Both the position numbers and the translations under genes were made by a program. The notes beneath the pieces are model-generated. The model did not search any database and had not been told where the DNA came from. It was given only the letters and a program-made list of their open reading frames with translations. Below, piece after piece: positions 1 to 64,000 of a stretch of DNA of 64,000 bases (position 1 is its first letter; each line of letters begins with the position of its first letter). The stretch covers positions 158,348,001 to 158,412,000 of the forward strand of contig NC_042998.1 of assembly GCF_006345805.1 (NCBI RefSeq), read 5' to 3'. This DNA is from Octopus sinensis. Its lineage: Eukaryota.

Positions 1-217
1 TATTGCCAGCTTCTTTTCGACTGTTTCTTCCTTGACTTCTTGTTCAACCAACCGTTCACTTCCATGCATATCTAATGTGTTGTTCTCTCAGCGAAATCAC
101 TTCAACTGAAAATTGCACTCATGACTGTCAGCTACAGTTATGCTCGTTTAAATTCACAAACATTCTAACAATGATTCGCTGCTTTTCAATTTGTCTTTAT
201 ATTATATACATATATAG

Positions 218-248
<31 letters not shown>

Positions 249-327
249 TTTGCTAACATCTGCCTGTTTTTATTCATTTTATTCTATCTTTTTTATTCTC
301 TTTTGCTGACGATATTTATGTAGCATT

Positions 328-770
328 CTTTTCTTCTTCGTCTTCTTCTTCTTCTTCTTTTCTTCTTCTTCTTCTCTTCTTCTTCTTCTTCTCTTCCTTC
401 TTATCCTTCTTCTTTCCTTCTTCTTATTCTTCTTCTTTCCTTCTTCTTCTTCTCCTTCTTCTCTCTTCTTCTTCTTCTATTCTTCTTCTTCTCTCTTCTT
501 TCTGTAATTCTATTACTTCTTCTTTCTCTTCTCTCTCTTCTTCTTTTTCTTCTTCTTCTTCTCTTTTCTTCTTATTCTTTTAGTCTTAGTCTTAGTATTC
601 TCTCTTCTTCTCTCTCTTCTTTCTAAATTTTTCTTCTTATTCTTTCTTTCTCGCTCTTCTTAGGATTTCTTCTTTTCTTAGTCTTTTTCTTCTTCTCTTT
701 CTTTTTCTCTAATTTTCTTCTTCGGTTTCTATTCTTTTCTTATCCTTCCTTCTTCTTTCTTCTTCTTCTT

Positions 771-801
<31 letters not shown>

Positions 802-1050
802 GTCTTAGTCTTAGTATTTCTCTTCTTCTTCTCTCTCTTCTTTCTCTAATTTTTCTTCTTCTTCTTTCTCTTCTTCTTCTTCTTCTTCTTCTTCCTTTTC
901 TATTTCTACCCCCTCGTCTTCTTTTCTCCTTCATGTCCCCCTTCGCCTTCCTTAATTCTATTTCTTCATCTTCCTCCTCCTCCTTTGTCATCTTTTACTC
1001 CTCCTGCATTTTCGCTCCTCCTCCTCTTCCTCCTCCTCCTCCACCTCCTA
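328..1050. repeat. (TTC)n/(TCC)n polypyrimidine low-complexity tract with a noisy internal duplication
   Basis: Direct reading. The motif tagtcttagtcttagtat occurs at ~581 and ~800 with similar downstream sequence. Confidence 0.9.
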
Positions 1051-1559
1051 CTTTATCATTATGTTCATCAGCTGTATTATCCTGCTTCACGTTCACTTTC
1101 TTATAATTGTTGTTATCGCAGTTGCTATTGTTCCTGTATCTTCATTGAGTTGTAAGTTTTAAAGTATACAACTCACATACACGCATTCAGACACACACAC
1201 ACACACAAACATACAAACATGCACGCGCACACGCAGACAAGCACACGGATGCACGCACACACGCACACACTCTTACGCACACACGCACACCACGGATTGT
1301 CTGGCCATCGGTCTGGACTATATATGTTTTAGTTGTATTACCTAATCATTCTACGACAATGAATATCCTATTTGTTTCTCAGATAATTTGACGGTTACTC
1401 AGTCCCTGCGTATGTATTTGTGTATGTATATGTGTGTGTGTATACAAACACACACGTACACACACGTATAAGTATTTATATAGTATACAACTCTGCATTT
1501 ATATGCATACATGCCTGCACGCATATACATTCACATTGCATATATATATATATATATAA

Positions 1560-2010
1560 TACAAAATGGGACAAGAACGCAAAACATTCAGAAGACGATA
1601 CAAAAAACACGAACGGGTCATTCGAAGCCTTCAATCTTCAGTCAAGAACCGGATCATCCTCGCAATTTCGGCTGATTAATCTTGAGATTGCTCTAATCTG
1701 GCCAGCCCCAAGGAAAAACTAAGCTAAGAGCACTAGCTTCCTTGGAAAAAAGCTTTGAATGTATACGAAACAAGGACGGAAAAACATTTAGTAGAGATGA
1801 CCCGGAAGTTGTTTCTCTTCGATTACCATCGCAAACAGCAGTAGCAGTAGCTTTCTTCAACCGAACACACATCGTTGATTGGTTGAAATTACCCAAATAC
1901 GACAACTTTAACACGAAATAACTTCTAAAATACGAAATTTTCTCAAAAACGTTCAGAGTAAACCGTATCCTACTTGAGAAATTCTCCCAGTATTCGAAGT
2001 TTCAAACTGT
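1560..2010. repeat. Unclassified interspersed repeat(s) following (TA)n
   Basis: Begins abruptly after (TA)n and contains short inverted segments (ccaaggaa...ttccttgg; ttttctcaa...ttgagaaa). Family assignment uncertain. Confidence 0.3.
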
Positions 2011-2261
2011 TTAGTTAAAAAAAATAATTAAAAAATCTGTGATTGAGATGGAATAGATTTGTACTATATCTATACAGAGATAGGATTACTGAACACCTGT
2101 GACAATTTTAGTATGCGACGAAAGATTTTAATAACAGTCATAACGAAAATGATAAAATACCTATGTATGCGTGTAATTAACTACTACACTGATTCTTCAT
2201 GATGCTGATTCTATCATTCTAGTGGCCTCCTTTGTCAGCCGCTCTCCAGCTATCTATTTAA

Positions 2262-2455
2262 AATTGTATGACTTTCTGAAACATTTTTTCACGCTCAGAA
2301 TTGCTGAAGCATGGAATAACCTACCCGCACCAGTTGTTAGCTGTCGAGACATTACATCCTTCAAAACTTCTACTCTTCCTGAAATCCGCCGACAGTACAC
2401 CTGATGGCCTTTTTGTAGTGTACCTGAGCACTGTATACAACGCTTTCCTTCATTA
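2262..2455 (+). mobile_element. CR1/L2-like LINE 3' end fragment
   Basis: Translates as FLKHFFTLRIAEAWNNLPAPVVSCRDITSFK, matching the FFxxRvvxxWNxLPxxVV...FK C-terminal motif of CR1-group ORF2. Confidence 0.75.
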
Positions 2456-3429
2456 AATATATAAATTACTTGAAAAAGAAATCTATGTGTCGTTCACAGA
2501 TGGTATATCGGCAACAGGATAAATTTGTTGTTGTTGAACTCCAAGTCCCATGTACAAATACGATAAACTGGTGATTACTTGCTTCATTGCTTTAAATTCA
2601 AAGTATTTAGGATCATAATTACCCACTGTGTTCTTGTATTTTAAAGATTGTAGTGTGTGAATTGAGGGATAGTTGGCTACTCTTTCTAACTGGTTGAGAG
2701 ACTTCGCTAAGCTTCTTGACTCGATGTGTATGCGTTCGCATTCGGTTGGGTAACCTGGAGACACACCATACAGTAATTGTAATTGATTCGTCCTTACCTT
2801 CGCCCGGTAAGCCCAGTTTCCTGAATCTCGTCTTTTATTCTTTTTGTAGTTGTTGTTGCTGCTGTTGCAATGTTATCCCAGTTAGGCGTTCAATTCGTAA
2901 CCGTCCCGTCCTTTTCGGTACCCAGGCCAAAAATGTCCCATGCATCTTTATTTTCTCTTAGCCAGTAGGCTCTAATATGAGATATTTTGGCTGTTATTTC
3001 TAGCAAGTGCAGGATACTAGTTCATCCACTTGCCCAAGTTTCTTATTGCTGCTGATGATCAGCTTTAGCCAAGCACAGTTATCAAAATACTTTCCATCCC
3101 ACTATTTATTAAATAATTTATGTAGGACGGTTGAATGTGATTCGAGAGAGACCTTTAATCGACCTAGCGTGTTGCTGACGTTGCTGTTGTACCAATCAAT
3201 TATCTGCATCTTTTTATTTTCTTCAGTTTTTGCTAATTGTTATTCTTTTTGCTTTCTGTTGGTTGTATTCCTTGTTCTTTATGAGACAAAGGACAGGGAA
3301 AAAATGCGAAGAACAAAGTAACAGGCATTTTTAATACGATAGAATCTCTATCAAAGACACCTTAGAAGCTGCTTAAGATAAATTGGAAAGATTGAATCAG
3401 TCTCTTCTACCTTTGTGTTTGTGCGCGCG

Positions 3430-3670
<241 letters not shown>

Positions 3671-4471
3671 TTGTCCGTCTCTTTATTTCTCCCTGTCATA
3701 TTTTTTACTGCGACAAAGATAAAAAGTTGTAATGGAAGGTAATTTAAAAGTCTTTAGCCTGAAATTCATTTGGTATTTACGGATCAAAGACGCAAGCTGA
3801 TTAAAGTGATGATGCATGTAGGTGGTAAAGATAGGCAAGCTGTTGTTGTTCGTGGGTGTTTAGGTTACAAGCAACCGCCTCTTCACATATTGAAGATGCT
3901 TTAGACGGGAAATTTTTTTCCTGTCGTTTTCTTTGCTTTCTCTTTTTTTATATTCTATAACATTCAGTTAAGAACAGATGATTAACTGATGCTGTATATG
4001 CAATAATTGTTTTGGTGGAATATTATACAATGCATATAATGCCCCTTCGAAACAAGGTCACCTCACAATGAATCTTTACCAAATTCTTATCCTTTTTAAG
4101 TCACTTGGTATGATTCATAAAAATTTAACACTTTTTTTCTAGTATATCAATTGACTACATATAGACTACATTGAAGGCTCTACTTTAATAATTGTTGTCG
4201 TTATTTTATTGTTAGTCCCGATCAAACCGCGATAAAGGCTCGGTCCAGCCATGAGTGTACAGCCGACGCCATATGCTGCGTCCCTTTATAAAGAGATAGA
4301 ACTTGATTTGAGCAAATCGAGCAGCCACATAGAGGATCGTTAATTTGTTTCAAGGGGTAAAGTGATAGACAATAAGGTAAAGTAACCAACGCATCTTTTT
4401 CTGAAGCTTTAAAAATTCTGTTAATCCACTGCCTGCTTCCAATCCGAAATTTTAATAATAATTCTTCCTCA

Positions 4472-4830
4472 TTTTGGCACAAGGCCAGCAATTTTGAGGG
4501 GTGGGGACAGTTGACTACATCGAAATCCAGTAATCAACTCGTACTTGTTTTATCGACCCCAAAAGGATGAAAGACAAAATCGGCCTCAGAGCGGAAAAAA
4601 ATGCTACTAAGTATTTTGTATGATGCACTAAAGATTCTGCCAGCTCGTGATTTTATAAGAATTTAAAATTTTGGTACAAGGCTAGCAATTTTAGGGGTGT
4701 TATTCAATTACATCGACCCAGTATTTAACTGGCACTTTACTTCATTGATCCCTAAAGGACGAAATGCAAAGTTGATATCGGTAGGATTTGAACTCAGACC
4801 GTGAAGAGCCGGGATAAATGCCACTAAGCA
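4472..4830 (-). mobile_element. Two tandem tRNA-derived SINE copies (Meta/MESC-domain-like family)
   Basis: Both match the family best seen at 17595-17835 (gaggtcgactttgcctttcatcctttcggggtcgataa...gtaccag; 3' ggccttgtgcc). Confidence 0.8.
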
Positions 4831-5063
4831 TGTAATGTGCATGTAATGCATGCATGTAATGTGCATGATACTTGTATGCTGCTGCATGTGATTAGCAATT
4901 TCTTTATTGCTTGTACATATTGCCGTATAGTTAACTTATTTTTCTTTTAGTGTGTGTGTGTGTTGGGCTGTGTGTTCCTATTTGATATGTGTGTAAATTA
5001 GATTGTTTGTAATAGTGGTGCTGATAGAGATTAGGGTGTTGATGGTACTGGTGTAGCTGTTGT

Positions 5064-5525
5064 CTTCTTCTTGCAATCAGGACTCACGCCGTTAGCCACA
5101 AAGAATAATTTCTAATTCGAGCCTACTCTAAGTTACTAAGAATGCGTGTGGGAACTTGAAGATCCACCCATCACGCGAAAGCTACGTTGTTATCCTAATT
5201 CCGTAAACGGTGGCTTTTAACAGGTGGAGAGCTGAACCATCATAGGGTACAGAGGATTCGCAATCTTGACTAGGGTCTGAAAGTTTACCACACCATAGTG
5301 GGTTACACCATGGTCCCTCTGATTTGTGGCAGAAGTAAGAAGAAAGAGTGAGAGAGAGTTGTGGTGAAAGAGTACAGCAGGGTTCACCCAACCCCCACGC
5401 CGGAGCCTCGTAGAGCTTAGGTGTTTTTGCTCAATAAACTCTCACAATACCCGGTCTGGGAATCAAAACCGCGTTCTTACGACCGCGAGTCCGCTGCTCT
5501 AACCACTGGGCCATTGCGCCTCCAC
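5064..5525 (-). mobile_element. tRNA-derived SINE with (GAA)n tail and 11-bp TSD
   Basis: Minus strand starts gtggaggcgcaatggcccagtggttagagcagcggactcgcgg...ggttttgattcc (A/B-box-like) and ends gcaagaagaag. Flanked by GTAGCTGTTGT at 5053-5063 and 5526-5536. Confidence 0.85.
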
Positions 5526-5539
5526 GTAGCTGTTGTTGG

Positions 5540-6460
5540 GGGTTTGTATTGATATATCGTCGCTCAAAACATCTCTCCCATTCGTTCATGTCTCCCAAAC
5601 ATTTTTTTTTTTAGGACGTGTTCATTTTTATTGTTTTTTCATTAGTGACTTTTTACTATTCAAGCTTCTCATTATCAACTTCATTACACAGCAAGCGTAT
5701 GTATTGTTTTATGGGGAAAGGGTTGGCCTTGTTCTGTTCTTGATATATTTGTTGCTGTTTCAAAGGTTTTTGTTGCTGCTTTCTGTGATGTGGTGGCCAT
5801 TAATGGCGATGAAACTTCTGTTCATTTTGTTGTTGCTTACAATTTTGGTATTGTTATTACTGTTGTTTCTGTAGGTGATACTTCTAGTCCAGTGCTGCAA
5901 TCGAAGTTGATGCAGTTTCACACTGCTGGTGTAATTTCTGTAACTATTTCTGTTGTGGCTGCTGCTGTTGTTGATGTTTATGTTGTGGTGTTGGCAGTAG
6001 AGGAGGTCTTCTTTCAGACGTCACATTTTGTTGTTGTTAGGAACAGAAAGTTTTGAGGTAATTAGAGTTTCCACAATTGTAGTGTAGAGGCCCTCTTCCT
6101 TCAACTACCACCTGCAGTTACAACATGGAATATTTATTAGGTCGGAGATTTTGTGCAGCGTCTCAGGTTCCATCTGAAAAAGAATCTCCGATCCCATTCC
6201 AACCCAATTTGCTTTTCTGAATCTTTTTATATTTCGCATAAAATGTTCCAAAACTGCATATTTTACTCCCACCAGAAGTCTAGTTCTTGCTGTTGCTGTT
6301 CATAGTGTTGTTATTATTGTTGTTGCTTCTACAATCTTTGTCTCACTGTGGCAGTAGTGCAAGTATTTGGACTTTGAAGTTTGAGCGATTGAAAATATTT
6401 CTCTCCTTTCACGTGCTGCACCTTCCTTTGCGAGTCACTTCTCTTTTTAGTTAGCTGGTT
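5540..6460 (-). pseudogene. Degenerate LINE ORF1 (gag-like, zinc knuckle) remnant
   Basis: Minus-strand translation near 6040-6120 reads LQVVVEGRGPLHYNCGNSNYLKTFC, i.e. VVVEGR followed by a decayed CX2CX4HX4C, then a Q/T/N-rich tail. Many stops. Confidence 0.5.
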
Positions 6461-6613
6461 GTCGAAGGCAGGCTATGTTTTAAAATGTGTTTTTCAAAAC
6501 AAAAGTTGAAAAATTTTCCTAGGTGGTCAAGTTGACTTAAATGTTATATAACAAAATTCCAACAATTAACAAATTTGGAACATATAAAGAAATAAACAAA
6601 ATTTCGACGTGTT

Positions 6614-6640
6614 GATGATACCACCACCACCACCACCACC

Positions 6641-6719
<79 letters not shown>

Positions 6720-6727
6720 TAATAATA
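6614..6727. repeat. Compound (CAC)(CAA)(AAT)n microsatellite, continuous with the 3' tail of the adjacent SINE
   Basis: Direct reading. Confidence 0.9.
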
Positions 6728-6940
6728 TTTTCTACTAAAGACACAAGGCCTGAAATTTAGTGGGAGTGGACTAGTCATTTGCATGAACCCCAGTATTTCA
6801 CTGGTACTTAATTCATCGACCCCGAAAAGATGAAAGGCAATGTCGACCTCGGCGGAATTTGAACTCAGAACGTAAAGACGGACGAAATGCTGCTAAGCAT
6901 TTTGCCTCGCATGCTGTCGATTCTACTAGCTCGCCGCCTT
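6728..6940 (-). mobile_element. tRNA-derived SINE (Meta/MESC-like)
   Basis: cgaccccgaaaagatgaaaggcaatgtcgacctcggcggaatttgaactcagaacgtaaag; full-length copy. Confidence 0.85.
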
Positions 6941-7314
6941 CTATCATCTCGCTGTCTTCTACCACCTTGCCGCCTTCTACCAGCTCGCTGCCTAAAGCCA
7001 ACAACAATAAACAAAGGAGTAAGAAGGCAGAAGAGATGATAATGTTACTTGAGGAATAAAATATACAGGTTCTTCTATTATGTTTATACATAACAAAATT
7101 ATAGTCAAGTTTTATCAGAGATAGCTGTTTTTGAAAGCATTTCAGGGAAATGATTTTGGAGTGACTGATGTTGCAGAAAAGGAAACAGAGGGATAAAGAC
7201 AAGAAAAAAAAGGAGAAGAAAGGAGAGAGCGGTAAATTAGTGATTAACAATTATTCTTGGTAGTAAAAACGATCGATTAGCGTAATTCACCCCAACTATT
7301 TCATTCTGTTTAGA

Positions 7315-8125
7315 CTGATGACGATGATGATGAGGAGGAGGAGGAAGAAGAGAAGGAAGAGGAGGAAGAGGAGGAGGAGGAGGAGGAGAAATAAGAGAAG
7401 GCAGATGAGGAGGAGAAGGAAGATGAAGTAGAGAAGGAAGATGAGGAGGAAGAGGACGAAGAAGGGGAGAACGACGAGGACGACGATGATAGAGAGGGTA
7501 ATGAGGAGGAGGAAGAGAAGAAGAAGGACAATAATGACAACGGCGAAAATTATGGTGATAACAATAGTTTTAGAAACGGAGATTTTGAATCGTAGTTTTT
7601 GTTGTTGATGCTGATGATCAAGTCTACCTTCGCCGACCATTTCTCTTAACTAGGCTACCCAAGAACATCATTTAAGACAGTGGCAAGTAATCTGATGGAT
7701 ACTTGGTTGCTAATTCTTGCAGGATACTGGTCGTAGTGTTGTTGGTAATGATGGTGATAGCTTGTTGTGGTTGCAGTTGTGATGATTCTAGTGGTAGTCG
7801 TGGTGGTGCTAGTGGAAGTGGTAGTGATAGTGCTGGTGCTGGTTCTAGTGCTGGTCGTGGTGGTAGTGATGGTAGTGAGGGATGGTGTTATGGTGGTGGT
7901 GGTCATCGCTGTCGTGATAGTGTTGATGGTAGTTCTAGTGGTGATGGTGATGATGGTGGTACGGGTGCGGGTGGTGGTGGTGCTAGTGGTGATGCTGGTG
8001 GTAGTGATGGTGGTGGTAGTGGTGGTGGTGGTGGTGGTGGTGCTAGTGGTGGTGGTGGTGGTGGTGGTGGTGGTCCTGGTAGTGGTGATGGTAGTGGTGC
8101 TGGTGATGGTGCTGGTGCTGGTAGT
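7315..8125. repeat. (GAG/GAA)n and decayed (GGT/GAT/GCT)n trinucleotide low-complexity tracts
   Basis: Direct reading. They generate spurious ORFs in several frames on both strands. Confidence 0.85.
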
Positions 8126-9689
8126 CCTGCTGCGTGGAATACTGAATGCTGAGATTATTGTTACAATAATAAGAGTGCCGACAGGACAGTGTAACAACCG
8201 TCTAATGAGAATCAGAAATATGGTTTTGACATATTCGAGACGGAAAATACGAGAGAATAATAATAGAATATATGATAAGGACATCGAAAGTAATAGTTGA
8301 GAGAAGATAATGATAAATGGGTGGGACTGTAAGATGCAGATTATTGCAAAGACGATGATGCCGAGTGATGTCTCATCCTGCAGGATTCGTTTGTCACATC
8401 ATTGTTACACAATATACCAGATAATTGTGTTCATTTGACTGATCGAATCTAATGCTAAGTTCATTATACACATAGCATGTGTTCTCTGCGCGCGCGCGTG
8501 TATGTTGCAAAGTGGATGGTGAGAGATCTAGTGTAATATTTTTACTGCGGTTCGAGTACATCAGACACAAAAATTCTCTTCGAAAAAGTGTGATAACTAT
8601 TGAATTCCTACTAATGATCATTCACAACAAACATTTTCAATGTCTTTCAGGTGAATTACTGACATCACTAAAAATCTCGATATATATATATATAAAAGCA
8701 AGGAAGAAGTCGTTTCACCAATCGCTCTCAAATCTTACCCTACCTTCTTAAAACGGAACGGCACACTGAGCAACGTAATCTCGCTTCTCTGTTGAAACTA
8801 TGTTTGATGGCTATGTTTAATATAATGACCTTGACAGTAAATGAACTTAATATAAAAGAATAAACACTTACCCTTTGTCTACACAGAAAGCCCTTTAAAT
8901 TGCAGAACTTTAGGCATATCGCAGTTCCAGACGAACAGTAACTCCAACCCAATTGATCGTGATCTTTTCTGAGCCCATCGACATTTTCTCAACTCATCAT
9001 TCACCCCAACACATAACAATTCAAAAGTGTATTAAGTATATTATCACAATGACTTCCTAAACTCTCTCACCAACACCATGCATTATGCATTATCTCTAAT
9101 GCTACAAAAATGCTACAACAGTGTCTCCAACACAACTTAAATATAATAGACGCTAGTATAATCCCCAGTAGTATATTTACAACAATTGAAGCGGAGAAGT
9201 AAACAATACTTTACTGCTCCAACTGTTTACATTACTTTCAGTTATTGTTTTAGTACTTTCCGTTTTCGCTACTTTCCATTACTTTCAGTCGTTACTTTCA
9301 GAATAACATACATACAGAACAACATGCAGTTATACAGATACAATCTCACAACCATTTGATATGCTCCCTTATAGCACTACTTCAGTGATATTTAAAAGAA
9401 TGTTGAGGATAGCGCAAAGGCAATGCTGTGGGAAATTAATCAAATAGCATAGCTATAGAATGGTTTATATATAATATGCGCTATACAGACTTGTATAACC
9501 GCATATTTAATAATTGATCATTCTCTTTACAATAGCACTTATAATAAAACTTTAGAATTTTTAAACACATTTAAATTTCACTGCATTTAGACCATTTCCA
9601 AAATTCTAGTATTCTTACACTATTTCTAAGTATTTTGATGTAATACCACCTTTAATTTTATATACAAGCCATTTACTGATTTTATTGCT

Positions 9690-10000
9690 CTTAACTTTAT
9701 TTCATAGACCCACAGAAGGATGGAAAGCAAAGTTGACCTCGAAGAGATATGAACTCAAAATATAAAGAAACGAAAATAAATGGTACACGGCCATTTTGCC
9801 TCATGCACTATCATTTTCGAGCCACTCTGGATGCCTCTACGTGGTCTCTCGATCTGTTAGAAATAGCCCCAAATCTCCCTCAAATCACGCCCTACCAGTT
9901 TTACAAGGCTCTTGCATAATATAGCCGTGAATATGTTATGATAGAACAAGTACTGAATGGTCATAGCTACGGTGCACTTTGATCAAACATTGACAACAGC
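9690..10000 (-). mobile_element. Degenerate SINE plus an adjacent second repeat family (related copies at ~36000-36170, ~46035-46220, ~58740-58920)
   Basis: gaaagcaaagttgacctc SINE core. The segment ctctacgtggtctctcgatctgttagaaatagc...aaatctccctcaaatcac recurs, degenerate, at the other sites. Confidence 0.55.
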
Positions 10001-10436
10001 ACTTACACAAAAACACAAGCAGACACACGAAACTTCACACGCACGCACACACACAAACAAACATACAACATTTCACATAAACATACACACACACAAAACC
10101 ACATACACACACACATACACCACCACCATCTACCACACCACCACTACCACCCACACACACATGCAAAACTTCACAGGCATACATACGCACGCACGCACAA
10201 TTTCAGAACCAAAACATTGATTTACGACGCACAACAACACTCACACACTTACACACACACATGATCACACGCACACATAAATACATAGACACACTGATAC
10301 GCAATCACACATATACGTACACATTTATTCAAGCAATCACGCGTAGACACTCTCATGCACAAATTGCACATATACACCCTATATATAAAGACTCTCTCTT
10401 TCTCTGTCTCTCTCTGTCTCTGTCTCTCTCTCTGTC

Positions 10437-10467
<31 letters not shown>

Positions 10468-10864
10468 AACATACTCACACACACACACACACAGAAACAT
10501 TAAAACTTATCTAAAAAATACAATACACACACACATATATAAATTTACAAAGACACAAAGCTATGAAATACCGCACAGGTATGCATATATACACATACGC
10601 AAAAACATGAATATGCTATCACAACACAAGCAGTTTTGAAAGAAATGCATACACAGATAGAAAGAGAGGGGCAGCGAGAAATATGAATCACTGGTTAAAG
10701 TTAAAGTTAGTGTTTTGTAGGCTTTTACTGTACAAAACATTATAAACCTCTTAAGGAATAACAAGAAATTCACTTCAATTTTTCTGCCAACGACTCAATA
10801 TTTCGAACTGTTATTTATCATTCAAATTGACGTATGTTTGTAACTGTCTACATGCCTACATATT

Positions 10865-10924
<60 letters not shown>

Positions 10925-11339
10925 TCCTCCTTTCTTTCTTTCTTTCTTTCTTTCTTTCTCTTATGCACAGGCACACATACACATAATCACGCATGTGCAC
11001 ATACTATATGTGTGTGCGTATGTGTGTATATGTATGTATGTGTATGAGTATACACGCACACGTACACGCATTTATTTATACCAGTTCTTGTGTTACCATG
11101 CATCTGACTTTATATATCTACGTATGTACACAATGTGTGTATGTGTGTGCATGTATTTATGTATATGCATACGCACACACCATATATGTACACACAAACA
11201 CATACATATATACATATATACATACACGCGCGCGTATATAGATACATACATACATACATACATACATACATACATACATACATACATACATACACACACA
11301 TACATACATAAATAACACATACATATACATGCATCTTTA

Positions 11340-12645
11340 TCATCATTACCATTATCATCATCATCAACATCATCATTGCACGAATTTTCATAACCCGAAT
11401 CCTTCAGCCATCTGTATCTTCCGTGGCATATGCTACATCTTATCAGGGACATCCAATGTCACTAGTTGATTAATTGGTTAACGTATGCCTCCGCAACGAG
11501 ACTAAAGCGATCACAACTATTTCAATATGTCCAACGCATTGTGTCACTAACGAGTTCTTCCTTGCAACTCCAGCAGTGTCTTATAAAATTAACTCTTCTT
11601 TCTTGAGTAGTATCTTTTACTTTAGGAAAATTATGATATAATCTTTATTTTTGAAGGTTGTTCTTTTCAGAATATATTTAAAAAAAAAAAAGTAATGACG
11701 TATGCTTTTGATGCTCTCTAGTATAGTTTTAAGCTTTCTAGTTAGTGTCGAACTGGAAAATCCTAAAGTTACACAGAATCAATCACTACATGGAAGAAGT
11801 TCCTTTTCAGATTCTTTGGGAGTTTAGGTTTCCGTATTATGCTTATATTTTTTAATATTTTGTTAAAGACCTTTGTTTTATACGCCTTTTAGCATTTGCT
11901 CCCAGTGAAAGAATCTACTAGTTTTATCGAGCTTCCAGTCAGCGAGATCAAAGCACTTTCCAAAATGTATTTGATGAATTCCATTTTTTCTAGCATTACC
12001 ATAGTGACCAATGCTTCCCACCATATTTTCCAAACTGTGAAGTAGATTAATGCCTCTTGCAATTTTACCATCATTAAAGCCCAGTCATCTACATGTGTTA
12101 TTGTAGGGGTGGTCTTTTGGAGCCTCTTGATTTTGTGAGATGAGCCATATTTCTTGTTATGATCGACTGAAAAATACATTAGAGATAGATTAAGAATAAC
12201 TAAATGTTGCAAATGTGTATTTAGGAAGACATCAACTACAATGACCTAAATTTCTGTCTCTGCCAGGTGAACGGTGTGTGTAGCACATTATTATTGCATC
12301 TATTATTTGTTGAGTGAATCCATAGGCTAGCAGAATTTGTTGTATGTTAACTCCGTGAACTGAGTTAAATAAATTGAGAAATCCACGAATAATAGAATGA
12401 CAGGAAGACTCTTTATTTTGAACAGTCTCAATAAATCGTCTGACGATTAACATTTGTTCAGTTATTTTTTTCTGCATCCATTCTGGTTGGTGCGAAAAAT
12501 TTTCTTGACCTCCAACTAGATACAATTGCATAGCTATTGCTGATATGATACTACGGTAAATGTACCAAGGTTAAGTCACTACTTTTAAGAAAATGCAGGG
12601 ATTTTTCCTTTAATGCATTTATCGATATAGTTTCCGTGTTAACAG
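11340..12645 (-). mobile_element. RTE/RTEX-like LINE, degenerate RT and 3' end with (GAT)n tail
   Basis: Minus-strand pieces NQNGCRK, LLFVDFSNLFNSVH...QQILLAYG, ITHVDDWAL (YADD equivalent), GSSIKLVDSFT, and IRVMKIRA followed by gatgatgatg. Confidence 0.75.
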
Positions 12646-13944
12646 AGGGGCGCAGCTGGAGAGGTATATCAATAAATGGGCCCGTTTTCCCCTGCCTTAG
12701 TGGGCTTGTTGCCCAAACCGAAGGGCAAGGCTTCGTGAACATCATTTTCTATTTTAGACTCTGATAGTTACCCACTGCTAATGTGAAGTTACCTGCTTTG
12801 ATGTTTGGTTCGTAGTTAATGTAAGTTTTTACGAGTTATTCAGTAAGGATTTGAGTATTCCTTAGAAGATTTCCCCATTGATTCCTGCCACAGTTGTGGT
12901 CTTGCATATACCTATACCCCAAACAGATATATACTAGATGGATATTATTTCTGACAGGATCAAGCGAAGCGAGGAATTGGACTAAAGGAAATCGCCATCA
13001 AAGAAGGCATAGCAAACAGTACGGTCGATGTTTGCTTTGTCAAAGGAATCACTCAAGTAGTAACAGTCAACGATGAAACTTACAAGATCCTGGAAGATGA
13101 ATCTGTATTAATTACCTTCATCAGAGTTATATACTTCTTAAAAGTAAACCACTTCTAACATCTATAGAACTAGCGATCATAGTTATCACATCCCAACAGG
13201 CTACAGATAAGAACTCGAAATTCAGTTAATCGATTTCTTGAATAGTAGCTAGCTGGAGCAATTGCCTTCAATATCGATATCATATATATTCAAGGACACC
13301 GAATTCATAATAAATTAGTCTTCAAACATCGTGATATTTCGTTTACCTCTGCATGAAAAAAAACTATCACTGCGATAACATGGAGTAGGTATACTTTTCA
13401 ACCCAAAAGCAGACAGGACATTAAACAGTTTATAAAAGGCCCTAGAATAGTAATTACTACTTATGGAAATCATTAGTGATCTCCTGCTATGATCAAAAGA
13501 ATAGTGTCGAAAATTACCAAAGTAAATATCCAGATCTTAGGAAGAGATATGAATGCGCGAAACTGGATGTAGTGAAAATTTGAACCATATATTTCACAAA
13601 TGTACTTACATTAATTGATAGGTCAACGCCAGTATGAGCTTGTATCAGAATGAGACTGTCGTATTTAAATTGAAATTTCCAGAAAGAAAACGAATGGTAA
13701 AACTAATAAAAAGAAATGTGTATAGCTCACATTGATTAACTTATTCATAAACGAAATTGGATTAATATCATAATGTTGTGAAAACCTACACTAGGTTTTC
13801 AGGTTTTATTCAAATGACGAATAGGGTTTCAAGGCTCGTCTTGACATGTGTGTCAACAAACTCTACATTAACGGCACAATCCACAATATATGACACAACA
13901 ATAAACCAACAATCGAGCAAATCATGCACTTTATTACACTATGG
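12645..13944 (+). mobile_element. 5' region and APE endonuclease remnant of the same LINE type, inverted relative to the RT part
   Basis: Plus-strand pieces IDIIYIQGHR, GVGILF, PRIVITT, GRDMNA, AHID..NWIN. Runs into the assembly gap. Confidence 0.65.
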
Positions 13945-14044
13945 NNNNNNNNNNNNNNNNNNNNNNNNNNNNNNNNNNNNNNNNNNNNNNNNNNNNNNNN
14001 NNNNNNNNNNNNNNNNNNNNNNNNNNNNNNNNNNNNNNNNNNNN
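13945..14044. other. Assembly gap (100 N)
   Basis: N run. Confidence 1.
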
Positions 14045-14092
14045 CATTTCTTCAATATATAATACCTGTACATCATCTCCAAAACCTTCCAA

Positions 14093-14152
<60 letters not shown>

Positions 14153-14154
<2 letters not shown>

Positions 14155-14859
14155 TGTAGGTCTCAAGATGAACCGCATGAAAATAAAGTTCATGCGGTCA
14201 GACAACGTACCAACAGGTCGAATGGTGATCGGCAGTGATGAAATAGAGGAGGTGAGAGAATATGTTACCTGGGACAGGAAGTAAATATGTGCAGGGATAT
14301 CAAAAAGGAGATCTCACACGAGAGTAAGGGCTGGCTGGATGGAAGGCCTTCAATGGCATAAGGGATGTGCTCAAGGGAAGGTTGGACAGGACCACCCGCG
14401 CCAACCTCATTAACGTGCAGTTCTGCCTGCAATGTTATATGGTAGTGAAACATGGCTACCACAAAGAGAGAAGAGCAAAGACTGATAACGGCTCAAAGAG
14501 CCATGGAAAGGTCAATGCTTGGTATCTCGTTGAGAGAGCACATAAATAGCAACATCATCAGAAAGAAGCCGGCGTGAGAGATGTCATCGCCAGATTATAC
14601 TCGCAGCAAGTAAGATGGGCTGGACACGTCGCCCCGGCTCACCGATAATCGGTGGACGCACGCAGTCGTCGAGTGGTACCCGCGTGAGGGAACGGAAAAG
14701 AGCACCCGGAAGACCTCCACGACGGTGGAGTGACGATTTCAAGACGACGATTGGGATCACGTGGATGAGAAAGGCGCGATCCAGAGAGGAGTGGACAGCG
14801 TTCTGTGACCAGCGGTGTCAAATGGACGCCTGACGGACTGGTCGATCAAAGTGATCAAA

Positions 14860-14863
<4 letters not shown>
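14153..14863 (+). mobile_element. 5'-truncated RTE-1-like LINE inserted in (TA)n
   Basis: YLGQE, LPAMLYGSETW, AQRAMERSMLGISL, RWAGHVAR, VVEWYPR, RAPGRPPRRWSD, with frameshifts. Stop at 14833, then a (GATCAAAGT)2 tail. Confidence 0.9.
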
Positions 14864-14895
<32 letters not shown>

Positions 14896-14920
14896 CATAC
14901 ATACATACATACATGCATAC

Positions 14921-14956
<36 letters not shown>

Positions 14957-15576
14957 CACACACTCAGAAAGGATGACAAATTTGTGTGCGTGTAACACAT
15001 CATAGCGTGTGTATTTGTGCTGATGTTATGCGTGTGTGATTGCTGAATGTTAATGTGTATGGTGTGCGTGCGTATATGTGAGTGTGTGAATGAATATATT
15101 AACACAAATACAGAATGTAAAAATCATTTCATACATATTTATTTATATCGATATCTATATTGTATTTCGACAGTGATCTTTTCATGTATGCTTATGCATG
15201 CGAATATCTTCATAGACATGCATTCATACTAACTCTCTCTCTCACACACACACACATACAAACACATGTGTGTATGCTACTATATATTTATACATTCATA
15301 CGCGTTTGTATGCTTCTGTAGGTCTGCTCATTTCTGTTAGTCTACATAAGTGCATTTACACGCGAGCAGACACATACATACGGCTATAATTAAAGAAACA
15401 CACACATATAATATATACATTTGTATATTTTGCTCATTTTTTTAATATGTGTATATTTCTTGTATTCATGTCAGCGTGTACGGTTATATCTTTTTAAATA
15501 TGCGTGCATATTAATGCAATTGTGTGCGTGTGTGTGTGTGTGCGTGCGCGCGTGTGTGTATGTGTGTGTTTGTGTG

Positions 15577-15607
<31 letters not shown>

Positions 15608-16066
15608 TTATGTGTGTGTGTTTGTGTGTGTGTGTGTGTTTGTGTGTGTGTGCGTGTTATGTTTGTGACGATTGCGTTTAGTACATGTACGACCAGACAT
15701 AGTTCTGTCACGCAAACGCGATAAATCTTGTCAAACATCAAAGGTCTTCATTTTCTACAACCAGACATTTAATAATCAGCAGTATGATATAATAGCGCCT
15801 TATTCATGGGATAAATAGCTTATTTATTATAGACAAATAGAATATGTACAGAACCAAGTATCAAATGTATACCTTTCCCGTTTGACTTTATGTAATCATG
15901 TAATCAGTGGAGTTTCTCAGTCTTGTGATTAGCCCTATTGAATTGTATGTGTTTATGCGTGTGTTTACAATAATATAAACATACATATATTCATATTTAT
16001 ATCTATCTATTTATTTAGCTATCTGCCTGCCTATATACATTCGTGCATATACATATACAAATGTGC

Positions 16067-16149
<83 letters not shown>

Positions 16150-16389
16150 TGTGTGTGTATGTGTGTGTGTAAGAGTCAGAGAGACAGAGACTTGGTAGTA
16201 CAAAGAGGATAAATAGAACTCAAAAGATGATTATACACATACATACGTATTCCATTGATAATGGGCAGAAGCTACAAAGTGACTCAAGGACCTAGAGTTG
16301 TGTGCATTTGCCTAATCAATATATAAATACATGTGTGTGTATGTGTGTGTGTGTGTGCATGTATATATTTGGGTGTGTGTATGTATGTG

Positions 16390-16600
16390 TCCCCCCACCC
16401 CGCTCGCCATCGCTTTACAACCGATGCTATTGTGTCTCCGTAAACTTAGCGGTTCGGCAAAGATATTGATAAAATGAGTAGTAAGCTTACAATGAATAAG
16501 TCATAGGGGCGATTTCTTCGACTAAAATCCGTTTAAGATGGCACTCCAGCATGGCCGCAGTCAAACTTTTTAAAACAAGTAAAGAAGTAAAAGAATAAGA
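16390..16600 (+). mobile_element. SINE 3' half (second tRNA-SINE family)
   Basis: ccatcgct..acaaccgatg..cttagcggttcggcaaa..ccagcatggccgcagtc..aaacaagtaaa. Same family at 20195, 24095, 25200 and 39960. Confidence 0.8.
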
Positions 16601-16637
16601 CAATATATGTAACTATACACACATTTCATACCTACAC

Positions 16638-16672
<35 letters not shown>

Positions 16673-17219
16673 GAGTGAGAGAGCAGTGCATGCCATCAAA
16701 GTGACACTGGGGTAAAATATACGAAGCCCAATATACCCATCATGACTACCCGTCTGATAATGGTACACCAGGCACATGCATCACAACCATATGTGCGCGA
16801 CATGGGGATCTCATATCAAGATAAACAGCACATGACCTTGCAGGTGGGGCCCAGTTAGAATTTTCTTCAGGTTGAGTAGCCCATCCCGCTCAAACGGTCC
16901 CTGAATAAGGGTTGTTTAAGGAACCACCCATGTTTCCAGAGGCGAACTATTCAAACCCCAAAGAATCCCTCTCAACACATGGCTATGATGCTCCCCCACT
17001 ACTTCTGCTCGTGATCAGAGATGCACATATCGTCAGCCACTAAGGGACATGCTCAACTGGTTAAGGTCAAACAACTGACAAGCAAATCTGTGGTATTGAG
17101 CAGAATATTTGCTGTAGCCCATCTTTTATACCAAGACAAAACAATGTACATGATACACTTCCAATTAGTTAAGATCAGAAGCCATGAGAGCCACTGCCTG
17201 GTACTGCATCAGGGCATTT
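16673..17219 (-). mobile_element. ~550-bp (AAT)n-embedded non-autonomous element, full-length copy 1
   Basis: Highly similar to 43432-43964, 59238-59795 and 61355-61849. Flanked on both sides by (ATT)n. Strand assigned by analogy with the Dong elements. Confidence 0.85.
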
Positions 17220-17260
17220 ATTATTATTATTATTATTATTATTATATTATTATTATTATT

Positions 17261-17377
17261 GAGTGAAAGAGCAGTGCATGCCATCAAAGTGACACTGGGG
17301 TACAAATATACGAAGGCCAGTATACCCATCATGACTACCCGTCTGATAAGGGTCACCAGGCACATGCATCACAACCA

Positions 17378-17380
<3 letters not shown>
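17261..17380 (-). mobile_element. ~550-bp element, truncated copy retaining the inferred 3' 120 bp
   Basis: gagtgaaagagcagtgcatgccatcaaagtgacactgggg...acaaccatat between (ATT)n tracts. Confidence 0.85.
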
Positions 17381-17434
<54 letters not shown>

Positions 17435-17437
17435 TAC

Positions 17438-17515
<78 letters not shown>

Positions 17516-17525
17516 CAGCAGTAGC

Positions 17526-17591
<66 letters not shown>

Positions 17592-17594
17592 TGT

Positions 17595-18005
17595 AGGCAG
17601 GAGAGTATGTTGAGCCGGCAGAAACGTTAGCACGCCGGGCGAAATGCTTAACAGTATTCCGTCTGCCGTTACGTTCTGAGTTCAAATTCCGCCGAGGTCG
17701 ACTTTGCCTTTCATCCTTTCGGGGTCGATAAATTAAGTACCAGATACGCACTGGGGTCGATATAATCGACTTAATCCGTTTGTGTGTCCTTGTTTGTTCT
17801 CTCTGTGTTTAGCCCCTTGTGGGTAGTAAAGAAATATGCATTTCGACCGTCGCTACGTTCTGAGTTCAAATTCCGATGAGGTCGACTTTGCCTTTTATCT
17901 TCTCAGGGTCGATGAAATAAGTACCAGTTGAGCACTAGGGGTTAATGTAATCGACTAGTCCCTTTCCTCCAAAATTTGCAAAGCCTTGTGTCGAGAGTAG
18001 AAATA
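17595..18005 (+). mobile_element. Two tandem Meta/MESC-like tRNA SINEs
   Basis: gagttcaaattcc (B-box-like) plus gaggtcgactttgcct.. core, twice. Confidence 0.85.
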
Positions 18006-18029
18006 TGAATAATAATAATTATTATTGTA

Positions 18030-18545
18030 TTAAAACTCACAGCTTATAAGGTAACACTTATAAGGTGATACTGGTCATGCTTCAAGAACCCTCCGAAGAA
18101 TTCTTGCAGTTCCAAGCAATGCTAATTTATGTAGGTGTTCTACCTTCACATTTGCACCGATCTTTTTTAGCCATACTGGTAGTTGAGTGCAGATACTTCC
18201 AAGTGCACAAATTACTATTGGTATCACATCTACTCTCTTCATTGACCACAACCTTCGTATCACCCACTTTAAATCGTCATAGTTGTTTATTTTTTCTTCT
18301 TCTTTCACATTGATCCTATACTATATCGATTATCATATATGTTCTTTGTTTTTTAATCACTACAAAAATGTCCGGTTGACAATGTCTGGTCAGGTGATCG
18401 CTCTGGATGATAGCATCCTACAGGATTTTGCAATTCCCATATTCGGACACTCCTTCTAAAGTTTGCTGATATCATGTCTTTGCTCTTTGTAGACCGTGAT
18501 TTCAACAGAGTTCCCAATGGATCACTCTTGTCATGGCGTCTTTGA
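18030..18545 (-). mobile_element. R4/Dong-type retrotransposon 3' fragment (RLE domain)
   Basis: KEEEKINNYDDLKWVIRRLW..VIPIVICALG..LALLGTARILRRVL. Adjacent to (ATT)n. Confidence 0.85.
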
Positions 18546-18549
18546 TTCA

Positions 18550-18604
<55 letters not shown>

Positions 18605-18642
18605 GTAGTAGTAGTAGTTAGTAGTAGTAGTAGTAGTAGTAA

Positions 18643-18686
<44 letters not shown>

Positions 18687-18689
18687 ATT

Positions 18690-19045
18690 AGCAGGAAAGT
18701 ATAGTGAGCTGGAAGAACTATTAGTACCTGCAACAAAACGCATGGCAGTATTTCGTCCATGATGCGTTCAAAGTTCAAATATCACCGAGGTTGACTTCAC
18801 TTCGAAATAAGTACTAGTCAAGACTAGGGTTGATACAATCGACTAATCTCGAACTTCAGGCCTAATGCCTATAGTAGAAAAGATTATTAGTATTATTAAG
18901 GGGCAGAAAAGCGCAGCGAGCTAATAGAAATGTAGCACGTCGGACCAAATACATAGCGGTATTTCTTCCGGCTCTTTAAGTATTGAGTTTAAATAACGCC
19001 GATTTCGTCTTTACTTTTGCCTTTTCCTTGTTAAAGTACCAGACA
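18690..19045 (+). mobile_element. Two degenerate Meta/MESC-like SINEs
   Basis: gagctggaagaa..ttagtac..agttcaaat..gaggttgactt, tail gtagaaaagattatt, then a second head at ~18915. Confidence 0.7.
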
Positions 19046-19742
19046 AAATTGAAAGAACTGTTGGTTGACAGAAGGTACAAAGTGACTTGAAGGCGGAGTG
19101 GTTTCTGCATAGCACAGTTTGATGAGTAGCATGCACAAATCTCTAGTCCCTTCTAACTTCTGCCGATTTAAAGTAATATACATACGCGTGTGTATGAATC
19201 TATGTATGTGTACACCCACCCACACACACACATACATACAGAGTTAAGCGTATTATGTGTAAGACGCATTCCTACACGTGAAAATGGGTGTGTGCATGTG
19301 TGTGTGTGTGTAATATTCTGTATATTATACAAGCAAAAAGGGAGATGAATATTCCCTTTAAAATATTTATAACATTGGGAACGATCATTCCGCCCTCATT
19401 TCTACGTGTAAGAATTGTTGCCCAGGTCTTTGTGATCATCTCAATGTCAGCAATTAAGGTAGCAAGCACTTTTGCCAAATGTAGACACATCAGTAGTCTT
19501 AGGTGAGGAATAGATGGGTCTACATTTATCTCTCATCCAATGACAAACGTGTGCTGGTTTTTTTGTTCCCGAAACATATATATTCGGAAAAGAAAACAAA
19601 AAGGTAGAAAATCCGAGATAATAAGCACCAGTATTACAAAGAAAATCGGTAGTGGGCGAACTTGTTGACGAAACCCGTCAAGAAGCTGCTCAAGTACAGC
19701 CGGGAATAAAAGATATAAGCGTACCTACATACGTATATACAT

Positions 19743-19773
<31 letters not shown>

Positions 19774-20194
19774 CATATATGTATATACATATATATATTT
19801 ATAAATATATATATATTTATATATTTATATATATATTATGTATATACATACATATATATATATATTTATATATATGTATGCATGTATGTATGTATATGTA
19901 TGTGTGTGTGTGTATGTGTGTGTGTGTATTATATATGTATAGGGAGAGAGAGGCAGAGAGTTGAGTTAAATTAGAGTTTATAAAACCGTCTAAGGGATAC
20001 TTGTATCCAATGAATTAACTGGTGTATTACCGATATCTGATTATGAGTATTAGTATGATTAAGCCTGATTATGCCCTAAATAGTGCGCACTGAAATAGCT
20101 GTCTGATGAAATGATGTCTTTTTATAATCAATAAATAATAATTAATGTTTATCAATTATCAATTTTATCTCCAATTTTTTTATATTTTCCTTAT

Positions 20195-20487
20195 ATGGGC
20201 TCAGCTTCGTGAGTGGATTTGGTGGACGGAGACTAAAAGAAAGCCGTCGTATATATGTATACGACGTGCATGTGTCTTTGTGTCTATGTTCGTCCTCTTA
20301 CCATCGCTTTGGTCTGTTTACGTCCTCATAACTAAGTGGTTCTGCAAAATAGATCGATAGAATAAGTGCTAAGCTTACAATGAATAAGTCCTGGGATCGA
20401 TTTCTTCGATTAAAAAATAAACCCTCTAAGGTAGTTCTGCAGCGTGGCCGCAGTCAGATTATTGTAACACTTAAAAAAATAAAAGAA
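20195..20487 (+). mobile_element. SINE (second family), 5'-truncated
   Basis: gtgagtggatttggtggacggagact..gaataagtcctggg..gtggccgcagtc. Confidence 0.75.
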
Positions 20488-20491
20488 CATA

Positions 20492-20579
<88 letters not shown>

Positions 20580-20934
20580 TGAGAATCTGTGTCTGTCTGT
20601 ATGTGTGCATCACTAAAACTCGAAAACTACCCAACCGATTTCATTCAAATTTTACACATGCCTTCCTTAGGGGCCATGCAGTGTCATGGACTAAAACTGT
20701 CAACTTCTTGCATAATGCGAGTCTGGAGCAATCGCTTATCTCTTACACTATTCCAATATTACGTGTCGAAAGTGAAACAATAACATCCCCTCATAATTGT
20801 AAGAATTTTATATTCGTGGAAGGCGATGTAAAACGTTCGCAGGTGAATAGGGTCTCTTCGTTTTGCACGAACGGCAGCGGATGTGCTGTTACAAAACTTC
20901 ATGCTGTGTTAAAAGAGAGTGGATTTCCTATGTA

Positions 20935-22740
20935 GGCAAGAGACAGGCCCAAAAACCTGCCCTTTTTTAATTAAATGAATGAGGTAAGCCAGTTTCTGCC
21001 TGAAAACCCTTGCAATAATATCATGGCGATGACAGTACTGCTGCCCTGGGAGAAGTTCTCGCGTTACCTCAACCCACTTTGGGTTACATGTAAAGGTAAT
21101 GAATAAATCGGGTCGCCCATAATGCCGAACGTAAGTCATCGCGTTTTGTGTTCGCTCGTGCATGTACCGTGGGCCCCCTGTATAGGTTGAGGGGAGAATG
21201 CACATTTTGCCGATATTGCGGGCGTCAGTGTCATTCCTGATGCTATCACGCAAATGGATGTAGGAGTCTGAGCGCAGCTGCTTCTGATTCAATTTGATGA
21301 AGCACAGTCTCTCGGACTCCATCTTTGCAGCCATGTCAACTGCAAACTGGTGAAACAGTTCCCGTGATCTGTGCAGGGGGTTGAAATCATTATGCCTTGT
21401 CATGAAGCGGTATGAGTAAAAAGCCATACATGAAACGGTTTTAGATGTCGCAGCCGAGGGCTCGTTTGGTTTGTGGTCAGAAATGCCGAAATGGTACCCG
21501 TCTTCTCCATACGGAAAAAGAAGGGGATACTGCAGGGCGTCATATGACCGATGCGTCTCATTAATACGCTGAAGACCACTGTCGCGGCTTTGAAGAACGA
21601 TGTCTCGCTGCTTGTGCTGTTCACCATGGAAAACTATGGCCACTTTATTGCACGAAGGAGCGTTATATCGGCGCGCGTGCTCCCCAGAAGGCTTTTTGTG
21701 AGCATCGATGACAATGGTGAATGTTGGTGAAGGGGCTGTTTTCAAGGCCTATTTGAAACTGCGAATATAGCTGTTGTGGTCATGGAGCATGTTTTGCAGA
21801 GTGAGCAGCACGTCCCTGGCGAAATTGTCAGTGTCAGTGTTTGCAGGTTGTGGAATTACGTCGAAACGCAAATCAAGTTGCCTATTGTAATTTGTAATGA
21901 AATAAATTTGAAGGAAGGAAGGTTTGCAATTTTGTAGTGGCTGGAGTGACCCAATAAGGTGGTACACCTGGCCCTGGACCTTGAAAGTAGGCATCCAACC
22001 AGTTTCTCTGACAACGTTAGCCCCGAAAGAAGTCATCTGAAATGCACAATTGTACTTCCTGATGAGTTGAAGGAATTTTGATTACCTTGAGGTGGAACCA
22101 GTAAGTAATTCCTTCAAAGGGTCTGGCAGCTCCCGAAGAGGGGGCAAGCTGACCTTACCGTTTAAGCAGCACATCGCAGGCGGTCCCCAGCCCAGTTTTT
22201 AGCATTGCAGAATTGGCAATTGAAGCACATTTCCCCAATATTTATGTCAGCGTGCATAGAGTAATTGAAGTTGGGCTCATACTTGAAAGCACGTAGATGC
22301 CAGTAAGGGCTGTTTGGACTCGTCAGACCGCGGCGTCGACTGTTCCGCTGGAATGTAGAACGTTGCTGGTCTGAGTCGTGGGAATTTGTCGAAAATGTTG
22401 AAGCAGCAGTAGCCGCAGCGTTTGTAGCCAGTGGAGTGGCCCTTTGTTGTGGGTCCTCTGAAGCCCTTTGTGCAGCAACAGCAGAAGCCTTTATGGCGCT
22501 GCGCTTCGACCTTGTTTCCGGACCGTCTGAAGCCGTGGAAGCAGCATCGTATGGAGCCATTTTTGCTAGTCGTGCGTTGCGCTGTTGTAAATTTTCAGCA
22601 GCTCGTGATTGCGCTGAACGTAAGGCGCTCTGTGAAAGTCTGAAAGCCTTTTTGTCGGAAGACTCGTTTGCGATAATCGCCTTTTGCGTCGCTGCTGCTG
22701 CAGTATGGCGGCCGAGGCGACTTCTCTTTTTCGGTGGCAT
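20935..22740 (-). pseudogene. Helitron RepHel N-terminal part (Zn-finger region and Rep motif 1), disrupted and truncated before the HUH motif
   Basis: MPPKKRSRLGR, CQFCNAK, FQMTSFGA, FKVQGQVYHLIGSL, YDALQYPLLFPYGEDG, LPSTYTGGPRYM, GRPDLFITFTCNPKW, RHDIIARVF. Frameshift at ~22185 and internal stops. Confidence 0.93.
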
Positions 22741-24012
22741 TTTATGTGAAAGAGAAAGGGTGAAAGTTACTTAAAGATAGAAATTGTAATGTGAATGAAA
22801 TGTGGAAAAATGTAAACCGTGGAAGGAAAAGAAAGAAATATTAGCAGCTGAAAGAAATTTTTTATGCAAGTATAGCGACAGAGTGTGTAAAATGTATTGA
22901 AATTTGAGTTAAAAGCAAGAAAATAAGGTTAGATTTGCAAGAATGGAAGTAGTTTACGTACGTGTTCGAAATGTGAAATTTTAGTTGTTTAATCAAATAT
23001 TTGCGTAAAGTGTATAGAAACGTAAGTTGAAAAAGAAAATGAATTGAAATTTTTAAGAAAGGAATTTGTTTACATACATGTGTCAAATGGCAAATGTTTG
23101 TGCAGTTGTCCGAAATGGAACCAGGGTAAATGTGTGGAACTGATGTATTATAATGAATAGTCCTTCTTGAACTGAAAACCCAGTGGTGTAGCATATAAGA
23201 CCATAGGGGATCTTCTTCTTGCAAAAAGGGATGACCAGTCTGAATGGCTCATCCCTGTCACACACACACACACTCACACACACACACACACACGCACACA
23301 CACACGCACACACACACACACACACGTTAGCTTACAATTTCTTTCAACAATTGACACTGTCGTATATATTTGCGTGTGTATGTGTGTAAAGAGGAAGTGG
23401 GAGTAATAGGCAGAGTAAAGGCTTTGAAGTGAAAGAGTGAAATGTTAAAATATTGAGTTTTCTCGAATTTTTTCTTAATTGGGGGTGAAATTAAAAGAAA
23501 TTTTGTATGGCATGACCGAATGGAAGTACTTGGAAAAATCATAGGTAAACTCTAATTGAAGAAATTGTGTGAGGAGTAAATCGTTATGTATTTATTTGTT
23601 TCTGTTTGCTTTTTGTTTTTTTTTTTTAGTAGTGGTTTAAGGTACACTTGCAAAGAGAAAGTAGGAGAAATTAGGGTGATAGCATGAGTGAAGCAGTTCA
23701 TCCCTGTTATATAAAAAGTTTCACTTTAATTGTTGTACACTTGCAAAGAGAAAGTAGCAGAGATGTGGTGGTAATGGTATGAGTGAAGCAGTTAAAATGA
23801 AAGAGGAAAATCTAAAAATATAGAGTTTTCTCGAATTTTTGCTTAATTGGGGTTGAAATAGGAAAAACTGTACCTGCCACGACCCGATGTATTCTACTCG
23901 TAAAAATGATAGGTAAATTCTAATTGAAGAAATTCTATATTGTAGATTTGTATAATAAACAAACGGTTGGAAGGCAGATAAAATCTGCCTTTTATAATAA
24001 GAAATAAGAAAT

Positions 24013-24073
<61 letters not shown>

Positions 24074-24094
24074 TGTATATGTATATTTACATAT

Positions 24095-24305
24095 GTGCGT
24101 GAGTGTCCGTGTTTGTTTTCCCCACCATCGCTTGACAACCGATGTTGGTGTGTTTACGTCCCCGTAACTTAGCCGTTTGGCAAAATACTTCGATAGAATA
24201 AGTACTAGGCTTACAAAGATAAATCCTGGAGTCGATTTCTTCGATTAAGGGTGGTGCTCCAACATATCCGCAGTTACATGATCGAAACAAGTAGAACAGT
24301 AAAAA
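24095..24305 (+). mobile_element. SINE 3' half inside the composite Helitron
   Basis: cccaccatcgcttgacaaccgatgttggtgtgtttacgtccccgtaacttag..gaataagtactaggcttac. Confidence 0.85.
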
Positions 24306-25199
24306 CTATGCCATTTTAATCCCGAGCAACACCGGGTATCTCTGCTAGTGTCTGTGTTTGTGTGTGTGTATATATATATCTATATATAAATATATGCACA
24401 TTGACACATTCGTTCAAAGTTTTACAAGCTGCAGTAACATACAGCGCACGGCGTACCGTGCGCGTGTGATGTGTGTGCGTTTGTGTGGTGTGTATGTATG
24501 CGCATTTACATATCTGTATTTAAATATAGTTAATGAAACATTAAGTGAATGAATGAATGTATGTTTGTGAGTGTTTGATTGTCTGTTAGCTAGCTATAAC
24601 ATTTGATTACAGTCTCTAAATGGTAAATAATAGAAAGCGTTGACAGTTTTGCCTCAAGCTATCAGTTGTCTCAGAGGAAACAGAACGGGTCTCTGCTGTC
24701 TGTTGATGTCTGAGAGAAGAAAAGGATGTGTGTGATATGCGTGCGTATGCGTGCGTGTATGTGCATGTGTGTCAGTGCGTAACTGTGTGTGTCTGTGATT
24801 TCGCATCACTTTCATTGTTTGCAGCAACATTTTCCCAGCAACCTTTTAGACAGCTAAAGAAATAAGTACAGCTTGCTATCTCGATTCACAAGTATTTTAG
24901 TTTAAGTTTCAATCTCTCGTGTCCTCTGGTCTTGCATTCCTTTCTCGCACACCAGCACGCGCACACACGTACTTACTAGTGTGTGTGTACGAAAGAGAAA
25001 AGGTGTGCTAGTATCTTGACGTAGAATTTATTTGTTTACTGAAAGTTGTGATTTAATTCTCTGCCAATGTCGGTTTTCACTGTTGCCGATGTGTGAAGCG
25101 TACAATCTGAAAACATGGCGTAGGGAAGCTTTAGGTTACTTTACACAAACACAACCCGCATGCACACAAAGAGTAGATTTGGTAGATAGAAAATAAAAC

Positions 25200-25550
25200 T
25201 TACTAATGTTGTGCTTTGCAACCACGTGACTTTGGGTTCAGTTCCAGTTAGCATCACCTTCGGCAAGTGTCTTCTACTATAGCTCTTGTACCTTGTCTTG
25301 AATTTGGTAGACACAAACCGTTTTACGTATATGTCTGTATGTCTGTATGTGTGTGTGTTTGTATATATGTTTGTGTGTGCTTGTGCCTGCGTTTGCTCCT
25401 CCCACCGCTAGATAACCGGTGATGGTTTGTTTATATTCCCGTAAGTTAACGGTTCGGCAAAAGTGACTGGTAGATTAAGTAGCAGACTTTAAAAAAGCAA
25501 GCACTTCAAGATGGTTCAAAGAATGACACAAGTAAAAGATAAGGAATAAA
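25200..25550 (+). mobile_element. Diverged tRNA SINE (second family)
   Basis: aaccacgtgactttgggttcagttcca..caccttcggcaagtgtcttctactatagc, a decayed version of the head seen at 52150. Confidence 0.8.
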
Positions 25551-25558
25551 AGGTAATG

Positions 25559-25603
<45 letters not shown>

Positions 25604-26159
25604 CACACACACACACATGTATGTATGTATGTATGTATGTATGTATGTATGTATGTATGTACATTCACACACAAACACGCATACATATATGGCGATCATT
25701 CTCTCGATTTCAACCAATCAAACAGAAAAATCCAACTTCTATTTACTCTCGAAGAAGGAATTGGAGGAGAAGTATGGCTACTTTGTCGACGGATAGGATA
25801 TATAAAATAGTGCTTCTGATTTCAAGAACGAGAAAGACATAAGTAACCTCCGGGGTCGCACAACTACCCACATACAGCTTCATCAGTATATTGGATCACA
25901 GTCAGAGATGCTGACGCAGACCTCAATTCATTGTTTGTCGCCACCTTTGAGAAACTCTGAGGGCTTATGGTGAGTGGAGAGCGTACCTCAGTCAATATTT
26001 GGTCGAGTAAGCTATGTCTAGACATCATGATTCTAATGATTCAAGAGACCACAAGGAAATTTCGAAACTATATTTCACTGACAGATTGGCGCAAGGTTGG
26101 TGATTCAGCGCGAAAAACCCAGTTGCTAAATATGTGATAGTAAAAGTCACTTAAAAGCT

Positions 26160-26670
26160 TTTGCTCTGTTTTATAAACCAGAGCAATGTGAAAAACAAAA
26201 TTGATTCCGATAGTTCTTGAACGCAGAACGTAATATTCTTTCTGTGTTTGGCAAAAGGTAAGGAATCTTGACGGGTGGGGAAGTCGATTACATCGACTAT
26301 ACTGCTGAACTGATATTTATTTTATCGATCCCGAAAGGATGAAAGACAAAGTTGACCACGGTGATGTTTGAACTCAGAACTTAAAAACGAACGAAACATT
26401 GCGAGGCATTTTTTCCGGCGAGCACACGATTCTGCCAAGCTCGCAGCCTCAAGAAATAATATAATAATCCTCTCTACTACAGGCACGAGGCCTGAAATTA
26501 GTGGGAGGGGCTAGTCTATTACATCGACCCCAGGGTTTCACTGGTACTTAATTTATCAACTGAAAGGCAAAGTCGACCTCAGCAGCGTTTGAACTAGGAA
26601 CGGGAAATGAAACAAAACGCCGTCAAACATTTTGTCCCGCGTGCTCACAATTCTACTAGCTTTTCGCTTC
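26160..26670 (-). mobile_element. Cluster of 2-3 Meta/MESC-like SINEs
   Basis: gatcccgaaaggatgaaagacaaagttgacc; aaaggcaaagtcgacctc. Confidence 0.8.
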
Positions 26671-27551
26671 AAATGATGATAACAACAACAATAGTGTTTT
26701 TCAAAGTTTTAGTTGTCTTTATTGTAGTTGTTTTTGTTGTCTTTATTATAGCTGTTGTTTTTGCTGTTGTTTCATGTCCAACCAAATAGTTTGATGTTTC
26801 AAAAACGCTGGAAAATGTTTTTTTTCCCCCATCTAAAGTTTTCTAATTTCTTTCTTTTTTTTTGTTAATAATTTAATACGATTGTCAGTGTGTGTTCGTT
26901 GTTTTGCTGTTTTGTTGTTGTTGTAGATAATTATGATGATAATGATGATGATTCTATACTTGTGATGCTGGTAGTGTCGGCGGCTATCGTTGTCATCATG
27001 ATCGTTGTCGATAGGCTGTGGTTTTTTATACGACAGGGATGTTGATGAGGCAGGTGAACGAAGCAAATTGAACGACAAGAAAGGATTCATTGCAGGGAAG
27101 AAGGCAGAGCAGCTTGAAAGAAATAGACGGAGTTGATTGTAGTTAATGGGTGTGGTGGTTGTGGAGGCGGCAGTAGTGATATTGATTGTCGTCGTGGTGA
27201 AGATAGTAAGCGACTTTGATAGTAGCGGTAGTGATACTAATGTCGGTGACGGTGTTAGTTGGAGATACGGTGATGGTAGCTGATGTTGTTGATATAAATT
27301 TTGGTCTTGAGATGATGAAGGTGATGATGATGGAAGTGGCGGTAGTGGCAGTGGTGAATAATAATCAAATATAGATGCGAAGTTAAAGCTTGATGATGAA
27401 AGATCTCATCTCATTTCAATGTAAAAGGAGACATTGATGCAAAGTAGAGATAGCAAAATACAGAAGACGAGAAGGGACGAGAGATTGCGGTGGGTGTAAT
27501 TGCTGTAAAGGAGAATATATCTCGTGTGTGTATGCATATATATATATATAT

Positions 27552-27585
<34 letters not shown>

Positions 27586-27787
27586 ATATATGTATGTATG
27601 TATGTGTGTGTGTGTATGTATGTATGTATGTATGTATGTATGTATGTATGTATGTATGTATGTATGTATGTATATAAGCAGTAGTCCCCCGGCATTCGCG
27701 GGGGGTTACCTTCCTAGAGGACCTGCGGATAGTGACAATCTGCGAATATTAGATGTGGTCCACAAAAAATGCCTATAACATTATATA

Positions 27788-27872
<85 letters not shown>

Positions 27873-28234
27873 CATTGTAATTCGCTTGAAGCATTGTGTA
27901 TTGGTTGTAGAATAAAAAGTGTCTTAAATCGTACAACAATGCACTATAATAATAACAATGGACTAAAATAACTGTTATAATTTAATTATCCATAGTCTGA
28001 TATAATAATATTTCGGAATACAAAATTCCTTCTTCAGGTGCGTGAAGGAATTGTTCGAGTCACTGCTTTAATCGGTTTTCCAACGGTTACTGGAATTTTT
28101 TTTCTAGAAGCGTCTCTGCAGTGGACTCACGAAGCTCGTTGCGGAATTCCTTACGAGAAGTGCGTGAGCGACCATGTCTCAAGCTCGTATGCGTTGGCAC
28201 ATACACAGCGCTGCTTCTAAGTTATGTATTATAA

Positions 28235-29059
28235 GTGCAGTTCTTTTATTCTTATTTTTGAAGGCCCTCGGGTTGGCGGACTTGTAGATAAGTCTTGGTT
28301 TCACCATGAAGACAGCAGCATTACCACATATAATTAGCATCACCCTGACCTTTTGTGCCTTAAATCCTGGGTCTCTAGCTTCATCCTTCATGATTTACGT
28401 TCTGGAAGGCATTTTCCTCCAGAACAAGTCAGTCTCGTTCATACTGAAAGCCTGTTCCGGTTTGTATCCCTTGTCCTTGATGATCTACCAGAAGGTCTCG
28501 AGGTACTTCTCGGCGGCTTTTTTGTCAACTGATGCTTTCTCTCCACGCAGGGAAACACACTTTATTTTAAACTGTTTCTGCAAACGGTTAAACCATCCCT
28601 TGCTAGTTTGAAAATATTCCGGCTGCGGTGCTGTCAATGGTCTTCGTTGCTGTTTTCGGTGCCTTCTGATCCGTCTCCTCTGTCGAACTGCTGATATAAT
28701 TTCCTCGCTTTCTCGCGGATGATGTTACCGCTCAAGGAGCTGTTTTTCTTCTTGCAGTCACTGATCCACAATGCCAAGGCAGATTCTACCCTGACGAAGT
28801 GCTTATTACTCACTATCATTATCTTTTTGGCACTTTCACAGAAACTTACTGCTATGGCAGTCCTGATCGCCACCTCGTTCTTCTTTATGTAGCGTATGGT
28901 GCTTTTGTTGACAAGATAATAGCTACCTACTACAGCATAACTTTTACCTTACCGGTACATATCCGGCAATTGTGTCTTCTCGTGGAGTGTCATAACCTTT
29001 TTCTGGCGCTTAGGTTTACCGCCAGAAACCTTCGAATATGTAGGGCGCTTGAGTGGCAT
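28235..29059 (-). pseudogene. Tigger (TIGD1-like) transposase remnant
   Basis: MPLKRPT..KKVMTLHEK (HTH), VESALALWISDC..IIREKARKLY (CENP-B HTH), SKGWFNR, NETDLFWRKMPSRT, PGFKAQK, IYKSANPRAFKNK. Stops and frameshifts; C-terminal DDE part deleted. Confidence 0.88.
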
Positions 29060-29277
29060 CTTAGGGCTTTAATAACGCACAGCGAAAAACACAGCATTCA
29101 ACAAAATACTGGAAATAGTTACTGGACAGCAGTTTTTCTAAAAAAAAAAAACAGCAAAAATCTTCATTGCGTCATATATATGCATACCACCAATGGGAGA
29201 TTGAGCAGAGATTGAAAATAATTATGGTTTTGAAAAATTTAGTTTCTATTACCACTAGATACAGTAATTTATAATAC

Positions 29278-29292
29278 GATGATGATGAGATG

Positions 29293-29324
<32 letters not shown>

Positions 29325-29340
29325 GAGGATAATAATAAAA

Positions 29341-29373
<33 letters not shown>

Positions 29374-29394
29374 TATAATAATAACAGTAATAAC

Positions 29395-29456
<62 letters not shown>

Positions 29457-29472
29457 CAATAATAATAATATA
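29278..29472. repeat. (GAT)n/(AAT)n microsatellite, target of the Dong insertion
   Basis: Direct reading. (AAT)n resumes at 32461-32529. Confidence 0.95.
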
Positions 29473-32460
29473 ACATCCAAAACAAAATACAAAAAATGAG
29501 AAAAGATCTGTCGATTCTTAATGAAATCAGCAGACAATCAACGCTACTGAGCAACAAAAAGAAAACAAAAATACTCCGCAAATATAACAAAGGTGATGCT
29601 AACTGGAACTGAACCCAAAGTCACGTGGTTGCAAAGCACAACATTAGTAAGATTTACCTGAGATAAAAGAAAAGCTGAATCAAGATATCCTAGCCAAAGC
29701 ACAAAGGATCCGCCGGTACGAGAAACGCCAGCGCTTTTTTGAACAAAACAAAAAGTTCAACTCCAACCCCAAAAAGTTCTACCAAGAACTTGGCAAAAAT
29801 AAAATAGAAATTACTGCAGCACCAATGGCAGAAGAAGTGGAAGAATTCTGGAGAGAAATATGGTCGGCGAACGAACAACCAAAAAAAAGGAGTATCAAAA
29901 TAACAAACTCGGCATCTGAACAACTTTGGACCCCCATAACAACTGAAGAGGTCACACAGGCATTGCAAAGACTAAGCAACTGGAAGGCACCTGGGCATGA
30001 CAAGATCCCCAACTTCTGGTTGAAATATCTAACAGGAATGCACAAAAAGCTGGCTGAAAGCTTTAACAACATACTAGCAGAGCCAGAGACAATGCCTGAA
30101 TGGCTCACGAAGGGGAAAACCATCTTAATTCCCAAATCAAATGAGACAGCAAAACCAGAAAACTACAGACCAATAACCTGTCTCCCTACAATGTTCAAGG
30201 CATTTACTGCAGTGATATCGCAAAGGTTGAACAAGCACCTGGACGAAAACAAACTGTTCCCAGAAGAGCAGAAAGGATGCCGCAAAGGCTCATATGGCTG
30301 TAAAGATCAACTAATGATTAATAAAGCCATAACTGAAGACAGCCACAGAAAGAAGAAAGGCCTCAGTATGGCCTGGATCGACTACAAAAAGGCGTTTGAT
30401 AGCATCCCCCACACATGGATCCTCGAAACACTAGCCATTAACAAAGTAGCACCAACAATCATAAAATTCATAGGGCACTCTATGAATAAATAGCAAACAG
30501 TGCTACAGCTCCAAACAAAAGAGGGACTCATGAAAACCAAAGACATCTCCATTAGAAGAGGAATATTCCAGGGAGACACGCTCTCTCCACTCCTTTTCTG
30601 CTTGGCACTGTCACCCCTATCTGATATGCTAAATAGAACTGGATGCGGATATAAATATTACGGCAAAACGATCAGCCACCTTTTATATATGGATGACCTA
30701 AAACAATACGCTGCAAATGACAAACAGCTGGAAACACTATTAAAGACATTTCATGGATTTACCAAAGAAATAGATATGAAATTTGGATTAGAAAAATGCG
30801 CCAAAGTAACTCTGAAAAGAGGAAAACTAGTTAAGAGTAGCAACATCACACTAGATAAAACCAATGAAATAAAAGAATTAGACCAAAGCCAAACTTACAA
30901 ATACTTAGGAATCCATGAACTAAATAAGACACAACACACACAAATGAAAGAGAAATTAAAAAACGAATATTATAGACGAGTTAGATCAATACTAAAAACA
31001 GAGCTCAATGCTATAAACAAGATAATAGGTATTAACACTTTAGCTGTCCCAGTTATAAGTTACAGCTACAATATCCTTAACTGGCCACTAAATGAACTGA
31101 CCAAAATAGATAGGAAAACAAGAAAAATAATGACAGGATCTAGGATGCATCACCCAAAATCTGACATAGAAAGACTATATATACAACGTATAGAAGGTGG
31201 TAGGGGCCTTATACAACTGGAAAACTACTATAAAATAACCACCATAGGATTGCAAAAATATCTACTTCAGAAGGAAGGAAAGCTAATACAAATAGCGGCA
31301 AAACACGAGCAAAACAAAAAAAACTGTTCTCAGTATTTAAGGAAGCTGACAATACAAACAAGAAATCATACCACCTAATAAATATGAAGAAGAAGAAGAA
31401 GAAGAAGAAGAAGAAGAAGAAGAAGAAGAAGAGAAGAAGAAGAAGAAGAAGAAGAAAAGAAGAAGAAGAAGAAGAAGAAGAAGAAGAAGAAGAAGAAGAA
31501 AGAAGAAGAAGAAGAAGAAGAAGAAGAAACAACAAAAGCTATAAACAAATGAATCCAAACTAAAAATAGAACAGCAACGAACCATGATAAAACGATGGCA
31601 AGAAAAGCCCCTTCATGGTAAATACTGGACTAAACTAAACGCAAAAGAAATAGACAAAGAAAAATCCCAGCAATGGTTGAGAAGCTCAGGACTCAAAGCA
31701 GAAACAGAGGGATTTTTAATTGCAGCACAAGACCAAAGCCTCCCCACCAGAAATTACCAAAAACATGTAATGAAAAGAAATATAACAAGTAACTGCAGAA
31801 TATGTGGAGATGGACAAGAAACAATAAATCATATTATCTCTAGCTGCCCAGTCCTGGCTAAGAAGGAATATATTCACAGACATGATAGAGTTGGAACCTA
31901 CATACATAGGAAGCTATACCAACATTATGGAATAACAACAGAAAAAAGATGGTATAGGCACACACCAGAAAAGGTCACAGAAAACGAGAAAGCAACCATA
32001 CTCTGGAATATGCCGATACACACAGATAGAGAAATTAAGGCCAACAGGCCAGATATAGTTGTCAAAGATCATGAAGGAAAAAAATGCTTTCTAATTGATG
32101 TATCAATACCGGCTGATGACAACGTGTCTCTAAAAGAAATGGAGAAACTCTCAAAATACAAAGACCTAGAAATAGAGGTAACCAGAATGTGGAATCTAAA
32201 AACAGAAACAATTCCTATCATAGTAAGTGCATTAGGCATGATAAAAAAATATTCAGACAAATACATAACAAAAACACCAGGACTTACAAACACATATAAC
32301 ATACAGAAAATTGCACTACTAGGCACTGCACACATCCTACGCAGAACACTTTCCATACAATAACCATCAGAGCATCACAACAAATCACAGCACATACCCA
32401 AGGCACACAGAGCTGCGCTCGGTAGTGAAGTGAAAGCACGCTATAAAAATAAAACTACTG
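29472..32460 (+). mobile_element. R4/Dong-clade RLE non-LTR retrotransposon, 5'-truncated, lightly mutated
   Basis: RT motifs WKAPGHD, NYRPITCL, WIDYKKAFDS, GIFQGDTLSPLLF, YMDD, YKYLG. CCHC CRICGDGQETINHIISSC, RHD. RLE RPDIVV..LIDVSIP..KLSKY. TAG at 30491-30493, frameshift at ~31320. (AAT)n on both sides. Confidence 0.95.
31386..31528 (+). repeat. (GAA)n expansion inside the Dong ORF
   Basis: Direct reading. Confidence 0.95.
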
Positions 32461-32461
32461 A

Positions 32462-32529
<68 letters not shown>

Positions 32530-33369
32530 GAGAGAGAGCAAGTAACCTAATTTCACGACCTTAAAATTTTCCTGTTGTAATAAATATTGAGTGTGATCAA
32601 ATATAGCGATGATTTTAAAAATAGCGCTGGTAGTCGCTATACTAATTTGCAAGCTTTAATTGAAAGCAGGAATAAGAGATACAAGATACAATGTACCTGT
32701 ATCTAAAATAAATCAATCGATGTGATTTGCGGTTAGTCTAATCAGAGGGACTTTCAGCTGCGAAGGGGCGTCCAGTAAACCGACAAATACGGTATATTAT
32801 TATTAATAGTTTAACCTGGAAAATTGTGAATATGTGGTGGTTTCCGTGAACAATTATTAGGTTCGCGAATAACCGGGAGCGTGAATGCCGATCCGTGAAT
32901 AAGTGGGGGTACACTGTGTATATAACCCACCCCTAAACATTCCAACCCACCATCCCTATACATCCCATCCCCACCCCATTCCTTAGACCCACCCTTGCTT
33001 CCCCCACTCTCGACCCCCACACTCCAGCACCAGCACACCACACACCACCACACACCACCACCACACCACACGCTACCACACCACACACCACTATACCACA
33101 CAACACCACACCACACAACATCACACCACCCCGCACACACTAGCACTGACCACTTCCCAGCACCTACAACATCATCCACGCACCTACACATGCACACACG
33201 CACACGTCAACGTCACCAGCCCCTTTCGACAGCCACATACATAAGCACTCGCACCTTCATTTTGGGATCACCACCACTATATTATGTCCCCTTCTTTCTA
33301 GCCTCGTGTGTGACCCCTCTATCCGGCAGTCGCCATGATAGATCGTTAGCTACTAAACCTTTTATTTTT

Positions 33370-33720
33370 GTGTTCTTTTCTGTCGAAGAGCGTAGGCTCG
33401 AAACGTACATACATATATACAAAACGTGGACAAACATACAAACATACATACATATAAAACGTGAACACTATGAGAAACGAGAACATAAAAAACAAAATTA
33501 TAGAAAACGAATTTTTTTTCGAACAACGAAAAAAAAAACAGACGAACGAGACTTGCAACATAAAGAACATTCCCTTCATCAGTTGTCCTATGCTTTATCT
33601 CCGCGTAGATAAACCTGGGGACAGCTGATGAGGGGAATATTGTTTATGTTGCATGTCTCGTTTCTCATTTTGTCTACGTTTTTTTTTATGTCCTGTACCC
33701 ATATATGCATGTATATATAC
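33370..33720. mobile_element. Penelope-like pLTR fragments with an inverted pair and degenerate hammerhead-like motifs (related pieces at ~48740-48910 and ~49600-49720)
   Basis: tcgaaga-gcgtaggctc-gaaacgta. 33545-33588 is an imperfect inverted copy of 33619-33662 (contains ctgatga). Confidence 0.55.
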
Positions 33721-33902
33721 ATATATATGTATGTATATACATATTAGGATGTATATATACGTATATTTATATATTATTTATATTATATTATATATATATA
33801 TATATATATAATATATATATATATAATATATATATATATGCATATATATATATCATGTACTGAACCGTGATAGGAAATTCAACAAAAACGTGAGAGATAA
33901 AT

Positions 33903-34509
33903 ATTATTATTTAAAAGTCACAATACATGTACTAAAGAGCTACAAATAGTTTCATATGTTGAGAGACTCAAACATATTCTTCAGGTTCAAACCACATATC
34001 ATAACGAACTAAGTAATTGAATAACTAGAAGAAACGCAATGATGCTGGAAATCCATACCTTATGTAAATGGATAGAAAAAAGTAGACTTTGTTTGACTGA
34101 AAGAGCGCAGATCCTGTTCAGATCCAAGATCCCTTACTTTCTATTGAACTCCATGTCAGAAATTTTCAGTGGTTGCATGCATATGTATAAATATATTATA
34201 AAGAATTGGAAAATTCCGCCTATCCCTGACTGACTTGATATCTTTCAAGCCTTAACATTTAAGGCTTAAGGAGGATAGCACATTTTACCTTTTGACACTT
34301 TAGTTTCGTTTTCTGCTGTTCGTTTTCCGTTGTTTACTGTCTGAGTTTTCTATATGCTGCCTTCTCAGCATCATTGCGTTTCTTCTATTTGTTTAATTTT
34401 TTAGTTATTATATGTGGTTTGAACATGAAGAATGTATTTGAGTTCTCTCAACATATGAAAATATTAGTAGAGCTTTAATACATGTATTGTGAACTTTGAA
34501 TAATAATAA
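33903..34509. mobile_element. Penelope-like remnant with ~100-bp inverted pLTR pieces
   Basis: 33903-34005 and 34404-34509 are imperfect inverted copies, each with a hammerhead-like core. Confidence 0.65.
33937..33988 (-). ncRNA. Minimal type I hammerhead ribozyme-like motif
   Basis: gaac-CUGAAGA-auauguu..aacauau-GAAAC-uauuu-GUA-gcuc. 7-bp stem II, weak stem I. Confidence 0.6.
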
Positions 34510-34571
34510 TAATATATAATAATATAATAATAATAATATAATAATAATATAATATAATAATAATAATAATA

Positions 34572-34626
<55 letters not shown>

Positions 34627-34627
34627 G

Positions 34628-34735
34628 TGGAACAAATTGGGGCTGCAATAAAGGTGGAGCACTTGAAGAAAATACTCCGAAGGTGCTAAAATAATAAGAG
34701 GTGTTACCTTAGTTCACTGGTAGTGAACAGCTACT
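34628..34735 (+). mobile_element. Short 3' fragment of the R4/Dong family seen at 18030-18545
   Basis: attggggctgcaataaaggtggagcacttg..actccgaaggtgcta..gtgttacctta directly after (AAT)n. Confidence 0.6.
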
Positions 34736-34765
34736 AATATATATATATATATATTATATTATATA

Positions 34766-34809
<44 letters not shown>

Positions 34810-34993
34810 GCATACATACAACAAATACATGCATACATACATACAAACATACATACAACATCATACATACATACATACATACATACATACATACATACAT
34901 ACATACATACATACATACGAAGTAAAGAATGGAGAGTTAATAGAAAGTATTTTCTTCATATTAGACTCCAATACATATTTCTATTCTATACAT

Positions 34994-35062
<69 letters not shown>

Positions 35063-35069
35063 ATTATTA

Positions 35070-35106
<37 letters not shown>

Positions 35107-35751
35107 GTCTGTCTGTCTATCTATTAACCGTTATTAGCCTACAGCGCTTTTAGATATATGAAGTAATGTGCCCAGTACTTTCTTAGTGATTTACTCCACA
35201 GCATAAATGAACTGAATTTCTAACTGGTTAGAATTGCTATGCCTAAACGAAATCATAACATACATATGAGTTTGTGCGTGTGTGTATGTGTGTGTGTATC
35301 TGTGTGCACGTGCGTGTATGGTTGAGTATGACACAAAGGCATGTATCATATACATAATTCCCAAGCCACATTAGCCCCAATATGTGACCAGATTTAATTC
35401 ATGTCACAGGTAAAGTCTATTCCAAAGTAAGCTTTGTGTGCACCCAAGGTTGTAGAAATATTTGGTTAAGATATCATATAATAAGATTAAGAGAGAGAGA
35501 GAGTGAGAGAGAGAGAGAGAGGTGGAGAGACAAAGAGAAAATCCATAACCAACTTGTTGTGTGTGTGTCCGCTTCATAAAATTAAGTTTCTCCTCGATCA
35601 TTTTTATCGATTTTGTTGGATTGCGATAGATTTAAATGTGAACGCTAACAAAGGTTCTTTATTTATGTCTAATGTTTTAGAATTATATAGAATTAATTCT
35701 GGAAATATCGGAATTCGTCACATAATGCTGGCATCATTTAATATTGCTAGC

Positions 35752-35945
35752 AAATTTTGGCACAAGGTTAACAGTTTCGGAGAATGGGGGCAAGATGATT
35801 ACAGCGATCCTAGTGCTCAGCTGGTACTTAATTCATCGACTCCGAAAGGATGAAAAGCAAAGTCGACCTTGGCGGAATTTAAACTCAGAGCGTAAAGACG
35901 AAGCATTTTTCCGGAGAGTTAACGATTCTGCCAGCTTGCCGCCTT
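35752..35945 (-). mobile_element. Meta/MESC-like SINE
   Basis: ctggtacttaattcatcgactccgaaaggatgaaaagcaaagtcgacctt. Confidence 0.85.
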
Positions 35946-36815
35946 AGTTTCGTTTGATATTACTAAATAATTTATTAATTTATGATTGTTGTAGATGTTG
36001 TTTAGCACTTTATCAGCTCTGATCTATCTCATCTGTGATTAAAGGTGTTTCCAGCTGTGACCTTCTTGTCTTTTGTTTTTTCTGGCACACCATGCCTTGA
36101 ACTACTAACACAGACGCTAGTGTGCGATTGGAAGGATATTTGGATGATATCGCTAGCAAGTCGAGAATCAATGTTGCGGTTTCTACGCGGCTTATTCGGT
36201 TCAAAGTAGTGTTAGCCCGTAACAGAAATAATATCATATTCAACCACATGTTTTCCTTTCATTCTCACATATCACTTGTCACTTAAACGCCATTTTATGT
36301 TCTGGAAAAGTTATGGTGAGACAAAGTGTACGAATGAATGAAATTGCAGTCAATTCATATCAATCAATCGAGATGTTGTCTCCACGCAACCTTTCTCTGT
36401 TTCCAATCAATATCGTGTTTTTTTTTTACATTGCAGTAGAACGTGAATTATTACAATGTGACATTTGAAAATGAAGCTAAAAGTACTTTAAACATTAACC
36501 CATATCTGGCTAATTATATCAGCAAAGCCTTTCTATAAGTCCTACAAACTTGAATCATTTCACTATGTCACTCTTCGGTTTTTTGCTGTCTTCCCCTTAT
36601 TATTAGAATAGAGACACTAACCTGCTATACCAATCTCGCTTGGAGCAGGAGCACACACGAGGACGGGAAGTTTTATTGAAGAGGTCACAGGTGTGTGACA
36701 AAAGATTTCTGGACAATGGACATGAGTTTAAAATAAGAACAGTAACAAACGAGTGAAGAACAAAAATAGAGTGCATGAGTTTATTTACCATAAAAAGACC
36801 ACCCCGAAATACAAC

Positions 36816-36879
<64 letters not shown>

Positions 36880-36907
36880 ACACACATATATATATATATA
36901 TATATAT

Positions 36908-38935
36908 GGTAAATGAAAGACAAAAGATGGAAGATACGAGAATTTTTATTAACCACAACAATTGTTTCCACACATCTACCTTAAAGTAAATTATGCTAAC
37001 AGTTCCACAAAATCCATTCCTACTACATAGGAAACATTTCTTTAGATTTCTAAAAAAATTAAGATTATCGAAGAGTAAATTTTCTTGACGCTACCTTCTG
37101 TCTTGATACTGGATTATTTAAACCATTTCACAAGCCAAATGATCATATTAAGTACGTAAGTGTAGCATCTAACCATCCACTCGATAATACGGGCATTAGT
37201 TAAGAATATTTCTACATGAATTTCTAGATTATCCGCTAACAAAAGAATTTTCGAATCATACGCAGCTTTTTATAATCCTGTTTTAGCTAGGGCTAGGTAC
37301 CGTGAGAAAATTCAATATATACAAGAAGCAGGCATACACAATACTGTCAAATTTCCTACAGTAGTAATACACATTGTACACTATCACAACGTTACTGTAT
37401 GAGAACTTAGCCAGATCGAGAATACAGGCCAGGAAGAATTCGTCAAGGCAACGAACTACCAACGAAAACGCATAGGCACACACGGCACAATAATCCAGCT
37501 GTTCGTAACACAATAAATTGTTCTAATCCTGTACAACACAGTAGATAAAATAAGATAAACAACAGATATAGGAATCATGATGTCCTCTGGTTCAACCCAA
37601 TTTTCAGATCGCATGTTTCAGCCAAGATCGCAGGAAAATTTTTGCTGCCTTAGACAAATGTTTTCCCAAAACTGATAGATTCCTTGCTAATTTTAATCGG
37701 CACTCCGAGAAGGTATCCTACGCTAACTCTACTAATCTAGAGCAGCATATGCACCGCAGGAACCATAGTAAGATGTGACAACAGTTCAATAACCCACCTA
37801 CTGGATCTAGCAAACATACGCATCTAAATAGCAAAGAAGGAGAGGTAAACCGCAATGAAAAGCAACAAATACAGCCAAATTGTGATAGCAGAAATGATTA
37901 TGATATAGTTACAAATCTTGTATGTTAGTTAGTTAGTTAGTTAGTTAATTTGGCTCAAAAGCAAATAGCAAGGCCATGTAGGGGGATATGGAGTTAAGTA
38001 CAAGGTGGTGTTCATATAGAAATGTACCGTGCACAGAAGGGGAGGGCCGTATGTTTACATTGAGCGAACGGCTGATTCATTTATGAATCGTTATCGAAAC
38101 CATGTCACCAACTTCAAGAGAATCAATAGGAGGCACTCAACATCTTTGGCCGATTTTGTGTGGCCACTGAAGGATGATCAAATGAAGTGCAACATAGCTT
38201 GACCCATGGTACTGCACACAAAACCATACAATATCATTTCCAGGAGATGCCGACTCTGCTCCGAGGAATCCCTGTCTATTCTGTGGACCAATGAGAAGAC
38301 CATTAATAAAATTTCTGAAAGAATCTCAAGATACCTACATGCATATAAATGTACTTTTACACAATGCAGTGAGAATGAATTTGAATAACTGTTAACATAA
38401 CTTACTTTAAGGTATGGCTGAATTAAGTTTACTTTAATCTCCTCCATTCTTATAAATGCCAGGTAGCTTTTTAACTGGCTATGTAAACTTGTGTGCACCA
38501 AACCACATGTGTGCCTATGTTTACATCTTCGTGCATGCTTGTATGAGCGACTGTACATGCGCCATGCAGCTTGTGCGAGGGAGTTTATACATCCATATCC
38601 GTTAACGTTTATTTTTCATACTTTTCTCGCTGTATAGCGTGTTGTTTCCGTTGTTTGCATCTGTTATTATATTTTTGATCTTCTATATACATGAAGATAT
38701 ATCCTTTCTTTTCCTGTTTTCCTTTACACGAAATGAGAAGATATATTGCGGAACCGTTATTTTAAAGAGTTGTAACTATTTATCACCCGAACATACACAT
38801 CTGGAGCGTCGGATGCTCTTGAACTAGTTGTTGAGTATCCTACCCTCGAAGGATCCATGCTAGATATGTCGAAGCAATTATCGTGATTAATAAAAGTTTT
38901 CGTATCTTCCATCTTTCATTTACTATACACATAAC
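36908..38935 (+). mobile_element. Penelope-like element (Naiad-like), 5'-truncated with inverted 5' pLTR piece; degenerate RT C-terminus and GIY-YIG
   Basis: VNFLDATFCLDTGLFKPFHKPND..SNHP; VLWFNPIF..LDKCFP..FNRHSEKVSY; YVYIERTADSFMNRYRNH..STSLADFVW..KPYNIISRRCRLCSEE..INKISE. 36909-36980 is an inverted copy of 38860-38925. Confidence 0.85.
37924..38016 (-). mobile_element. Very short LINE/SINE 3' end with (CTAA)n tail nested in the Penelope element
   Basis: Minus strand ...ggccttgctatttgcttttgagccaaattaactaactaactaactaa interrupts the Penelope coding remnant. Confidence 0.55.
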
Positions 38936-39068
38936 GAACACTGAGAAAGTGTGACCGTGCTTTAACAGAAAGCTACCACATATTTACCATTCCTTATGTT
39001 TTCTGATAATAATAATAATAATAATAATAATTAATAATAATAATAATAATATAATAATAATAATAATG

Positions 39069-39338
39069 AATGCCCTGATGCAGTACCAGGCAGTGGCTCT
39101 CGTGGCTTCTAATCTTAACTGATTGGAAGTGCGATCATGTACATTGTTTGTCTTGGTATAAAAGATGGGCTACAGCAAATATTCTGCTCATTACCACAGA
39201 TTTGCTTGTCAGTTGTTTGACCTTAACCAGTTGAGCATGTCCCTTAGTGGCTGACAATATGTGCATCTCTGATTACGAGTAGAAGTAGTGGGGGAGCATC
39301 ATAGCCATGTGTTGAGAGGAATTCTTTGGGGTTTGAAT
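39069..39338 (+). mobile_element. ~550-bp element, inferred 5' half, opposite orientation, following (AAT)n
   Basis: aatgccctgatgcagtaccaggcagtggctctc... is the reverse complement of the other copies. Confidence 0.85.
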
Positions 39339-39957
39339 TTTAAGATTAGGGGAATAATCTCCACTGGAACTAACAGTGTTACATTACTTACTTTCATGTA
39401 TGCATGTATGTATGAACGTATGTATGTATGTATGTATGTGTATAAATATGTATATAGATAAATGTAGATATAAATATTCATACATATTTACAAATATACA
39501 CACAGTCATACACATACAACACGCAGACACACATAAATAGGCACATATATAAATGGGAAAATACGATAAACAAAGGATTATATAATTTGTTCGTATGTAC
39601 ATTTCCCCATCGTGTGTGTTTGGAATTCTGCATTTGATATCCCTAGTAGAATTGGCTGTTGAAGCACAATGGGTCATCGGGAAACACTTTATTCCATTAT
39701 GTTACAGAGGACTAAACTCTATGGAATAAGGACTTTCCCGATGAATCGTTGTAGTTAAGTATCCAGTTGCACATGTAGCAGCCAATGCAGAATCCCAAAC
39801 AAATACAACGGAGAAACATACGTTGGCACAGATACTACTAACATCAACAGTTCTTAAACCACTATACAGAAAGAAGACTAGTTGGTTATTAATCTATATG
39901 TAGCAATGATATATCTAACTGTAGACACAATACAGGAAACACAATATGTATATATAT

Positions 39958-40141
39958 ATTGTCCCACACCACTGTTTGTAAACCGGTGATGGTGTGTTTA
40001 CGTCCCCGTAACTTAACGGTTTGTGAAAGTTTTCGATTGAAATTAGTACTGGGGTCGACTTGTTCGACCAAAATTCAAGGCGGTGCCCAAGCATGGCCAC
40101 AATCTGATGACTGAAACAAGTAAAAGAATTGATAAAAGAAA

Positions 40142-40143
<2 letters not shown>
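39958..40143 (+). mobile_element. SINE 3' half (second family)
   Basis: ggtgtgtttacgtccccgtaactt..gcatggccacaatctgatgactgaaacaagtaaaaga. Confidence 0.8.
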
Positions 40144-40201
<58 letters not shown>

Positions 40202-40317
40202 ATGTGTGTGTATAAAAGACACACAGACACGCATACATATATATATATATATATGTGTTTATATATATATATGAATAAATGAATGGAGTTTAACGCAGGT
40301 ATAAATCAAATATTTTT

Positions 40318-40398
40318 ACTTTCGACACGTGATTCGAAAGATCCACTGATATTATTCAAAAGAATAATTGGTATAAACAGTGCAATCTTCAGGAAAGT
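40318..40398 (-). ncRNA. Hammerhead-like motif with a core mutation (GAAU)
   Basis: acuuuc-CUGAAGA-long stem II-GAAU-cacgug-UC-gaaagu. Perfect 6-bp stem I, palindromic stem III. Confidence 0.6.
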
Positions 40399-40565
40399 TA
40401 AAAAACGAAACTCGTCAATAAGACATTTTTAGACATTTGCTACCCTGGTAACTCTTTATTTATTTTTTCCGTGTTAATTGTTAACAAGGTAAAAATACAC
40501 TCATCTATATATATATATATTATATATATATATATATATAATATATATATATATTATATATATAT

Positions 40566-40841
40566 ATATTGTTATATTTCGGAATGGTCATATTGCCAGT
40601 TTAGCCAATAAAAACACACGCACTATATATTTGGTGTTATTTTGCTTCAGTGTGTTTTTATTGGCTAAACTGGCAATATGACCATTCCGAAATATAACAA
40701 TATCTGTTTCAACACACGACTTCACATAAAAAAATCTTGCACAACAAATATTTAAACAGTTTAGCAAAAACTGTCTGATGAACGGCAACGAGAAACTCAG
40801 AGTAACAGATTTTGTTGAATTTTCTGCTGCTTAAAATAAAG

Positions 40842-40842
<1 letters not shown>
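40566..40842 (+). mobile_element. Penelope-like pLTR with perfect 54-bp inverted repeat, embedded in (TA)n
   Basis: Arms 40566-40619 and 40650-40703, then a hammerhead and AATAAA. Related copy at 63290-63425. Confidence 0.75.
40771..40808 (+). ncRNA. Minimal type I hammerhead ribozyme
   Basis: cugu-CUGAUGA-acggcaacga-GAAAC-ucaga-GUA-acag. Intact core, 4-bp stem I, near-palindromic stem III. Confidence 0.7.
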
Positions 40843-40879
<37 letters not shown>

Positions 40880-40998
40880 ATACCAGCACAAAACACTCGA
40901 GCAAATGCAGAGACCAAACATATTGGAACTTGGAAAAATCGGTCAAAATATGTAAAACTCCTGGAATCATTAAACATTATGAGACGAAGTATGAAGTA

Positions 40999-42280
40999 CG
41001 AGGGGCGTTCAATAAGTAATGCCCCTGACCCACTTCCCATAGCAGTAGAGCAACGAAACTTAGCACAGTTATTAGTCTTTTTTTACATAGGAACCACCCA
41101 GAGTTACGCATATCTCCCATCGTTTGATGCAGCTCTGGATACCGTTTTTTTAGGAGACCCCAGCTTGGTCTTCCAACCACAACGTGACTTCAGAAATCAA
41201 GGCTGCATCATCTGGGAAATGCTTTCCTTTCAAAAACAACTTCATGGCTGGGAAGAGGTGAAAATCAGAGGGTGCAAGGTCAGGAGAGTAGGGGAGGAGT
41301 TCATTGCAGCACGCCTGTGCTTCTGATCTGGCGACACGCAAGTTGTGGACCGGAGCGTTGTCCTGCAGGAGGAGGATGCCTTTGCTGATCTTGCCCCGCC
41401 TCTTGATTTTGATAGCTTCTCTTAATTTCCTCAAAAGTGAAGCATAATAGGCTCCTGTAATTGTGATACCCTTTGCCAGGAAATCTGTCATCACTACTCC
41501 GTCCTGGTCCCAGAAGACTGTGAGCATGACCTTGCCAGCGGAGGGCTGCACTCTTGCCTTCTTTGGAGGAGGTGAGTTACGGTGCTTCCACTGCATTGAC
41601 TGGGCTTTTGTCTCTGGATCATAGTGATGGACCCAGGTTTCATCCTGTGTAATCAGTCTTTTGAAAAATTTTGATTCATCTTCTTGGCACATCTCCAAAT
41701 TCATCCTCGAGCACTCGACGCGTTCTTGCTTCTGGAAAGGTGTGAGCAACCTGGGAATCCATCTGGCAGACACCTTTTGCATATGCAAATGGTCATGAAT
41801 GATAGTTTCTACAGACCTGGTACTAATCTTGACATCATGGGCTATTTGGCAAATAGTTATGCGTCGATCTTCCAAAATTGCAGCCTCAACTTGACGGACA
41901 TATGCCTCATCAATGGCAAAGGGGGCGACCAGATCTGGGAGCTGTTTCCACAGAGTTCCGACCATGTTTGAATTCACGATGCCAGCGTTTTACAAGGTCA
42001 TATGATGGGGCATCATCACCATAAGTTACTTTCATTTCATCAAAAGTCTCCCGTGATGTGCGTCCTTTCAAATACAAAAACCGGATCACTGCTCGACACT
42101 CAACAGGCTCCATTTCACACTTGACTCAGTTCAAACACCTGTAAATCAGAAACCACAATTAGTTCAGAGCTGTAATTTTTCACTGAATGTATAGAGATAT
42201 AAATAATTGCACATGCAAAATTTCAACTAGATTAAACAATTGCAAGTGGGTCAGGGGCATTACTTATTGAACGCCCCTCG
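40999..42280 (-). mobile_element. Full-length mariner (irritans/Hsmar2-like) with perfect 37-bp TIRs and TA TSD
   Basis: TA|CGAGGGGCGTTCAATAAGTAATGCCCCTGACCCACTT...AAGTGGGTCAGGGGCATTACTTATTGAACGCCCCTCG|TA. Confidence 0.97.
41085..42113 (-). pseudogene. Mariner DD34D transposase, frameshifted
   Basis: MEPVECRAVIRFL..PRSGRP, frameshift, then ARWIPRLL, ITQDETWVHHY, LLQDNAPVH, PYSPDLAPSDF. Small deletion before YSPDL and a further frameshift near the C-terminus. Confidence 0.95.
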
Positions 42281-43338
42281 TATATAATCCTTCTGATGTT
42301 GAAGTTTTGATGTTTCTGATATCAATCTCCCTTACTATATTGAAAAGAACCGTGACCTTGCTTCTTTTTGCCTTTAGTGTTTGTGATGGTGATGGTAATG
42401 TTGACCGTAATCGTGATCGGGCTGTATATTGTCAAGAATTATTATACAAATCATTAATGCAAAGAACGTTCCAAACATAACTTCGAGTCTACAGCAATAA
42501 TATTCTGTTTACATGAAATTTCTTACTAGAGATTCAGAATTCTATCGTCATTTTCTTTGTCTATCTAATTATATACTTCGCGTTTCCTTAATTTCCTATA
42601 TATCACCTTGCCACTGTCGTTAACTATCGAATCAAGTTGACCAGTAATTATGTTCATTTCTTTTGTTCTAGGCCTTGAATTCATTCCACAATACTAATCT
42701 AATTCCCTGGTAGTAATCTAATTCGTAGATATTATAATTTTGTTTAATGTTCCCTAATTACATATGTATTATATTGTTTGTATACATTCTTTGCTATTTA
42801 GAAGCATTAATACAGAGTTTTCTCCTATCTCTGTTAAACTTTATATTTTGGACCTTATAATACAATATTCGTTGTTATTTCTTATAGCTTTCTTTTTCAT
42901 ACACTTCTCAAGTTTCATGGTCATGACATTAATCAACCCAAGGACTGTTTGTATCAAGAAATAACTTGCCGTTTATGTTGCTGTTTAAGGTGACTTAGTT
43001 TCAGAGACGTGCCCATCTCGTCGAATTTCAACACTAGTTTTGGTTCTGATTCAACGTTTGGGAAATTTTCACCAGACAGAAGCATGTGTTTCTAGCATGT
43101 TTTGGCAAAACCAATACATGTTACCTACAGTTATATAAAGGATATCGAACGTATAAAGGTTTTTGCACGGTAATAAGGAGGATATTCCAAAAACAACGAC
43201 AATAATATGAAAATGCGGTACCTATTTTCACAACGAGAGTAATGTGAAAATACGGTACCTAGCAATCGTAACAATGATGGGTGTGGTGGTTTATATTTTA
43301 GGAATTCAGACAGGTTTATAACCTTTTATTATTATTAC

Positions 43339-43418
<80 letters not shown>

Positions 43419-43431
43419 TATTATTATTATT

Positions 43432-43964
43432 GAGTGAGAGAGCAGTGCATCCCATCAAAGTAACACTGTGGTAAAATATACGAAGCCCAGTATACCCATC
43501 ATGACTACCCTTCTGATAAGGGTACACTAGGCACATGCATAACAACGTGGTGATCTCATATCAAGACAAACAACGCATGACCTTGCAGGTAGGGCTTAGT
43601 TATAATTTTGTTCTGGTCGAATAACCCATCCCGCTCAAAAGGTCCCTGAATAAGGTTTGTTGAATGAAACACCTATGTTTCCAGAGGTGAATTATTCAAA
43701 CCCAAAGAATCCCTCTCAACACATGGCTATGATGCTCCCCCACTACTTCTACTCGTGATCGGAGATGCACATATCATCAGCCACTAAGGGACATGCTCAA
43801 CTGGTTAAGGTCAAACAACTGACAAGCAAATCTGTAGTATTGAGCAGAATATTTGCTGTAGCCTATCTTTTATACCAAGACAAAACAATGTACATGATAA
43901 CACTTCCAATCAGTTCAGATCAGAAACCACGAGAGCCACTGCTTGGTACTGCATCAGGGCATTT
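43432..43964 (-). mobile_element. ~550-bp (AAT)n-embedded element, full-length copy
   Basis: Same termini gagtgagagagcagtgcat...gcatcagggcattt, with (ATT)n on the left. Confidence 0.85.
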
Positions 43965-44513
43965 TAATTATTCATTACTCTTTGAAATGCTAGGAAGTTG
44001 TTTTTGCTTTCTTTTTTCATCTTAGAATAATAAAATGTAAAATATACTCCTACTGGTTTTGATCACGAAACGTTATTATAACCAAACGTTATGATATCAC
44101 CCCTGATTCACAAGCAAACGTTTTTCTTTTCTTGAGACTATTTAAAATTTCGAAATATAGATTTTAAATCCCTTTCTCACAGAATCATTCTTTGAAATTA
44201 TAGAAGGAAGTGAAATGAATTTAGTGTTTTATCCAATGAACCACCGATACAAACTGGATGCGAATTTTAACCCTACACCAATTAAACACTTCGAAATGAT
44301 ACAAATAACAGTTAAATGTTTTTCCAATCGTATATTACAGTCTAAGAAAAAAGGATATGTTGAACTGTCATAGGCATGATAAATTATTTGATTATACCTT
44401 TGAAAAAATGCGTTCGGCCTAGACTTCAAACACTTTGGTTAGCTGTATGCACAATCAAAGCGGACCCGGGGCTGCAACAACAGCAGCAACAATGACGACG
44501 ACGATGACAATAG

Positions 44514-44570
<57 letters not shown>

Positions 44571-45276
44571 TACTACTACTACTACTGCTGCATTGAAATT
44601 ACGTTTATTGCTACATTCGGGTAGGAACACAGTGCTAGCGGCTACATTTGAACTCTTCAACAGAAAACTAAACACCTACTACCAAAATGCGCTTATTGCA
44701 CATAAAATATACCATGAAACAAAGGAGAAATAAGAAGTCACCACAACATTAGTTACAATAGCAACAACTCCATGAACAACAAATCGTAATTCTATCAACA
44801 GCAACAAACAATTACTCATAAAAAAGATAAAGATCATTAAAACAGCCACTTTATTGTCATCTATTGGCTATTTATGCATTAATTAAGATCACACTACCGC
44901 TAGTTATCCATATTTTATAACCCCTTTTATACTACAAAGCCAGGACACTCCAGCGATCTCCACTGCTGCGTTTCGACCTCTTATATAATTAAGATGTCCG
45001 TCTAACATTTTGATGTCTATATCGATATTGTTTATGTTGAATGATTATTTAATTGTAATTATAATATCTTTATTAAAAACAGCTTTACAACATAGCGGAA
45101 TCTGCAAAACATATAACTACTGATGGAAACCTGTATGCGATCACTTGTCATGCAATAAATAAGTCAAATATCTCTGGCAAATCCTATTCTGCTATATGAA
45201 AAAGAGATTTGAATATCACTGAACAATAGGGTCTCCTGACTCACAGAGTTTAAAAAGAGAGAGAGAGAAAGATTGA

Positions 45277-45350
<74 letters not shown>

Positions 45351-47799
45351 AAGAGAGAAATGAGTTGAGGCATTTAGTTAGCATCCTCCTCCTTTATACA
45401 AGATTTGGTTTTGTTTCACTGTTAGAAATGAATATTTTTCTACAAATTACGGTGATATTCATGTTTTAGCAACTATTATAAACATTGAAAACTGAGAAAG
45501 TTTTCATGCCTCCTCTGTCATGATTTTTATATATACGCTACACAGCTGTCACAATAACTGATATTCGTATTCAATTTGCCAAATAATTCTTTATAATGTT
45601 TCAGAATAAGACAACTTTAATTGGTTATAAAGATAGTTTTCTTTCAGAAGTTACAATTTTAATAATTAATTATATAGCCCACAGTTATCTAGAACAAGTA
45701 AGTTTCTTGCAAATCAATGGAATCTACTTCCAAAACTCTATTTATGCTTCTAAAACTAACTTCAACATTTTATGTATAAGGAAATTGGGTTTTCTGCCTT
45801 GTCAAAAGAACGCAGTATTCCCCAGTATCGAGTCTGTAACGTGGTTTCGATCCTTACTTAGAGCTTATTTCTTTGCTATTATATCTAATGCCCATTTCCC
45901 AAAACTATAAGTGCTTTTTTACTTGTACTTTGCTAAGAGAAGCAAATATTTATTGATAATAAATGCAGAAACTGATTTCAGATCGCAATTGTAAGCTGAA
46001 TTAGAAGTTTAGTATAAAGAATATTGAGATATTTGTTGTTTAGCCCATGTCAATCCTGATCCTTTAGACCTACTATCAAAAGCATTGTAACCGTGGCCAA
46101 CATATAAACATTTTCACACGTAGTGTGTCCAGGTTTACATTATCGTTTTTTAAGATGGCATGTGCATGATTTGAAAGATTTGGTTGCTATGTCCATCAAA
46201 TCGAGCAGCCATACAGAGACTGTTTCATCTGAAGAGTTTATCTAAAGGTCTGTTATGGAAAACCACAAAGTGCCACTTCCGGCCAACAAAAATCGTCAGA
46301 GTTTCTACTATAGTATTGAGGTGGCAGATCTATGTCGTGGAACGGACTGTCGAAGACATCACAACCGATGAGTCGAAGAAATGTTAATAAACAATATGAT
46401 AAGGATAACCGGAATGATTTCTGAATTTCTGTCAATGGTTGAATACTAAGATAGTTTCCAAGTCTGTATTAGTTTTTAGAATCAGCATTGCCAGCTCATT
46501 AATATCCATATAAAGCTTGCAAGTTGAATATACTGTCCAGAAATACAAAACAAAATCTACAACAAAAAAAGAGGATTGTCAATCCTGCAACTGGTACTCT
46601 ATCGCCCTAATAATACAGCCAGCTGCACTGCTGCATCAATAAACTGGAGGTGGTATTTCGTCATGATATTGAATAAAAATATTTGACTGATTGATTTCTA
46701 AGTGCGTTCATGTATTTCACAGGTGAATTGTCAAGGGCTAGCATTCGATGTGGCCTGTGCTTTGAATGCTGATTGTTTACATTTTCACATAGCCTTATAT
46801 GTATAGTGCAGGCGAATTGAGTTTGTATGAAGCTCTACTGGCCCTGATTTCCATTGTAACAGACCTTCATATTTTGAGTCACTCATGTTCTATCACAGGG
46901 GCGAGTTATATACCTCATGGTATCTATTACAACTGGATTTATTCATCCTGCGAGAGCTGTGTGAAAGTAGGTATGTTGATTGGACACGAATGAAAAACTT
47001 TTCACTTTGGGAAGCTAACAGTCTATCAATTTGATCAGTTGCGATTTTTAAAGAGAATTATACATATAAAAGGAATGCATCTCTCTCATTCTCTTTTTTT
47101 TCAGTAGCACCAACGACACTCACTACCACCATCACTAACACCAAAAGCAACCAGCATCACTAATCTCATAGCGTTTCTCAATTATTTTAGTGTAATTCAA
47201 GCAATTGCTGTAACCTTCGTCGACTACATTTGTCGTGTATTGCCCATTCATTCAACTATGATTACTGACTGCAGTTTATTTAGGTTTACTGTTTTCGACT
47301 TATCATCGAAATCATTAATTCAGCAGTTCGATGGGTCGATGTAATCTAATGTTGCCGTAGATTCAAGCAAGTGAAGCAAGGCAGGCCATTAATATAGCAA
47401 ATATATTAATTAACCCTTTTTGTATGAAGATAGCACTCTCGCTTCTGGGCTACTTTAATACGATATATCGTAATTAAATCTTCCAGAATTAGGATCAAAT
47501 TCATCAGCTTTTACACTTGCCTATTTCTTCGCTTAGTTTCTGAATTGTTTATTATAGCATCTATCTATCAGTATAGACAGATATGAAAATGTGAGCATAG
47601 TGTGCGTGTTGTGGTAGGCTTCTGCTAGAAGCGGTACTGATTACAATGTGCTTCAGTAGTAATGTCTTCCAGAAAAGTGCATTTACCTTATCAAATACAG
47701 CAGTTTATTTAGCTGACCCCCTTCGTTCTCATCCACTCCCATATTCTCTACCCTCTTTCTTTCACTTTCCTACTCCAACCCAGATATTATAATACCTCA

Positions 47800-47835
<36 letters not shown>

Positions 47836-47967
47836 GTGTATATATATATATCCTCAATGTATCATATATCCGAAAAAAAGCATAGAGCAGTAATGTATTT
47901 ATTTATAGATAAGTCTATATCCAGCCATAGAGTGACCAGTGGTTTCGCATTATATATATATATATAT

Positions 47968-48022
<55 letters not shown>

Positions 48023-48951
48023 ATATAATTATTATTAATAGTAATTGTAAGACAACAAAAGGATATAATGTAAATAGAGGAATTTATTTATAATATAATA
48101 TGAGACAAATATGTGACAAGCGTAACAAATATTTAGCCACATGTAGACATGATCCAAAAAGTGGTTAAATATTTGTAACGTTTTTGGTTCCCCGCCAAGA
48201 TCACAGATAGAACCTGCTTTATATATTGTGTCCACGTACAAGCTTTTTATCTCTCTATACTTTTTATATGTATTTCTTATATATTTTTTACATATTTTTT
48301 TACATACTTATAGAGATATATTTTTTATTGCTTTATATATTTTTACACTTTTTTCCTGTATTTTACCTTCCACCCTGCATTGTTCTTGTGCACATATGGT
48401 TACGTGCACGTGTGTGTGTGCGCGCGCGCACCAATTTGAATATAACTGTGTGCGTATGGGTATGTGTACGTGTGCGTGTGTGTGCGCGCATGTGTGTGCA
48501 TTTGTATACGTGTACATACATGGTTGCATATACATGTGCATCTATTTGACGTATGTATGTGTTTCATGCGAGTCTGAGTGAATATATAACATATGGGCAC
48601 ATGCACGTTGGTGTGCGTGCGCGCATGTGTATGTATGTATGTACGCCCTGACAACCGAATCTCGGAGTTTTATTAAGGCAACCGAATAATTGTCACATAT
48701 TATATTACAAATATATATATATATATATATATACTCAAATTTGGAATAGATAAAACAGTGGACAACTGATGAAGGGATTGTACTTTATGTTGCCTGTCTA
48801 GCTTTTCTATTTGCTTCTTTCGTTGTTAAGAAAAGTTCATTTTCCATGTTTTTGTAATTCATGTTGTTTACGCTTTGTGACGTCCTGTACCCATATATGC
48901 ATGTATATGAAAGTATTACATGTATGTATATATGCATATATATATATCATT

Positions 48952-48987
<36 letters not shown>

Positions 48988-49186
48988 TACGTACACACAC
49001 ACACACACACACACACATATTAGATTTGTTTATGCAAAATGGTTTGAATATGCAAATAATGCTCCTAATCTATTTTGCCGGTCACAGTCTAATGATGCTG
49101 ACGTGAGAACCAGTTTATCGGGGTTGCATCGAGCTGTACTGATATAATATAGGATAAATATAATAATAATAATAATAACAATAATA

Positions 49187-49465
49187 CTTGGATGGGATTT
49201 AATACATCGTTACACGTGTTTCCACAAATTACATGTCTCTTTAGATCACAACCCGTATTTCTGGAATGATTACATAGCAGTCCGTTGTATCCGTGGCATC
49301 AGGTTATCATCTTCATAGATTCACTTCTTCAGGCGATGAAACATAAATCGATGTACAGAAGAGGGATGTTTATCCGTTTTTACAAGTATAAAGATTAAGC
49401 GTCATACTGGTGATTTGTGGAAACACGCGTAGCGATGCATTAAATAATTATAAATTCCATCCAAG
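49187..49465. mobile_element. Penelope-like inverted pLTR pair with a hammerhead-like motif (minus strand 49205-49338)
   Basis: Inverted arms 49187-49232 and 49410-49465. Minus strand caucgc-CUGAAGA-(long insert)-GAAA-cacgug-UA-acgaug. Confidence 0.6.
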
Positions 49466-49489
49466 GATAATTATTATTGTTGTTGTTAT

Positions 49490-49547
<58 letters not shown>

Positions 49548-49727
49548 ATATATATATATATATATAGTGAAACCGTTAATTCAAGCACATTGTATAATTC
49601 TCTCTTCGTTTTCTTTCCCCGTTCCTTTCTGTCGAAGAGTCGAAGACTTTTCCACTTCTCATCATCTTCAAACTAATACATCTTGTTTAGTTTTTCCTTC
49701 ATCTGTCTCTGTCTTTTGTTTATATTT

Positions 49728-49761
<34 letters not shown>

Positions 49762-50267
49762 CATAAACTTGCACATATAGAAAATATTGAATACATGGCA
49801 GTGTTACACTGCAATAAATACGAAAGAAAGTACTCAATGCTATGGGACAGAATGGAATATTTATTCAAAGCTGAATCACGATGAGTCATTACCCAAAATT
49901 TCTCGGTCTCGGTAGACAGGTGACTAAACATGTGATATTTGAAGCATGCTTAATTACTTTCTCGCTTAGTTTACTCGTGTCATGTAGAAAGCAACTTAGC
50001 AGGAATTATATACTTCATATATAAGCATGCATGAATGAGTTGAGAGGTATCGAAATTTCTCTAGATATTTCTTACACACTACATATTCTTCTAAAAAACA
50101 TATCATTAAAAATTTCTTTAATAATCCCTATGGTGAACCTATAAGTATAGAAAATCACGTGAGGGATTGAATGGTAAATAGGCATTTTCTCTAATAAGTC
50201 TTGGTTGTAAAATGGTGACAATGGTAAAGGTATCTTAATTTTTATCTATTTATCAATATATTTACTG

Positions 50268-50594
50268 TCTATCTAGCTATCTACCTACCTACCTACCTAC
50301 CTACCTACCTACCTACCTACCTACCTACATACCTACCTACCTACCTACCTACCTACCTACCCACCTATCTATCTACCTACCTACCTACCTACCTACCTAC
50401 CCACCTACCTATCTATCTACCTACCTACCTACCTACCTACCTACCTACCTACCTACTTACTTTCCTACCTATCTATCTATTTATCTATCTAGCTATCTAT
50501 CTATCTATCTATATATATATATATGTATATATTTATCTATCAATCTATCTATTTACCTACCAGATAGATAGACAGACAGACAGACAGAGAGACG

Positions 50595-50685
<91 letters not shown>

Positions 50686-50695
50686 ATAGACAGAT
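50268..50695. repeat. (CTAC)n/(CTAT)n followed by (GACA)/(GATA)n microsatellites
   Basis: Direct reading. Confidence 0.95.
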
Positions 50696-50854
50696 AGCTG
50701 TTTTTCTTGCGGATACCTTTCAACCTAAAATGTCTGCAACACTTCCCTCATTCATTTTTAGTCATGTACACGCACAGTATCCATTTCCTACGTGCATTCA
50801 AATTCAGAAATACACACACTCACGCACATATGCACTCACACACATGCACGCACG

Positions 50855-50913
<59 letters not shown>

Positions 50914-51335
50914 TACGCAAGCACTCCTACGCACATTCTTCTTAATGTTTGGCCCAGGATTTGCATGCTTATATCAGTGCGGGAAAAATGCATGTAACAC
51001 CGGAGCGTTCACTCTTGGGTGCAGGCAGGAGAAAGTTTAATGGAAGACAAGCCGTCGCCCAAGTAGTCATTCTCTCCTCTCCACTCTATTGATGTTATTT
51101 AATCTAAGCTGATACAACTTGGAAACAGTGGAGAAATTGATGGCAATGTCAGATGTTTACATAGTGAAACTTGTTTCTACTTCTCTGTAGATTAAATCGA
51201 AACCCCATACCTGGCTGGTAGTAGTTAAGTACTAGAAGATTGTTGACCAGAGCATGATTGGTATGCAGAATATAATGAACCAAAATATACAAAATGTCAT
51301 TTTGTATATGTTGTGGGATTATCCATAAACGCACT

Positions 51336-51449
51336 AGATCTGACTGGCCTGGTGCAGCCTTCGAGCTTGCCAGACCCCAGTTGAACCGTCCAACCCATGC
51401 TAGCATGGAAAGCGGACGTTAAACGATGATGATGATGATGATGATAATG

Positions 51450-51450
<1 letters not shown>
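51336..51450 (+). mobile_element. RTE-type LINE/SINE 3' tail with (GAT)n
   Basis: gaaccgtccaacccatgctagcatggaaagcggacgttaaacgatgatgatg (ccatgc-ta-gcatgg stem-loop plus tail). Confidence 0.75.
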
Positions 51451-51502
<52 letters not shown>

Positions 51503-52032
51503 GTATATGTATATGTATGTATGTATGTATGTATGTATGAATGTATGTATACATTGACATACAACCAAACAGACACTCACACGCACACAAATAGACACAC
51601 ACAAACACACATACCTACACACACGACATGCACATTGTTCTAGTTATCATAACATCATTATCTATTTATCAGTTGATATTTGCTGATTTCCTGAACACTT
51701 ACATGGTTTTGCAAGTAGAATGAATTTAAGGAGAGAAATAAGATAAAATCATTCTTTACCGATGAAATAATTCGGATATCATTTCTTAACCAGTTACGTC
51801 ATTACAAAATTGAGCTGGACGCACCGTTTCACACAAAACTGCTGAGCGTTTTGATCGACGTAAAAAGCGAGACCTACCGGAAAGATGATATCAGTCACTT
51901 CATATAATCAAACGTATCTTCCATACTGCACTCGCAATTCAGTTTTCTTTTACTGCTTTCTTTTTCAGAAAGATTGCTAGTATTTAATTACTGATAAGAG
52001 TGAAAAATGTACAAATACAATTAGTGTTTATC

Positions 52033-52069
<37 letters not shown>

Positions 52070-52132
52070 GTGTGTTTGTGTGTGTGTGTATGTGTGTGTG
52101 TATGCGTATGCATGTGCGTGTGTATATATATA

Positions 52133-52440
52133 TAATATATGATATGATGGCGTGGATGTGTGGTAAGGAGCAAGCTTCCCAACCACATGGTTCCGGGTTC
52201 AGTTTCACTGCGTGGCACCTTCGGCAAGCATATTAATATATATAAAACATTAATATATATAAATATACGACGGGCTTCTTTCAGTTTCCATCTACCAGAT
52301 CCACTCACAAGACTATGGTTGGCCTGAAGCTGTAGTAAAATATACTTGCCCAAGGTGCCACGCAGTGAGACTGAACCCGGAACCATGTGGTTGGGAAGCT
52401 AGCTCCTTACCACACATCCACGCCATCATATCATATATTA
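52133..52440. mobile_element. Inverted pair of tRNA-SINE heads (local inverted duplication)
   Basis: Arms 52133-52234 and 52339-52440, with 4 mismatches by eye. Confidence 0.85.
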
Positions 52441-52442
52441 CA

Positions 52443-52486
<44 letters not shown>

Positions 52487-52487
52487 T

Positions 52488-52523
<36 letters not shown>

Positions 52524-52574
52524 CGTATGTATGTATGCGTGTATGTATATATATAAAAGATATAATATAATATA

Positions 52575-52616
<42 letters not shown>

Positions 52617-52682
52617 ACATGTATATTGTCAATTTTGTGTTTTTGGTCTATCATTATCCTGTTAATGTCCAAGATCATATAT

Positions 52683-52825
52683 ACACGACGGGTGTCTTTG
52701 TTTCCATCTACCAATCCACTCACGAGGCTATAGTAGAAGACAGCTGCCCAAGTTTCAGTGAGACTGAACCCGTAACTATGTGGCTGGGAAGCAAGCTTAT
52801 TATCACCTAGCCTCACCTGCGCCTA
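52683..52825 (-). mobile_element. tRNA SINE 5' half
   Basis: gctatagtagaagacagctgcccaag..gactgaaccc..ggaagcaagctt. Confidence 0.75.
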
Positions 52826-53462
52826 TTGTTATATTTATATTTATATGAGCGTAATGAGGGTTGGTCGCAGAAATGGTATAAAACCAGACAACATATTTTT
52901 GTGCTATGCGGTTATAGTCCTTATGTTATGTGATGAGATTACACTTCGGCCAACTTTGGCTATCATCCCTCAGTGGTCGATATTATAAGTACTGATAGTA
53001 AACAAAAGTCAGCTCTATCGACTGAATCATTACCCCATTATATGTAGCATCATTACTTAAACCCACACATTGTAACTACTGACAAGAACTTCATAAAACT
53101 AGAATGGAAAACTATACAGTATTTGGCAACGTAATGTTCTCATGCTTTTTATTAATACTCATCCCTTCTCTCTCATTACTTCAAGTTAGTGCCGAATCCA
53201 ACTTGCAATTGCAACAGCTAATACAGTACCAAAGGGACATTCATTACATGCAAAATAATTTTTGCCTGCTCATGCACCTTTTGTAACATCTAGATGATTA
53301 ACCAACGTAAGGCACTGTTGCTAGGGTTCATAATCATGCTTATAATGATGTCAGTGATAAAGATGACACCGACGATTATTATGTTAATGGTTACGATTGT
53401 GAGGGAGGAAGAGGAGATTTGTATGAATGTGTGTATGTAAAAGTGAACGTGTGTGCATGTGT

Positions 53463-53549
<87 letters not shown>

Positions 53550-53920
53550 CGTGTATCAAATAAAATGCCTGGTTGATAAATAATTGGATAACCTTGATTC
53601 CTGAGTTGATATTCAGTACGTGCAGCCTGCATGTTTGTGTGTCTCTGAACAATATCCATAGTTCAAAGTGAAGCTTAGACAATCGAATGGTAAACAACAG
53701 AAATGAAATAGATCCAAAATCAACCAGTTTTAAATTAATTAAGGCAAGGATATTAAATCCGACATTACTAGTGATGATCAACGTTGGCAACGATCTCACG
53801 GAGATTTATCTTGTTTTACGATCACAAATATAATCTACTGATAGGTAACATTTTGTATCAGTGCTTAACGAGACTAATGACTAAAGATTAATATTTAATA
53901 GGCACCGCATTTAAGCCTCA

Positions 53921-54296
53921 TCTCTCTATATATAAACGGCAGTTTGTCTGTGCGTTTTCTGTGTGTCTGTTTTCTCGTATCCTCACCCTGACCCGCCTTT
54001 CAACCGATTCTGATGAAACTTGACACACACATAGCCCCAATGTCATAATTCAAAACTAACGCAGCGAAAATTTTGAAAAGTTCCCCCCAGTTCTGAAAAA
54101 AATCGATAAATTCGACATGGGGTCGAGAATCAGACCCAACCGCAGACCGTCTAGGGGACGCAACTCCACCTTTTTTAACTCTCAAAAGAATTTACCATCA
54201 TTTTTTTCCCATTTTTGCTATTTTTTGGCTATAGCTCTAAAAATGCTTTATAGTTATTTCCCTTACAAACCTGAGCAACGCCGGCGATACTGCTAG
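53921..54296 (+). mobile_element. Non-autonomous Helitron (376 bp)
   Basis: A|TCtctctatatataaacggcagtttgtctgt... 3' hairpin cctgagcaacgccgg, then CTAG|T. Inserted at AT with no TSD. Confidence 0.85.
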
Positions 54297-54789
54297 TCTT
54301 GAATAAAACATCAATCCCTAACAAGTGATACTTTTAGAATGTCTACTGTCTAATCTCGTGGGACAGTATAGAGAATTAAGTATGCTGTCGCAAAACAGTA
54401 GAACCATTCCCGTCGATTCGAAAGCAAATCCCTTTAACCAGTATAACTAAGCCATTTGACTTTGATATGGAATCAAGTGTGTAAGCCTAATTCAGCTGGT
54501 TAGACTTGTCACTCACTATATCACGTTGTTTCTGAATGTGCATCACATTAAGGATAGATGTTTCTGTGACATATAAAGCCACTTAGCCTATTGTCAATGA
54601 GCTAGCAGTTCTGTTACAGAAAACTCGTCGAAGTGGCGGATCCATTTACTTAGAAAATGGTGTGTTAATTTTTATCAGTGGCAAGAGCAAGATTTTCACT
54701 TGTCTTTAATATATATCAGTGATTGACTGGGGTCTATCTTTATGTCCCATAACAGGCGAATTGTCCCAATGGGCAAGGTCACAGTGTAA

Positions 54790-55020
54790 CTAAATGCTAC
54801 AAAGCATTTTGTTATCGGCTCTAGTGATTATGCTATTTTGTCGCCCTTTGTATAAAAGAAATATTCATTTCAAACTGAGGCACAAGGCTTCAAAATTTAC
54901 GTGTGTGTAGTAGGTTATATGCAGCTCAGTCCTTGAATGGTAATTATTTTACCAAACGCAAAAGGATAAAATGAAAAGTTGACTTCGACGAGATTTGAAC
55001 ACTGAGCGTAAATGACCGTA
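54790..55020 (-). mobile_element. Degenerate Meta/MESC-like SINE(s)
   Basis: ggcacaaggc..aaaggataaaa..aaagttgacttcgacgagatttgaac. Confidence 0.6.
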
Positions 55021-55959
55021 TCAAAAATGTTTTATTGGGTTTTCTACATAAATCTCCAACTCCATCTTCGTACAAATGAAATATTTCTAAAATGGTAAAA
55101 CAAAAATAAAAAAAGATAAAATTTCCGTAGTCCTATCTTTGTCTAGAAGAAAATGTTAAAAATGAGAAAATATAAAGGAAGGAAATTAATAAATACTCCA
55201 TTAAAATTTTAACTCATAGAAACAGAAGCTGGACTTTTGTATTAACTGTGTACTCAGTGTATCAAATTATTTGAATATGATAAACGTTTACCATTATGCT
55301 GATTCTCCGGAACTACTATACCAGAATTCCACAAGAAGAATCAAACAAAAATACCGTGAAAACAGAATGTCTACACTTGGTATCTCTCCAACCTTTAACA
55401 TAATTTCTTAGTAATACGTGTCTTGTGTGGATCGTATTTCAAACGGATAATAGCATCTTTGATTGAATTAGCCAAGCATCTAATGAATACCTGAACCTTA
55501 ATAATTTCTTCACCGCTTACTAACGCATTCTATTGGTAAAAACAATCACTTCTTTCTTTCTTTCTACGTTTCTTTCTTTCCTTCTTTTCTTCGTTCTTTC
55601 TTTCTTTTTTTCTTAGCTGGCAAGTTTCTAAATTATATGACATTCATTTATCGCGTTCTGTCATTCCATTACACAACAACCAACTCCACCATACTTCTTT
55701 CCTTTTCACTCTAAAATATCTTCCGCTCTATCCCACCCCACGTATAATTCTTTAACTATCATTTAGGGAATAATATTATCCTCGATAGTTGAGTGGTGGG
55801 TGTATTTAAAACAGCCTACGCCCCTCCTTTCTCGTTTTCCTCTCTCCATCTCTCACCGTTCTCTTATTCACTCTCACCGTCGCTATAAATACTTCCGCCA
55901 TTTTACTATTATAAATTCCTCTCATTTGCTATCTGCGTTGCTTCACGAATCTACACAAC

Positions 55960-56031
<72 letters not shown>

Positions 56032-56377
56032 GCTTCTTTCTCTCTCTCTTCCTCTCCTTCTCTTTTACCATATCCTTTAACTCAGCTCTTCTTTAACTTT
56101 CTCTAATTCCATTAAACATTCCTTCTCATTATTTTCTTCCCTTTTATCTCTTAATTTAAATATATATATATATGCACACACACACAAACATATGTACCCG
56201 ACAATGCGAAATTAGACGCATTTCTGTGTACACGATAGAAAGCAAGATATTGAATTATCGATATTCATGCCTTTCCATAAGAAATTTAAGTGGAACAAAT
56301 TCAAGCTGTAACCAATAATACACCTTGAAGCAGCCTACATTGAAATAAACAGACAGACAGACAAATGAAGTGTGTGC

Positions 56378-56411
<34 letters not shown>

Positions 56412-56746
56412 TAAAGAGAGAAAAGAGAAGGAGCAGGGACAGAGGGAAAGAGACTGAGATAGAAAGACAAAGATAATTTTCACAGTTGATTTCATCTCGT
56501 CTGTTCTAGTTGACTCCTTTCTGGGCATCTCACTTTACCTGCTCTTTCTCTCTCCTCATAGACAAACACACACACATAGACACACACGTATGTGTGTGTG
56601 TTTGTAGATATATACATGCGCGCACACACACACACATATATATACATACCTACGTGCATACATACACACATACATACATACATACATACATACATACACA
56701 CACACATACATACATACATACATACATACATACATACATACATACA

Positions 56747-56777
<31 letters not shown>

Positions 56778-58954
56778 GAATATCCATATATGTGTGCATA
56801 TGCGTATGTGCATAAGTGTGCCTTTGTGTATACGTATGTGTTAGTGTTCATCCTTGTGCGTGATGTATGTCTGTTTTCTTGGTGTATATGTAATCCTCCT
56901 GGCTATACTTCACTAAGTCTTTCTCTCATATCTTTCTCTTATACTCATTCATCCACTCTCACCCCTCTTTTACATACCCACATTCTGGCTTATTATCCCA
57001 GATACTCAATTATATACAAAAACTCCAGCCGTTTCCCTAACTTAATTTTTTTGCATCATATATTTTATCAATGAGATGTTATCTGAAATCCATTTTGCAA
57101 TATTAAATCGGCGAAGATTTACCACTTTACGACAATGACGGAATCGTTTCCTTTTTACTTAGAAACTAAATAAGACTGTAAAGTTGTCCACCACTACCTA
57201 CTGCTATCTTTCACCACCACACCACATACTTTTACTACTGTAAATATTTATATGTGGTGATTGATTGTATTTTCGTACCGTAAGTATATATCTATAACAA
57301 ATGTTCACTAAAATACGTGCCGCTGGCTAAGCTTGCATTCATTAGAGATATTTCTGACTTATCTCGCATCATTTATTCAGTATATTAAGCTTAACTGTAC
57401 TCTCATGCCTTATGACTGCTATTTCAGGAATAGTTGGACACTAGCCTCATCGATCCTATGCGAAAAAAATATGGCTTCACGTTATGCTAGCCACGCCACA
57501 TGTTAATTACTGGATCCTACTGATCTTAATAATGATTACATTCCCATCAATAATACATGATACTTTAATGGCACAAATTAATTATAATAAGAATTATATA
57601 AAGAATTCATACGTTGCCTTGTTTTCTTGTGTAAAACATTTTTTTTCACGTTGCACCAGTCCACTCAGCTGCAATCGACTGGCGTTCGATTCAGGAGGAA
57701 CTGCCCGCTTAGTTAGCTGGGTGGCACCACTCGAATGCTACAAAAAGGTGAGAAAGCACTTCGTAATCAGAGGTGTATAACAACTTCTGGTAGTCTAGTC
57801 GATATACAAAAAGCAGTGATATTTTAATCACTGTTACATGCTACTTTCTCGTATATACTAATCATGATAGTACGAGTTCCCTTCACAGACCGGACCTTCA
57901 TCAGACACTTGGTACATTTTACAGAAACATGCGTCACAGACAACGCAGCAACATTCATAGCTGTGCACTATGATAGGGTATAACCTGCTGACTGGATATC
58001 AATGTCTCGTATCCTACCACTAGCTACTTGATGTGTATCTGACGAAAACAATTCACTCTTACACTCACTCTGCCTATCTGAAAATAAGTACCCTACTGAG
58101 GGAGTTTCACTGCTATGAACGTCAGGAGCATTTTATAATTCTTGAAATTTAAGATTGTTTCCAGTTTTATGACGAAATCTTGCCAGCTGTTACCGGAGAC
58201 TCGACGAAGTTATACAACAATTATCCATGAAAGTATCTGATATATTGAATGAATGTATGTAAATGCGAGAGTATGTATTTAAGTATACGTGCGCGTGCAC
58301 ACATACACACATACGGGCACAAACACATGCATAATTATAGGCAAAGAAGGCAGACAGAAGTAGGCAAATATGTGTAAGGTAATGAAGTGGCTGTTTGATG
58401 CCAGACTAGGTTCTTTATGACATCAAAATTAAACACTGAATTCTGAGTCAGAATAATCAACAAGGTTCATTTCGTTCGAAAATAGCTTGATAAAATAAGT
58501 AATTTCTCGGGATTAAATTGGCTAAAGAATCCCCAACAGCGTATGTCTTTGGAATAAGTAGAGTATTAACCTCAGTGTTATTTGGGATTATATTTCTACG
58601 AATTTGTAGCGACCAGTTTTATCTAAGATCTCAGTCCATGATGAAAGAGCGCCGCGTAGTTTCGATTTATTTTTCTATACTCACCATTAACGTTATTATT
58701 CTAGAGAAATGTGTGAAAATTACATAATCGCTAAACCTTCCGGCTAATGAATTAAACTCTATCATGGTCACTAGAACTTCTACAAAATGCAACCAGGTAT
58801 CTCTCAAATGACATCCTCCCGTCTTAAAGAATGGTCTATTGGACATTTCAGTCCTAGTTGATATTTGAAGCTATTGATAGATGACATATGACCATTGCTC
58901 CACCTAATTAGGGTTTTTCTTCAGCTTAGTAACGGAAGCAAGAGCAGTTTGTAA

Positions 58955-59170
58955 TAACTCTTTCTACTGTAGGCACAAGTCCTGAAATTTTAGGGAAGGG
59001 GACTAGCCGATTACATCGACCTTAGTGTTCGACTGGTAATTTTTTCATTGATTCCAAAAGGACGAAAAGCGAAGTCGACCTCGGTGGAATTAGGACTCAG
59101 AACATAAGACGGACGAAATAACATTAATCATCTTATCCGGAATGCTAATAATTCTGTTAGATCACTGCCT
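58955..59170 (-). mobile_element. Meta/MESC-like SINE
   Basis: tttctactgtaggcacaag..aaaggacgaaaagcgaagtcgacctcgg. Confidence 0.8.
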
Positions 59171-59178
59171 TGTTGTTG

Positions 59179-59237
<59 letters not shown>

Positions 59238-59791
59238 GAGTGAGAGAGCAGTTCATGCCATCAAAGTGACACTGGGGTGAAATATACGAAGCCCAATATA
59301 CCCATCATGACTACCCGTCTGATAAGGGTACACCAGGCACATGCATCACAACCATATGTGCGCGACATGGTGATCTCATATCAAGATAAACAGCACATGA
59401 CCTTGCAGTTGGGGCCCAGTTAGAATTTTCTTCAGGTTGAGTTGCCCATCCCGCTCAAAAGGTCCCTGAATAAGGGTTGTTTAAGGATGTTGAAAGAACC
59501 ACCCATGTTTCCAGAGGTGAATTATTCAAACTCCAAAGAATCCCTCTCAACACATGGCTATGATGCTCCCCCACTACTTCTGCTCGTGATCAGAGATGCA
59601 CACATCGTCAGCCACTAAGGGACATGCTCAACTGGTTAAAGTCAAACAACTGACAAGCAAATCTGTGGTATTGAGCAGAATATTTGCTGTAGCCCATCTT
59701 TTATACCAAGACAAAACAATGTACATGATAACACTTCCAATCAGTTAAGATCAGAAGCCATGAGAGCCACTGCCTGGTACTGCATCAGGGC

Positions 59792-59795
<4 letters not shown>
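59238..59795 (-). mobile_element. ~550-bp (AAT)n-embedded element, full-length copy
   Basis: Most complete-looking copy, with (ATT)n on both sides. Confidence 0.88.
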
Positions 59796-59861
<66 letters not shown>

Positions 59862-59879
59862 TTTATTTTTATTATTATT

Positions 59880-61142
59880 TAAGACATCGCACAGTATCCA
59901 ATATTGTGATGTTGTTAATTGAAGTTATTGTGTCTACTGGGGTTTGTACTGTCTGTCATGTCACAACAAGGACCTCAGACAGATAGTGCTTTACGCAATA
60001 TGCGTGCTGTTCCAAGTAATGCCGATTTTTGCAATACGCCTAGATTGCACGGTATTTCTAAAGTTTCCAGATGTTTCCTCAGGTTGGGTGGTATTGAAAC
60101 CAAAGCTCCGATGACAATAAGGACAAACTTTATATTTTACTCTCGTAGCTGCCACATCTTTGCGGTCTCAATTGTCAGTTCTCCATATTTATCAATCAAT
60201 TTTTTTTTCTTTCATGATAATATGTTGATCTTCTGGAGTCAAAGTCCCATAGGATTTTTACCTTCCCCTTTTCGTCCATTACCTGGTGTATGTTGGTGCC
60301 AAGCACCCGCCACGTCATATCCAAACTCCCGGCATAGTAGCCAGTGAAGTTTTTGCGCTACCTTGTCGTGTCTGTGCGTGAACACTTTCTGCGCAAGACT
60401 TTCACAAGCACTAACAATGTGAGTCACACTTTCGACCCCCTTTCCACACATTTTGCAGAAGTTTATTGCACTTGTGTGGTATATATCTCTTTTCATGGAG
60501 TTGATATTCAATGCCTGATCCTGGGCAGCGATGATTTGGTTTTCAGTCTTCTTTTTTTATGTCACCCTTGCTGAGTCGCATCCATTGGTGCTTCCTGATC
60601 TTTTAAGTTGTTAGTTTCACGGTGAAGCTTACCATGTAATTTCATGCGTAACAGAGTTTCTTCTCTCTCATTGGCTATTTGTGTTCGGAATTCATTAGCA
60701 CTCTCAAGTCCATTTTTGGTAAATCTTGCTGCATTAGCAACATACTGTAGCAGGTCTTGTTTGCTATTTATCAAATACTCTGCCATGCTTCTTCTTTCAC
60801 TTTTGGTGCACTCCCGTACGCTAATCAGCCCGCGCCCACCTTTACACCTCTTCATATAGAGCTTGTGTACGTTCGCCTTCAGGTGGAAGGCACCGTGCAA
60901 TGTCATTGTCTTTCGGGTTGTGCGATCGAGTTGGTTAATCTCCGCTCGTGTTCATTTCAGGATGGGTGCACTACAGTGGACTACAACAACAGCACATGTG
61001 TTGATGGCAGTCACAAGGTTCCCTCAGTTGAGTTTTGATTTCAAGATCAGTTTGAGGCGCATGAAATACGCAATGATGACCTTGTCTTTTATTTCCCTCT
61101 GCCAGATATTGTCCAGCTCCAGGATACCAAGATACTTGTACC
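59880..61142 (-). mobile_element. R4/Dong-type retrotransposon, different family, 5'-truncated and degenerate
   Basis: YKYLGILELD, HGAFHLKANVHKLYMKRCKGGRGLISV, KLHGK, CKMCGKGVESVTHIVSAC..RHDKVA, ALLGTARILRKAL. Confidence 0.9.
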
Positions 61143-61194
61143 ATCATCATCATCCGGGTCTTTCATTTTTACTCCATTTGCCAATTCTATGCCC

Positions 61195-61278
<84 letters not shown>

Positions 61279-61315
61279 GTTATTATTGTTATTATTACTA
61301 TTATTATTATTATTA

Positions 61316-61347
<32 letters not shown>

Positions 61348-61354
61348 TATTATT

Positions 61355-61849
61355 GAGTGAAACAGCAGCGCATGCCATCAAAGTGACACTAGGGTACAAA
61401 TATACGAAATCCAACATACACATCATGATTACCCGTCTGATAAGGATACACCAGGCACATGCATCACAACCATATGTGCGCGGCATGGTGATCTCATATG
61501 ATAAACAGCGCATAACTTGCAGGTGTAGCCCAGTTAGAATTTTCTTCTTGTCGAGTGGCCCATCCCACTCAAAAGGTCCCTGAATAAGGTTTGTTTAAGT
61601 ATGTTGTATAAAACATCCATGTTTCCAGAGTTGAACTATTCAAACACCAAAGCATTCCTCTCAGCACGTAGTCATGATTCTCCCCTACTACTTCTGCCTG
61701 TGATCGGAGATGCACATATTGTCAGCCACCAAGGGACACTGGTTAAGGTCAAACAATTGACAAACAAATCTGTGGTATCGAGCAAAACATATACATGATA
61801 ACACTTTCAGTCGTCATGAGAGCCACTGCCTGGTACTGCATCAGGGCAT
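61355..61849 (-). mobile_element. ~550-bp element, older copy with internal deletions
   Basis: Same termini, between (ATT)n tracts. Confidence 0.85.
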
Positions 61850-61860
61850 GATTATTAATC

Positions 61861-61975
<115 letters not shown>

Positions 61976-61977
61976 TA

Positions 61978-63095
61978 GTAATAGTCTTATTCTTATCACG
62001 TGCTTTCACTGCACTATCGAATGCAGCTCTGTATGCCTTGGATATGTGCTGTGGTTTGTTGTGATGCTCTATTTTTTCTGTATTGAAAATGTTTTGCGTA
62101 GGATGTCCGCGGTGTCTAGTAGTTCTATTTTCTGTATGTCATATATACTTGTTAGTCCTAGTGTTTTTCTTATGTATTTGTCTGAATATTTTTTTATCAT
62201 ATCTAATGCGCCTACAATAGGGATTGTTTCTGTTTTTAGACTACACATTCGAGTTACCTCTTTGTCCCGATCCATGTATTTTGAAAGTTTTTCTGTTCCT
62301 TTTAGAGAAACATTGTCATCTGCTGGTATTGATATATCAATTAGAAAGCATTTTTTCTTGATGATCTCTGACAAATATACCCCGTCTATTGGCCTTAATT
62401 TCTCTATCTGTGTGTATTGGCATATCCTAGAGTATGGTTGCTTTCTCACTTTCTGTGACATTTTCTGACGTTTACCTATAACATCTTTTTTTCTGCTTTT
62501 ATTCCGTTGTGTTGGCATGGCTTCCAGTGTATATAGGTCTCAACTCTGTCGTGTTTGTGAATATATTTCTACTTAGCCAGGACTGGGCAGTCAGAGACAA
62601 TATGATTTACTGTTTCTTCTCCATATCCACATGTTCTGCAGTTAGCTGTATTTCTTTTCCTTACATGTTTTGGTAATTTCTGGTGGGAAGGCGTTGATCT
62701 TGTGCCGCAATTAAAAATCCTCCAGTCTCTGCTTTGAGTTCTGAGGTTCTCAGCCATTGTTGGGATTTTACTTTGCCTATTTCTTTTCTGTTTAGTTTCT
62801 TGCCATCGTTTTATAATGATGCGCAGCTGTTCCAGTTATAGTTTGGATTTCAGTTGTTTTACAGTTTTAGTTGTTTCTTCTTTTTCTTCATAGTTGTTAG
62901 GCATTATGACTTTATTTCTGTATTTGTCAACTTCCTTAAAGACTGAAAACAGTTTTTTTTTGTTTTGTTCGTGTTTTGTGGGAATTTATATTAGTTTTCC
63001 TTGCTTCTGAAGTAGATATTTCTGCAGTCCTATTTATTTTGTAATAGGTTTCTAGCAGTATAAGGTCTCTACCACCTTCGATACGTTGTATATAT
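61978..63095 (-). mobile_element. R4/Dong copy of the same family as 29472-32460, 5'-truncated
   Basis: CRTCGYGEETVNHIVSDC, KKCFLIDISIPADDNVSLK, and a matching 3' UTR (agagcatcacaacaaaccacagcacat..gtgaaagcacg). Confidence 0.92.
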
Positions 63096-63116
63096 TTATT
63101 ATTATTATTATTATTA

Positions 63117-63197
63117 CTTTTTTTTCTTCTTTCAAATTTGCTTCCATTTCTTGCCGGTTGTCTTCCCGACTCCTAGGGCAAAGAAACTCATAGTATA

Positions 63198-63200
<3 letters not shown>
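63117..63200 (-). mobile_element. ~80-bp probable retroelement 3' end between (ATT)n tracts
   Basis: Unique island with an A-rich end on the minus strand, in the same context as neighbouring R4/Dong pieces. Confidence 0.4.
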
Positions 63201-63287
<87 letters not shown>

Positions 63288-63462
63288 GTTTATATATTTG
63301 TTTTGCAAGATTTTTTATGTGAAATCGTGTGTTGAAACAGATTCTGTTGTATTTAGGAATGGTCATTTTGCCAGTTTAGCCAATAAAAACACACGCACTA
63401 TATATTTGGTGCTACTTTGGTTCAGCGTTATTCTTTTTTTACATTAATCTTAATCTTATTTC

Positions 63463-63506
63463 GGCCAGAGTACTTTCGTTACATTCATGTGACCTCATCA
63501 GTGGTC
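63463..63506 (-). ncRNA. Minimal hammerhead ribozyme-like motif (Penelope pLTR)
   Basis: gacca-CUGAUGA-ggucacaugaauguaac-GAAA-guac-UC-uggcc. Palindromic stem III (AGUACU). Confidence 0.65.
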
Positions 63507-63755
63507 CTTTGCTTTCTTCTTTCTTATTTGTGTGTCTCTCCTTACTAACGGTCAGCCATTTTGTATTTTGTATTCCTATTGTATGTATCTTCATTTGCGC
63601 ATGCGTATACCTCTATATGTGTCTACGTTTAGTTAGTGTGGGTGTGTGGGGGGAAGTGCCTGTAATATTTGTATCTCCTGTTTATATACGTTCATGTAAT
63701 TTTTTTTTGTTCTTGTTTTTGTTTAGTTTTATTCTGTTCATGCGTTTACACCTAC

Positions 63756-63816
<61 letters not shown>

Positions 63817-63824
63817 TACTACTA

Positions 63825-63868
<44 letters not shown>

Positions 63869-64000
63869 TATTATTATTATTATTGCTATTTTTAATGTAT
63901 ATATTTATTTACTTCCATTTGTTTATTTATCAGTGTATTTTATTTTATTATGTTTGTAGTTTTGCTTATATTGTAAAGGCATCCCCACAAGAGAGTACTC

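What the first reader, a model, noticed from the sequence alone, without database searches (positions are those of the whole stretch)
16673..17380. ~550-bp non-coding, non-tRNA element found only in (AAT)n: candidate non-autonomous partner of R4/Dong retrotransposons
Seen: six copies in 64 kb (16673, 17261, 39069, 43432, 59238, 61355), each touching (AAT/ATT)n. Orientation always tracks the microsatellite strand: the one flipped copy at 39069 sits in flipped (AAT)n. Full copies share both ends (AATGCCCTGATGCAG...CTCACTC on the AAT strand). I see no conserved ORF, TIR or tRNA head. The copy at 17261 keeps only the end that would be 3', as expected for TPRT truncation. Local stems are visible (GCCCTGAT/ACCAGGC; TTGCTTGT/ACGAGCAG). 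Known: Bombyx Dong (R4 clade) targets (TAA)n, and R2 elements have non-autonomous SIDE derivatives. Inference: a structured RNA mobilised by the Dong RT/RLE proteins found in this window, with a defined 5' end from an internal promoter or ribozyme. I do not see obvious 3' identity with those Dong families.
Basis: partly seen in the sequence, partly recalled or inferred. Interest (0 to 1): 0.72.

Follow-up and report, generated by a model that had tools for sequence, protein, structure and literature searches.

The report
Octopus microsatellite-targeting hitchhiker retroelement
This is a 556-base non-coding repeat with tens of thousands of copies in what is likely an octopus genome, sitting almost always in AAT microsatellites and likely copied by the enzyme of Dong-type retrotransposons even though it shares no clear sequence with any Dong family examined.

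Summary
Confirmed. The six window copies are real and belong to a 556-bp family of roughly 50,000 copies (estimate). The 3' end is fixed against (AAT)n on the same strand (5,749 of 6,696 exact 3' ends). Truncation is polar: 20 of 52 3'-anchored copies lack the 5' part, while 20 of 20 5'-anchored loci reach the 3' end. Junction register and short 5'-end duplications resemble those of two young Dong families with intact ORFs, and five element-Dong mosaics were seen. This supports target-primed reverse transcription by a Dong protein in trans. No tRNA or Rfam head, Pol III boxes, TIR, ORF or 5' HDV ribozyme was found. No sequence is shared with full-length Dong A or F; only a 3' hairpin weakly resembles an older family (p about 0.01, post hoc; covariance model negative). 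New: 170 bp of the middle is 96% identical to a Chapaev3-like TIR element. It is a new variant of a known kind (EhSINE1, SIDE, RIME). Repbase and Dfam could not be checked.

The parts
16673..17217 (-). Full-length copy of the 556-bp element (11-bp internal deletion; 1.1% substitutions from the family consensus)
17116..17217 (-). 5' head (consensus 1-102), origin unknown; holds a small hairpin (about 35-60) and a TATA-like octamer (89-96); candidate internal promoter (inferred)
16946..17115 (-). Middle segment (consensus 103-272), 163 of 170 bases identical to the interior of a separate Chapaev3-like TIR repeat
16727..16772 (-). 3' hairpin (consensus 457-502); candidate Dong-protein recognition signal (inferred)
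   Evidence: covariance-model test negative
17261..17380 (-). 5'-truncated copy (consensus 437-556) with (AAT)n on both sides
16639..16672 (-). (AAT)n array at the 3' end of copy 1
17218..17260 (-). (AAT)n array between the two copies
39070..39338 (+). Copy keeping consensus 1-270; (AAT)n upstream, 3' half lost, no AAT at the break
43432..43962 (-). Full-length older copy; long (AAT)n at the 3' end, only a short AT-rich run at the 5' end
59238..59793 (-). Full-length young copy (556 bp, 1.3% from consensus), (AAT)n on both sides
61355..61849 (-). Older copy with internal deletions (10.5% from consensus), (AAT)n on both sides
29470..32463 (+). 5'-truncated, broken copy of young Dong family A (RT, zinc knuckle, RLE-type C-terminus) in (AAT)n; candidate mobiliser family; ends approximate
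59860..61195 (-). 5'-truncated older Dong family copy between AAT arrays, next to copies 5 and 6; ends approximate
61975..63095 (-). Older Dong A-related 3' fragment ending in (AAT)n; ends approximate
34694..34740 (+). 3' UTR hairpin of Dong family D, the family whose hairpin the element's hairpin weakly resembles

Best explanation
The element is a 556-bp non-coding repeat inserted in one orientation in (AAT)n, and it is likely a non-autonomous retrotransposon copied in trans by the RT/endonuclease protein of the genome's Dong (R4-type) retrotransposons. Shown: fixed 3' end against AATAAT, variable 5' truncation, a discrete 5' end, short 5'-end duplications, two young Dong families with intact ORFs in the same target, and element-Dong mosaics. 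Inferred steps: (1) an RNA beginning at or within about 3 nt of position 1 is made, most likely by Pol II from an internal promoter (about 0.5; read-through about 0.25; RNA processing about 0.2); (2) Dong protein binds it through the 3' hairpin and an AAU-repeat tail rather than a shared sequence; (3) the endonuclease nicks the ATT strand of a microsatellite and primes reverse transcription; (4) second-strand joining occurs after ...AATAA, giving full, truncated or 5'-duplicated copies. Families A and F are the likeliest recent drivers, older families such as D earlier ones. The element is probably a mosaic: a Dong-dependent 3' part that picked up 170 bp of a Chapaev3-like TIR element and a head of unknown origin.
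For: Polarity: 20 of 52 resolved 3'-anchored sites are 5'-truncated versus 0 of 20 5'-anchored loci lacking the 3' end (Fisher p 7e-4; 8e-3 if a 5' duplication is scored as a truncation). Among 61 bystander copies 26 are 5'-only and 6 are 3'-only truncated (p 5e-4). Target. Register: 75 of 81 young 3' junctions continue AATAATA; 33 of 56 young full 5' junctions follow (AAT)nAA; 8 of 20 truncated ones end in TAA; Dong A and F junctions are compatible with the same register. 5' duplications in 9 of 80 near-full copies, restarting at position 1 (joints), and by eye in at least 4 of 10 full-length Dong A 5' ends. Intact Dong ORFs of 1,226 and 1,235 aa; best PDB matches are R2 proteins. Mosaics L151 (element-Dong A-element), L105, L127, L146, L154. 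Dong targets TAA repeats (PMC3812793); O. vulgaris has recently active Dong-R4 families (PMC13282606).
Against: No sequence similarity to full-length Dong A or F, or near-full family 3 (blastn and nhmmer), and no convincing match to 24 Dong 3'-end clusters in unanchored alignment. A covariance model of Dong C/D hairpins did not find the element's hairpin. Dong junction registers are blurred by microhomology. Three of the five mosaics came from a pattern that selects for such neighbours, and deletions between adjacent copies could make them. 18 of 44 truncated copies have no AAT upstream; 15 of 61 bystanders lack the 3' end. No RNA data show a start, strand or level. No two-sided compensatory change was visible in the hairpin (output partly cut).
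Confidence: 0.82

Rival explanations
1. It is an ordinary internally deleted or 3'-derived offshoot (SIDE, RIME or EhSINE type) of a Dong family that is rare, old or extinct and was not sampled, so a shared 3' or 5' end exists or existed. This is a sub-case of the best explanation that removes the claim of recognition without shared sequence.
For: The 3' hairpin matches family D's hairpin at 20 of 30 bases when anchored on the loop; 42 of 5,000 shuffles and 10 of 1,870 random pentaloops reach this. L146 and L154 join Dong D and C 3' UTRs to the element inside this hairpin. An O. vulgaris library lists 51 Dong-R4 families; I sampled 24 clusters of 3' ends and only 2 full 5' UTRs.
Against: The 30-base window was chosen after seeing the match; the covariance model was negative. 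A profile of Dong C-termini finds no ORF remnant. A genome-wide pattern for a Dong ORF end within 230 bp of the element's end gave 31 hits from several families, not one family. No RT ORF family recurs directly upstream of 22 truncated copies lacking AAT.
Confidence: 0.35
2. The mobiliser is a different retroelement (RTE, CR1 or Penelope type), and AAT bias arises because an AAU-repeat tail pairs with AAT-rich nicks.
For: RTE elements in octopus are recently active and end in a microsatellite (PMC9115989). Tail-target pairing is known for several LINE clades (recalled).
Against: The fixed junction register and 5' duplications resemble Dong. The mosaics seen are with Dong, though only Dong families were used as queries. 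The two non-Dong RT hits inspected have no flanking AAT arrays (L037, L183). Head and tail searches of 1.3 Mb found only element copies.
Confidence: 0.08
3. No promoter or processing is needed: read-through transcripts include upstream AAU repeats and the cDNA anneals to the target array, so every complete copy seems to start at the same base.
For: Most copies have AAT upstream; no Pol III boxes or ribozyme were found. R2 elements whose RNA includes upstream target sequence are a precedent (PMC3774820).
Against: 5' duplications restart at position 1 with 0-3 upstream bases rather than inside a long repeat, which points to a cDNA that ends there.
Confidence: 0.25
4. It is a DNA-level repeat (MITE fragment, solo LTR or recombination-spread unit) enriched in microsatellites.
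For: 170 bp is shared with a TIR element; some copies are 3'-truncated or tandem.
Against: No terminal inverted or direct repeats; polar truncation with AAT at the break; strict strand bias (97 of 100 AAT, 0 ATT).
Confidence: 0.03

Closest known systems
EhSINE1 / EhLINE1 of Entamoeba histolytica
   Same: 500-600 bp, no ORF, no identified small-RNA precursor, depends on a LINE in trans (PMC2996970; abstract and passages seen). That EhLINE1 is an R4-clade RLE element is recalled, not checked.
   Different: EhSINE1 shares about 70 bp with its partner's 3' end and inserts at T-rich sites; this element shares no such stretch with any Dong family examined and is tied to (AAT)n.
R2 SIDE (Drosophila); RIME and NARTc (trypanosomes)
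   Same: Short non-coding partners of non-LTR elements; SIDE uses an RLE-type protein and a fixed target (PMC3414825, abstract seen).
   Different: They are internal deletions that keep the partner's 5' ribozyme or head and 3' end. No such homology or HDV ribozyme was found here. Kojima 2018 lists only RTE, Ingi, Vingi and R2 as producing bipartite derivatives (PMC5786205, passages).
Dong (Bombyx mori; R4 clade) and octopus Dong-R4 families
   Same: Same (TAA/AAT)n target and orientation (PMC3812793), compatible junction register, 5' truncation, 5' duplications, a hairpin 50-80 nt before the tail.
   Different: No ORF. B. mori Dong has a 5' HDV-like ribozyme (PMC3774820); none was detected in this element, and Rfam gave none in Dong A or F either.
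Chapaev3 non-autonomous elements (e.g. Chapaev3-1N2_AC)
   Same: The repeat that shares positions 103-272 has CAC-starting TIRs close to the published Chapaev3-1N2_AC TIR and TWA-like flanks (PMC3014272).
   Different: That is a separate DNA-transposon family; the element itself has no TIR.
tRNA-derived octopus SINEs (tRNA-CORE, tRNA-Deu)
   Same: Short, high copy, retrotransposed in trans (PMC8967140, passages).
   Different: No tRNA head, no A box, three internal T4 runs.

Membership tests
Non-autonomous non-LTR retrotransposon (SINE-like, broad sense) | Short, non-coding, high copy, discrete ends | tested here: met
   556 bp, longest ATG-started ORF 50 codons, 95 near-full copies aligned, about 50,000 copies estimated
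Non-autonomous non-LTR retrotransposon (SINE-like, broad sense) | Fixed 3' end, variable 5' truncation | tested here: met
   20 of 52 versus 0 of 20; bystanders 26 versus 6
Non-autonomous non-LTR retrotransposon (SINE-like, broad sense) | Target-site duplication | tested here: inconclusive
   Flanks are (AAT)n on both sides, so a duplication cannot be delimited
Non-autonomous non-LTR retrotransposon (SINE-like, broad sense) | Mobilised in trans by a LINE protein | not testable with these tools
   Indirect only: shared target, register, mosaics
Classical Pol III SINE | tRNA, 5S, 7SL or snRNA head | tested here: not met
   ARAGORN 0 genes in 4 loci; Rfam no meaningful match at E up to 10
Classical Pol III SINE | A and B boxes; no internal T4 terminator | tested here: not met
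   No A box with up to 1 mismatch; one weak B-like 9-mer at 118; T4 runs at 78, 334, 512
SIDE / RIME / NARTc (bipartite derivative) | 5' and 3' ends homologous to the autonomous partner | tested here: inconclusive
   Not met for Dong A, F and near-full family 3; weak hairpin likeness to family D not confirmed by a covariance model; other 5' UTRs not sampled
SIDE / RIME / NARTc (bipartite derivative) | 5' HDV-like ribozyme | tested here: not met
   0 hits on the AAT strand with my own descriptor, which had no positive control; no Rfam ribozyme match; cleavage not assayed
EhSINE1 type | About 70 bp of 3' identity with the partner LINE | tested here: not met
   None against 24 Dong 3'-end clusters or by genome-wide pattern; unsampled families remain possible
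MITE or solo LTR | Terminal inverted repeats or LTR-type ends | tested here: not met
   Self-comparison shows no terminal repeats; 40 3'-anchored and 20 5'-anchored loci show no recurring longer element
Penelope terminal repeat / retrozyme | Hammerhead ribozyme | tested here: inconclusive
   No Rfam hammerhead match; two core-like heptamers at 183 and 359 were not folded against a model
Dong/R4 (for the candidate partners A and F) | Single ORF with RT, CCHC knuckle and C-terminal restriction-like endonuclease; TAA/AAT target | tested here: met
   ORFs of 1,226 and 1,235 aa flanked by (AAT)n; RVT_1 and zf-RVT; R2 proteins as best PDB matches; RLE motif read by eye
Dong/R4 (for the candidate partners A and F) | Placement in the R4 clade on an RT tree | not tested
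   No reference R4 or Dong sequences were on hand

The most novel reading that the evidence does not exclude
A Dong/R4 protein has for a long time copied an RNA that carries none of its own sequence, recognising only a hairpin and an AAU tail, and the RNA's sharp 5' end is made by a self-cleaving structure that is not HDV-like: a natural, compact, microsatellite-targeted insertion cassette with a new kind of ribozyme, assembled partly from a DNA transposon.
Probability: 0.1. Interest if true: 0.8.

Novelty: new variant of a known kind. Interest (0 to 1): 0.5.

Why it matters
RLE-type elements such as R2 are treated as strict about their own 3' UTR, and their known short partners keep partner sequence. 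A partner of a microsatellite-specific Dong element without shared sequence would show what the protein really reads in an RNA. The test is within reach: intact Dong A and F ORFs and near-consensus element copies (0.4% divergence) exist in one genome. The family also explains a sizeable, probably unclassified part of the repeat content (about 50,000 copies) and gives a case of a retroelement body shared with a DNA transposon. It does not overturn a principle: non-Pol III partners of non-LTR elements are known.

Tried and rejected
Rfam on two copies: only chance matches. Rfam on Dong A and F loci: no ribozyme. HDV descriptor: 0 hits on the AAT strand, 4 overlapping hits on the opposite strand that I take as chance, 0 on the Dong A 5' end; no positive control. 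A possible decayed Dong ORF end near positions 360-415, noticed by eye, was rejected by a profile HMM. Unanchored alignment to Dong 3' UTRs: best z 4.0 and 3.0, long gappy matches to the wrong part of the element, rejected. Covariance model R1 from 14 Dong C/D hairpins: finds a D hairpin at E 1e-14, no element copy at E up to 10. 100-nt sliding folds: none below z -1.9. A 39-codon frame in the TIR element: no usable ESM Atlas hit, probably chance. Sequencing runs: RNA-labelled runs are contigs and cannot show start, strand or level; the three metatranscriptomes laid hold 1 to 18 contigs, in X15 including TIR-element junctions, which I read as carry-over of octopus sequence and not as evidence of transfer or habitat. 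Raw-read run X24 laid only 12 reads and gave no copy-number profile; a motif from its loose end matched 2 places in the genome, and a follow-up scan showed no link to the element (L169 and L170 were in the pool). Earlier findings: none by sequence or words.

Full report
1. Observation. All six copies are present at the stated coordinates and follow the AAT strand. The genome is 2.72 Gb. I infer that it is an octopus from its size and from recalled SINE families in the window; this was not tested. The copy at 39070-39338 keeps only positions 1-270 and has no AAT at its break, so the window alone shows one 5' and one 3' truncation.

2. Family size and ends. Exact probes give 5,093 5' ends and 6,696 3' ends, with reversed controls at 0. 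5,749 of 6,696 3' ends continue with AATRAT and 3,130 of 5,093 5' ends follow RATA. Twenty evenly spaced 10-kb stretches held 5 hits, one of them a different repeat, which extrapolates to about 54,000 copies (95% range 15,000-139,000); the exact-match rate among bystander copies (6 of 46) gives about 51,000. A majority consensus of 95 near-full copies is 556 bp. 61 copies not picked by a probe range from 0 to 19% divergence, so the family has been active over a long period and recently.

3. Polarity. I fetched 40 of the first 53 exact 3' sites: 22 full, 18 5'-truncated. I had skipped 11 sites that had an exact 5' probe upstream, and 2 more fell inside fetched loci. Counting these gives 20 truncated, 32 full and 1 unresolved. 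All 20 5'-anchored loci reach the 3' end, one through an 84-nt 5' duplication. Fisher p is 7e-4, or 8e-3 if that duplication is scored as a truncation. Of 61 bystander copies, 20 are full, 26 5'-truncated only, 6 3'-truncated only and 9 both (p 5e-4). Flanks, leaving out the best-score loci L001-L030, edge hits and the two TIR-element hits: 97 of 100 intact 3' ends touch AAT-type repeat and none ATT, against 2.7% background; 51 of 64 intact and 23 of 44 truncated 5' ends have AAT upstream. Short duplications of the 5' end occur in 9 of 80 near-full copies and restart at position 1. These are the marks of target-primed reverse transcription from an RNA with a discrete 5' end (inference from R2 biology, partly recalled).

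4. Candidate mobilisers. 117 Dong-type C-termini in the fetched DNA fall into 24 clusters. Families A (about 4.0 kb, ORF 1,226 aa) and F (about 5.0 kb, ORF 1,235 aa) are young and have intact frames. The family A protein matches R2 proteins best in the PDB. Both sit in (AAT)n in the same orientation as the element, and family A shows similar 5' duplications (by eye, at least 4 of 10 full 5' ends). Junction register: 75 of 81 young element 3' ends continue AATAATA; 33 of 56 full 5' ends follow (AAT)nAA; 8 of 20 truncated ends follow TAA. Dong A (31 junctions with AAT, 14 without) and F (18 and 4) are compatible, but A-rich microhomology blurs them. Five same-strand mosaics were seen. L151 reads element 1-41, Dong A 3761-3913, element 493-556; L105 and L127 join Dong pieces to element 491-549 and 284-556; L146 and L154 join Dong D and C 3' UTRs to the element inside its 3' hairpin. 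L146, L151 and L154 came from a selective pattern. Template switching explains them, but so could deletions between neighbours.

5. No shared sequence. The element has no significant similarity to full-length A or F or near-full family 3, no convincing match to the 24 3' clusters, and no Dong ORF remnant. A genome-wide pattern for a G-T-A-type ORF end within 230 bp of the element's end gave 31 hits from several families; it does not cover families ending G-T-S or G-T-T. Head and tail searches over 1.3 Mb returned only element copies. The consensus folds better than shuffles on the AAT strand (z -3.3) but not on the other (z +1.0). Hairpins at about 35-60 and 457-502 score z -4.9 and -3.9 in windows chosen after viewing the fold; fixed 100-nt windows never pass -1.9. 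Three frequent variants in the 3' hairpin (460, 468, 498) keep pairing and one (502) breaks it; no two-sided change was visible (output partly cut). Anchored on the loop, the hairpin matches family D at 20 of 30 bases, reached by 42 of 5,000 shuffles, a post hoc test. A covariance model of C/D hairpins did not detect it. I therefore treat a Dong-derived 3' signal as plausible, not shown.

6. The 5' end. No tRNA or Rfam head, no A box, and three internal T4 runs argue against Pol III. No HDV-like fold was found on the sense strand, with an unvalidated descriptor, although B. mori Dong has one (PMC3774820). A TATA-like octamer lies at 89-96, too far inside to start a transcript at position 1, so its role is unclear. 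An internal Pol II promoter is my best guess. RNA runs were uninformative.

7. Composite origin. Positions 103-272 are 163 of 170 identical to the interior of a separate TIR repeat of about 490 bp. That repeat has 2,641 candidates genome-wide; 14 of 14 fetched loci carry at least part of the segment, and copies are 86-94% identical to their consensus. Its CAC-starting TIR and TWA-like flanks resemble Chapaev3-1N2_AC (PMC3014272). The shared segment ends at AATAA in 10 of 11 TIR copies scored, the register at which Dong-type 5' junctions form. This hints that an ancestor of positions 273-556 inserted into a TIR copy and took its upstream sequence along. Capture of an element fragment by the DNA transposon is not excluded.

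8. Known kinds and novelty. It works like EhSINE1, R2 SIDE and RIME/NARTc, but fails or leaves open their defining end homology, and it is not a Pol III SINE, MITE or solo LTR. Kojima 2018 names only RTE, Ingi, Vingi and R2 as sources of bipartite derivatives. Nine literature searches turned up no description of a Dong-dependent short element. A 2026 O. vulgaris annotation reports 5 recently active Dong-R4 families and 893 recently active unclassified SINE families without describing them, so a consensus may already lie in its Zenodo library, Repbase or Dfam, none of which I could search. Papers seen: PMC13282606 parts 1-2 of 3 and a supplement search; passages of PMC9115989, PMC3812793, PMC3774820, PMC3014272, PMC5786205, PMC8967140; abstract and passages of PMC2996970; abstract of PMC3414825. 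PMC4795812 and PMC3308841 were not held.

9. Verdict. Real, and a TPRT-spread non-autonomous element likely driven by Dong (0.82). New variant of a known kind; interest 0.5. The specific partner, the recognition signal and the source of the 5' end remain untested.

Noticed in passing
L155-L168, L035:91-583, L120:6499-6917: A roughly 490-bp non-autonomous TIR repeat (Chapaev3-like ends, long degenerate internal inverted repeats, 2,641 candidates) that carries the element's positions 103-272.
   Followed up: partly
L151:1390-1658: Three-part mosaic: element head, Dong A ORF end and partial 3' UTR, element tail, with normal AAT junctions on both sides.
   Followed up: partly
L063-L082, L171-L179: At least two young Dong families with intact ORFs (A, F) and about 20 older 3'-end clusters share the AAT target; many 3' UTRs hold a C-G-closed five-base loop about 45-80 nt before the tail. 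Family F has a 5' UTR of about 1 kb with simple repeats.
   Followed up: partly
L066, L072: Dong A copies with about ten or more tandem repeats of a short stretch at the 5' junction, at the true 5' end and at a truncation point.
   Followed up: no
run X24: A raw-read run under the same species label laid only 12 reads, none at the element's ends; its loose ends match the TIR repeat and an unknown sequence before position 326. Unexplained.
   Followed up: partly
window 20909-22770 (-): Helitron fragment (Helitron_like_N, E 9e-46) with an upstream frame that looks like the N-terminal part of the same element.
   Followed up: no
window 41150-41989 (-): Mariner-type transposase fragment (Transposase_1, E 2e-24).
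   Followed up: no
window 17612-18026, 6706-6939, 26231-26661, 35754-35944, 58952-59156: Many copies of other short repeats that often abut AAT arrays; they look like known octopus tRNA-type SINEs (recalled).
   Followed up: no
L139:6444-6999 and neighbour; L106: Near-identical tandem element copies separated by short AAT runs; local duplication, co-copying or assembly artefact.
   Followed up: no
window 32000-32100 region, consensus positions about 109 and 270-274: 3'-truncated or interrupted element copies often break at internal AAT-like spots (about 109 and 270-274), which may act as secondary insertion or deletion sites; the window copy at 39070-39338 is one case.
   Followed up: no
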